From Klebsormidium nitens (Eukaryota > Plantae > Klebsormidiophyceae): 64,000 bases of DNA. Both the position numbers and the translations under genes were made by a program. The notes beneath the pieces were generated by a model. The model ran no database searches. It was not told the DNA's origin and saw only the letters and a list, made by a program, of their open reading frames with translations. Location: assembly GCA_000708835.1 (NCBI GenBank), contig DF237198.1, positions 1 to 64,000 of the forward strand, read 5' to 3'. How positions within the stretch are numbered: position 1 is the stretch's first letter; each line of letters begins with the position of its first letter. Positions 1-64,000 of this stretch are shown here, one piece after another.

Positions 1-368
1 ATCGAACGGCGAAGCCGAACACAACTTATCCTGAACGGTGACATCGGCTCACTGAAGCCGATCCATCCGGGATATTACGGCGTCTTGCAGACAGCCACGC
101 AGTGCGTCGTTAAGACGTAACCACCGCCGTTTCGCTAACCCGCAGGTCAACGAAATCCTGTCGAGAACGAGGTTAGGCTTAACCAGTCGTAATCGTTACA
201 CCCAAGTTGCTAACAATGGTCAAACATGAGACGTCAGGCTAGGGGCAATTTTGGGGCAAAAAACCCCTGTGAAACCCATGTTAGAATGACGTCAGCTGGT
301 TCCTTTTGACCAATGCCGTTCCTGGGTATGGTTAGGGGATACCTTAGGGTCAATGTTGACCAGCCATA

Positions 369-1088
369 CACCCCGATTCAGAAGTTTTATAACGTGGACT
401 TATTAATCCTACGGGCAATTGAGGCCATTCTCAATTGGTTTCAAAATTTGGAAAATTAGCCAACCCCTATTATGAGATGTTTGAGGTGCAAGCACCTTGA
501 AAGTTGATGTGAGGTGGCCAATACAAAAATGGCAATAAAATACTAGGACATGTGCCAAATGGCCTTATTTTTGCCACGAATTGTGGTGACCCTTCTGCGG
601 TAAGGCTCCATTCTTGACACCTCAAATGGATTCTTCTTCCTTCCAATGGTGCTTTGTAAACACAATGGCTTGTTGTGTTTCCCCATCGGCTTTCGCCGGA
701 AGAACCGTACTCGAAAGCCGGTGGCGTGCGTACAAAGTCACATGTCCGCCGCGCGAGTTTCGTTGATGATGGAAAAGCTTTGCATTTTAAATTCCAGGGG
801 CCTCGTGTTAACCCCAATCCATTGGTAACGGACCGTTTTGCGAAGCACGCGAGTTTTGCCCATCAAAAAGTGGTCCATGCAAAAAAGTAACAGACTACGG
901 CGGAGACAGAGGCGTCAAGAGGCCATGATCTGGCGCAAATGCTGGCGCATTAGTGGCCTAATTTATACTATATAGGGTTGTGCTCGATTTGGTCAGGTCA
1001 AAGGACACAACCCAATAATGTGTTAACCGTAACCCGGTGAAGTTGCCACGTCATCCGGGTTAGGTTACAAAACTTGTGAATCGGGGTG
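369..1088. mobile_element. Non-autonomous Tc1/mariner-type (Stowaway-like) TIR element, 720 bp
   Basis: TACACCCCGATTCAGAAGTTTTATAAC (367-393) is the reverse complement of GTTACAAAACTTGTGAATCGGGGTGTA (1064-1090) at 25/27 positions. The outer TA on each side fits a TA target-site duplication. No transposase ORF inside. Confidence 0.75.
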
Positions 1089-1148
1089 TAGTCCAAGGGT
1101 TTGGGTTTTTTGTATAAACCCACAGGGTTTTACCCAGTCAATACTTAA

Positions 1149-1168
1149 GCGTGACCATATGGTCACGC
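1149..1168. promoter_or_regulatory. Perfect 20-bp palindrome upstream of the FLD/LDL gene
   Basis: GCGTGACCATATGGTCACGC is self-complementary, and a partial copy (ACCATATGGTCAC) follows at 1172-1184. It lies about 260 bp before the inferred ATG at 1432. A regulatory function is inferred only. Confidence 0.35.
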
Positions 1169-1431
1169 GTTACCATATGGTCACAGTTACGGTCCTAGTG
1201 TTAAGTTTTAGAGCAGACCGAAGGCGACTGGGGACTGCTGGCCCTGAGCCCTGGTGGATCAAGCTGCAAAGCAACAAAACACCAGCTCACAGGTACAGCT
1301 TCAGCTTCAACTTCAAGTTCGAGCGGAAATGTCTTCCCTTGGCCTTAGGAGCTGATACCGTAGCCAACTAGGCTTCAGTACGGTACCCGGCTCGTGTGTG
1401 TCTGTTTTAACTTTAGGAGTTTCAGGGGAGA

Positions 1432-4400
1432 ATGCCTTCGCCTATGGGGTATGATATCGTGCAAGAAGCAAGAGTGCAAATGCAGGGCACGGGGTCCGCA
1501 GCTGCAGGTCCACCAATGAAGGTCGAGAACACGCAGGGCATGGAGGCAGAGCTTGAATCGGATGCACAAGCTGCCAGTGATCCATCACTGTGAGGTTCCA
1601 GCTTTCTTTGTTCAAATCCACAACTCCCTGTTTCTGTCCGGGGATTGCATCAACCCTGGATCATTCGGTTGTCTTAGTGAAAAGCTTTCAAAATGCGATT
1701 GAACCAGCTCCATTGCAGCTTCTGCTTCATCAGCAATCAATGAGCCACATCAAACAAGTAGAAGCCATTATGAGCATTTCATCGTCGGCTGGTGGATTGC
1801 CTCCGGATCTTGATATGTTCTCCTGATTACTTGCTCCTAACCTTAATCAAGATGTTCTTAGAGATTCAATCGACAAAATGACGTCTTTGTTCATGTGAAC
1901 CAAGATGTCAAAGAGAATCTCATTAGCTTCCTATCTCCCAGGGATGTGAAGGAGCCCAGCCGCCGCAGGAGAGTGCCCAAAAGGGCATTTGGGGAAGAGG
2001 ATCAAAAGGCTGTCGAGGAATTCCTGATGGAGGAGGAGGGATCTACAAAGAAGAAGCGTCGACGGCGGTCATTGCAGGAGGTAAGCAGAGTGTATTTGCG
2101 TGCTTACAAGAGAGGATCTTGAAGATTTAAATGATGATCCTTGATGCTTGAGCGATTTGATAGCTAGCCAGAAAGAGATACGTTCTAATTTTTGGTCCAG
2201 CCTTTAGGAGTGCAGTACTTGCTTAGACCATCCACAGCTTTCTGCCCCATCGAATCATCTCGCCCCACAATCTCATCACATCACCATGCCGCCTAGCTTG
2301 GAGGTCTCTCCATTCTGCTGATAACCACGCTTGACAAAATCTTGTAGCATCATACACCATTGGTTCTAGAGGATTCTTGATGCAGAGCCAAATGACCCGG
2401 TCTCTTTCTGCAGGACGACCACATGGAAGCCATAATAGCAGCCGGCATGGGTTTCCCAAACAACTACCTAACTGAAGAAGAGATTCGTGCTGGAGTGGTG
2501 GGGTCGCTAGGGGGCATCGAGCAGGCAAACTACATCGTCATCCGAAACCACATCTTGGCAAAGTGAGGAGACAGTGCGGAATCCCAGTACACTTGTTTGA
2601 GATCGAGAGGTGATAATTAAGTTGAGTTCTCGGAGCTTACTTTTGTGACAAGGCATTTATGCTTTGAAGTATATCACTGCTGACGTGACCCCAGGCCTGG
2701 ACTTCCGAGCAACAGCAGAGTCTGGTCTTGTGAATGGCCAAAAGCAAACGGACTGTCCACTGAAATGAAGAAAAGACAATCGAAACAGGGGAAAACAGCA
2801 TTTAGATTCCTCGGCTTTGAGCCCTGAATCACCTTCCAGATATCAACTCGAATTACTCCTCTGCGAACCGCTGCACATTTCGATTATTTCGCTGACTCTC
2901 GTAACTTTCTGTGCCATTCGTCTTTGGCCATCGATCCATTATAAAAGTCAAAAATTCTGTCTTACAGAGTCCATTGATCACGTCAGCCAACCCTTCATCC
3001 CCCGCAGGTGGCGCCAGAACGTCGACAAGTGGCTGCACGAGAGCGCCATCCTCGAGAACATCCGCAACGAACACAAGCCCCTCGTGCGCGCTGCGTACCG
3101 CTTCCTCTCTCAGGCGGGGTACATCAACTTTGGCGTGGCCCCGGCCATCAAGGAACGCGTTCGCACCGACGGTTCCAAGGCGACTATGATTGTCATCGGG
3201 GCTGGGCTTGCCGGGTTGGCGGCAGCTCGGCAGCTGCTGGCGTTTGGTCACAAGGTGAGGACGAAAGTCATTATGGAGCAGAATACTCGGTCATTTGCAC
3301 CCGGATACAAATGTTCACTCCTCGTGTCTCTCCTCTTCGTCCGCCCCTTCCTCGTGTCCCTTCGCTTCTACTCTCCTGCTGAAGAACTTGCTAATCTTCC
3401 GTTTCGAGCGGAAAGGTTCAGGCTTGACCCTTTTTTTTCATAAGATGAAAGCGCTTTGTCTTTTACAGTATACCCTTAAGTACGTACAGGATTCAGCTAG
3501 AGCAATGGTGTATCCAGCTTACTTATTTCGGATAAGGATGGCTGTGGACGCAAGCAATGTGAGGTGATACAAAACCTGACGCCCCTCTTCTCCCCCCCAG
3601 GTAATCGTCCTTGAGGGCCGTGCCCGTCCCGGCGGGCGCGTTCACACCCGCCAGATGGACGCCGGTGGCCACTCCGCTTCTGCAGACCTTGGCGGGAGTG
3701 TGATAACAGGCACTGACGGGAACCCTCTCGGCGTGTTGGCCCGCCAATTAAAGCTTCCGATGCACCATATCCGGTCGGACCCGTGTCCGATATATGGTCT
3801 GGACGGGCAGAGAGTTGACGAAGAGTTGGATAAGCGGGTGGAGGCGGACTTCAATACGCTGTTGGATAAGGCGGAGGAGACGCGCAAGGCGATGGCCACG
3901 GTGGCAGACAGGTGAGCGGGCTGGCCCATAAGTTGTCGGTGTTTGCTGAAGGCCAAAGATTATGGCGTATTTCACGCACCATGTCGGTACAGATCTCTCA
4001 AAGAGGAGGTTTGTCAAAAGGTGTGAAAAGCAGGGAGTACGTGCGCCGTTTCTATTTCACAATCAGTCGCCAAACTTTTGCTCCTTGCAAGCGGACAAGG
4101 CTTGCGTCGGGTCTGATCGATTTCTTCGTACCGCCATTCTGTTTGGATCTCTTTCCAGCTCCTCCCCGACTGGGTTGAAGACGATTTTTTGTTCGGTCGA
4201 AGGGTCAGAACGGTTGTGAAGCTGACCAACTATACCCCTTTGGAAGAGGAGACTGGATTTCAGAAAACAAGAGGGTCATGAAGCAAACCCTTGTCATGAT
4301 CCTGTACAGCATCAGCCTGGGCTCGACCCTGGACACGCTGCGGCGGTCGTACCGCGTGGCGCAGTCGGAGGAGGAGCGGCAGCTGCTGGACTGGCACGTG

Positions 4401-7400
4401 GCGAACCTGGAGTACGCCAATGCGGGCCTGCTGCACGACCTCAGCCTCGCCTTCTGGGACCAGGTACGAGCCTCAGCTTGTAGTTTGTCCTCCTCATCTT
4501 CGAATTTGAGCTCTCTTTTCGAATTTCTGGCTCTGGCGAGCCTCTGAGAAATTTAGGTTCTTTTTTTGACAATTCAGTTGTTTGTTTTCAGCCGTTTCGT
4601 GTTCTTTCGTTCTAATGGGGCTCACGATGGGGCAGTGCAGTTACTTTTCTCAGACCATGGCCGGCTTTTGTAACTGTCGCTAACAGCGGTGCTGCTTCCT
4701 ACACATTTCGAAGACTGCGGGTTTTCTTCGAGAGTATGATGACGACGCTTCCGTTTGAAAGCTGAGCCGTCTAGATGATTCGCACTTCACCTGAGTAGCT
4801 ACACCTCCATGCTTCTTAACCAGATGCCCCTCTGCTTTTGTTGGAAACTTCGTTGTTCCAACGGCTTGACACTCCAACGCCCTAGACCTTAAACCTTGGA
4901 TCCCGCCAGAGCATACCATACAAGAGTCCAAGATTTCACTCCAAAACGACTCAACCCCTAAACCTGGTGAATTCTTTCTTAGGATGACCCCCACGAGATG
5001 GCCGGCGACCACTGCTTCCTGACCGGCGGCAATGGTCGCCTGGTGTCCGCCCTCGCGGACGGCCTGCCCATCTTCTACGGCCGGACCGTTCGGACAGTCC
5101 GCTACTCAGACGCCGGCGTCCGGGTGCACACTGCGGACGGGCAGGTCTTCGAGGGTGACATGGCGCTGTCCACGATTCCGCTCGGGGTGAGTCTACCGGG
5201 CCCTATGCCCTGGTCGTTCGGATCTCAAGTGATGATTCTTGGATCCAAGACTTGGGACTCTTATATCCGGAAGAGGAAGCCCCGAAAGAAGATTTCAGGT
5301 ATGCGTCTAGAGATAGAGAAAGTGCTCGCCGGAACACCAGCTCTGGTCGATTCCCCGTATAGTAAGTAAGATCAGCGGAACATCCTGTGATCCACCTTCT
5401 CAATCTATCTTTTCGCCTGAACTTGATAGAAAGCCGTCTGCAACATGCGGCACGCTCAGAAAGCTGTTGCTTTGGACCAATGTGGGACGACTGTGCCGGA
5501 TGGATACCTCCCCATCTATCAGATTGAGCACCGGATCGTCAGTGTTGAAGGACTCATGTCCTTTCGAGTTCGACCCCACGACTGCCAAAGTATCACGATC
5601 ACGAGAAACACGGAAGCTGACGTCCTCCCTGCAGTGCCTCAAGCGGGGTGACGTCACCTTCGACCCGCCCCTCCCCAAGGAGAAGGATGCCGCGATCCGG
5701 CGGCTGGGCTTCGGGCTGCTGAACAAGGTGGCGCTGCTATTTCCGCACAACTTCTGGGGCACCGATCTTGACACCTTCGGCCGGGTTGCACCGGACGCGC
5801 ACCGCCGGGGGGAGTACTTCCTCTTCTACAGGTGAGCTACTGTTGGTCAAGCTAACTTTGGAGTTCGAAATCTGGACCATGTATAGGATCTTCATGTATC
5901 TGCCGGATGTTCCATCACGTTGTTCGGCGGAAGTCGGAAGCTGCTGACGACATCGCAACTTCTCCTCCGAAAATCCTCTTAGCAGAGCCTCCCTCGCCCC
6001 CGACATTTCCTTAGCCGGGGTGATTCACTCCGAAAATGAAACGAGGCGCATCCGCTTGATACTGTCGACTTATCAGAATGTCGACTGAGAGACTGTCTCC
6101 CGGAGTGTGAAGAGAATGAGGTGGCGTTAAACTAATCAAAGCAGTAACCAGCAACCTTGACCTTCCGTCACACTTTAATCAAGCTTTTATCCCTTGAATC
6201 CAGAAATGCAAACCTCTGTTTCTCGCTCGCAGTTACGCGGCCGTCTCGGGCGGCGCCCTGCTCCTCGCGCTGGTCGCCGGCGAGGCCGCGCGGCGCTTCG
6301 AGAAGGTCCCCGGCGCTGACGTCATCGCTGAGGTCATGGCCATCCTGCGGTCGATTTACGAACCCCAGGGCATCCTCGTGCCCAACCCGCTCAGTACGCT
6401 ATGCACCCGCTGGGGCAGCGACCCGTTCGCTTATGGGTCGTATAGCCACGTGGCCGTCGGGGCGTCGGGGGACGACTATGACGTCATGGCTGAGAGCTGC
6501 GGGAACGGGCGGCTGTTCTTTGCGGGGGAGGCGACGACGCGTTGGCACCCGGCCACGATGCACGGGGCGTTCCTCACAGGTAGGGGTGTGCGCGGCGCGT
6601 TGGGGAAGATGAAAGGTTTGGGTTGGAGGAAGGAACGGAATTCCTTTGATCAGGGCGGCCAGTGCTGCTGACGCAACTGCACGTGATGATGATGGTCCCA
6701 CCATGCCTGAATTGGGACGTACAGTCCACTTTGTTTCTGTCATTGAAAACCGACGGTATATGCTGCTTACTGCAGTGCGTATCCGTTCGATCTGAGAGCA
6801 TTGATCGAACACAGGAGGATGGACCCATATTCCTGCCGTTTTCAATTCTTCGCATAGAGTTGACCTCTAATCTGGTTTTTTTGGGCTTTCGCTTAAATGG
6901 GAAGTTTTAGTACTTTACTTTACTTTACTGGCCTCATCAGGTCAATGAGGTGGTAACCAGGGTCAGCAAATCCAAAAAGTTGAAAGATGCATTTTTAACG
7001 GCGTTAACCAGGACCAGCGAAACCAGAAACTTGGAAAATACTCGTTCAAAGCGGGATTGTGCTCCGCAGGTCTCCGCGAGGCAGGCTGGATGGACGCGAC
7101 TGCCACCGCGCGCGCGCAGGGCCAGCCAGTGCCCGTCCAGATTGCGCCCTCCAGCCTGTCGCTCCAGGCGGTCACGCTCGCCGAGGTGTTCCGGAAGCCC
7201 GACATGGAGTTCGGCGGCTTCTCTGTCGTGCTTGACCCCAGGTGCGAATCAGAGCTCTGCTTTGTTTGGAGCTGAGACCCGTTGAGACGTGAAGAAAAAG
7301 AAGTTCAGGGCTTCGTTGCTGCTGGCAGGATTGGGGGCTGAGACGCGGCCTCTTGAATACATGTGAGGGTTTATGGACCGGCTCATCTTCGTTGTCATTA

Positions 7401-10400
7401 TTTTGGAACCTCGTCGTTATGGTAAGGTTACATCTGCTGCATCCGCCTTCCTCCCTTTGATACGCAACGCACTTACCCTTTCAGAAACCTCATAAGAGCG
7501 CTCTTGCTCTCCATAATCGTGCCGATCCTCTCCAAAGCTGTCGCCAAGCTTGTCTTCAACCTTTTTCCATTATCTTTTCCCCTTTGTCACTCTCATCATC
7601 CGCAAAGTACCTTTAAAAAGCCCAACGCCCCTCTTTCGTCCTTTACCCCAGCCAAGAATCTCTTTAATACGTGAGCCCTGACTCGTCGCTATCCTATTAG
7701 ACCTGACCCTCCAATCCTGGCAAAAGCACATTCCCGTCCGGCCTCGCCCTTCTTGGTTTAGACCTATGGTTTAGGTAGGATAGTCCCAGGTAGATTATGG
7801 TTATGGCCCGGCGAACGGGTGGGGTTAGGGTGGGTACGGGTGCGGAGCGGGTGTATCTGTCGGTTTGGGCTTTTAATTTTGTTTTCCCTGGGGACTGTTA
7901 CTATCGTACAGAGAAACTATCCTACCTAAGTTATGGGAGTATCTTCTTGGGCGCGGGGCCCTCCTTCACTATTCCCTTTGCAGCCTTGCATTTCAGTGGC
8001 CCTACCTCTAAAATGCAGAACGCCCCTGTACCTACTTTTCCTCCCGCCAGGACCTCCCTCACATGCGTAACCAACCCGTTTCCTAACCCTTGCGTTTCTG
8101 CCACCCCCAGGAGCTCTTCTTCATCCGCCCCCGCCCTCTTGCGCCTGATTCTGCGCAGCCCCCAGTCCCTTACAAAGCCTCTCAAGCCGCCCCAAGACAC
8201 CGAAGCAGAACCCAAAACCACCGCCAAAACCACCTCCAGCCATCCCAATGGTAACGGTGCTGCAGCGCCGAAGGCTGCTGTCTCCGCAAACCCAGCGGTT
8301 AGCCAAACCCTTGGGAACCTCCCCAACGCTTCCCGTTTCAGAGTACCAGACGGTCTTGCGCCCGGTGCTGCTCCAGGGGTAAGCCCAGAGTTGGATCAGG
8401 CAGCGGAAAGACTTTCGGAAGCCAGGCAAGATACGGGGAGGGGGGCCGCAGTTGCTCAAGGGACGGGCCCGGTTGTCACCCCCCTGCCGGGAACACGCGA
8501 AACTTTCCCGGGGTCTGAATCGTTGAAAGAGCCGGACCGAGGAGATGGGATACGGACGGGGAGCAGCGAGATAGCCGGAAATGTGAATGGACTTTCGGGT
8601 GCGAACGGATTCCACGCGTATGGGCGTATGAGAGCTTTTGCGCAAGCGGTTGGAAGCGGGTTGGGCTCGGCAAATGCCGAATCAGGTCTGGCAACAAGCA
8701 GCCCAAAACCGGCTGGGTTAGGGCTCGGACCTTTGGGGTTAGAATCCGAACCCTTTTCCCAGGGGAACAACGGCATTGGGGGGGAGCCCAATCGGACTAG
8801 TTTCGTTGCGAGCAGCGTTGCGCCTGTGGAAAACGGTGCCGGTTTCGGCGACGAAGAGAGACGCCCCGACAACACTATGACGAAGCTCTTCTCGTTCCTG
8901 AAGACCGAAGCGTTGAAAGTGTCCCCCAGAACCCCCCCGCCAGTTGGCGCATTCCCAGTCAGCGGAATTCCGGTCAGCGGAATACCGGCCAACGGAATAC
9001 CGGCCGCTCCTCCGGGCGGAACAGTCAGACCGGCCAGCGCTCTCAGGGTCGAGCCGACGGATGCGCGAACGGAAAGCCATTCTCAGGCGAGCGACACCGG
9101 ACGGGCAGCTCAAACAGCTGTCTCAAGTCACGGTGTGAACACGCTTTCAATGCCCAGGCCTGAACCGAGGTTCCTCGGGGCCGCTGTGCCGGTTCACATT
9201 AGTGCAAATAGCGGCATGCCAGGGGCGGGAACTGGCGGTGAGAATGTGCCCGGGGCGTGTCGACTTCTTCCTTTTGCTTCTGCTCGCCCGATGCCCGTCC
9301 AAAGTCCGCAACTGGACGTCCGAAATACGCCTTTGGAAAGTCCGGCAAGTCGGATACTGAATCCTGCCATTCCAAGCTCTTCAAACGGTCCACAGACGAT
9401 GAACGGCCCCGCTTTGCCTGTCTCTACGGGCGCCCAAACGGGAACCGCTGCGGGGTTGGTACAGAACCGGACTTCTCACATTGCCAGTGCCCCGGTTACC
9501 AGACCCGCCGTCGAAAACTTGGCAGATGCAAGGCCGGAGAGTACTTCGGTGGGAGCAGGGGAGAAAGGCGGCACGAGTCCAGGGAGTCAGCCGTCCGATC
9601 TGGTCGACGACAAATCGACGGTCTTAAAAGTCCCGGCCGCAAATGGAGACGCCAAGGGGGGGTCCAAGAAGAAGCCGGCGCAAGTCGCGGGAGCGGCAGG
9701 GGGGAGGAAGAAGCGGCGGCGCGCCGCCCCGACGGACGCATTTACACCGCCCCAGAAGGAGCTGGCGGTGTATACGGTGGTAACGCGGGGCCAGGCGGAG
9801 CAGCTGAGGGAGGTCAAGGGGGGGGACCGGGCGCGGCTGCAGGTGCGTAGAGGGATCCCTCGAGTTTTGCCCTCTTTCATGGAATGCCTTTATGGAATTT
9901 ATAATTTTTCGACGTGTTATGGCAATACTTAGGAGTATAGCCCGGGTTCTGGACGCTGTTTTCGACTTCAACGTCAACGTGAATTGCTTGAGACTTTGTG
10001 TCGTTGAAAAGGACTGCCTTGTCGTGACTGCATTCTTGGCGAACCTTCTCTTAGCTTTGTCAGCTAGAGCAGGCACTCGTTAAAACGGCGCGCATTGACA
10101 CCAGTTGATTTTCTACATCTTGACAGACCCTAGTCGACACATTCGGTGTCAAGTTGGTGGGCCGGCACGGGCTGGGCTCTGCGGGCGAGGCGCTGCTGGC
10201 GGCGCTCAATGGGCCCCACCTGGTGGCCGGTGGGCTGCTGCCACGTGGCCAAGCTGACATTATGAAGCGTATGAACAAGGCCAAAGAAGTCACGGAGGGC
10301 AACGGCGTTCGGCAACAAGTGCGGCCCCGGCAAAGCAGGCCACAAGCGGAGCCGGAACGAGAGGGGATTGCAAAATCGGAGCCACGTGTCCTAAAAGCAG

Positions 10401-10468
10401 CAGTACGAACCACCGTGACAGCGTCGGTTAGCCTCAGCAAGCCAAAACCTGAGCCCGCAAGTTCTTAG
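1432..10468 (+). CDS. FLD: LSD1-family lysine-specific histone demethylase (SWIRM + FAD amine oxidase), FLD/LDL1/LDL2 clade; multi-exon
   Basis: Approximate exons: 1432-1589, 1942-2080, ~2413-2562 (GFPNNYLTEEEI...GGIEQANYIVIRNHILAK, SWIRM), ~3008-3253 (VIGAGLAGLAAARQL, FAD-binding), 3601-3911, ~4310-4463, ~4983-5186, ~5635-5831 (GFGLLNKV, catalytic Lys), ~6232-6579 (WGSDPFAYGSYS, FFAGEAT..HPATMHGAF), ~7069-7241 (FRKPDMEFGGF), 8111-9842, 10127-10468 (FGVKLVGRHGLG). Splice phases are consistent where checked. The choice of FLD over LDL1/LDL2 is tentative. Confidence 0.93.
7771..7929. repeat. 14-bp perfect inverted repeat in an FLD intron (possible mini-MITE)
   Basis: TTAGGTAGGATAGT (7771-7784) pairs with ACTATCCTACCTAA (7916-7929). 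TA is present at both ends. Confidence 0.4.
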
Positions 10469-11517
10469 CACGGGATGTTTTATTGACCTAGCTTCTGCCT
10501 TGGCGAATCATAAAGAAGGTCTACGCAAACTTCGATTGTCCTCATTAGTTGGCAGATCCCAGGCCTCGATGTTGAAGATCTCCGTAAGTAGAGGTAGCAG
10601 GATAGGGGATTGTACGCTGCGGGAGCTCAACACTTGAGAGAGGAATGAGACTTGCCACGGGGTTTCCGAGATTTGACGATTCTCGGAGTTTCCACATCGA
10701 TTTTCACACTCTGTTAAGTGTTGAGCTTCCATTGCGTACAATCCTCTAGTCCAGCCGTTTCGTCTCTTTTCCGGACTTGCAAGGTTTCGAGCATTGAGGG
10801 GTCGAGACTCGCCCATGCAGTGAGCACGTTACAGTGGCTTCTATATGGCAAACTCAATTTCATCAAAAGGGTTGTAAGAGCCAGGGACTTTTACAGACTT
10901 GAGCATGCAAGTTTGACTACGGTATCATGGCATGCGTATAGGTATTATTTAACATGGTTTCACAGAGAGTGGCTGCGGGCGGCCGTGCTCAGTGCATGAG
11001 TTGATCGACCGGGCTGCGCACATGATCTTGCTGAATTATAACCAGGCCGGGCCGCTCAACCGTGCACATGCCTTTTCAATACATATGCTGCACCCTTCCG
11101 AATCCCTAGCGCCACTGTTTCGCTACACCCTCGTCATTGGGCATGTCAGTGCACCATTGGCTGCAAACCGGCATGCATGCGCAACTTGCACTGCGCCATG
11201 CACAAAAAGCAGGTGCATCCGGGTGTATGTGCAATGCTAAGCAACATGTTGCATACCATTTGATGGAACAGTCAGCACATGCCATATCACTATACCGTAC
11301 ACAAGCAAGAGAAGGATATCCGGTGTGCAACTCAATGTGTTTGTAGCTGGCCCTCGAGAAGCCCGAGTATTGTACCCCCATGTACCCTCTCGTGCAGAGC
11401 CCGCTGCACGGCTTCCCCTTTCTGTTCCAGAGTCCAGTCTTCCGTGCCATTCTGATCTGCAAGGAGGAGAACAAAGTCAACTCCTGCCAAAAGCAGAAAT
11501 CTCAGTGGACTGCCTTA

Positions 11518-11906
11518 GGGTGTCGTTCCACGAGCGGTGGTGGAAGTCAGCAAAATAAATAAAAGATGTGGCTCTGAAGTGGCCGGAATTTGCCTGGAAG
11601 TTCAATATATTACCAATTTCCGGCCGCTCGTGGAATAGCTCGCCGGTGGAAGTTGCATTTAAAAAATGCGCACTTACTGCTTAATCCGACATGGCGTCGT
11701 CTCATTCGCTGATAGGGTGCCACGTCCCGGCACAGAAAAATGTTTTTGTTCGACCCTACAAATACTCGGGTCGAGTTTTAATAAAAGTTGTGCCGCCGAC
11801 GTGGCATTTATTTGCCCGGAAGTCCGCCCGTTGACCGACGGCAGAAACAATTCGGGCCAATCAGGGAATTTATATTTCTACTTCCACCGCTCGTGGAACG
11901 ACACCC
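11518..11906. mobile_element. PIF/Harbinger-type (Tourist-like) MITE, 389 bp
   Basis: Perfect 23-bp TIR GGGTGTCGTTCCACGAGCGGTGG / CCACCGCTCGTGGAACGACACCC. Direct TTA target duplication at 11515-11517 and 11907-11909. Internal copies of TIR sub-motifs at ~11624 and ~11644. Confidence 0.88.
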
Positions 11907-12023
11907 TTACACATTGGCACCAGCACCAAGCATTTGTAGCGCAAATGCAGACTCACAGCATGCTCTCGACTTCAAATTGACCCCAGAACGACGTGTGCAA
12001 TACTAGCTCAACATACGGGTTGC

Positions 12024-15000
12024 TCACAAACCGCCAGAGTAGTCCAATCGCCCAACGTATTTCCCCTCGGACTGGACCGAGGAGAGAGTCGCTGCAACAA
12101 GGAGATCATGCAGCAAACCTCCAGTGACTGCGCCCTACCGGTCAAACTTCACCCCCCTACTCTTTGCTGACGTCACCACACACAAAACAAGCGCTGCTGA
12201 CGTCATCCGGAGCTCACCCCGCAGGAGCGCCTCCCACGCGGCCCGCGCAGCGCCGTGCTCTGCGCTCTTCTTCAGCTTCTCGTACGGCCCTTTCACCGCC
12301 AAACCGCCCACCGAAACCGTCGCGCTGTGCAGCGGCTCGTGGACCAGCCCCTCCGTTTCCAGCGAGTACTCCGGAATTGGACACCTGGCGCGCACGCACG
12401 CGGTTTGCAGGAGGCCCTTGTAGTCTTGGAAGCCCGGCTGCAGAGAAGGACGGACACGTCGCAGGCTCAGCCGTCTCGAAGATGCGGAGGAGGAGCCCAG
12501 ATTCGTTTTTGGGAAGGTCCACGAGTCGGGATGACTTTCTCAACAAGCCTGGGACTTCTAGCACAGAAAAATTCCTGTCCAGAACTGTGAACAAGCACAG
12601 ACGGCACACGCCAGTGGTTATAAGAAGAGAAGCAAAATGCCCGTTGAAGCCAGGACTGAATATTCACAGCGAACTTCTGCTCTTAGTACCTTTTCGTTAC
12701 TGTGATCAACGGCGGATGACGGAATAGAATCCTTAAGCCACTTCCCAGGGTCCCTCAATAAGGACCCCAGAACACGAGCCGTTCTGGAGGTTCTCTAAGA
12801 GCGTCAACTCAAGCCTTTGTTTGGACCGGAGCACGGTTCGATGGCGCCTCCGGGAGTCTCAGCACAACCACTTCCATCGAACAAGCAGGATTTGCAACTC
12901 GAAAAACACCGGTTTGGCAAGTATACCTAGCGGCGTCTGATACGCGCGCGGCCCGTCTTGCAAACATGAAGCCCACCTTGAAACTTGTGCGACAGATCAA
13001 CAGGCCTTGACATCCAAACCCCGCCCTCACCGGCCACCTTGGTGCGCGGTCCTTGTGTGGCAGCGGGTTCTTGAGCGTAATCGGCATGCCGGACCGCAAG
13101 TGTTCAAGAATCTCCACCCAATGAAGTCAAAATCACGAAATCTAACTAACAAACTCTACTGAACGCATCCTAACCAACAAAGTCTGACCCCGCCCTCACC
13201 GGCCACCTCGGCGCGCGGTCCTTGGGCGGCCGCGGCTTCTTGGGCGGGATCGGCACGCCGGACAGCTTCCGGTCCGCGTCGGGGCTCGGACGCACAAGCA
13301 CCGTCCGACCCTCGCGCTTCATCACTCGCACCCCGTACTTGCACGCGTTGTACGCGTCCCGTTCCGTTGACCGGTCCCGGCGTTGCAGCCAGGAGGGGTC
13401 GAGCGTTACGCCCTCCACGTCCCTGGCAGCGAGAAGCTTAGAAGATTTGGTTTTGGGGCAGATTGTGAAATGGGATTTGTAAGCTTTAGGAGGGTCATTG
13501 CATGCTCCCGGTTCCGTCGACCGGGCCCAGGGTTGCAGCCAGGCGGGGTCAAGCGCCACGCCCTCCACGTCTCTGGCAGAGGGAAGCTTAGAGGATTTCG
13601 GTTTGGGGCAGACTCCCTGATTTGGATACTTAGGCTTTAGGAGGGCTGTTGTATTGGACTAATTGTATTCAATTCTCGGGGTAGTCTAGCCACGCCGGGG
13701 GTCGAGCGCTAACCCCTCACGTCCCTAGGCCGATCGGGAGACGTTAGANNNNNNNNNNNNNNNNNNNNNNNNNNNNNNNNNNNNNNNNNNNNNNNNNNNN
13801 NNNNNNNNNNNNNNNNNNNNNNNNNNNNNNNNNNNNGACTCCCTGATTTGGAGTACTTAGGCTTTAGGAGGGCTGTTGTATGCAATGATCAATTCTCGGG
13901 GTGCAGCCACGCGGGGTCGAGCGCAACCCCCTCCACGTCCCTGGCGATGGGAGACTTAGAGAATCTCGTTTTGGGGCAGAATTGTAAAGTGGGGTTGTAG
14001 GCTTTAGGAGGGTCGTTGTACGCTCCCGGTTCTGTCGACCGGTCCCATGTTGCAGCCAGGCGGGGTCGAGCACCACGGCCTTCACGTCCCTAGCAGAATG
14101 AAGCTCAAAAGGTTGTGATCTGGAGCGGATTCGAGAAGTGGGTGTAGTGAGTTTCAAGAAAGTCGTTGTAAACGTCTCTTCTTCTGTAGTGAAAGTTCTC
14201 TGCTAACCCCTGTCGATCTTTGACTCCGTCAATCCCATCGGAGCGGAGCACTTCCCCTCTTCTTGGCTGCTACTGCGCACCCGACGGACGCATTTTTCCG
14301 TTCAGTGATTGATCCAGCGGGGAGAAAAGCAGAATACGGTAGCCCAAAGACTGCTAACAAACTCTCAAACCTGGTTTAAGAAACCTAACCCGTGCCCGCT
14401 CCTGACAGACTTCCTACTCCGTCTCCTGTACATACAGGTAACCCCTCCGTAACCGATCTTTGAACATAAAGCGACATGCAGTCTCGTGCCGACTTCTCTG
14501 AGCTTCAGGCACTCTTGTGCGCACTGGTAAAAAGGCCTTTACGAACTCACCGTCTGAGCGTGATCAGCCGCTCGTTCAGCTCCAGCACCTGACTGTACTC
14601 CAGGACCGCGTCCTGCATGTACGGCCGTCCGATCGTCCGCATCCGCGCCGCCTCCAAAAGTTCCGCGACGGACCCGAACTTTTCGATGAGCTTGATCGCG
14701 GAGTTGCGTCCAAATTCGGGGACGTAGAACGGCAGGCCCCGGATGGCGTCCGATTGGTCGCCCAAAAGGCAGCCTGGAAAGCGGGTGAAAGGGTGTGTTT
14801 TGGGAAAGGCAAGGCGACCGAGAAAGGAGTGGCATGGAGTCTGTGAAAGTGTCCCAGTGGTCGCTGAAAAGGCTGTCAGAAAGTTAGGAAAGGAGGGTTG
14901 TCGTCAATCCAGGAGGGCGACTGAGTAACCCTGGTCTCCAAGGTAGTGGTCCCCTTAGACTGGTCGCAGGCAGCTTGGAGAATCACATGAAGTATGGCTC

Positions 15001-17267
15001 GAAAGTGACATGGGAAATCAGCAAAGACTACGAAATCGAAAGAGTGACGTCGATCTGGCGGAAAACCAAGAAACAAGAAGCAGCTCGACAAAGTCAACAA
15101 GGTAAAAGAGGGACCTCAGCACTGCGTCAAGCAAAGAAGGCGCCAGCGAAAACCGCCCCCACTGCCAGACTTGATCGGAGACGTTTTTGAAAACTAGACC
15201 CGCTGATAGGCACTCACGAAGTAGGACGAACTTCTCGGGGGGGTACCCGACCCGCTCTTCGAACTTGCGCCCGTCAAAGAAGTTGAATTCACGCATCAGC
15301 TCCGCGCGGGGCGCCCAGATGGAGATGCGCTCGTTCAGCAACTGCCGCAGGTCAGTGTCTGCAAAAAGGGAACGATTCCGTTTTCCTGTACCGATCGGTG
15401 TTTGAAGCTGCAGCATAAGGAGAGTCGCCCACTATTTCCAAGAGCTCCTTTTTCTATTTTCCAAGCTGAGACGTTCAACCAACAAATTCACAACCCAGAA
15501 ACTTTCTCTTCATACGCAGCATCTCTAAACCTTACCGAAGGTGGATGCAATTAATCTGACAGGTGGCAGAAAAGGATGGGCTGGTGGATAGCTCACCCGG
15601 AGAGACAATGTTCACTCGATGCCCCATGTCGACGGCCTGCTGGGCCAGCGTCGCAATGACGTCATCCGCCTCCGCGTGGGGTACTTTGACAATCTGTCCA
15701 GGAATTCAGTGTTTGATCCGCATTCATAGCCTCGAATTGATCCACAAAACTATTCGAGCCGACAAACACCAGATGCAAAGCGTCACAAATCGCCTGGAGG
15801 GGCGCAGCAAGCTTTTGACGAGAACGGAAGCGAACTTATGAGAGACTGCCATTTGGCCTTCTGCATGCTTTTTGTTTTTTATCCTCCCATAGACATCGCC
15901 TCCCGGTGCTGTACACTTTCCAACTGACAAGGTCTTCGGCTAAAGGCCTATGATTTTAAATCTTGCCATATCGGAGATGAGTGCAGAAACATGGAAGGCG
16001 CGGAGTGTATTCAGAAGACACACTGCTCACCGGTATGTTCAGAAGCCTGAAAAGGGGTTCCAGCATGGGCATGTTCTCAAACGGGTCAATGTGCACGCGG
16101 TGACGGTTCCGCCGGTGGCCGATTGTCGGCCATGGGTGGTACAGCTTTCGACCCGATTTGTAGTCGGGGTAGAGTTCGCGGCGCCACGCATTGCCGTTGT
16201 CCCCGTCCAAAACCTGCAGCAAGTCTTTTTGAATTCAGAGGAATGTGTGGTAGAGACACCTGTCGGGATTGGTGAAAGGACGCCCCCTGGTTGCGGCCCC
16301 AGTTTGACTTCAAAGACATAACCAAAACTTGCGTTTCAAACATCCTGAGGAGCAAGAAAGGGCAGATTGTGTTGATAGGGGGCAGATTGGCTTGACACGG
16401 TTTAAAGCAGGACACTCAAGAAAGGAAGGAGTGATAGGAAGCTTTCTATGAGGGCAATCCCGGGTAAAACCCAAAAGCCCTAAATCCGTGAAACCCAAGC
16501 CGGCTAGTGGATCCCACCCCAATGATTGGCGAGTCCCCTGAGATGCCAATCAGCGCCTCCATCCACTCCAGGCATGCTCTGGGGTCCAGCTTGCCTCGCC
16601 CCCGCCCTCGATAACAAATTGGCATTATGTCCACTATATACACAACCGGCTTTGAGGGTCGCCGATCGAACGCCTCATTCTGTGCCACGGACACTTCATC
16701 AAGGCTGATTGGAGAGTCTGATGTTGCGTCATCGGCGGCGGTTGCTTCTCTAAGGTCCGAAGAAGGGTTTTGGGTTTTGGAGTCTAGATGAGAGTTTGCG
16801 GTTTGATGTCCTAAGTGGTGTGAGGACGTAGCGCTACTGTGAAAACTGGTTTCAGCAAGCTCCTCCTCAAGAGGACTTTCAGGCGCTATGAGAGCGGCGG
16901 TGGTTTCAAAACTTTCAAGCCGCTCGGACCGTTCAAGCTGCTCATCTGCCCCACCACTGGACTCCGAACAAGAACCCAACCTCACTTCACCATCAGAAAG
17001 ACGTGGAAACTCTTGAGCGCAATGCCGTTGCGCGCTATTTTCACTCAACTTCGCCAAACCCTCTCCTACTCGGCATTGGCACCGCACTGCGGATTCCGCT
17101 CTTGACTTGCTCTCACGGATGTTCCTGGTGCCGAACCCTAATGGAAAGTGCACGCTCGATGCTAGGGTGGTGCGCTGCAGAAAGGGGTCGGGACCACCAA
17201 GAAGTTGTTGCGAAACACTTGCACTCGGGAACAGGAAGCATCTGTGTGTGCCAAATGCAGCTTCCAT
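12024..17267 (-). CDS. OEX2: Organellar (plastid-type) 5'-3' exonuclease/flap endonuclease, OEX2/At1g34380-like, with a C-terminal dsRNA-binding domain
   Basis: Exons: 17267-16518 (transit-peptide-like N-terminus, YIVDIMPICYRG), 16213-16031 (VLDGD..WRRELYPDYKSGR), 15693-15597 (EADDVIATL), 15358-15218 (DTDLRQL), 14773-14551 (CLLGDQSDAIRG..FGRNSAIKLIEKFGSV..RTIGRPYMQDA, H3TH), 13422-13200 (RDVEGVTLDPSWLQ), 12437-12218 (dsRBD), 12091-12024 (stop). All junctions are GT-AG and in phase. Confidence 0.85.
13370..14100 (-). repeat. Tandem array (~150-bp unit, at least 5 copies) of the 3' splice acceptor plus the 5' end of OEX2 exon 6
   Basis: The unit AG|(G/A)GACGTG.AGG...GACCCC.CCTGGCTGCA recurs with exon starts at 13422, 13572, ~13724, 13940 and 14089. 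The array is interrupted by an N gap. Confidence 0.9.
13749..13836. other. Assembly gap (88 N) inside the tandem array
   Basis: Run of N; the flanking repeat copies look indel-rich or low quality. Confidence 0.99.
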
Positions 17268-17739
17268 GATTTCGGTGGGGCTGCAATTTCTTTGTAAATG
17301 ATAATGGTGGCCCTATGGTGGCCAGAAAATGACGTGATGCCCTTTGTCAGTGGGTGCTGTGAAAGTTTTCTACAATTCAGCGAGTGTGCCACCTTTCATC
17401 AAGGCTCAGAAACTCTCCTGACGCCATTTGAATGCAGCGCCCAGAAACCCACACACACCACACACCTGAAAACCTGCATGGAGTTGAAAGTGAGTTGCTC
17501 TAGGCCTGTACTAATAGTAATACTAATAGTAGTAGTCGAGCAATTTGAAGAAAGGTATGACAATCTCGATTTTTAAGGGTTTTGCTTCGGGATTTTGGGG
17601 AAACCCTCTCCTGCTGAGCTCCTCATGAACCTGCCTTGGGCTTAAACGCCTGCTGAGTCCTGCAACGGGGAGGCCGCTTTGTTCACCTGCGGCTGGCAGC
17701 ATTGCCCTTCTCAAGTGAGGTTTTTGCTGACCAGGCAGG

Positions 17740-20700
17740 ATGGACTTCATTCGATATCTTTCTGAGCTGCCTCCTGTGAAGCTCGACCGGCTGTATGAGA
17801 GCCACTTCACCTGCCAAGCAGTCCTCAGGTAAGGTGTGCTTCAGTACATGGTGGTGCAATAATGGATGAAGTTCTGAGACCGGATCTTTTCTGGTCGAAG
17901 AGATTGCATTCTGCTCTGCAGAGGGACAATTTTGTAGTGCCACAGCCACTGATTTTGCGCTGTGGAATCTTTGCATTGATGCTTAGCAACGTGCGAGTGG
18001 CTGCCAAAAGGCGATGCCGTCCACTTCAACCAATTGCTTTTCTGAACTGGACCTTCTGACCTGTTGCTGCAAGTAAGTTGGACGTGATTATGCTTGTGAT
18101 CACCTGGGAGACCTGCCTCCAGACTGACTGTCTGGGCTGAAAATAAGCAGCGACGCACTTTGAGGAACTCAATCCCCTTCTCTTTCCTCCTGCCCGCTTT
18201 TTAAGCTGGGCATGGCACTCCTACCTTAAAAGCCCCTCTACTTAAGCCCAAACTCATGAGGATCTAGTCTTGCTGAAGAAAAACAACTGGCTCCGCTTTG
18301 CAGGTCCTTGCCCCCCATCGCCAAGCAATATGTCCTTCGGTTACTGTTCATTGAGCAGCCGATCGCTGGCGAGACGATGCGGGGGTGGGCGAAACCAGAG
18401 GCGCTTGGGAAGCACAACGCTGCAATGGAAAGGCTGGATCAGCTGCGGGTGCTACTAGAGACGGGGGGAAAGTGAGTGCTCTCCATGTGATCATGCTTCT
18501 TGAGAAGTCTGAGCCGGTGTCTTGGATTTCTATCCCCCCACCTGGAAGCTGGTGCAACCAGTAACCAACATAGGGAATCTTAAGACCTCAGGAGGGTCCT
18601 GTGCATATTGATCGGCGTGATGTGTCTCAGTTGGTCATGATTTTGCATTGTGATAAGGCTTCAGGAAATATCCTGACACGTCGCCTGATACTTGTCCCGA
18701 AAAGGGTAGCACTGGCAGTGACTTCCTTTCATCACAATTGCGGCCAATTGATAATCAGCATTTTCATGCCCCTCCTTCCTTCAACGCTTCCAACCTCCTT
18801 CACTCCATATGTTTCACTTAGCATTCCCCTCCCCCCTTACTTCTTTCCCAGTTTCTGATCTCCCCTGCCTCACCTGCGTTCCACCGACCCCAAGGACTTA
18901 TCCAGACCGGTTGTGGTGCTTCCCAGTCGCGCCAACAGTCCTAAGCTTATAGGTCGTTCAGATATCTTCCTCTCTTTCGGCAGGTCTGGCAAGAAAGACG
19001 CTTCATACCGTCTAAATCCCGTCTTCCAGCAACAACTCCAACGCGCCCTCTCCGGTGCCATCGGTCCTCCAAAAGATCCCCTCCCCCCCGCCCTCGCATC
19101 CCATAAGCCCTCCCCCGCAGACCTAAATGCATACGCTCTAAAGCAGTGGGAATCACTGCTCTTGTTTCTGGCCAATGCGGGGGCGCCAGGTGGCGAAAGG
19201 AGAGGCGACCAGGAGCCGAGTAAGATGATCAAGGGGCTGCTGAGGAGGGCGGGGCTGATGGGGACTTCGGACGAGGGGGGCGTTCGGATATCGGACGAGG
19301 GTTTCCGGTTTTTGTTGATGGACTTGTATAAGCAGCTGTGGGTCGTGGTGCGGGAGTATGTGGCGGAGATTGAGGTGAGGAGTGACGTGATCAGTTTGTC
19401 TGCCTTAATACAGCAGGCTGGTTGCTGTTAAGTGGTGACGGTGCGTGTGTTAAGTATGAGTAGAGGTTTGCCCTTGTTCACTAGAGCGGAGGCGCATAAG
19501 CCAGTGAGCAACAGAGGTTTGAATGTGTGAAGAATCGTTCCGACACTGTTGACCACCTCATTTTCTGGAGGGCGATCCACGTCATTCAAGGCATTCATAC
19601 ATCGATAATCACTATACATGCCTGTCGCTTTCTGTTGGCTTTTTGGAAAAGTCTTACTTCACGACAGAGAGTAGTCAATCCGTTCCTGTCTGAGCTCTCC
19701 AACGTTGCGGACTCAACAGACATGGTTTAAACGTTCAAGAAGTCCTTTTCGCCTCGAAATGTTCTGATTCAGATGCAAAAATCTCAAGAGGAGAGTTTTC
19801 ACACCCTTGCAGGACCAAGGCCTGGACGGCGCCCAGGTCACGTGCTTTCTGATGGAGCTTGGGTTCTACCCCCTGGGCGAACCACACGGTGTGAACAGGC
19901 TCTCCAGCCTGCAGAAGCGAGTCGTGGAGGACCTGGCGAGCGTGGGGCTTGTTTATATTCAGAAGGTGAGAAGCGAATTCGTTTGACGACGTATTTGAGG
20001 AGAAGGCAGAAGCTGGGACGTTCAGTAAAGATGACGAGCAGGGAAGATATTCGCGAGTTCCACGGATCACTAACCTTTGAATCGTGCTGACAGAGCTATG
20101 GGACACCGTTCTATCCCGTTTCAAAGTGCGTCTTTCAAGCTGCTCAGGTGGGAAATGCTTTCGAAAGCCGCTCTGCTCGTCACGAGCGGAAAGAAAGCAT
20201 TCAGTGGCTTAAAGTTGTGGGGCGTAATGCGCGAAGCCATCAGAATGAATTCGCTTCTTTAAGTTGAACCTTTCCTATCATTTAAACAAGCGAAGTTTTG
20301 ATGCTGGCGCGCATTCGCAGGACGTCAGCTTCGTTGCCGGAATGCGGAAGCGACCGTTTACTTTAGAAGCGTGTAGGAACCCTCCCGTGAACCTGCGGTG
20401 CAAGACAGTCATGAATCGAAGGGCTCGACAGAGCGATCCTTTGTGAAATGTTCAAGTGTCTTTTTTTATAGGCTGGCGGGCAGTCCTGCTTCTACCCGAC
20501 GCGGCTTGCGTCAAATCTGTCGGCCAGCCTATCAGAGTCCTCCACGTGGCAACCAGCCGAGGGCTTCATCATCGTGGAGACCAACTTCCGAACCTACGGC
20601 TACACCACTTCTCCTTTACAGATTGCGATCCTTCGATTGTTTACAAGGTGAGAGCTCAAAAGGGGGGCTAGAGAGGGCGAATGTGGATTGTTAGAAGGAC

Positions 20701-22976
20701 CGCAAGAACCCCGGTACCTCTGGACCCTTGTCCTCCCTAGCCTTGTCGTTTGAACCCTTTTGATGTCTGCGGTCTCTTATTTTATCTACCGTATCTCAAT
20801 CTGTCTGCGGGCCCTTGGTTTTTTTGTCGCAAACGCACATGGGCAAACTAGACGCATCGATCGTTGTAAAAGGATACCAAGGTTTGAGCAACAAAAAAGG
20901 AAGGCGTTTAGCATGAGCATTTCCAGCACTGGCTGAGGAAGCGGAGTTTGCTAAGAAACTGAAAGAGAAGCGCGTATGCAGGATTGAGTACGTGTTGCCC
21001 AACCTAGTTGTGGGGACCATCACGCGAGAGAGCGTCAACACGGCCTTCTCCAACGGAATCACAGCCGATCAGGTGAGGAGCGGAACGCCATTACCACTCT
21101 CTCGTTCGAAATGCAGCCCTACCATTTGCGTGAGCACGAAAACGATGCCGATTGTGGCCGACCATGCGTGTGGCACCGCAGAGCCGCCAGTGCTGCCGAC
21201 AGAGACTCCTCGATCGAGGAGGTTTTGGCCTACGGACGGTTGTGGGCTGGTCATGGAATGGTTCGAAAGTGGTTAGAAAGTGGTTAGAAAGTTATATGTC
21301 AAAGAATCAGACTTGGGCGGTAATCAGCCTTGGAATGGTCCGGTTGTTTGTCCAAGATTCAAGTTTAGTTATCAGCCTGTTGGCAGTCAAACCTTTTGCC
21401 CGACTCTTCTTTAAGGAGAAGTCGCCACTGAAGGCACTTATCCGTGCTACACACGTGGCGGAGTGTAGCACGTAAGATAAAGTCATTCATCGCCGGGCAA
21501 GTCAGCCAGGGCAGGCGGTTGAAGTCCAGTCTTCCTGGCACTCAGAGTTGCAAGAGCTTCAAGAAGTTACACGTCTGCGCGCCGGATGTTGCAGATGCAG
21601 CCTTAGATCCGGCAGTTCGCACAGATTATTTTTGTGTACCTTCGCATCAGCCAAATTCCCGCGTTGCGCAGACACGCACATTATAACCCCTTACGTTCGA
21701 CCCCTAATTTGCTTCCAGGCTCTACAACTCTCAATTCAAAGCGTTCGTGCATCTCCTGCAGCAGGCGGCGCCCCAAATCCGACAGCGCGTATGCTCATCT
21801 CAACCGTTAAACTTCAAAACCCAGATCGTTCCCTCTTTCCAAAACCCTGCAATTCGCATTCAGATTGGCATGTATCTCCAGCAACACGCGGTGCCCCAGA
21901 TGTTTGAACCCCTACACTTCAAACCCAGATTGCTCCACTCTACATAAAATCCACAATTTTCATGCAGATCGCTCCCACTCTAAATAAATCCACTATTGTC
22001 ATGCAGATCGTGGCGTATCTTCAGCAGCACGCGGCGCCCCAGATCCGGCAGCGCGTGCCGGTCGTCCCCGAGACGGTGGCGGACCAGGTGCGGCTGTGGG
22101 AGCGCGACCGGAACCGGGTGCAGCAAAGCCGGGCGGTGCTCTACGAGGAGTTCCCCTCGCAGGTGAAACAATTGCCGGATCTCCGTTTGGCTTTGTCTCC
22201 AGCAGATGAGTTTCTTTTCAAAGTGCTGTTTGTAATTTTCCTCGCAATTAACGAGGTCTCCTTGCCTTGTCCACTCCCCCTCTTTGGAGCTTCCGTCTCG
22301 GGTCCATTTTCCTCTTGGAGCTTTTGTCTGTACGAGCTTTTTTTCTGGTCGTTTAAGTTTCGTTTTCTTTCTCGGGTATCGTTTTGTTGAAGTCGGTCCT
22401 CTTTCGAGCACTGACGTTTCGTCGCAGTTGCGTGTTGTCCCAAATTAACCTTGCTTGTACATTACGTTTTCATTCTTGGGTACTCTTGTCGTAGCCTGCT
22501 CGAGTAATGCTTTTTGGCCACAAGTCTCAAAAGTCAATGCTGTGCTAGGCGCGCTATTACTTCATTACTTTTGGGTTACCGATGCACTGTTTGCGTCCTC
22601 CGAGGAGCTCTACGCAATCACGAGCGGATGATTTGGGGAACGAATTTGTTACTAGAATCGTGTTGCCCGTTCTCCGGTTGAAGAGGTGTTCGTGTTTGCG
22701 ATTTATGTCTTCCAGAGATCGAGCCAATCCGTTCTTTCGGGTTGCCGCCACCGCTTGTCTGATCTTCTACGGTCTAAAGCCTTCGAGATTCCGGCGTGTT
22801 TCTGACGGCGACGCGCCCTCTCTTGCTGACGTCAGGAACGGTTCGCGGCCGTGGTGGATTATGCAAGGCAGGTTGGGGCGCTCTTGTGGCAAAATCCGAT
22901 TGAGCGGCGGTTCGTGGCCAGTGACGGGCGGCATGACGACATACGGGCGTTTATTCGGAATCAGAGTCGGACTTGA
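17740..22976 (+). CDS. TFB2: TFIIH subunit p52 (Tfb2/GTF2H4); multi-exon
   Basis: MDFIRYLSELPPVKLDRLYESHFTCQAVLR | SLPPIAKQYVLRLLFIEQP | ...ISDEGFRFLLMD | ...FYPTRLA...EGFIIVETNFRTYGYT.SPLQIAIL | EYVLPNLVVGTITRESV..AFSNGITADQ | IVAYLQQHA...VPETVADQVRLWERDRNR | last exon 22829-22976. Confidence 0.95.
21745..22006 (+). repeat. Degenerate duplicated acceptor/exon-start fragments in a TFB2 intron
   Basis: 21745-21790 and 21861-21901 resemble the real exon start at 22007 (CAG|ATCGTGGCGTATCTTCAGCAGCACGCGGCGCCCCAGATCCGGCAGCGCGT). A ~39-bp tandem duplication places two ATGCAG|ATC acceptors at 21967 and 22006. Confidence 0.8.
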
Positions 22977-23399
22977 ATCTAACAGAGGTCACCTAGCGGC
23001 ATGCTCCGAAAATCTTGTTGCATGCCGCGCCCTGATCATGATCCTTCGCACGCGCTGCTTTTTTAGGCAAGCAATTTTGCCACAAGGGTGACATGCGGTT
23101 CGCATTGTGCAAGCACGATGCGCAAGTATGACGTCATATGATACCGTCCATGATATACTACCTCGAGCAGATTGCCGTGAACATTGACGGAAAGTTGTCT
23201 CCGCGGCGCTGGACATGCTTGGTACGCATGCCTTGATTGACTCCAATCGATAGCACAGCCCGAATATGCGACCTTCGAAGCGACTTCTGATGCTAGGTAA
23301 GCCCGGCCGAGGGCCCCGCCATACATCCCGCGGGCGTATCATATATGCAACTATAATCGCATGCACATGGCCGCGTCGGCGTCAGCTCTGTTTATACTA

Positions 23400-24157
23400 C
23401 ACAAGCAACCTATGGTGGGTATCGGCGGTCTCGATCGCGCGACGATCCGGTCACAAATTTGAATTACCGGTGTGTCGAGTCGCGACAATTTGTACGCGGT
23501 ACTGACGACCGTGCAGACCGGTACTTGAGAATCCGGTCCGAGTTCATAAATTAGAATCTGTCTGACAATCCGGTCGTCAGAAATTTCCGGAGTTTCCGGC
23601 GGTACGGTACCGATCAAGTCTGACCGTACGTGAAATTTGAAAATCATGGTTTCGATCGGAAGTTCCGACTCGAACCACCCTAGAGTACCGCGGTACCTAA
23701 CTTGAAAGGAGAGTGCAGAAGATGGAAACGGGAGTGTAGGGAATGGCGCTTTTTAGAAGCAAGCAATGGCGGCCAACTTTGCAGCCACGATGGTGCTTCT
23801 TCCGATTTGTCCTCAACATAACAAGATGTTGGAGCTTCGAAGGAGCCTTCATGACGCTCTCCCAACATTTTTTTCTGCTTGTCAGAGGTTTTTATAAGCT
23901 GCATATGGCTCTTCTTTGCGTGCCAATTTGATGCTCCTCTCAAAGTGTAAAACCTGACACTGTCTAAGAATCTCCTCACACTTACTTACGGCCCGGCAAA
24001 ATTTTTCTGAGTATTTGTACCGCCCGAGTAACATAAACCTGAGTAGCCGTGACGCGAACCGCCGGTAACACTGACGATATTCGATACGCGCTAAATCGAT
24101 TTTGTGGCGGCCGGAGTCGGAATCGACTCGGCCGGTACCCACCATAGGTAGCTTGTG
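23400..24157. mobile_element. Non-autonomous Tc1/mariner-type TIR element, 758 bp
   Basis: TA|CACAAGCAACCTATGGTGGGTATCGGC at the left end and GCCGGTACCCACCATAGGTAGCTTGTG|TA at the right end, with 2 mismatches. Degenerate inverted similarity continues inward. No transposase ORF. Confidence 0.8.
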
Positions 24158-25585
24158 TAACGATTTATATATTATAATAGCTCGAGCTAGCGCGCGCGGC
24201 CTGCTGTCGAGTGCACGTGAACATTCTCATGGATCATCCTGGGACCGTGCAGGTTCTCAGCTTACACCCCACGTAAAAGAAATATAAAGCGATTTATCAA
24301 AGCATGGTCCATGCGTGCACGTGGCGCAATGCACATCAATGTCAGTTCTTTGCTGATCATCTATGTTGAACCACCACCTGATGTCCTACATGACCGAAGT
24401 CTTGATAAATTAAGCAACAGATGCACGTCCCGACGTCCTAACTCTTCCTGGGCTCTTTAGCGTGATCGTGCAAGGCTGGACCACAGGCAGGGTTGAAACC
24501 ACACTGACCTCGATCGCGCAATACCCTTCAATCAAGCAACAACTACTAAACTAGCGCTGCAACATGCATTCGCTCCAGATTAATAAGTGACCCGGCGGCC
24601 AGCATCAGTCCTGACCGCGCAATGTCAATGCTAACACGTGCTTGCGCTACACAAATCAACGTTACTTACTGCTCAAACCCTTCTGATTTCCCCCTAGTGT
24701 ATTGGGCGTGCCAAGATGGAGACAAATGCTTTGCTTTGACTTCGCCTGCTTGGGCCTCAAATCACCTCCCAAAACTCTACGATAATTGTACCTGATCAAC
24801 CTCTCTATTCGCAACAAGGCCCGGGCTTTGATAATCGCTGGGGCTCCCATCTATCAACTTGGAGGTATTGAAACCGATAGCAACTTAAGAGCTGGAAGTT
24901 GTTGGACAAGTTTGAGCATCAGCCCAAGAAGTGAGCACGTAAAGTCCTGATCCCGTACGTTCTGTGAGGAGAATCACAAGAGAGCAAAATCAGCAATAGA
25001 CGTTTGTAGGGAAGGCGGCTCAAGAAGACCTTTTGCTCCGCTCGAATATGCTCGCTTGGCTCTCAGACTTGCCAAACCTCACCCGCTACCCGTTGGCTGC
25101 TTTAGAGGCGACAAGGAGGCTTTGAATGCGAAGCAGAATCAACGGCGAACAACTTGGAACCCTCAGCAATAGGCAAAGTTTTCCAAGGAAAGTGTTTACT
25201 GACATCTTCTTGTTCTGTGCGCACGATTCAAGCCTTGACCGCCCTTGAAACTTCATCAAGACAAAGGACAAAGAAGAGGGGCGTCTTTCAGTGAAGAGTC
25301 CCTCCTAAAGATCGGGCCGACTGTCGAAACTGGTCAACTTTGCTCGCTTACTGGGTTTTCAGCAACAGCTTTGATGCAAACACATTGTTCGTGCAGAGTA
25401 TGGTCCTCAATTTTCATTCCAAAGAAGCTTCGGAATAGGATGAACCTTCTTGAAGAAGTGACAACAAAAGGGAAACTTGAAGAGGGTTTCTTGGGAAAAG
25501 GACAAACTGTCTCGAAGAAACGGTTAGAGTGGTAAGTTTTCAAAGGGAAGGGCGATCAGCTCACCTGAACATTTGACAGCGCCGC

Positions 25586-28500
25586 CTACCGCAGCACGAG
25601 AAGGGCGGACAGCACGAGGCAAGCCAACCCGAGGACGTAGGGCGAAGTCAGCACGGTCGTTCCATACGCTCTTGCAGCGAAACTTGTGTGCTGCACCAGA
25701 AAAGCACAAGCGCATCTTCTCATCCTGTCCCCTCCTATCTTCAATGTCTCCCTTTTGTTCCTTCTATTATCTTTCGCTTCCGTAGTATTTCCGTTGCCTC
25801 CTTCGGATAACTTTTCGTTGTACATCTATACCTGGCCGCGCTTTCGCGAGCAGTATCAATGAGATTCTTGGTGAGACAATACGGGCCCAGTCCATAACGA
25901 CCAGAGGTGATCTACGGGCAACATCTCCGAGTCGTCTCTTTATCGACCGCAGTCAGGATTCTGAGGTCTGCTCCTAAGCCTCAAGTAAGGAGAAGCAACG
26001 AAAGTAGTAGCGCTTATAGAACTGGGCTGAGAGCGGGGTAATATCGCAGGCCTTTTCGTTACATCGACCATAAAGTCTCAGCAATCCCCCTTGAACACAG
26101 AGAATCCAATGAATCTTTGAGCACCGCTGGATGTTGATCTTTCCTCTTTCCAAGCAAAAACCAGACTAAATAAGTGTACGGCACCCTGAAAATACTGCGA
26201 CCGTTCCTCCTGGCAGGGCATACACTTTATCGAAATATCTGCTCGCATGGTGAAACTGGTAGACACGACAGACTTTGAAAGTGTTCCTTCTAGGTTCTCG
26301 ATTCAAGTCAAATAATGAGCAAACTCGCTTGGTGAAATTGGAAAGCACGCATCGAGTGGAACCTCAGAACAAAATAGGAGAGGAACGAATCAAGCGCCAC
26401 AGAAGAAGCCCATACACACCAAAGTCCACTCCAGCTCACCAGCAAAGTCCACAGTCCGAGCAGCACGCCCGCGGACCGGATCGCCCACCCGAGCGTTTCC
26501 AGCCCCCGAGGCCCTGTTCGCAGGGCGGAGCTCTGCACCAGGACTTGTTCCTCCTCTTCCTTCTCCTTCAGGTTGGACTTCGACAGGGCCCTCCGGCGTT
26601 GCGCTACCGCGCCGCGAGCCAGATTCGACGCGGATTCTGAACGGGTCATTTTGCTGGTCTCGCCGCCGGTGCGGGGCTCCAGCTGGTGCTCAATGTCTGG
26701 CATAGGCAGCAGAGAGAGGGTTCATCAGAAGGGCCGGAACTAGACCTCAAATATGGTTAAGCGGGCGCTCTGAAATGCAGGCAGCATGGAGACAGCTAAT
26801 AGGTGCAGCGAAGGATCCACACTACTTATGGGGGTGACGTCAGATTGCAAGACCGGCAAACAAGCGCCAACATCTGATCCAAAAGCGAACTCTTCGAGTT
26901 CCAAGGTTCGAGCAGCAGAAGAGACTGACAACTTAATGAGCGTTTCGTGCGCATAGGAAGAATACGTTCCTGGTAGCTCTCGCAAACACGGCACAAGATC
27001 AGATAAACCAGTACAGAGCAGAAGAAACACTGAGAAAATACAGAAGGGCAAAGATCCAAACAGGCGCCCGGCGCCTACCTTTCCGGGGTGGTATTGAGAG
27101 CGACGCCTTGAGCGCTGGCCGCTTCGCCACGTCCCGGTACGCGCCAAACGCCGCGATCCAGAGCATCCACGGGAACAGAATCAGGAGGAAGAACGGAACG
27201 GCGAGGATGAGCGTGCACGGCATGGGGGCGACCACTGAGGCCCCGTTTTTGGCGAGGGGGATTTCCCAGTGCCGGAGGTAAAAGCTGGCGAGGGGCGCCG
27301 ACGAGTCGTCCAGGGCCTGGCCCCAGAACCAGGGGCCGAGGGCCAGGTACGAGAGGAACGCAACCTGCGGAAGAGAGGGGGGATGTCAGTGGAAAGTCCG
27401 CTCAGCGCCTCTTTCATGGGCCGGTTGTGTGATTCAAGTGGTTTGAGCGGTTGGAATGAGGCTAACCCGTTTCGGGGCATGTGAGAGATTGGGACGTGGA
27501 GAAGTCAATCTGGTTCGTTCTTTGTTGGCACCTGTGATCGCAAAAGAAGGGACATGGATACAATGAACATAGATCTGGAGCGAGCAGACACTATCTCTGG
27601 GAACCAGTACCACGCCACCGCTTTTCGCAGGCTCCGTTGACGTTGTTCTGTACCTCTGTCCCTCAGCATTTTTGAAAAGATGAGTCTGCAGTAAACGGAG
27701 AAACTGCTGAAATCAACGCTCGGACGCTCACCTGCGGCAGCCACACGGCGGTTCGAGTGGCGGATTGGCAGAGCGCCCAGGAGCCGATCTCGAGCAGCCG
27801 CGACAGGAAGACGAGTGGGTTCCAGCCCACCCGGAGGGGTCGCGACACCACGCGGAGCGTCCACTCCTCAAACATGTGCTCCGAGTGCAAGTAGCTCGCC
27901 CAAAACCTGGACCGGAAAGAAGACTTTGGAACGTGGGATTGTGACCTTCCAACAGCTCCTCTTACTTCCTTATCTCTCCTTACTACGGAAAGAACCCCAG
28001 ACGAGTAGTTTTGCGTGCTGCTGTTCCGGAGAAGAAGACGTTCGAGTGGGCGGTTCCAGAACCTCCGCACTTGGAGAAAGCAGCGCTAGTACTCCATGCA
28101 TTAGCCCCAGCACCTCTTTTACCGCACTTTCACATGCTTCGACACAGGATTTCTAGCGACTTGCAGGCCGCCGCCAACATTTTCGTTAGGTTCCTAGTCT
28201 AAGCAGTCTCCTTGGTAGCAGCTTTTCAAGTCAATGAGTCCAGAGTTCGGTTTGAGAAGGCCGTTGCCATGGTTCACCATTAAAGGACTTACCCTTCTGT
28301 GGATAACCTACGAAGATGGGATCGAATTTCCCAATATTCAAAAGGGAACAATCTGGGTGGTCTCGATCTTGGGAACAAAAGACAACGTTCGTGTGGCTGC
28401 CAGAGAAGCGGCGGTAGTAAATACGAATCGAAAGTCTCTGATTTTCCTCGCATCGCGTTACTGCAAAGCCGGAGAAGCCTCACCTCGGCAGCAATAGGAC

Positions 28501-31256
28501 GCATCCCAGCAGCACCACATAGATCCCCACGAGTGCCGGCATGTATAGCTCGTCCCACCGCACGCCGATCAGCAGAAACGACGCCACGCTCTGCTTGAAC
28601 AGCGGGACCCCCCCCTTACCCCCGCTTTCTCGAGCCCCCCCAATCACGAACGGCTGCTGCCGCGACGCCAGCTTCTGCCCGGTGGAATCCCGCACCACGA
28701 TCTGGATCCAGTACCGCCCCGGACGGCCTTTTTCGTACGGCGCCGGGTCCCACGTCCGGACGTACAGAACGGCCGGCTCCCGTCCGAAATCCCGCTCTAG
28801 TTTCACCTCCTCTGCAATTGAGCCCTTGCTCGAGAACCCGCTCCCTCGATCCCAGATCTGCGCCGAGACGTCGAGCGGTTCGTGGCGCGAAAAGACGAGC
28901 GCCTCGATCGCTGAGACGCCGACTGTTTCTCGATAGTGCCCGTTGAACGGCGAGAGAACTAGGATGAGCGCCGAGTCTTCGTCGTAGACCTGGCTGTCAT
29001 GCGTCGTGCCTTCGTTCTCGACCACTCGCCCCAGCCCGACGCTGCGCCGGTACTCGGCCGTCGCCTCGTGGCCGCCGTCGTCCGATGCCGTCCGTTTCGA
29101 AAACTGGACGTCCGAGAAGCTGATTTGGCCACGTCGAATGGCGACCAGCCGCATGAACCGGCTCTCTTTCCAGTCGCCCATTTCCCACTCCCAAAACCCG
29201 CTGGACCTGAGGCCTTTCTCGGACAAAACCTGCCGTCTGGTGTCCTGCGCCAGCCTTCTCCGGAGGCCTTCCGTGCTCTGCTCCTCTTCTTCCATATCCA
29301 ATCCGGCAATCCAATCATCCGACTCTAGTTGTTTGGTTTCCATTACTCTGTCCGTTCCTGGGTGAAATTTGTGCAACAAACCGCCAAAACGGGCGTGCAA
29401 GTGTCCGCATAAGTACGCGGACACGCCGTGCTTTTTCAGCACGTCCTCAACGCGCCGTCCGGATTCTGTCCGGGCCATGAACGACAGTGTGAAATGGCCA
29501 AAAGCAATGATGGTGGGAGGCCGACCAGTTGGGGCCCTGTTTATGTGTTCGAGAGTGGAGTCCAGGCTGTCGAGGAGTGCGTCAGAGGGCATGCCGAAGA
29601 AGTTACAGGGCCCCCGGAGCCCCACTTCTTGCGCGGCATCAATGCCAACCAGAACGTGCTTTGGATCAGCCCCTTCCTGCAAACACGGCATAGACTTCAG
29701 GTCATACTCATAGCAAAACTGTACTTAGGTACAGTAATCCTCCTTAGCAAGAAGAGGTACGACCAGCCAACGCGTCAAACCACAAAGGAAAGGAGGCAAT
29801 ACGGACTTGGCAGAGAAGGCCCGCACTTGACTGGTGTAGTCAGTGCAAGGTTTTCAGAGAACTTTGTCAAAATCATTCAGGCAACAAATTTCCGCGGAGA
29901 CATGCACACAATGTTTACTTTCATGTAACAACAGCGTCGCATATTGCCTTGCCAGGAACGAATGCCTTTCTCAGTCGAATAACATGTTTTCTTGGAGAAA
30001 TAGGAGGCTTAAGATCTGGGACAACTTTGCAGAACCACATTGAGCACACCCCTGTTCTCTGTGAAAGACAGGCATATCCCCTTACCTCTAATCTGACAGT
30101 GAACACTCTTTGCAGTGCCCCTGCCGTGCGATTTGCTCTCCCCCCTATTGCCCCATACGTCGGATAGAAGTCACCGGGCCCTCCTCTCAATCCAACACCA
30201 AAAGTGTCATGGTTGCCCCGTATGTCGACAATGGACTCAATAGGCACCCCGCTAGCCTTTGAAAGGGCGGCAATCACTGTGTTGTACTCGTACCACTCCC
30301 AGTCGTCTTGTCGAGTCGGGTAGCGAGCAGCGGACCTTGACTCTGCACAGCAGGAGTGGTTACTTTGAGATGAGGGCAAATTTGGTTGAGGCATCATATC
30401 AGCAGGTCGCAAGCCGACCAGCTGAAGTTGACAGAACTCAAACACAATAATGATATCGAAGATCAGGCAAAAGGGTCAGGTTCGAGAATCAAACCTTGCA
30501 ATTACTCCAAACTCCCTGGCTTTGAATACTTGCATTGGATCTGATTGGATCTAAGCAGCACCAAACCTTACAGCATCATTCCAGCACGCTCATGTTTTTG
30601 TTCAAGAAGGTGAAGGTGGCTTTCAAGCAATTGGCATGAGGCCAGCTAGCCATTTCAAACATGAAGGCTGTGGGGAGAACATTCTTTCCCTTAGTATCTC
30701 CCAAATGTTGCTCAACAAGTTTTGAAGCTCACGTTGGTGGTTTGGGTCTCAGATTACAATGTCGCCTTCCTCATTCTTGGGTTTCACAAACAAAAAAGCA
30801 TTGTTCAGGAGCGCTAATTTTCCAGTTTTGGCAGCTTGATAAGAACAAAATGTGCAATGCACGTGGAGCTCTTCTAAAAGAAGCTTGTATAAAGTTGTTC
30901 TCTGAGGCTTTTGCACAACACCTCCAGAAATGGAGGTAGCCATAATGGGACTCAATACTGTCAGTAGCTTCAATGTTTGCAACTTTGCTGTCAGATATTC
31001 AGTCAACTCAAAGCTCACCCGTCAGATCCCCAGTAATCAGCACCACACTTGGTTGCACAATTGAGAGAGCCGTGGCCACCTTGGCTTTCAGGTCGGCCGC
31101 CCTCTCTGGATTATGCTTGCTGATGTGCAAATCAGACAGCTGAATGAACCAGACCAAGTCATCGGCGTCAGCTCCAGTCTGAGCGCCAACATATTGAGGC
31201 GTCCAGGAAGTGAGGACCATCAAAAGCACAATTGCAAGATTACTGAAGCACTTCAT
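25586..31256 (-). CDS. Calcineurin-like metallophosphoesterase with signal peptide and C-terminal transmembrane region (TMEM62/At3g03305-like); multi-exon
   Basis: Signal peptide MKCFSNLAIVLLMVL, followed by the motifs FIQLSDLHIS, VLITGDLT, DIRGNHD, IAFGHF, AYLCGHLH and WEWEMGDWK. Hydrophobic C-terminal exons at ~27730-27925, ~27070-27365, ~26430-26710 and 25586-~25690. Confidence 0.88.
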
Positions 31257-32027
31257 GATTGTGGAGAGCAACTTTCAAGGCAGTGCCGAATCCTGTAACT
31301 CTAATCAAGTTGATTACTCAGAAAAGTCCTCATTTTTGATCTGGGTCCATTTAGACTCCTCCATCAGCGTCCGCCAACATTTTGGAAGCTCAATGCTAGC
31401 TTCAAGTCCCCCGGTCTGGATAGTTCAAATCGCTCGTCTCTGTCTGCCAGCCCCCGCTCGAGCGGGCAGCTCGCAGCGACAGCGAGAAGCGACTTCTTCA
31501 ACTTCAAGCTCTCGCAACGCTTGTGAAGGGACGTCCTGCCTCTGTGCCTGTCCTACCTGAACTTGACTCATCTCTCAACATGTCATCTGACATCGGTATC
31601 ACTGTTAAAGTGAGAATGCGTACGTGGTTCCAACGTTTCTCTGATCCCGGCTGCTCGAACTTCAAAATGTCGTTTCGGGAATTCCGACTGTGAAGCTTTG
31701 CTTGCCTAGCTGTTGGGCTTTACACTACTCAGGTCTGACGATGATCACGGTAGCTCGACGGCAGCCCGGCGGCACGAGCGGAAGGTGTTCACACTCTCCA
31801 TTATCCAACTTGGAAAAGAAATTTCAAGGCCGAAAACTTTCAAAAAGTTCAGCTGGCTGTGTAGCCTCAGTAGGCTGTGCTATGTAGCTTCAAATCCTTT
31901 CCCACACCGGCTGCATTTGAATCTTGATTGGAAGCGCTATCCACTGCCAGAATCCTTCGAGAAGTCAACATCCTTGTGAACACCCGCAGTGCTCACTGTT
32001 TTTGCGAGTTCCCCATGGTTTGATGAG

Positions 32028-35000
32028 ATGGAGGCCAATAGCTTCGTCCTCTGTCGGTCTCAGAGCAATCATGATTCTTTGACAAACCCCGCTGGCACAA
32101 GCGGAAGGATTCTGGGTAGCGCCTGCGGTAGCACAGCTGTCGAGATCCTTGTGACTGTGCAAGGCGATGGGGTGGTGGCGTATAACTCTTCTAAGCAGGT
32201 ATGTCAAAGTTCCGCAAGGGATTCTGTGAAGAAATATTGTGGGCTTCTATTATGGGTTTGTTGTGTTTTTTGAAGTTGCGCTCCTGATATGCACCAAGGT
32301 GTTCTGCCTTCTCGCGCACTCAGAGACTTGGTAATGGTCTTGGTAATGATATCTTGAGTTTACAGCTCCCCGTGTGGCATTTCTGGCATTGCCTTGCTTG
32401 AAAGAGCTTACAAAGAATATGTTTCAGCAATCAGTACCACAGTAGTTGTTTTTGAGGTAAGCCGTAGCGACTTTTTTCTGCCTTCTAGTATTTTGTGGTT
32501 GCCCCAGGATATATATTCACAATGTGCCTCGCTTGGATCAACCTTACATGCACAATGCATGGGCGTAGGATTCTGACCAGTCTGATTGCGTAATCACCGA
32601 GGTCTCAAGTTGCAGGCAAACACCTGCGTATGTTGGGTTTCTTGGTTCGAAAGCAGCCAAGCATGCGCCACGAAGTTTTGGGGTGGTGTTATTGGTAATG
32701 GTGATATACTTCTATTTCATCTGTGTGCAGCAGGGGCATTTAACCTCAAGCTGTTGGGCCCAACCTCATTTGATTCTTGATTACTTTGGTGTTTGCAAAG
32801 TGCACTGTTCATTCTGGCTTAAGTTTAACATGTCAGCAAATCTTTCACCATCAGCCTGTCTAAAATCTGAACTACGAATTCAAACCCAAGATTGTGGCAT
32901 GCCGAGCACCTTTTTGACCACTTCAAACTTTGCAAGGGTTGATTTTATGATTGTCTCTAGTAGTAGGTGTTTCCTGGCGGAATGCAAACATCTGCATAAT
33001 CAATTCTAAACACGTTAGATCCTTGTGCAGCTCCGGACCAGGAGTTGGCCGCTCGGCTCGCGCGGCGCCACGTTCGCCACTCCCGCAGTCTGGGACACCC
33101 ACACGTCGCGCTACTATACGGCCCTGGAAACCTTGTCAGAGGGGCAGCACCTCGTTTCCTGGGAAAAATCAACAGACTCCAATCAGTCAACTTCAGGCCT
33201 GATCGACGCGCCAGTAAAAAGAGCACTAGGTGGGGTGGCGGTGCATTCCCTGTGGCCCGTATCGCAACCAAAAAGGAACACGAAGCTTGCCAGTGGCGCC
33301 GTAGTTGTGTTCCATGATGGCTCGGTGGCTGCTTTCGGTGCCGACCTGGCGCAGACGAGCTGGCTGCCGGGGGTCGAGAGGGGGACCGTCGAGGCAGTTG
33401 CGGTGAGCAGGAAGGGGGGAGCACTGTTCGTGGCAATTGCGGGATACAAACGGGGGGCTGCGAGACGGGCTGTGAAGGTCGTGGAGCTGAGCTCAAGTGT
33501 GCCGGCTGGGTCGGGGGAGGAAGTCGACGTACTCAAAGTGAGGCAGGAATTGGAGTTGCCGCATTCTGGGGAGGGTTCGGTGGCATCGGTGTCACTCGGG
33601 GAAAACCTGGATCTGTCCGTGCTGTGGGACGATGGCCGGTGGCAGTCCTTTTGCGCGGATCGCAACGGCGCAGGCCAGGGGTGGTCATACAAGCCGGGTC
33701 ACATTAGAAAGCTCGCCGTCTTTCAGGGCGAGACACGGGCGAAGAGCAAGAAGACGCCAAAGAAGAAAAGGGCCAACCTGGATGCGGATTCCAGTCTGGT
33801 CGAAGCGAGCTCGTCGGGGCGGTTGCTTGCCATGCCGGGATCTTCGTATGTGGCAGCTGTCGGTCCAGCGGAGGGGGGTCGTGGGGGCCTAGTGGTTGTG
33901 ATTCTGGACACCCAGTACGGGTGTCTGCACAAAAGGTTCGCTCTAGCGGCCAGAGCGGAAGAGGACGCAAAGACGGACAGTCTCTCGACACTGCTTGACG
34001 CTCGGTCCTCCAGTTTGGGGGCGTTGGTTGGGCTTCAGAATGGCGGGGACGAGGGGTCGCTGCTGGTCAGTACGTCAGAAAAAGTGATAGTCTGCGATGT
34101 GTCGCTGACGCCGCTCTCTCTGGCTGGAATGCTGGGCGCGCTCGCACGGGTGCCAAGTGGCGGCCCTACTGGGGTGCCACCTGGCAGGTCTGTGGAGGCG
34201 CCAGCTGGCGCTGAGGTTGAGAGCAGCTCTGGATGGGGGGCATTAGCAAACGACGCGGCGGTGATGGCTTCGTCTGTTTACGGCCAGTCAGAGGTGGAGT
34301 CTTTGCAGGCCCCTGCAAGCAGAACGGTAGTTACTCCAAGCATTAGCGGTAGGGGGGTCGTAGAGGAAGAGTCGAGCTTGGTCCGACGGGAAGAGGGTGG
34401 CGTATGGGATGTAGAGCGAGGGGTTGCTGCAGAGGACGAGCTTCTGAAACGGATCCGGGACGCGACGAGTGAACAAGAATTGGCGTCATTGCTGGGCGAA
34501 CGGTTTGGGAGCGGGCGAGAAGGGGGTGATGCACAGCCGCGGGGTGCAAACGGACTGCCGAACGGTGTGCATGCGAACGGGAGGAACGATTCTGACGATT
34601 CGGACCTGGAGGACGGCCAGCCGAACGGGTCCACTCACCAGAACGGCTTTGCGCAGAAGAATGGGGTCAAGAAGAACGGAAAGGGTAGTAAAGGGCCTGG
34701 AAAGGAAGCTAACGGAACGCCAAAGCGACTGTCGCATCATCTGCGACAATGCTCCTCTGAGGTAGTGACGGCAGTTGTAGAGCGGTCGCTCGAAACCCGT
34801 TCCTGGTCGGTGTTAGAATCCGTTCTCTGGTCGGGCAGCTTGCCAGCCGGGTCCGCGAGCCCATATCTAATGCGCACTCTTGCCGGCGCCCAGCAGTTGC
34901 GCCTTTTAGAAACGGTCACTGCCTACTTGCGGGACCTTCCCCCCGCAGACCTCGCTTTCCTCCTCCGCTTTCAAATCAGTGACGCCGACCAAGAAACGCT

Positions 35001-37153
35001 CCAACAGCTGGCAGCTGAGCGGAAGAAGAGCGCGCTTGCGAAAGTGACGAAGCTTGCGGCGGCGGTGAAGGAGGGACAGGTGTCGAAAGCACGGCGGAGG
35101 GAGGTGACAGCTGTACGGCTGGTGGCAGACGCGGTGGACTTATTCACACCGAGGGAGGCGGCATTGCACGCGCTGGTAGCAGTTCCCCGGGACGAGACGG
35201 TGCTCGCGGCGGCGCTGCGGGAGCTCAACGCAGCAGAGGTGTGTAAATTGCCGTTTCATCGATTGATCTGGGTGCTTTCTGTCCTTTTTCTGGTTGTCCT
35301 TGTGGTTCTTGCGGAACTGTCGAACCAACCTTTTGTAGCTGCGTGGTGATGCAAGGCAACAAAGTTGCTTCCCTTGCAAGTGCAGGGTTTTCTCGCACTC
35401 GCATCAAGCCGGATTGACTTTGTTCCAAACAATTGTGCCATCTTCAGATGCCTCGGCTATAACATCTGTTTTATCGAGAACGGTTTTCTGTCTTGAGTGA
35501 GTTCCTCTTCAGACACATTCAATCAGCGGCAGTGTTCTTTGATTGAACTAGATTTTGTTATCTCAAATGTCGCAAGATTTCATACAACCTCGCAAGTTTG
35601 AGAGTCGCCTGTCCGGGCGCATTGCCAACGCGAGGGTTGGACGGGTTTCCTTCCTTTCTACTTCGTCGTGGAAATCAAAGAAGGTGCAGGGACGACATCT
35701 GGACTCTGGAACGTCCAGAAGTGGACTCTGCAAGAGGCGGACACGTCAGGGAAAGACCTCTCAGGCTGCATTCGCTGTTGTTGCGGGAACATTCGTGTTG
35801 GTGAAGTCGTCGTTTTAAATCGTACAATGACGCACAGGTGGCAAGAGGGAGCGGAATCAGAAAGTCTCACTGGATGCTTAGGTTTGGGATGTCTCGGCGA
35901 ACGACAGTTGCACTTTGCCGACGCTTGTCCTTGAATCCTACAGGTCAGTTTCTTAGTGGGCTACTTCACCAAGTGGATGGACGTCTACTTCGACCGGGCG
36001 GAGGTGTCGGCACCCAAGTGGGGCAGAATCGTGCTGCCGTCACTAGCACAGGTGAGGGTTTTACAACATTCGCTCTCGTATTTCAAAACCGGAAAGTAGC
36101 TGTTAGAATCTTGTTCCCCAGCATTATGAGTCCACGCTGAAAGCACGGACACCGATTGTGGCACTCTTCTGTTCTCTAGTCCAAGAAACGGCAACATTTT
36201 CACTTGCTATGAGCCGTCTCCGACGAATCTGTAAGATTGTCAGATGGCGCGCTCCCCAAAAACCGCTTAGAAGAACGTGCACCACTTGTGCTTTCCCATT
36301 GCATCTTATGCTGCGCGAGCATCCCTTGTTATTGCACTGTCAAGCTCGCTTCCCCTGAAAGCCGTCAGCAAGCCTTCCAGTCTGCACCCGCCGCTTACCC
36401 CTTCAAAGTTCCATGTTACTGTCACCTTGCTTTTCCTTGGTAAACACCGCGACTGCTCATTGGACGCAACGTTACTGTATTGAGCTAGCCCAGACGCTTA
36501 GGTTCGGGCCCCATCGTTTGCGCAGGTGGTCCGATGGCTGTCGCTCCTCTTGGACGTTCACCTCACAAGGCTCGTGCTCTTGCCAGACTGCCACCAGGTA
36601 AGCCACGAAAGCGGAACGCCATTTCCTTTCCCTTCGTCCACGTTCAACTTCACGTAATGCTGCATGGCGTTCGTAGTGGAAGCAAACATGACACATCAAC
36701 CGAGGCTGCCTGATTTCCCCCCTCCTTTCGTGGTACACAACGACAAACTGTGATCACAGGATCGCCATGCTTGTGCGAAGCAATGCCTGCGCGAAGCTAC
36801 CTGACATGCTGTCAAGGCGAAATCCCGATCGTAGATTCTCAACGTGCAGTGCCCAAGGCTGCTTCAACGTGATATGCGCAGTCTGATTCACGTGAAGTGC
36901 CCAAGTCTGCCTTTAGTAAAGGGTGCACAAGTCTGCTTCAGGTGTGGAGTGCCTAACGTTGCTTCTACTCCCCCTGCAGGTCGTGGGCCGTCTACACCGG
37001 GTCGTCGCCGCCCAAGTCACACTCACGCGCAAACTCGTCCCCCTGGGCGGGGTCACCGCCCACATCCGAAATAAGGCCAAGCTGCCCTCCAGGCGGGCGG
37101 CGAGCGGGAAACCTGCGGGAGGGTACTCAGTCGAGGTCCTGAGTCTTGATTAA
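32028..37153 (+). CDS. NOL11: Nucleolar protein 11 / Utp8-like (SSU processome t-UTP)
   Basis: Exon 32028-32198 (ILVTVQGDGVVAY), then 33031-~35238 (RSWPL...ATPAVWD), then C-terminal exons VSFLVGYFTKWMDVY...LPSLAQ | VVRWLSLLLDVHLTRLV | ...YSVEVLSLD*. These match recalled NOL11/Utp8 terminal motifs. Confidence 0.75.
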
Positions 37154-38198
37154 CCCAGAGTGAGCGAAGTTAATCGTAGAGGGTGACCAAGGATTCATTA
37201 AACTCAAGGCATGCGCTTTCAGTCAAATAGGTTTGAGGCTCAAGCGCGACAGCTGTGTGGGCGCCTTTCCAAGTCATGTCTGTTGTGGCCGTTCAAGTGG
37301 CCGTTTGACTGCCCCTTGACCCGCTCCTGATCTGGCATTGAACCATGACGCGGCCCTGTGTGGGCCGACCCGCGACGCGGGCCGCCAAGCGCAGGCTAGC
37401 CTGCGCGGCTATTGCACTATACTGTAGGTTTTAGTATGATGTTCTCTTTTACACGCTGTAGCCCCATGGCCATATAGGCTTCCCATGGCATACATTTTCA
37501 TGAATGTGTCTTTCGTCATCACCATCTCTTCCTCGACGGCTGATCTTCTTTACCGAAGGCCCCAAGTTAAGCTACTGCGACGAGCGCACTTGAGCCCTGA
37601 CTGCAACAACTATATAAGGTTCCTAGCCCTCAAGCGGGCCCTCTCTACACTTTAAAAAGAGCCGAACCTAGGCTGGACATGTCTTGGTCTCGTTTTGTTG
37701 CTTCCGGACCTAGGAGAGAAGAGTAGAGACCAAATAGAATTGCGGACCGCGTTACTTGTAAGGTATACGTATGATGCACATCATGCCGGTCGTCAAAAAC
37801 CTCCTGCCCCGTACTTCAAAGCTAAGGGGATTTTTCCAATCGAGGAGGAACAAATTAAGGTCCGACAATACACATCACATGTATTTTGCTATAGATAAGG
37901 CAGATTAGCATGGGCGTGGAGAGGGGCTGGCTGGGGCCCACACTCGATCCAAGCAGTATTGAAGGCGAGACCAATTGCATAGGCAAAGTCCGGGTGCTGT
38001 ATTGTCTACTAGAGAAGGATTGATTGCAAAGCCCCTCTTCAATCTGAACCTTGCAGTGAATAATTGAACTGCATTGCGGAACCCAAGCATGTTGACACGA
38101 GCGGCTCATATTTGTCAATACAGATGTTCTAAACGAGCTTCAAAGTAGAACAGGTCACCAGTATCAACCCACTACAACCATAAACTTAGCTCCAGTCT

Positions 38199-38759
38199 TT
38201 ACAGCTTTGAAATCCCACATGGAGGAGCAGGGCTTGCAACAGTTGTAGAAGCATTTTTGATCGTTATACGTCGAAGAAGACCCCTCTCATCCTTCCAGAA
38301 AGAGATCTTCTCGTTTGTCGTGCATTCTCGGACAAGCCTACCCGGATAGTTGCCCTTGGAGAAGTGGATGATCAACAAATTATCCTCCTCCAGATACGCC
38401 TGCTCAAATTGGAAGGGGAAACGACTTTTCCTGCTCTCAACAACATTGCTTTCATAGGGCAGATATTCATCTGTGTCCGCCATGGCAATACCGAGCACCC
38501 TTCCAGACTCAACATCATAGCTTATTGGCAAGTCCTCAATCGCGTCTACGGTCAAGCGGTTGTGATATGTGTTCCAATTGAGGTCAAATAAGAGCGTCAC
38601 ACGATTGAAATTTGAATGGTACTCAAGAAGCCTCACGCCATGCCAAGAGGCTGGACGGTCGTACCTGCCTGTCACTTTGTAGGGTTTAGGTCGAGACACC
38701 TTGCTTCGCTGGATGTCTTGGTGTTGCTCCAAGGCTGGATAGGGATGGAACCTGTCCAT
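38199..38759 (-). CDS. Intronless 186-aa protein with two tandem DUF2283-like domains
   Basis: Repeat 1 is YHSNFNRVTLLF...ISYDVESGRVLGIAMAD. Repeat 2 is YLEEDNLLIIHFSKG...ISFWKDERGLLRRITIKNAS. Both fit the recalled DUF2283 pattern YDxxxDxLYIxF...ILDxDxxGxLxGIEIxNAS. First ATG at 38759. Confidence 0.6.
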   Translation of the reverse strand: MDRFHPYPALEQHQDIQRSKVSRPKPYKVTGRYDRPASWHGVRLLEYHSNFNRVTLLFDLNWNTYHNRLTVDAIEDLPISYDVESGRVLGIAMADTDEYLPYESNVVESRKSRFPFQFEQAYLEEDNLLIIHFSKGNYPGRLVRECTTNEKISFWKDERGLLRRITIKNASTTVASPAPPCGISKL

Positions 38760-39702
38760 TGCTGCGGCAGCCAATCCCAATAGTACTAGCCAATTTAAGC
38801 CTCCTGTATTATCTGATCATAAATTGTTCAAAGCGGGCGAAAACACTCTAGCACCGCGGCCGCACCGCGTCTCGCCACGTCAGTCACTCCGGGACTGAGA
38901 CTTTGAAAGGGTTCTGCGCGCCGACGCAGTTTCAGGCAAGTCAAGCGGGTTTTGCAGTAAAATCCCAGTACAATTGCCCGGTAACCCTTCTTTCATGCTG
39001 AAGTCACATAGGTAACGTAACGATGCAGTGACTGTGTAGCTCTGCAAAGTTTCATGCAGCGCTGCGCCCGGCCAGTTCCATACCTGAGAGCAGCTCTGTG
39101 CTAAGTTTTGCAGAAGGTGCGCACAGAGTACTTTGTGCCTCCCTACTTATGTAGGATAGGGTAGGATGTACCTATGTTGGCTTTACTTACCAAGTCGTAC
39201 TACCTACATTAATTAGACAGCTTGCACTCTTTGACCAGCTGTGGGCTGCTCATGCAGTCGTTCCTGGTTTCCGATTTTACCCCCTCTTTGAAACGGGGAG
39301 GACGAAAAGAAGGATGAAGCTAATCAAGCAGAATGAGCTCAATCGGATATTGCATGCCTCCATTACGTACCTAACATGGACTGCACACATATGACGGCTC
39401 ATGCAAGTCATTAGCTAGCTCCAGGGCTGGCGGATGAGGACAGGGGCAGGTGTCCAAAGGGGAGTCGGGGGGCCACTTGTGATCACTTCCGATCGTTGGT
39501 CCCCACCGAAAAGGGTCCAATTGCTCTAAAGCTTGCAAGAGGGTGAACGTCAGCTGCTAAGTGCTGTGTTCAGAATGAGGCAGTGGATTTGTAGGCCTGA
39601 ACTTGTGAGAAAAGTACTTTGTTAAACCACTGGAGAAAGTAAAAGTAGTCTGCCTGAAAAGTGCTGGGAGAAGAGCTGCGCCACAGAAGAATCGGGCCCA
39701 CT

Positions 39703-42700
39703 ATGGCGCGGGCAACGTTGAACGACTTTGTGGTGATTGAAGAGCTGAGCAAGGGCAGCTATGGGGTGGTCTTCAAAGCAATGAGGAAAGGTGAGCTCGT
39801 ACATACTGCATTCTGGGCACAGTTCAACAGCCGATGAAGTAGAGACATGATAGCTCTTGATGATGCGGAAGGCCTGTCACTAAGTGGTAAACACTAGTAA
39901 GCACCCAATGTTGCACCAAAAGCCCGGTGCATTGCACAGTACGTGGGCGGTAGTGAGATGTGTTCAGACCGCTTTGCAACCCTGATGAAGTATCTCTTAA
40001 AAGTTCAAGCACGTATGGACGGCTTACCGGCCCCAAACACTGGGTCTGCATTACAAGGACTTTCAAGCGGGTTGCACCGGAAACAAGAGAGGAAAGAAGT
40101 GAAGAACCTCGCTGCATTTTAATCATCGACAAGCAGCATTCTGTTAGCTGTTTCTATCTCAGACATTCCCAAACTTTTCCATCTCCATTTATGTCATTTC
40201 TGAGGCGGACCACCTCTGTTCGCAGCTGACCGCCGCACTTACGCCCTCAAGAAGATCCCAATGGATGAGCTGACTCGGGAAGAGAAGGAGGAGGTGGTCG
40301 ATGAGGTGTGGACCGTTTCCAGGCTCTTTGCTTGCCCTCCCAACTTTCGAATAGCGCTCCTGTTCAATCAAGACAAACGGGGCAAAACACCTTTTCACTC
40401 CCCTATTTAGTCCATGCTTGCACACGCTTCGGTGATTCTGGAAACAACTCGTTGTGATTCAGGTAGAAGCATCTTGGGGAGGGACGTCAGAGCTGCGCAA
40501 ACGACAATGTTGCAACGGGGCACATGAAACGACATAACACAACTTTGGCAAAGAAGGCTCTTGAAAGTTTTTTTGAATGCGGTGCTCGAAATACATGAAA
40601 GAACAAACACCAAAACGAGTGGCTGTCATCATGATTGCCCCCCAAGGCAGTAGTGCTCGTTGGTTTCAATTGGCTGTCCTAATTTTCCCACTCCGATGCC
40701 ACTCCAGGCCCGAGTCCTGTCTCAGCTCGACTCCAAGTACGTCGTCAAGTATTACGACTGCTTCCGAGGTAAGTCTCGTCACGTTTGGTTTATCCCACCA
40801 GATTATTTGACATCTAGCTAACAAGTCCCCAATTTTGTTGTCAGTGCTGACTGTGAATGACGTCTGTGCTCACACCATTGGTTGCATAGGCCAACATATA
40901 GACCGCCCGAAATCGATTCTCAAGGCCTTCTACACTGGTGTGTGCAGAGCAGGGCTGTTTGTACATCGTGATGGCATATGCCGCCAAGGGCAACCTCCAC
41001 GACCGCATCCAGAGCTTTCGTGGCCGCCTGCTGCCGGAGCCCCTCGTGTGGAGCTTCTTCCTGCAGACCGTGCTTGGCCTCAACCGTATCCTTACCACGT
41101 GGAATGTTGTCAACGCGAATCAGACCTTTTAAAGATGCTTGCGGCTCTGGCCTGATTGGTTCTCCTTGCCGCGTAGAACATCGCTCACGCGAATCAAGTA
41201 ACCTGAAAAGGGTAGAAGTTCTGACCTGAGTGGTTGGGTTGGAAGACTGGAAATTTGCAGGTTATCTTGTCACTACGCTCGTGTTTGACATTCACTCTGG
41301 AGAAGACCAACGGACTGTAAGGAATGGTTCGCAGTCTCCCGTCTCTTTGGTTATCTCCTGCTGGAAAGCAAGCGCGTCTGTCTACGTGGCACCGGTGACT
41401 CCTTGACGTGGCATCGCAATTGCTCTCAGACATCCACCAGAACCACATCATCCACCGTGAGTCTTCTCAACCCCTCTGTTTAAATCCCTGATCTCCGCCA
41501 ATGCTGCGTGCCTCCAGAAGTGTCGCCCTGCGTTTCCGTGATATCCACAAAATCGCAATTGAATGTTGAGCAAACGCCTGTCGTTTCATTGGCCTCAAAG
41601 AAAAATGGATGACTTGACTGACTTTCTTGTCACGACAGGCAGAAATGGCCCGCGGCAAGCAAGATGTCGTAGCAGTCCTGTCCTCAAGTGCCGCAAAAAA
41701 ACGCCAAGATTTGGTGAACTGCCAACCCCCTCATCGCCTCCTGCAGGCGACATTAAGAGCCTCAACATTTTCTTGGACGCGAATGACGTCATCAAGGTAG
41801 GCGACCTGGGCGTGGCCAAGCGCACGCAGCGGGGAGCCGCCCGTCCAGGACAGCTGGCAGGGACGCCCGCGTACCTGGCACCGGAGCTGCTGCAAAACAA
41901 GCCATACAGCGGTACGTACCGCTGAATGTTTCCAATTTTTCAGAGAAAAGAGGAAGCAAAGGGGACACTGTCATGCCTGTTGCGCGCTCGTCAGTCAGTA
42001 AGCCCCGTCCAAAACTTAAATTCCTTCATGTAAATGCTCGAGAACCGGCATGCAATGTGGATCCTGGCTGGATGTGAAAAGCCCACGAGTTGATCTTTGG
42101 AAGCTTGGCGAGCGGCCATGGGCAGAATTGCGACTCATCGCTCTATGCTGAAAGACAAAATCAACCTTTCAAAACATCTCTTCGACGCGCCATTTGATCC
42201 TTTCCGTGATACTTCAACGTCAGAACCGCGAACAGAATTTTGCTTCTCGCCGGAGGCCGCGCTCGAGACTGTGCTTCTCGCTAGGGAAGGATTGCGCCAA
42301 CCTCACACTCATTGATAGTTCCCCTTACAACTTGACAGTCTTGACGATATTTGGGTCTTCTCTAACTGGCAGTGAGGAGCGACGTCTGGGCGATGGGCGT
42401 GATCCTGTACGAGCTGTGCACCCGACGGCTGCCCTTCACCTCCGCAACCGACAAGGGCCTCGCCGCAAAGATCCTGGCAGGTGCGAGCGTTCGTCGGTTA
42501 GCAATTGAAGCACTTTTGACATTGACAGACGACCACGAGGGAAGCTGAAATACCTTTAAACAAGAAGTTCTTTCAATGAACCCTCGCGGGTTGCGCAGAA
42601 AAGATTCATTGTGGGTGGAGTAATTGGAGGGCAACTTGTGACCCGAGTGTTGAGGGGCCTTGAGACAAGCTTCTTGGGTTGCTTGCGCGTTGCTTTAGCA

Positions 42701-45251
42701 GATTGAGAAGAAGACTCGTTTTCTCCGGCAATCTGTAACATGAGGCATCTGACCGCGAATACAATAGAAGTCGAAGGCGACTCAGCATTTTGAGAAACAA
42801 ATGGCTCCAGAAGACCTCCTAAACCTGTGGCCGTCAAACAGGAAGTGATTCGATAACAAAACTTTTTACCCCGCTGTTTGATTGGGAAACGAGTTTACCA
42901 TCCCAATGGTCATGTAGGTATGCCACAAATCAAGTCAGGGAACCTAAAGGATATCACCCATTTGTGCAGGCAAGTACGCTCCGATCAGCCGCGCAGACTA
43001 CAGCGGCCTCCTCTCCGACATGATCCGCAAGCTGCTGCGGCTTACCCCGGGGGAGCGCCCCGACACCGACGAGATCCTGGCAATGCCGCCTATCAAGGCC
43101 AAGGTACGGGCCGTGAATAAACGGAACCATTTTCTGGGATCGATACCAGAATATAGTTCGTTGCGAATGGGAAAGACCTTGCAGTTGAGAGAAAGGTGAG
43201 ACCAAGAGTTTTGTGACTTTCTTAACGAGGGTGAGAAGCGCGGGATCTTTTGTCCTCGATCGAAAAAGCCAAAATAAAACCCGCCTCAGAACCAAAGTGT
43301 CAACGTGTGGGCGCTCTTCAGAACAACGCTGCGGAACGAGCGTGAGGATCTCTACCTTTACGTTACGGGACTCCTTTCTAAATGACGCCCTTATTAAATC
43401 CTCTTGCAGATGAAGGAACTCGGCCTCCTCCCTGCATCCCGTCCTGCCAGCACGGCCGGACTCACGGTCGCGCCCGCGCCCGCGTCTTCGGAGACGCGGC
43501 CGCCCGCCGCGCCTACAGTCCACGTGAGCTAATTACGACGTCGTGGCTGGTTGCTTTCGTCGTACGTAGATATTGACCCGTAGCAGTTCAACACCGTTAA
43601 GCCTGCCGGTTTCTGTAAGTCACTTGGAGAAAGGTTGTTTGTCGTTTCCTTGGAACTTTCGTGCCAGATCAGTCACGGCAAGTGCTTTCAGGCACGGCGA
43701 GCTTCTCATGACTCGTCTATGTAAAGGAAAAAGTTCTCGATCCAAAAGCAGAAGTCCAGAGACCGAAACAGCGACAGCCCTTTTGGACTTATGCCGGTCG
43801 TTTGCTTCATAGAAAGACGAGCGGAGTTGTTCGTCAAACGTCATCGTTCCTAAACTGGGAACACCGAGATAAAGATTGCAATCATTGAGGTTGCATTCAT
43901 AACCGCAGATTCCGCCGGCGGCTTCTAAATCCGCGCCTGCCAAACCCGCCCACGTGGACGCGCGTCAGCCGTGCATCTTGCTGGATGAAGACGACCCTGC
44001 CTCGCCGCAACGCGCGGCCGCCGCCCGCGCGGCCGCGCCGCACAGACCTCTCGATAATAGAAGCGCCGCTGAGAACCGGCAGCGGAACGATCCGGCGGAA
44101 CGGAGGCCGGAAGGGCGGAAAGAAGCTTGGGGGGGTCCAGGGGAGAGCAGAGAGGACAACCAGGCTGGGGGTGAGAAAGACAGGGGGAGGAGGGACCCCC
44201 GCGAAGAGAAGGAGAACGTGCAACGTCAGCAAGCGGAGGCGGCGAGGCCGCGCGTGACGTCACGGTACTGCGTGCGGTGTCGGCGGGAAACGGTGCTGTG
44301 CAGCCACGTGCGGCCGGAGAGGGGGCCAACGCTGGAGGTGAGCCGATTTGCTGACGTTGCGGGTCCGCAACGTGACGAACTCTGTCTCTCTGACCTCAGG
44401 ACATGTTTCCGGATGCCGAACTTATCGCCTCGAGAGGTAACCTTTTAAGATTCTTCTGTGCCCATTTTGAGCCAATTCACTTCTTCGCGCGTGTCGGATA
44501 GGAACACGGACGTCGGCGCCTTCAATCTAAACCCTTTTCTCTCGGGCTCTGTTTTACAGGAGGGAGCTCCGTTGACCAGCTCTCAGGCGGTGGGCCTTTC
44601 CGTCGACCTGGCAGTCTACCAGCCGTCGCCGTTCGCTCGGAGGCAAAACCCGGACATCCAGCCAACTGCAGGAGTCTCGGAGCTGCGGGCCGGGGCCAAG
44701 AAACCGGGGCAAGTCGGAGGACGGTAAGAATTGAATTTCGGGGTTGCTTTTCAAGGATCCTCTCAACATGCGATTCAAGTGGGCGCGTATCGCTCGTCGA
44801 ATGTGAGCGATCGTGACCAACTTGTTGTTTCGAACTCGGAAAGTTCCCACATTTGATTAGGCGGTTCGAACTTCTGCAGATGGGGGAAAGCATGGTCGAG
44901 TCGTAGCTCGAGTTCTGAATCGAACTTGCTTCCAAAGAACCCGAGGATGTGTTCAATGCGTGGGGACATCAGTAGACGGGTGATTTTAGGTTTTCCTTGC
45001 TTATATCATGATGCTGGTCTCAAGACGCGCAGCCGCAGTTCCGTGGCAGACAGGAGAAGGAGAATAGAACATCAGCGCTTGGTTGAAGGCTCTTTCCTTC
45101 TCGCGTTTGCTCACAATGAATCTTCTAAGTGTCGGTTTTCTGCAGGACTCGGCCGCAGTCCGCCTACGCGGGCTATGCTGGGCGGTCGGCTCCTGGAGTA
45201 CCAAACTGGGCGTTCATGGGCTCCTCGATGTACGAGTCAAGGCTGGACTGA
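39703..45251 (+). CDS. NIMA-related (NEK) Ser/Thr kinase with a long low-complexity C-terminal tail; multi-exon
   Basis: LSKGSYGVVFK | YALKKIPM...EVVDE | ARVLSQLDSKYVVKYYDCF | LYIVMAYAAKGNL | HIIHR | DIKSLNIFLD...KVGDLGVAK...GTPAYLAPE | SDVWAMGVILYELC | ...ERPDTDEIL. Tail exons run to a stop at 45249-45251. Confidence 0.9.
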
Positions 45252-47092
45252 GCGGAGTTACGTTCGCGAGCGGGAAGACTCTGCCGTACTATCTGCCGGT
45301 CGTCATCAAGGGTTGCGGTTCTGGCCCCGTCAAAGACTTGTTTGATCAGGTTCAGACGCCTCTAGGATAAGAAAATGCAAGCCGCACTAGTTGCACGTAA
45401 GTCACGAGTCTCTCGAACAATGGATCACCGATGCTGAACCACAACAACTGACTAATATATCACGATGAAGTACCTTTTGTTCCAGGTGTATATTCTGCCT
45501 ACCAATGGCATTGAACCAGCTCCCGAACGAGGTGTTGCGCAATATGCAGTAGGCACGACGTGTAACTTACAGCTAGGATGTTAAGCCCTAAAGAATACCA
45601 CTCGACGTCACAGCGTATGTGCGTACGTCAGCGCCCGCACCCTTGCTGCCATCATGCATTACGTGAGGCCCATACAGAAAGACTGCACTACTCGAGTCGC
45701 TTCAAAACTTCATGAGCGCCTAGAACCGCCCAACAGGGGTGAACCAGAATCACGTCCCCGGCCCGTGCACTCTCTCCTCAAACGAATTGTACAACTACTA
45801 GTCAGCCTGATCACATTGGCGAACACAAACGGATGGTCTTGGAAGTAGACGGCTTGACGGTTTTGATTGGATCTCAACGCAACGAACCACCGTGAATCAG
45901 TAATTCCGTGAGCATCAAGTTGGTGGTTCCAGGGATCAAAGCGTTGCTAGTCGCACGCTTTACCAGGCAGCTATATGAGCACCCTAAGACCCTGCCGGGC
46001 GCCTGTCTACCGTGAGCACTGAAGCGTCTATTCGGAATTCAATATCTACCCGTCACTTCTACTGCGGCCTCATTTCGATCAGGACTGGCAAGTTCGCTGA
46101 ATTGAGGATAGTACAATACCAGTATCTCGAAGATTTGAAGCTCAAGTATTAACCAGACTTTCTTCCTTAACAAGTCAGCGAGCAGTTGAGACAGCTGATG
46201 CTTCGCCAAATGAATTATTGGGTACGATCGTATCCTCTCGAAGCACCATTAGCTCAGAGCTCATGGGATCGGGGCGCCTCATTCGAAAGCTCCGCTTCTG
46301 CTTTCACCTCCCCTTTTTTCCCGGCTGCCTATTCTACTTTCGTCATGCGTGGCATTGCAGAGACTTATCGTAAAATCGTAGGCAAATTGTAAAGAGCCAC
46401 ATCCTTTTCCTAGCTCTCGCGTCGTAAACACGGCAGTGTGAATCGATGACGTTCCAGGGAATACGTTTTACCAGGCTCGCTCCGAGTTTCTCTGAATTGT
46501 TGGAAGTTGCTTCATTGGAGGGAAAATACTGATCAGCTTCAGACTCTTCTTTCGCCCTTCCGGGAACTCTGACCATACGCTATGAATTGGCCGTCCCCGG
46601 ACGCCAATGCACAAAAACGTTCCAGCTCATAAACGCCCAGAAAAGCATGTTCTGGGCACGTCATGCAGATACTTGCTAGAGATATTGGATTTGGTGAATC
46701 GAACTTTTGGAGCTGCATTCTGTTGTGTCCTTGCACATCAATAGACGGGCATGTCAAAAGGATATGCTCAACTTATGCATGAAGACGTCCTTGGGGTCTG
46801 TGGCCCGGGCGCAGTCGAACGGCCTCTGGTATGAGGGTTTGAACTTTGAGCCTCGACTCTTGACTAAAAACCCTAAAGCAGCTACACCCCTAGGCTTTGA
46901 GGCTCTCATGTGACCTCATGAGGCTCTTCAGAACCTGCATTGTTGTATGAGGGCGCGTTGCTCATGTAGAGGCAAACAGGTGAATGCACGAGAGTCTTCT
47001 GGTCTGGCTGCTGCTGTCTGATGATGGCAAGCGTCGGAGAAGCTCATAGCAATTGAAGCAAGCGCAGCCTTCTTTTGGGCTTATGTGCACTG

Positions 47093-50000
47093 ATGGCTTC
47101 ACAGCTTGCAAGCAGCGTGGGCAGGCGACCACATTGTCGTTCACTTTCTCACCGCCAATGCAGAAAGTATCAGGAGGGCCCCCAGCAGGTAATGTCCATT
47201 CCACAGTGGACAGCATTTGCGCAAAGTGCACTGCATCGCTCCGGCCACAAAAAGCATATTGAAAGCGTCTCTTTCTACTCGCACTCACGAAGGGAAACAT
47301 GTTCGGCCAGAACACCATTATTGGTTGGGCGGAGAGTTCCGCACGCAGGAAAGCACAGCGCCTCTGGTTGGAAGGAGACATGTATCAAGGCCGGGAGCCT
47401 GATCGAGAATCTCGATGCGGAGGTCGCTTCACTTCAGGAGAGTGAGAGCAGCTCTGAAGAGACGTTGACGGAGGTGCGGAGGAGAGTTGGTGAAGCGGAG
47501 AGCTCCGGCAAGCTGGATTTGAGTGGTTTGCGGTTGACGGAGCTGCCATCTGATGTGTTTGATCTGACGGGGTTGACCGAGTTGAGGTAAGGAGATGGTG
47601 GCGGAATATTGGAAAAAACGTGCAGCTACATTCAGTTGCTTACTTCCTGGGGTTCAGGTTTGTGCGAGGAGGAGATTGGCGCAATTGCAATGTTTCGTCT
47701 TGGCGGTGGCCCCACATTACTATTGCTCTATGGGGCTAACTGATGTGTGCCTGGAGAATGATGCAAAGTACATTGTCTTAGCTGTCTGAGCGTGAAAGTA
47801 TTTTGAATATGGTTGTATGCGGGAGGTTGACGTCCCTTCTCAGTTTGGGTTCCGGGCGCCTAAGAACTGGTGGCAGAGGTGTGGGCTTTCTTTGAAAGCT
47901 TTCCGCCCAAGTCCATGCGATTCATCAAATGACCATTCTTACCCGCCTAGACTGGTTGGAAAAGCGTCGATTCTATTCTCTGAGGCCAAAGTCAGGGGAG
48001 ACACTGAGCCAATAACCTTTGGAAGCTTAACTCGACCTCATGACAAGACACAGACTGATACTTCATTGTATCCCATACCCATGTATTCATATAAGGATCT
48101 CTCCTGCGCAGCCCACTCCCAAACAACTATAATTCGTGCTACCCTTTGCAGCCTTGCCGGGAACTGTCTGGCCGAGCTCGACCCTGACATTGGGCGCCTC
48201 ACCAATCTCGCAAAGCTGGGCCTTGCCGGGAACAATCTCCGAGGGCTGCCAGCAGAGATTGGTGCACTGAAGTACCTCAAGGGGTTGTGGGTGCATGGGA
48301 ATCTGCTCGAGAGCCTTCCCCCACAGGCAGGTCTTCGAGCTTCGTTGTGCGCAGTATGTGCGTTTGAGTCTTCATTGTAATGTGTCCCGAATCAGCAATC
48401 CGTCTTTCTCTGGGGGTCGTGTTCCATATTGCCATTGCATTTGAGCCCAAAAGTGTGTGCTGATGGACCATGTATACTTTGACCTGCAAAGCTTCAAGTC
48501 AAATGGTACAGGCGTCAGAGACAGGTTGGTGCAGGATCTGTGCCGCACAGGTGCGTACCTTTGTTTCACGTTGATGAACCCCCAAGCAAGGAAAAGTCTG
48601 CTGATGGACATAGCGATTCTTTCTTACCTTTTCCTCGATTTACGTTCCCCTTCACTTTCCTACAGATTGGCAAGCTCAAATACTTGGGCATTCTCGCCCT
48701 TGGAGGCAACCGTCTCACGACTCTCCCCGAGGAGATTGGCTGCCTAACCAGCCTTCAAAGCCTTTCCGTTCCCGGCAACCGTCTCACGTCCCTTGACGCC
48801 CTGGCATGCGGGCGGCCCCTCCCTGAGCTCAAAGCCCTCGGGCTCTTTGGAAACTGTTTGCGCGAGGTGCCAGAGGGAGTGCTTGGGAGACTGCCCGGCT
48901 TGACGGAGCTATGGCTACAGGTAAGTTCGACTTTGAGGGGTCAGCGTTTTAGCTCTGCGCTGCTTAAGGTGCGGCCGGGCCCTCTTTTCTGAAGCGCCGA
49001 CAATAGGATATGTGGCCGCAGCGAAATTTGCTGTTTGAAAACCATGCTCGACAAACTCGATGTACAATCGGGTATCGAACGGAAGATTGAGACCAGAGTC
49101 AAGAACTATTGGGATTTGACACTTTTGCAGTCTTGTTGTGAGAATCGCGTTCGTACTGGGTTTCAGAGTCGGGGGATTCGTTTTCAGGTAGGGAATTGTT
49201 TCAGGTTGGGATTCGTAGGAGTGCTGTCCGACATATCACTTTTGGTGTACGGCTTTGCGGCCTGGTAACATACAATGCTACTTCGAAGAGTCTAGTATCT
49301 TCAGAATGCCGGTTGTTGTTGGCACTCCCCTCTTTCGATGTATAAACGCCATCAATGCCATTCTTGCTGTGGTGATTTCTGCAACCGAGAGGACAGATCG
49401 TTAACGCAATCTTTTCCTTTTTGGAAAGCCAGCTTGTAAGCATCGCCACCCTCTCTCTGCAGGGAAACGCGTTGACCCAGCTTTCGGGGAGCCCTTCCGA
49501 CTGGGCCGCGCTGAAAGCCCTCAAACAGCTTAGCGTCGCAGACAACGACCTGACCTCACTCCCAGACGCCCTCGCTTCCCTCCCCAGCTTAAAAGACCTG
49601 TGGGTCTACGGAAACCGCCTGCAAACCCTCCCACTAACCCTGGTCGAGATGCCGAAGCTCGCGCACCTGTGGCTCGAAGGGAACCCCCTGGAAAGCGACG
49701 CGTTGGGAGAGGCCCTGTTGCGGCTACCACTGACGGGGAAATGGGCGCGGAAGGTAGTGGTGGGAATCGACACGCAGCAGGCACGGGGCCTGAAGGCGGA
49801 GATTTGGGAGTCGGCTGCGGTAAGCGAGTGCGTAAAAGTGAGTACGCTTGCGGGAAACGGCGGGGATATTGGAAAGCGGGAGGGTTACTTTAAGCTAGAT
49901 CATGGTGTGCCGTTCGCGCTCGGGGGGGTGGGGTCGAACTCCGAGACAGACCCTGAAAAGGTGGGTGAAGGAGCAACGGAGAGGGACGGACAGGGAAATG

Positions 50001-52334
50001 GGCAGGAGAACGGAACGGGGCCGTCTAAATCAGGGGGCCAGGTGGGGGAGGAGAGAGGGGACGCGCTCATTTTTAGTTACATGAGCATGATGTCCGGCGC
50101 CCAGTCTCGTGTAGCGTCGGAACAAACGGGAGCGTCCGTACAACCGTCCGAAAGCGGGGCCCCGTTTAGTGGAGCCTCGGGCAAAATTGTGTTGGAAGGA
50201 AGAGACGGACAAGAGAAAGTAGGAAGCTCTTCAGATCCTGAGAGGGATCCCTCTACGTCAACCGGGAGTTCGGCTTCCTCTGGGGATGGGAGTGAGGCGG
50301 GAGCGGCGTTGCCGAGGGGAAATTTGGGCGACCAGAACCCTCGAGGAGGCCTGGTAGTGGTCGCCTTCGGAAGTGCTCCGGGCGTCCCCAACTGGGCCGG
50401 CGTGTTGAAGCGCGTCAAGGCAGCCCTCAAACCAGATGCCACGAAAAAAAAAAGCTCGTCGAAAGCTGTGGGCCCAAGTTTAGAGTCGACGACTTTCGAC
50501 GTATTGTACGTGGTCGATGCACGCCGGTCCTGGTACACCCAAGTCGGGAGCCCTGGGGGGGCCACCAATTTGGCGGCGTCCGAAACGGGGGCCAAGTTCA
50601 ACGGGTGCAACTGCCCCCCCGAAGAGGAGAGCGAGGGGGAAGGCGCCAACGCTTCTGGCGCTGACGATTTGCAGTTGGAAGGGGACTTCCGGATCGGGAC
50701 GAGCGGACACGTGTCGGAACGGGACGGGCGGTCGGAAAAGGTGCGCAGCAAAGTGGCCAGCCGAAGCACGCTGCTAGACGCACGCGATTTGGGGATTGCG
50801 CGCGTTTCCAGTAGAGATCCTTTGGCTGCGGACGGAACGGAAGGGCAACCAAGCGGAGCGTCTCGGGAGAGCGGTCGGGAGCAGGTATTTTCCGCCGGTC
50901 CTACTCCGCAGAGCTCGGGTGAACACAACGGATCGGCCGGAAACGGGGCTGAGCTGGGCGGATCTGGTTTAACCAACGGAAGCGAACGGAAGCGAACCGG
51001 ACAGCGGCTCAGCGGGTACTACCGAGCCGAATTGGAGGCGGCTGTAAGCGGATACGAGCGCGTGCTGCTTTTGGGGGACAGCATGGGGGCGTCGGCGAGC
51101 CTGCTGTTCAGCTCGCTCGCGACACGTGTCCTCTCCTTCTGCCCGCAGGCGAGCTTCTGTCCTAGTCGCTCCATCTTTGGGAGCTGAATTTCCTTGTTCT
51201 TGATTGGTACTGAAAGCGCGGCAGCGAAGTTCTCGGGGCTTCCCTACAGACCCCGTATGCATTATGTACGAAACCTCGCTTTTGATTGAGGTAAGCCTCG
51301 AGTGAGCAACGTGCGACTTTTGGTGGTGCCGGTGCTGACAAAGACTGCTCATTCGGTTTTTATCAGCCTTTTGAGGAGAAGCTTGGCACGTAGTTCCTTG
51401 ACACACTGCATTAGGACTGACGGTGCTATGTTCTCACGCTGTTCCCGGATTGCTCCGAAACGAACGTCTCGGTTGCCTTCTCAAACTTCAACTTACTTCT
51501 TCCTTCACGGCGCTCAGAAGTAGAAAGCAAAATCTGTCGCAAACTTAGACTCTTCCTTCTCGAACCGAAGGCTGGGCCCCGCTCTTCGTACAGGTCGACC
51601 TCTCGACGGCGTCCATCCGGTGCGCGGAGGACGCCGCGTGGTTCCGCTCGTTCCGGGCCGAGGTGCTGGATGACGTCAGCCGGAGCTCGGCCGTCATCAC
51701 CGTGCACTGCGGCTGCTGGCTGCACGACCTGGAGCAGGCCGCGCTGCTCCCGGCTGGGAAGGTGTGAATACGCTCTCCTTGTCGCGGGCTCCCGTTTCTT
51801 GCTGTGCGCTAGCTTTTAGTGTTGCATTTCTGTTGTAGCTGTTGAGAGACTTCGCAGGCATGTATGCAGGAACTAGGACGAAGAGAGTCCGTGTTTGCCG
51901 ATCCGCTCGATGTGGCCACGCGTCAATGCCGTGCAATCTCACGGGATCTCAGTAGAGACGGATCAGCAACACCTACGTGAAACCTGGTGCTTTGGTCGTC
52001 TACTGGCCCTCTCTCGCTTGATTACCTGTTCTTCCTGGTCAAGCTTTACTTTCTGTACAAGCCAGGTGTTGTTTCGTGGGCTCTTACTGGTCATCTGAGT
52101 ACAAAAACTTCCTAAAAACTTGCCCCCTAGAGGGCCTCGCTGAAAGCCGGGTTAGGAGCTAACCCGGTTTCGTGTAATCAGGTCACTGTGGTGGAGCATC
52201 CCGTGGAGGACCACCGGTTAGCGAAGGAGCTGGACTACCAAAGGAAGCTGGTGCCCATCTTGCGGACGGCTATCGAGGAGGAACTGATGCTGCTGACGTT
52301 GGAGCAAGGCCGACTAGGAGCACGTGGCGCTTGA
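47093..52334 (+). CDS. LRR-repeat protein fused to a C-terminal alpha/beta-hydrolase-like domain, with a predicted transit peptide
   Basis: Exons 47093-47586, 48152-48326, 48666-48920, 49463-51148, 51594-51761, 52182-52334. Many LxxLxLxGNxLxxLP repeats. The C-terminal domain has VVVAFGSAPG, DVLYVVD..RSWY, LLLGDSMGA (nucleophile elbow, 51074-51088), LSFCPQVD, HDLEQA and DHRLA. Confidence 0.85.
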
Positions 52335-53249
52335 TGACGTTGCTTTGGAAAGGAGTATTGAAAAGCTTGTCTTTCAGGGTGATGCGTGTTGGGATGGCGG
52401 CTGGGACTGATCATCGAAGGCAGATTCACAGGCAGATTCATCGAGCTCAAGAAAGTTGCATGGATTGGTTGACACTGTGATCTCATAGGGGCTACTTTTC
52501 CGGAAGGAAGTGATCCTATATCGATGTTCGCATGTAAGTACGTCGCCTCTTTGGTCTTATGTCCGTCTGCGTGTGCTTGAGCCTCCAACATATGCGTGGT
52601 GCTTCCGCAAATGAAGGACACGTAATCACGCCACAAGGTCGGCGAATTCATACCGTTGCTCAAGACGAGCTTGCAACATCCTGCCCTGATGATTCATGTA
52701 GTAGGCCCGCTCGTGGTACATCAACCAATCTTAATACCATGTCACCATTCCGTATGCATTATAGTCACTACGTTCATATCCTATCCTTAATGGGATGCAC
52801 AGAATCGATGCTTGTCGATCGACTCTTGAAGTCCGCGTCAGGCATGTGAGCTGTCACTACCTGAGAATGCTATAGACGCGTACACGTGCGTTATTATATA
52901 CTTGATTATTTCTGGATCGATCGAGACACAGAATACAGCTTCATGGAGCAACCCTGCACTTCAGGAATGATCACGAGTGATTAGCTCTCTTTCGGACAAT
53001 CTACCCATATATGAGCGATTCGAAAGACTCGTAGGTAGCTGTTGACCCGTACATACTGCCAGTTTCTAATAAAGAACAACTTTTAAATGGATTCTCTTGA
53101 TCGAATCAAGGCCCTTCTTGGCGAAGAGGGTTGTTCGTTCATTGCATGAGTCATGTTCACTGATTGAACTGGCACTGTCATCTGGTAGTTTTGCGGTTTT
53201 TCCCCAACATATGCAATGACTTTCTACTAGCAGGTATACTAAGGTTGGC

Positions 53250-55257
53250 CTACACGGCTTCTTCCCCCTTGCTTGCGTTCCCGAATGGCTTGCCTTCATC
53301 CCCAACCGTCACAAGCTCGAAGAGGGATGCGTACCAGACAAGGAACAGGTTGAGCTCAAACTTAGACCAACGCAGCTTCCTATCTGGTCCAAACCCCTTA
53401 GCAACAGCTTCCTTGGCTAAGCCTAGTAGGGATTTGCTCGGGATCCACGTTGCTAATTCCATTTTGATTATATCAGGAGCGAGAGCCAACGCTTCGCGAA
53501 CAATGTCACTCTTATTGTTCCTGTGTGCATCATACCAAGCCCTCAAAAGCACAGGCAGTTTATCTGTAGCCCGGCCCGCAGAAGCTGAGAGGCAGATGCG
53601 GAAGTAGTGCAGAGGGCTGCGGTCGGAATCGACGAATTCAATTCCATACAGCCCCTGACAAACCTCTGGAAGCGCCTTATCAGCGGGAAGCCAGAGGTAA
53701 AATACGACGCAGACGCGCAAGAAGACCGCAACCGTGCAAAACGAGAGAACAATCCGCTCAAAGCCATGTGTATCAGCGGCCGCAACAGCCATCAGGCTTA
53801 GGAGCACGAAGCCCGAAAGTATGGCAACGATAGGGGTCATGCCCCGTACCGGATCCAGTACCTGCAAGAAGACATACTTCATGACTACAAGCCGCGCCAG
53901 CCCTGGAGACTCCCCACTCACACATTAGCCACTTCTGGGATGTAGCTTTCTCATACCATATGAAGGTTAGCAACGCAATCAAGGTAGTATCTGCAGTTTT
54001 CATGTCAAGACCAAATCAGACCGGCACTCATCATGTTGGAATGAACACAAAAGAGGCACTGAAATTGAGCAGTTTGAACTAAGAGAGTGACTAGACCATT
54101 GACAAACAAAACTGATTCACAGTCGAACCCTTACAACATCATTGAACTATATAAGTCTGCTATTACTGAGACAATCAACGAAAAAAACGATTTCAAGTTT
54201 GTGATATATATACTCCAAGCATGAACATTAGCCTCATGTCACAAAGGGTTACAATGCATTAATCGAAATCTGCTCTCCTCAATGAGAATCGGCGTTTAAC
54301 AACGATCAGCTGGCCCCAGACGATTTCGTCCTGATGCAAATGAGAAGATCATCTGAAGTTATGTGAGGCATCAAAAGCAAATGCTATCCACGTCTTAGTC
54401 AGGGCTACCAAAGCTAATACCAGCTTGACCAGTTCTGTGGTGAATACCAAGGGAACCTCCATCCAGATTCCAAAAAGGGTGGTAATTCAAACATGCTCAA
54501 CAAGTATTTTCTCTTGAAAAAAACACACACTACCTGCTTGGCTTACCCGGAAAAAATCCCGGTTACGCATCAACAAGCAGGCCAGGTTGTCACTCAAATC
54601 CTTGCTCGCTTTGGTGGGGGTTGCGCCCTCTTTTGGTGCACCACCTGAGAGCACAATCTGCTGCAAGTGTTCGATGAGGTTCTTGACCGTCTCCGCGACC
54701 CCATCTACATTGCTGTCCAAAGGGTTGAGCCGCTCGGATCTCCCGGCTGTCAAGATGTCTACAGCAACCCAAAACGCCGACATCCCTTCCACTACAGAAA
54801 TGACAATCACGAAGGCGTAGACGGGGACCCTCCTGTAATGCCCATTAAACCCCGTGGTGAATAGGACGGCTGAAGCGCTGACAAGGATTGATGCAGAGGA
54901 GGCCATAACGTTTGCAAAGCTCTTCCACGAGAACACGTTGACGAACCAATTGCTCTGGTGGCTCAGGCACAGGATTGACACCGCCGATATGGCCATCAAG
55001 GCTTGCCGCTGATTGGCGGCATAGCTGTTGGCATATCCCACCAACGCGGTCTGCAGTGGGAGGATGGCCGTGAGAATGGATCCTATGGTGAATTCGGAGC
55101 CAATCTTATGGAAATCAGTAAAGCTGGTTAAGAGAAAGAGAACCAGCTCCAAGCTGACAATAAGCATGACGATGACCCCCGTGTTTTCAGACAAGGCCTC
55201 CGCTTGCGCAAAGAGCTGGGAGCTGAAGCTGCCAGGAGGAGGGGGGGGCGACGCCAT
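53250..55257 (-). CDS. Unknown multipass membrane protein; gene model uncertain, possibly a pseudogene
   Basis: Two long hydrophobic ORFs on the same strand (55257-54487 and 53921-53250), with a candidate small exon at 53990-53922. I recognised no family motif and the splice junctions are ambiguous. Confidence 0.45.
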
Positions 55258-56594
55258 TTGCTTGAGGAGCGCTGCACCGCTGGTTCAGCTCGGCGTGCGG
55301 CTCTGTTTTCTGCGCCCAGCACAGCGCAGGTGCCGAGTTGTATTTCTTATCAGGAGGCTCTTATGTTAAGAAGTGTAATGTGCCAGGAATTCAATATGCG
55401 CACAACCACCCCACAACCGCAGAGGGCCGGAGCTGCAAAGATGAACTGATCAATGCGGTGCGGGCTCTGCTGGACTGCTGAGCTTCGACCTTCTTGGGGA
55501 GTAATTTCTTGATCACGACTTGGACGACTGAAAGAGCTTCACAACCTGGCCCTATGGTATGTCGTGGGGCACATCTGAAAATGCATGCCCTTGCTGAACT
55601 GCTAACGTCTTGATGTCTGGATACCTGGAAACTTCGTAGACATGGGGCGGTCGATCATCCTAGCTGCTTTCGGCGAGGACTTTACAGCTGACTTTAATGA
55701 AGAGCGCTTCGCTGATCTACGTCCTGTAGCACGCCCAACTTTGCTAGCTGGGGGATTGTCCTCGGGGTTTACTTGATTGCTGCATGGGGATGAAAAACTT
55801 CAACCGGTAGCTAAAGAACCGAGGTTCGTCTTCTACTCTCGACACGTGCTGTCCAAGACCGGTGCTGTTTCCCCGACTGCTTTGCCACGGTGGGTTTGAT
55901 TTTCCCTCTGCCGCGAAGTACCGCTGTCATGTGCTGCCTGCATAATGCATGTTCCGCACCACATGTGCTCAATGATGCAGTGTGCTCACGGGTTCGCCCG
56001 CCGGCGGCTGGGTCGGGGCTGTGGCCTGGGAGCGGGTCGATTCTGGTGCCAGACGGATATCAGTTTAAAGTGAAGTTTTAAATAATGGTTCCTACAGGAC
56101 ACTTCCTAGGACGCGGTTTAATGCCCCTCAAACCTAACCCCAAATACTCCCCCTCTAGGTACCGGTCTAGCTAGGACCCTACCTGCGTACCACCCCGAAA
56201 ACCGGCCCCCTAAAGTTAAACCTACCCGTCCCACAGTGGTTATCTATTAATACGTGCCCCTAGATTCTGATTGTATTTCGGAGGTTGACACTGTTCTTTG
56301 CTGGCGTTCGCCAGGGCCATGTGCATTGTGGCCCGTGGGCCGGCGCGGGGTGCATTTACTGCCCAGCTGGCTTGTGATGTCAACACTTTGCACTGGTGAG
56401 TCGTGACTGTGCACTAGGTATAACAGTGTACTCAGTACTGTGTGCAGTGTGCAGTGTGCAAGCTGCTTCGAAAAACCTCAGCACCGGAATCCGGCGGAAA
56501 AGACAACCACGGAAGAGGAACCGGAAGATGAGAGGATACGACACCCGAGCCAGCTGGCTTCGCATGAGCCTGATCGCTCATCAGCACAGGTGGT

Positions 56595-56614
56595 NNNNNN
56601 NNNNNNNNNNNNNN
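56595..56614. other. Assembly gap (20 N)
   Basis: Run of N. Confidence 0.99.
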
Positions 56615-56968
56615 ACAACCGGGCAGAATGGTGTCGCCCAAAGCAGTCCTGCTATGGTCTGGATGACCTGCCCGGGGGATAGGGTACTTCTTACAGGACT
56701 GAAATGCAGACTGGACTTCGCAGGAACCTGACGCAATTCTGCTGAGTGTCGGCCGCAAGTCGGCAGTCTACGGTGCGACAAAGTTTCATAGAGTGAAATT
56801 TCGCGCGACCGCGGGGACCGCGTCCGGGTCAATTTTGAAGGTCGTGCTCTTGGTGGAGGGTGGAGGGTTGATGCTGGATCGAAAGTTGCGTAGATACTCG
56901 GGCTTTGGAGCAAAGGATCAACAGGACACAGGGAAGCTAAAAGGGATTGTGCGCGTCAGCTGAGAAGC

Positions 56969-59637
56969 ATGTCTGCATCCCTGGCGGCGGTCGGAGCCAC
57001 CGGCTACGGCCTGCCCGCCTCCCATGCATACAGCAGGGCCCCGAGAAAGCCAGTGCAAAGCCTGCTTGGTGGCCATGCTTGCATCAGCCATGCGCATGTT
57101 GGGGGGTATCAGAACAAGCAGCAGACGTTGTTGAAAGTCACGAAATTGGCCCCCCATCAGCATGCGGCGCCCGCCGCCAGCTGTCAGGACCCCCTTCGAA
57201 GGAGTGCGCATAGGGAAGCTTTTGGTAGCTCTGCCCACCAGCTTCAAATCTCTAGTCCAGGCTGGAACAAATTTGATCTGAGCACTCTCTCTTCTTGGCA
57301 CTGTCTTGGTGGCACCACCAGAGGTTTTCTGCCCAGAACTTCACCCCCGTCACTCCCCACCACTGCAAACCGCCGGTGCATCGTAGCTGCCCGGAAAGAC
57401 CGGCGATGGCCCCCCTGGGGAAGGGATCGAAGGGACCGGTCCAGCAGCACTCTAGTTTTTGCCCTCGGTCTAGTTGGTCTCGTCGTGCCCGTGCTTCTGT
57501 CAAGCGCGGGCGTAGTTGCAGCTGCATTCACGATCCCAACAATTGCTGTAAGCGTAGGCGCCGTTGCAGCGCTATCAGCCCTTACGGCGGTCTTGGCGAT
57601 TGTTGGCCCGCTGCTCCTCTTCTTTGTCCCCGTGTTTGGTTTGCCCCTTGCTTTACTCTCAGGGTTTGGATTTTGGGGCTTCGGGGGGGTGGTTCGGACT
57701 GTTTTGGACATCGTGCTCACGCTCACAATCACAAGCAACTTTGTGGGGGCGTTAGTGAGCCGGGCGCAGAGGAAACAAGCGGCAGAGTCCGAAGAAGAAG
57801 AGAAACTCTCGCTTGGAGAACAACTGAAGCGGATGGCCTTAGCGGAAGTCGAGAGGGGCTTGCGAGACATGAGGAGTAATCTCCCTTCTGAGATGGGGCA
57901 GAAGAAGGCTCAGAAGCCCGTCAAAAAAGAGAGTGCAGAGGACTTAGCGGTGAGGAGGGCGAACGAGGCAAATGAGGCATTGAGAGAGGTGGCGAACGTC
58001 GCTTGGTGGGGGCCCACAGTCCTCAGTTTGGTGCCAGGGCTCAATGGGCTGGCCTGGTTTGCGGCAACGGATGCTTTCCCAACAGCTGTGGTGAGTGCTA
58101 GTTGGTTTCTCTACAAATTGCATGTCAAGTCAGGGTCCTTTGGGGTCTTGAATTTCAAAGGGAAGCAGTCACTCAACCGAAAATAAAACCACACATCCAA
58201 TTTTGCGCGGTGAGGTTGGAATTCTATGCAAGAACGACCTGCGTTGATGTCAGCTTTATGTCACCACAAGTCCGTACGATGCTTTGCTTCCAACCAGTGG
58301 AGCAGTTGGGTTGCAAATCGAGGCTGTTAGCTCACTGGTACCTTCTTTCACTCCGCTGTCTGCCTGTCCCTCTGAAGTGTTTGCAAGCTCGTTGCAATGT
58401 CGTGTCTATCCACACCTTCAACCTTCCTCCGGCCACAGTTGCTAACCCTCTATTTCTCCTTGCAGCAAGGTACCCGCCGCGGCGCCTTCATCCGCAATGC
58501 CCTCATCTACGGCGCTCCTGCACTGCTGTACCTCTTGTCAGCCCCGTTCCAGGGGGTATCAGTCCTGGGGTATTTGAGGGGTGAGGCATGGTGGCTGTCG
58601 CTCGTGTTTGGGCTGGTGCACCTGCAACTAGAGCGGAAGGACATGGTCGAGGAGGCACGCACGCGTGCGCGAGAAAGCGCACTCCCGGAGCCCGACGAGC
58701 TGGAGCGCGCGTCGAAAGAGTTGATGGAGTTCGACGCTCAGTTGTCGCGTGTGGCGTGGTCGAGCGGTGAGTTGCCTTGGGCCGCATCGAGTTTGTTTGC
58801 GCAGCAAGTCGACAGGATTGTCTTTGCTTGATTTGTGGTGAGATCAGTGGCAAATTGACAAAGTTGTCCTGCGTAATCTGAGGGAGACTAGATTCTGACT
58901 ATTGGTTTCGAGTTAGGGGCAGTTCGGTGCAGATTCGTCTGACATTATCTGTGCTTGATCCAGATCTGGCAGCGTTGCTTTCAAAAACTTGTCGATATTT
59001 TGGGTTCGAGGTCCTGGGGAGTTCCTATCCATTTCCAAGACCGCTTTGAACAAGTCGTTTTCTTGTTGGCTGTTCACGAAATTGTCGAATGTGGTGCTTC
59101 CGTTCAATCCTCGACCCTTTCGTCGATCTTGGGCATGCTTCCGACAACTCATGGCCGACAACTCATGGTCTCAGGATGAGGCTGCCTTTCACTTGCTGCA
59201 GCCAAGAACTTTGAATTCCAGGCACTCTAGCGCACAGTTGTTTTCCATTTACCCAGGAACATATTCTTGCTGCAGCCAACAACTTCAATTCCAGGCACTC
59301 TAGTGCACAGTTTTTCCAAATACCCAGGATTTTCTTTTTTAAATGTTCAGAGTCACCAGCTTACGATTCCCTACCACCCGCAGAAACGCCGTCGAAGTGG
59401 ACGGAAGCGAACGTCGGGGAGTGGCTGCGCGCCGAGGGGCTCGGTCGCTTGGTGGGCGCTTTCGCCGAGCAACACATTGACGGCTCGGTGCTTCTGACAC
59501 TCAAAGGCGACGAATTGCGGGACGAGCTGGGTATCACCAGCTTGGGCGACCGAAAGAGAATTTTGGCGGCAATCGAGCGGCTGCAAGCCAAGGATAAGGA
59601 GTGGGCCGCTCGGGTTGTGCAAGAGCTGGATACGTGA
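56969..59637 (+). CDS. Putative plastid-targeted multipass membrane protein with a C-terminal SAM domain
   Basis: Exon 1 (56969-~58090) has a Ser/Ala/Arg-rich transit-like N-terminus and several hydrophobic segments. Exon 2 (~58468-58766) reads GAFIRNALIYGAPALL...ELMEFDAQL. Exon 3 (~59384-59637) reads WTEANVGEWLRAEGLGRLVGAFAEQHIDGSVLLTLKGDELRDELGITSLGDRKRILAAI, a canonical SAM domain. Confidence 0.8.
59192..59329 (+). repeat. Intronic tandem duplication, ~74-bp period, 2 copies
   Basis: CTTGCTGCAGCCAA...AATTCCAGGCACTCTAG.GCACAGTT...TACCCAGGA starts at 59192 and again at 59266. Confidence 0.85.
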
Positions 59638-60725
59638 CAGTAATAGCTGTATCATAGATGTTCACTCTCACTTTGATTCATTAGGCGGGCCTCTTTGTTT
59701 GGATCCCCTTGTATACTTTGACGCAAAGCTCATCATAGCATGCCGGTCAATGTACGTACGTACGAGATCAACCCTTTGTACCCAAACAACGCTGGACACG
59801 ATCGATCAACTGATATCGTTATGCAACCTTGCTTCCAACAACCGAACAGAAGAACAGGCATGGTCCCCTCCATTTCAGTAGCCCCTCCATTCGTACTGTT
59901 GCGTAGCTCTCAGAAGACTCCTATAGCAGGGCCGTGCGTCCGGTCTCAATCAATGCACATGATGCTGATCTGCATTGAGATGAATACCATGGACACATGT
60001 CAATACACGCTACGACGCACAGATGTGTGGGCGCGCAGGGACCGCGGCCCCTAGTTCAATCGAGTATATCTTGCCAGTTACGGAGTCACGTCGGACCATT
60101 TCAACAATCTACAGGCTCGCGATTGCGTTACTAGTAGCTCGGTTTCGATCAATCATTATTGCATGCACACAAATATGTGACCTACAATTCTTTACATGAA
60201 ATATTGCTGTTCATCACTGGCATGTGCTATGCAGCTATAGCGTCAAGACTTAATTAGAGAGCTTCATTGGCCCTCGATCAAATCGGGCTGCCATCCGCCA
60301 TGTGCATGTGTACCGTGAGGTGCGCACACATGCAAAATGGCGGCCATAACAGAACGACACAACCTAAACTGAGCACCGGCCCCTGAATCACAGCCTCCTG
60401 CACTAAAATGCATGATACGCAATCCTCAATACTTGACGTACGGAATGAGCATCAACGACTAAACCCAGGTGCTGCGATCCTCTTTGCGAGATAAAATTGC
60501 AAAAGTGTACCTATATTCCGTATAGTAGCTTGCGAATGTATATCATTGAGCAGCTTCAACATAGTTTCCTACAATACATCTTTGTCTTCTGGGCTAGGAT
60601 TTAACAAAGGCGTCAGATTGCCCTTGGAAAAGCGACAAAGCAGGCGCACGTCTTCCTCGTTCTCAAAGAAGACTCTCCGATTTAGATGGTTTTATACAGA
60701 CTTCGACCCTGTCGCCAAGCATATG

Positions 60726-63753
<3,028 letters not shown>

Positions 63754-64000
63754 CTGCAAATGCCCAAGTCCTGGTTAGAGCATGGAAAATTCTTGACAAA
63801 TTGCTTGCATTTCAGAGCAATGTGTTAGTTTTCTGCTGAGAAAGCCGTGAGTTTAACGCCAACCAATGGCTCTGGATTCAGAGTGCATTTCCTTCAGCTG
63901 CATCAGAATCATCAATCATGTACGTAGGCAATTGGAGAAGACCGATCAACGTGAACCGCTTCATGAAACTAAACACGATCTCACATAGCCCAAGCACTGG

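Follow-up and report, generated by a model that had tools for sequence, protein, structure and literature searches.

A DNA polymerase I-like 5' nuclease fused to a double-stranded RNA-binding domain in the alga Klebsormidium nitens

An expressed nuclear gene of Klebsormidium nitens fuses a DNA polymerase I (PolI)-like 5' nuclease, with a PIN-like and an H3TH domain, to a canonical double-stranded RNA-binding domain (dsRBD). The gene (kfl00249_0020 / KFL_002490020) lies in the window analyzed here, the first 64,000 nucleotides of contig DF237198.1. It has eight exons on the minus strand, with a coding sequence at 17267-11332 that encodes a protein 653 aa long (Table 1). The protein begins with an N-terminal extension of approximately 200 aa, followed by the nuclease, a linker of approximately 60 aa, the dsRBD, and a predicted C-terminal helix. 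We found this fusion in K. nitens and three close relatives only, and regard it as a known enzyme in a form restricted to this lineage.

Table 1. Coding exons and selected introns of the K. nitens fusion gene (coordinates are those of the window).
Feature	Position	Strand	Content
Exon 1	16518..17267	-	ATG at 17267; N-terminal extension, then first part of the nuclease domain (catalytic D213)
Exon 2	16031..16213	-	Part of 5_3_exonuc_N; VLDGDNG...YKSGR motif, D253; 13-aa insertion in the arch region
Exon 3	15597..15693	-	EADD motif (E319, D321, D322)
Exon 4	15218..15358	-	DTD motif (D344, D346)
Exon 5	14551..14773	-	H3TH / SAM-fold DNA-binding part; GDQSD; D396, D399
Intron 5	13423..14550	-	Assembly gap 13749-13836; at least 4 diverged direct copies of the exon-6 acceptor region
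Exon 6	13200..13422	-	End of the nuclease domain and conserved linker; ends KDRAPRWP, phase 0
Exon 7	12218..12437	-	Complete dsRBD (alpha-beta-beta-beta-alpha)
Intron 7	11457..12217	-	Includes the originally proposed exon 12024-12091
Exon 8	11332..11456	-	True last coding exon; 41 codons, TGA at 11334-11332

Expression and splicing were examined in the transcript contigs of four studies. Spliced contigs connect exons 1 to 7 across each of the six introns, and single contigs (e.g. X12 record 7 and X9 record 13) span exon 1 to exon 7. Exon 1 is defined by its open reading frame and a donor GT, with the joint 16211/16516 (cut +2) found in four runs, and its start codon is kept in the relatives L004 and L005. 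The original prediction was that the nuclease exons are spliced in frame to the dsRBD exon through a 13200->12437 junction. This junction occurred in single contigs of all four runs, with CT..AC ends that correspond to GT..AG on the minus strand. The closing exon predicted at 12091-12024, reached by a 12218->12091 junction, was absent from every run; the contigs go from 12218 to 11456. They extend 29 to 212 letters past 12218 and match uniquely to 11428-11456, directly after an AG acceptor, and the last exon is therefore 11456-11332. The lower limit of the gene is thus 11332 rather than 12024. Exon 8 as now defined is identical to the C-terminus of the deposited protein GAQ85684.1. At the orthologous locus in L004, 11473-11327 is 88% conserved and the 12091-12024 region has no separate conservation. 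Intron 7 is also covered by unspliced contigs in all four runs.

An assembly gap and a repeat array lie within the locus, which raises the question of whether the fusion is an artefact of the gene model or the assembly, formed from two neighboring genes or by a misjoin across the gap. The gap is in intron 5, which is spliced out in four of four runs (joint 13421/14550, cut +1), and thus the continuity and frame of the coding sequence are unaffected. Moreover, single contigs from the four studies run across both the nuclease exons and the dsRBD exon, with joints of the canonical GT..AG type, three other assemblies have the same order and synteny, and the GenBank model contains both parts. An artefact is highly improbable on this evidence, and the spanning transcripts together with the three syntenic assemblies refute it. 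The repeat array in intron 5 was missed by Tandem Repeats Finder and was found by a separate repeat search.

A protein that includes the dsRBD had already been deposited for this gene (GAQ85684.1; UniProt A0A1Y1I419) in an N-terminally truncated form. The practical yield of our analysis is a corrected gene model that adds 214 N-terminal residues, including a catalytic aspartate and a possible presequence. A 2014 review lists kfl00249_0020 among candidate organellar 5'-3' exonucleases (5'-3' EXO) for primer removal and, at a time when these residues were absent from the model, could not predict the location of the protein (PMC4166229). Neither this review nor any other paper that we found mentions the dsRBD. 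An uncatalogued status is thus not supported, since the protein was already deposited with its dsRBD and the gene was already listed.

The nuclease exons match Pfam 5_3_exonuc_N and 5_3_exonuc, the domains of PolI-type 5'-3' exonucleases and flap endonucleases (FEN), in agreement with the PIN/H3TH nuclease core recognized in the original prediction. In the deposited model (P0155) PF02739 scored 76.6 bits (cut-off 34.3) and PF01367 scored 43.6 bits (cut-off 40); exon 5 alone matched PF01367 with 36 bits. The PF02739 score is weaker than the 97-192 bits of nine other scanned homologues. All nine metal-binding acidic residues are kept (Table 1), as judged from nine alignment columns occupied by D or E in eight reference sequences, in all of which K. 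nitens also has D or E. The first of these, D213, is present only in the transcript-supported open reading frame and is missing from the GenBank model. Compared to OEX1, the nuclease has a 13-aa insertion in the arch and a 4-aa insertion in the H3TH. In a tree of nuclease domains the plant OEX1 proteins formed a clade with an SH-aLRT of 100; the K. nitens protein fell outside this clade on a branch of length 2.9, with a long-branch warning and a placement that was not resolved. The protein thus does not group with land-plant OEX1 in this tree. The nearest rows in the tree, P0181 and P0191, are without the K. nitens-specific insertions and, because of this, we read the grouping as long-branch attraction. 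The K. nitens nuclease is unusually divergent, such that its substrate range may have shifted.

The translation of exon 7 is as originally given, and its identification as a dsRBD is confirmed by a match to the full Pfam dsrm model (PF00035, 1-66 of 66) that scored 29.6 bits with the isolated exon and 24.3 bits with P0155 as a whole, against a cut-off of 23. When exon 7 was used in a phmmer search of the PDB it matched the dsRBDs of Arabidopsis DRB4 (E 3.5e-12) and DRB2 (E 8.9e-11). The alpha-beta-beta-beta-alpha fold proposed from the sequence was also predicted by AlphaFold2, with a pLDDT >90 for the dsRBD (elements H81-92, E98-106, E109-118, E121-124, and H131-148; block pLDDT 87-93). By sequence (37-45% identity) and by structure, the closest dsRBDs are those of the plant DRBs (DRB2, DRB3, DRB4, and HYL1), which are cofactors of Dicer-like enzymes. 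DRBs have at least two dsRBDs in tandem and no catalytic domain, whereas the K. nitens protein combines a single dsRBD with a nuclease. A streptophyte gene of the DRB2/3/5 type was the probable source of this dsRBD, which would have been captured within the Klebsormidium lineage.

The similarity to DRBs can be read in two ways, since dsRBDs such as HYL1 dsRBD2 and those involved in DRB4/DRB7.2 contacts act between proteins. The K. nitens dsRBD could likewise be a module for dimerization, or for docking to a polymerase, helicase, or RNase III-like enzyme, that binds no nucleic acid. Good sequence and structure matches include the second dsRBDs of DRB3, DRB4, and DRB2, and Foldseek with the dsRBD model returned DRB3 and DRB4 dsRBD2 as well as structures of DRB7.2:DRB4 and DCL4-DRB4 interactions. 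In addition, all four species have Thr in place of the helix-1 Glu with which dsRBDs usually contact RNA, an observation that counts against tethering by the dsRBD. However, the loop-2 histidine (GxxH) and the KKxAE motif are invariant in the four species and agree with the DRB consensus, and the model can be superposed on HYL1 dsRBD1, which binds RNA, with a TM of 0.90 and an rmsd of 1.2. We therefore consider a purely protein-binding role to be rather unlikely.

The exon order of the K. nitens gene is the same in three syntenic relatives, where it is under purifying selection. Compared to L004, dN/dS was 0.02-0.15 across every exon compared, with 0.11 for exon 6 and 0.15 for the dsRBD exon. 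In exon 6, 52 of 75 columns are invariant across four species, and the linker that it encodes includes TVLVRPSPDADRKLSG as an invariant block, along with a patch that is basic and rich in proline. The precomputed Pfam lists omitted even the dsrm domain of P0155 itself, and for this reason the homologues were rescanned, nine long ones with Pfam and 241 with a dsRBD HMM. Among the 241 nuclease homologues the dsRBD HMM matched only P0155 (K. nitens itself) and 0 of the 240 others. This includes approximately 120 land-plant OEX1 orthologues, none of which matched; for land-plant OEX2, on which the original prediction knew of no dsRBD, the comparison is by published description. The reciprocal search was an exhaustive HMMER search with the dsRBD exon, and a local hmmsearch found no FEN domain in any of its best 150 matches. 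These were multi-dsRBD, DRB-like proteins with the exception of two open reading frame fragments from relatives; the best 150 reach down to approximately 52 bits, and single-dsRBD orthologues below this score fall outside them. Two metagenome scans, one with the linker alignment and one with the dsRBD alignment, returned nothing. Searches that started from one sequence used individual exons or the deposited model P0155, which covers 439 aa of the spliced 653-aa protein. Look-alikes in the ESM Atlas, with scores of 0.88, were uninformative. The C-terminal tail encoded by exon 8, 41 aa predicted to form a single long helix, is 90% conserved in L004; its exon did not turn up in L001 and L005, which are relatives at a greater distance.

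From these features we infer a function for the K. nitens protein. On balance, we lean towards an organellar nuclease of the OEX1/PolI type that is tethered by its dsRBD to RNA-containing duplexes. Such an enzyme would have the role of the PolI 5' nuclease, or of OEX1 in organelles, and remove flaps and RNA primers as well as the RNA strand in R-loops. Its dsRBD, carried on a flexible linker, would hold it on an A-form duplex, either an RNA:DNA hybrid or dsRNA, and thereby make it locally more concentrated, or more processive, where substrates contain RNA. Since canonical dsRBDs favor dsRNA and are weak binders of RNA:DNA hybrids, targeting to hybrids is the weaker half of this proposal. As a natural variant with its own duplex-RNA-binding module, the protein would offer a handle on how such nucleases find RNA-containing substrates.

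The compartment may be the mitochondrion or the plastid, the latter being the location given in the original prediction. The first 80 or so residues of the N-terminal extension are neutral to basic and hydroxylated, which is compatible with a presequence, and are followed by approximately 120 acidic residues. The length and mostly acidic character of the extension, and the NLS-like KKPRPPK patch in the linker, speak against an organellar location. They would fit a 5' nuclease that is directed by RNA in the nucleus or cytosol and has dsRNA or structured RNA as its substrate, e.g. in RNA decay of the antisense or silencing-related kind, with a dsRBD of the type found in Dicer partners. The use of DRB-type dsRBDs in small-RNA pathways (PMC7994812) and the position of the protein outside the OEX1 clade point in the same direction. 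Yet the nuclease is of the bacterial PolI type, so far known in the green lineage only as organellar OEX1 and OEX2, it keeps the H3TH DNA-binding motif and all metal ligands, and the first 80 or so residues are presequence-like in all relatives. Thus, a nuclear or cytosolic role appears unlikely to us.

In plant organelles, bacterial DNA polymerase I is represented by separate proteins, the polymerase POL1A/B and the 5' nuclease OEX1/2. [quoted passage not shown] It works on RNA:DNA hybrids and R-loops, and recent work showed that it clears R-loops and RNA primers. The two differ in that the K. nitens protein is only approximately 36% identical to an OEX1 orthologue, and its linker, dsRBD, and tail are absent from approximately 120 OEX1 orthologues.

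The plastid 5'-3' exonuclease OEX2 of Arabidopsis (At1g34380) is likewise the second of two 5' nuclease paralogues in a streptophyte and evolves fast; we compared it with the K. nitens protein by description alone. According to the OEX1 paper, land-plant OEX1 and OEX2 consist of the nuclease and H3TH only, and OEX2 occurs only in land plants. Like land plants, K. nitens has two 5' nuclease genes, with kfl00340_0150 as the paralogue (PMC4166229). The fusion bears on the timing of OEX2 origin in streptophytes. Our analysis does not support the OEX2-like label of the original prediction as such. It is possible, though doubtful, that kfl00249_0020 is the algal pro-orthologue of land-plant OEX2. 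If so, the second organellar 5' nuclease predates the split of the Klebsormidiophyceae, rather than originating in land plants as published, and its DRB-type dsRBD was either present from the start or a gain of the Klebsormidium lineage. In both cases an RNA-binding module of small-RNA pathways would be tied to the removal of R-loops or primers from organelle genomes.

Among the homologues are bacterial RNase HI-FEN fusions of approximately 480 aa (PF00075 + PF02739 + PF01367) from, e.g., Desulfuromonas, Geomonas, and Pelotalea that, like the K. nitens protein, combine a PolI-type 5' nuclease with a second module for RNA-containing duplexes. The second module of these bacterial proteins is a C-terminal, catalytic RNase H, whereas the dsRBD of the K. 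nitens protein would only bind. Eukaryotic RNase H1, through an N-terminal hybrid-binding domain, and RNase III, through a C-terminal dsRBD, are also nucleases tethered to an A-form duplex, in each case by a small domain that sits on a flexible linker. The K. nitens protein would have this design principle in common with both, but the catalytic folds differ, and the hybrid-binding domain of RNase H1 belongs to a Pfam family other than dsrm.

In K. nitens, kfl00249_0020 (KFL_002490020) encodes a fusion of a PolI-type 5' nuclease to a dsRNA-binding domain (dsRBD). The fusion is real, expressed and conserved, and represents a variant of an enzyme family that is already known. Exons were assembled from a minus-strand reading of 11800-17500 and joined at GT..AG sites, and the frame stays open across the seven exons so joined. 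Among 24 run sets, 20 (seven studies) contain 24-57% of the words of 11900-17300, a range that fits the presence of exons alone (the model puts this at about 0.4 of the stretch). We read joints in four run sets from four studies with two organism labels. All four contained six identical joints with plus-strand ends CT..AC at the same positions as the predicted exon borders, and exons 1-7 are covered by single contigs (X12 record 7 and X9 record 13). Although the run sets carry the label 'RNA?' only, the contigs skip canonical introns, so their source must be spliced RNA. The junction 13200->12437, which connects the dsRBD exon to the nuclease part, is joined in the transcript contigs of all four runs. 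The central claim of the original prediction, that nuclease exons are spliced to a dsRBD exon, stands, while its OEX2 label and plastid location are putative. The assembly gap (N, 13749-13836) falls within intron 5; this intron is spliced out in all four runs, and the coding sequence is independent of the gap.

Exons 1-7 of the nuclease-dsRBD gene and the Pfam domains they encode
Feature	Position	Strand	Content
exon 1	17267-16518	minus	
exon 2	16213-16031	minus	part of 5_3_exonuc_N (Pfam)
exon 3	15693-15597	minus	part of 5_3_exonuc_N (Pfam)
exon 4	15358-15218	minus	
exon 5	14773-14551	minus	5_3_exonuc (H3TH / SAM fold; Pfam)
exon 6	13422-13200	minus	linker
exon 7	12437-12218	minus	dsrm (Pfam)

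The end of the gene differs from that proposed originally. A closing exon at 12091-12024 is ruled out: no contig of the four runs contains the joint 12218->12091, and sequence resumes at 11456. Beyond 12218, all four runs continue with 29 to 212 extra letters that have a single match in the window, at 11428-11456, immediately following ...ttgcag. This last exon adds 41 codons, with TGA at 11334-11332, to give a total protein of 653 aa, and the deposited protein has the same C-terminal end. The exon is 88-90% conserved in L004, a genomic contig of a close relative. The tail exon, 90% conserved in L004, was not detectable downstream of the dsRBD exon in contigs of two more distant relatives (L001 and L005); judged from these sequences, the tail helix may be a recent addition or fast-evolving. 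In each of the four runs, unspliced contigs (11900-12247) read across the exon-7 donor, with little or no coverage of other introns; these contigs represent either retention of intron 7 or pre-mRNA. Retention would give a stop 30 codons past the dsRBD, removing the C-terminal helix.

Introns 5 and 6 contain partial copies of exon 6. Around the gap in intron 5 (13348-14129), the real exon 6 is preceded by four or more diverged direct copies, each comprising the exon-6 acceptor and the first ~30 codons of the exon, and L004 has at least one extra copy of the acceptor region (3808-3885). In four transcript contig sets, exon 5 is joined to the last copy (13422) only. Intron 6 holds an 80-nt copy of the exon 6 3' end and GT donor (13018-13097; 86% identical), near which run X1 has low coverage. 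This copy could serve as a decoy, or as a minor alternative end for the exon.

When the exon-1 ORF was used as query in a word search, the match was KFL_002490020 (GAQ85684.1, UniProt A0A1Y1I419, 439 aa). This deposited protein starts at Met215 and corresponds to residues 215-653 of our model. Both the dsRBD and the last exon established here are part of it, whereas the N-terminal 214 residues (16625-17267), catalytic D213 among them, are missing. The longer start is backed by transcript contigs and by conserved first-exon ORFs of 232-273 aa in relatives. In all relatives the N-terminal extension opens with ~80 residues of hydroxylated, neutral to basic character, after which it turns acidic; the absence of this extension from KFL_002490020 explains why a 2014 review failed to predict targeting. 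That review (PMC4166229) names kfl00249_0020 and kfl00340_0150 as the alga's two candidates for 5'-3' EXO primer removal; each is flagged as being without a first methionine, and the dsRBD goes unmentioned. Full-text searches (gene id; organellar exonuclease with dsRBD; H3TH with dsRBD) returned nothing beyond PMC4166229. The protein is already public in databases, but we came across no published description of the dsRBD fusion.

Pfam searches with the whole deposited protein gave 76.6, 43.6 and 24.3 bits for the three domains (5_3_exonuc_N, 5_3_exonuc and dsrm), each above its cut-off. Alignment with eight homologues showed that the protein retains each of the nine invariant acidic residues (D213, D253, E319, D321, D322, D344, D346, D396 and D399), with insertions of 13 aa after YKSGR and 4 aa in the H3TH. 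The nuclease is very divergent: top non-self matches are ~33-36% identical across the nuclease half, and in a nuclease-domain tree it falls outside the OEX1 clade (SH-aLRT 100) with a branch length of 2.9 substitutions per site and no firm position. The Wolffia match is an OEX1 family member, with orthologues in isoform pairs that show an 18-aa difference; OEX1a and OEX1b were described as such a pair (OEX1 paper). OEX2 was found in land plants only (OEX1 paper), whereas K. nitens has two 5'-3' EXO candidate genes (PMC4166229).

Exon 7 alone scored 29.6 bits against dsrm (cut-off 23) over the full model (1-66/66). The AlphaFold model of residues 465-653 has the alpha-beta-beta-beta-alpha fold that had been predicted (pLDDT ~90), and its top Foldseek matches were DRB3 dsRBD2, HYL1 dsRBD1 (TM 0.90, rmsd 1.2) and DRB4 dsRBD2. 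Sequence matches in the PDB were to dsRBDs of Arabidopsis DRB4 (E 3.5e-12), DRB2 (8.9e-11) and DRB3. As in the DRB consensus, the GxxH loop and KKxAE motif are present, but the helix-1 Glu is replaced by Thr. Beyond relatives, land-plant DRB proteins are the closest dsRBDs among the matches listed, and these data are consistent with a DRB exon having been captured. The linker encoded by exon 6 was modelled poorly (pLDDT ~60), and 52 of its 75 columns, including TVLVRPSPDADRKLSG, are invariant among four species.

We propose that the nuclease would act on flaps, primers and R-loops, as OEX1 and PolI 5' nuclease do, with the dsRBD tethering it to A-form duplex. Because dsRBDs favour dsRNA over hybrids, targeting of dsRNA and protein docking are both live alternative roles for the domain. 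Bacterial RNase HI-FEN fusions among the homologues are an analogous pairing. In these proteins of ~480 aa (for example from Desulfuromonas, Geomonas and Pelotalea), RNase HI (PF00075) is joined to a PolI-type 5' nuclease, and in the nuclease-domain tree they (P0159, P0163, P0190, P0239, P0244 and others) form one well-supported clade.

Used as query in an exhaustive search, the dsRBD exon gave two close matches, each a single domain (71% and 88% identity), both being ORF calls on genomic contigs (L001 and L004). The nuclease, linker and dsRBD exons occur in identical order on these and on the JGI metagenome contig L005, and the splice sites of the dsRBD exon are kept in all three. Relative to L004, dN/dS was 0.02-0.15 in every exon compared (exons 2-8), including the dsRBD (0.15), the linker (0.11) and the tail (0.08). 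The data as a whole demonstrate the architecture, expression and selective constraint of the fusion. A dsRBD HMM run on 241 nuclease homologues (~120 best matches of the K. nitens protein and ~120 OEX1 orthologues) matched the K. nitens protein only, the FEN domain was absent from all 150 best dsRBD matches, and two metagenome scans gave no further fusion. As far as sampled, the fusion is confined to K. nitens and close relatives. The window is collinear with L004 and L005 on both flanks. The flanking genes (1425-10478 and 17736-22164) are syntenic, with conserved exons and diverged introns; the downstream neighbour in L004 is an amine-oxidase / SWIRM (LSD1-like) gene and the upstream neighbour in L005 is a TFB2-family gene.
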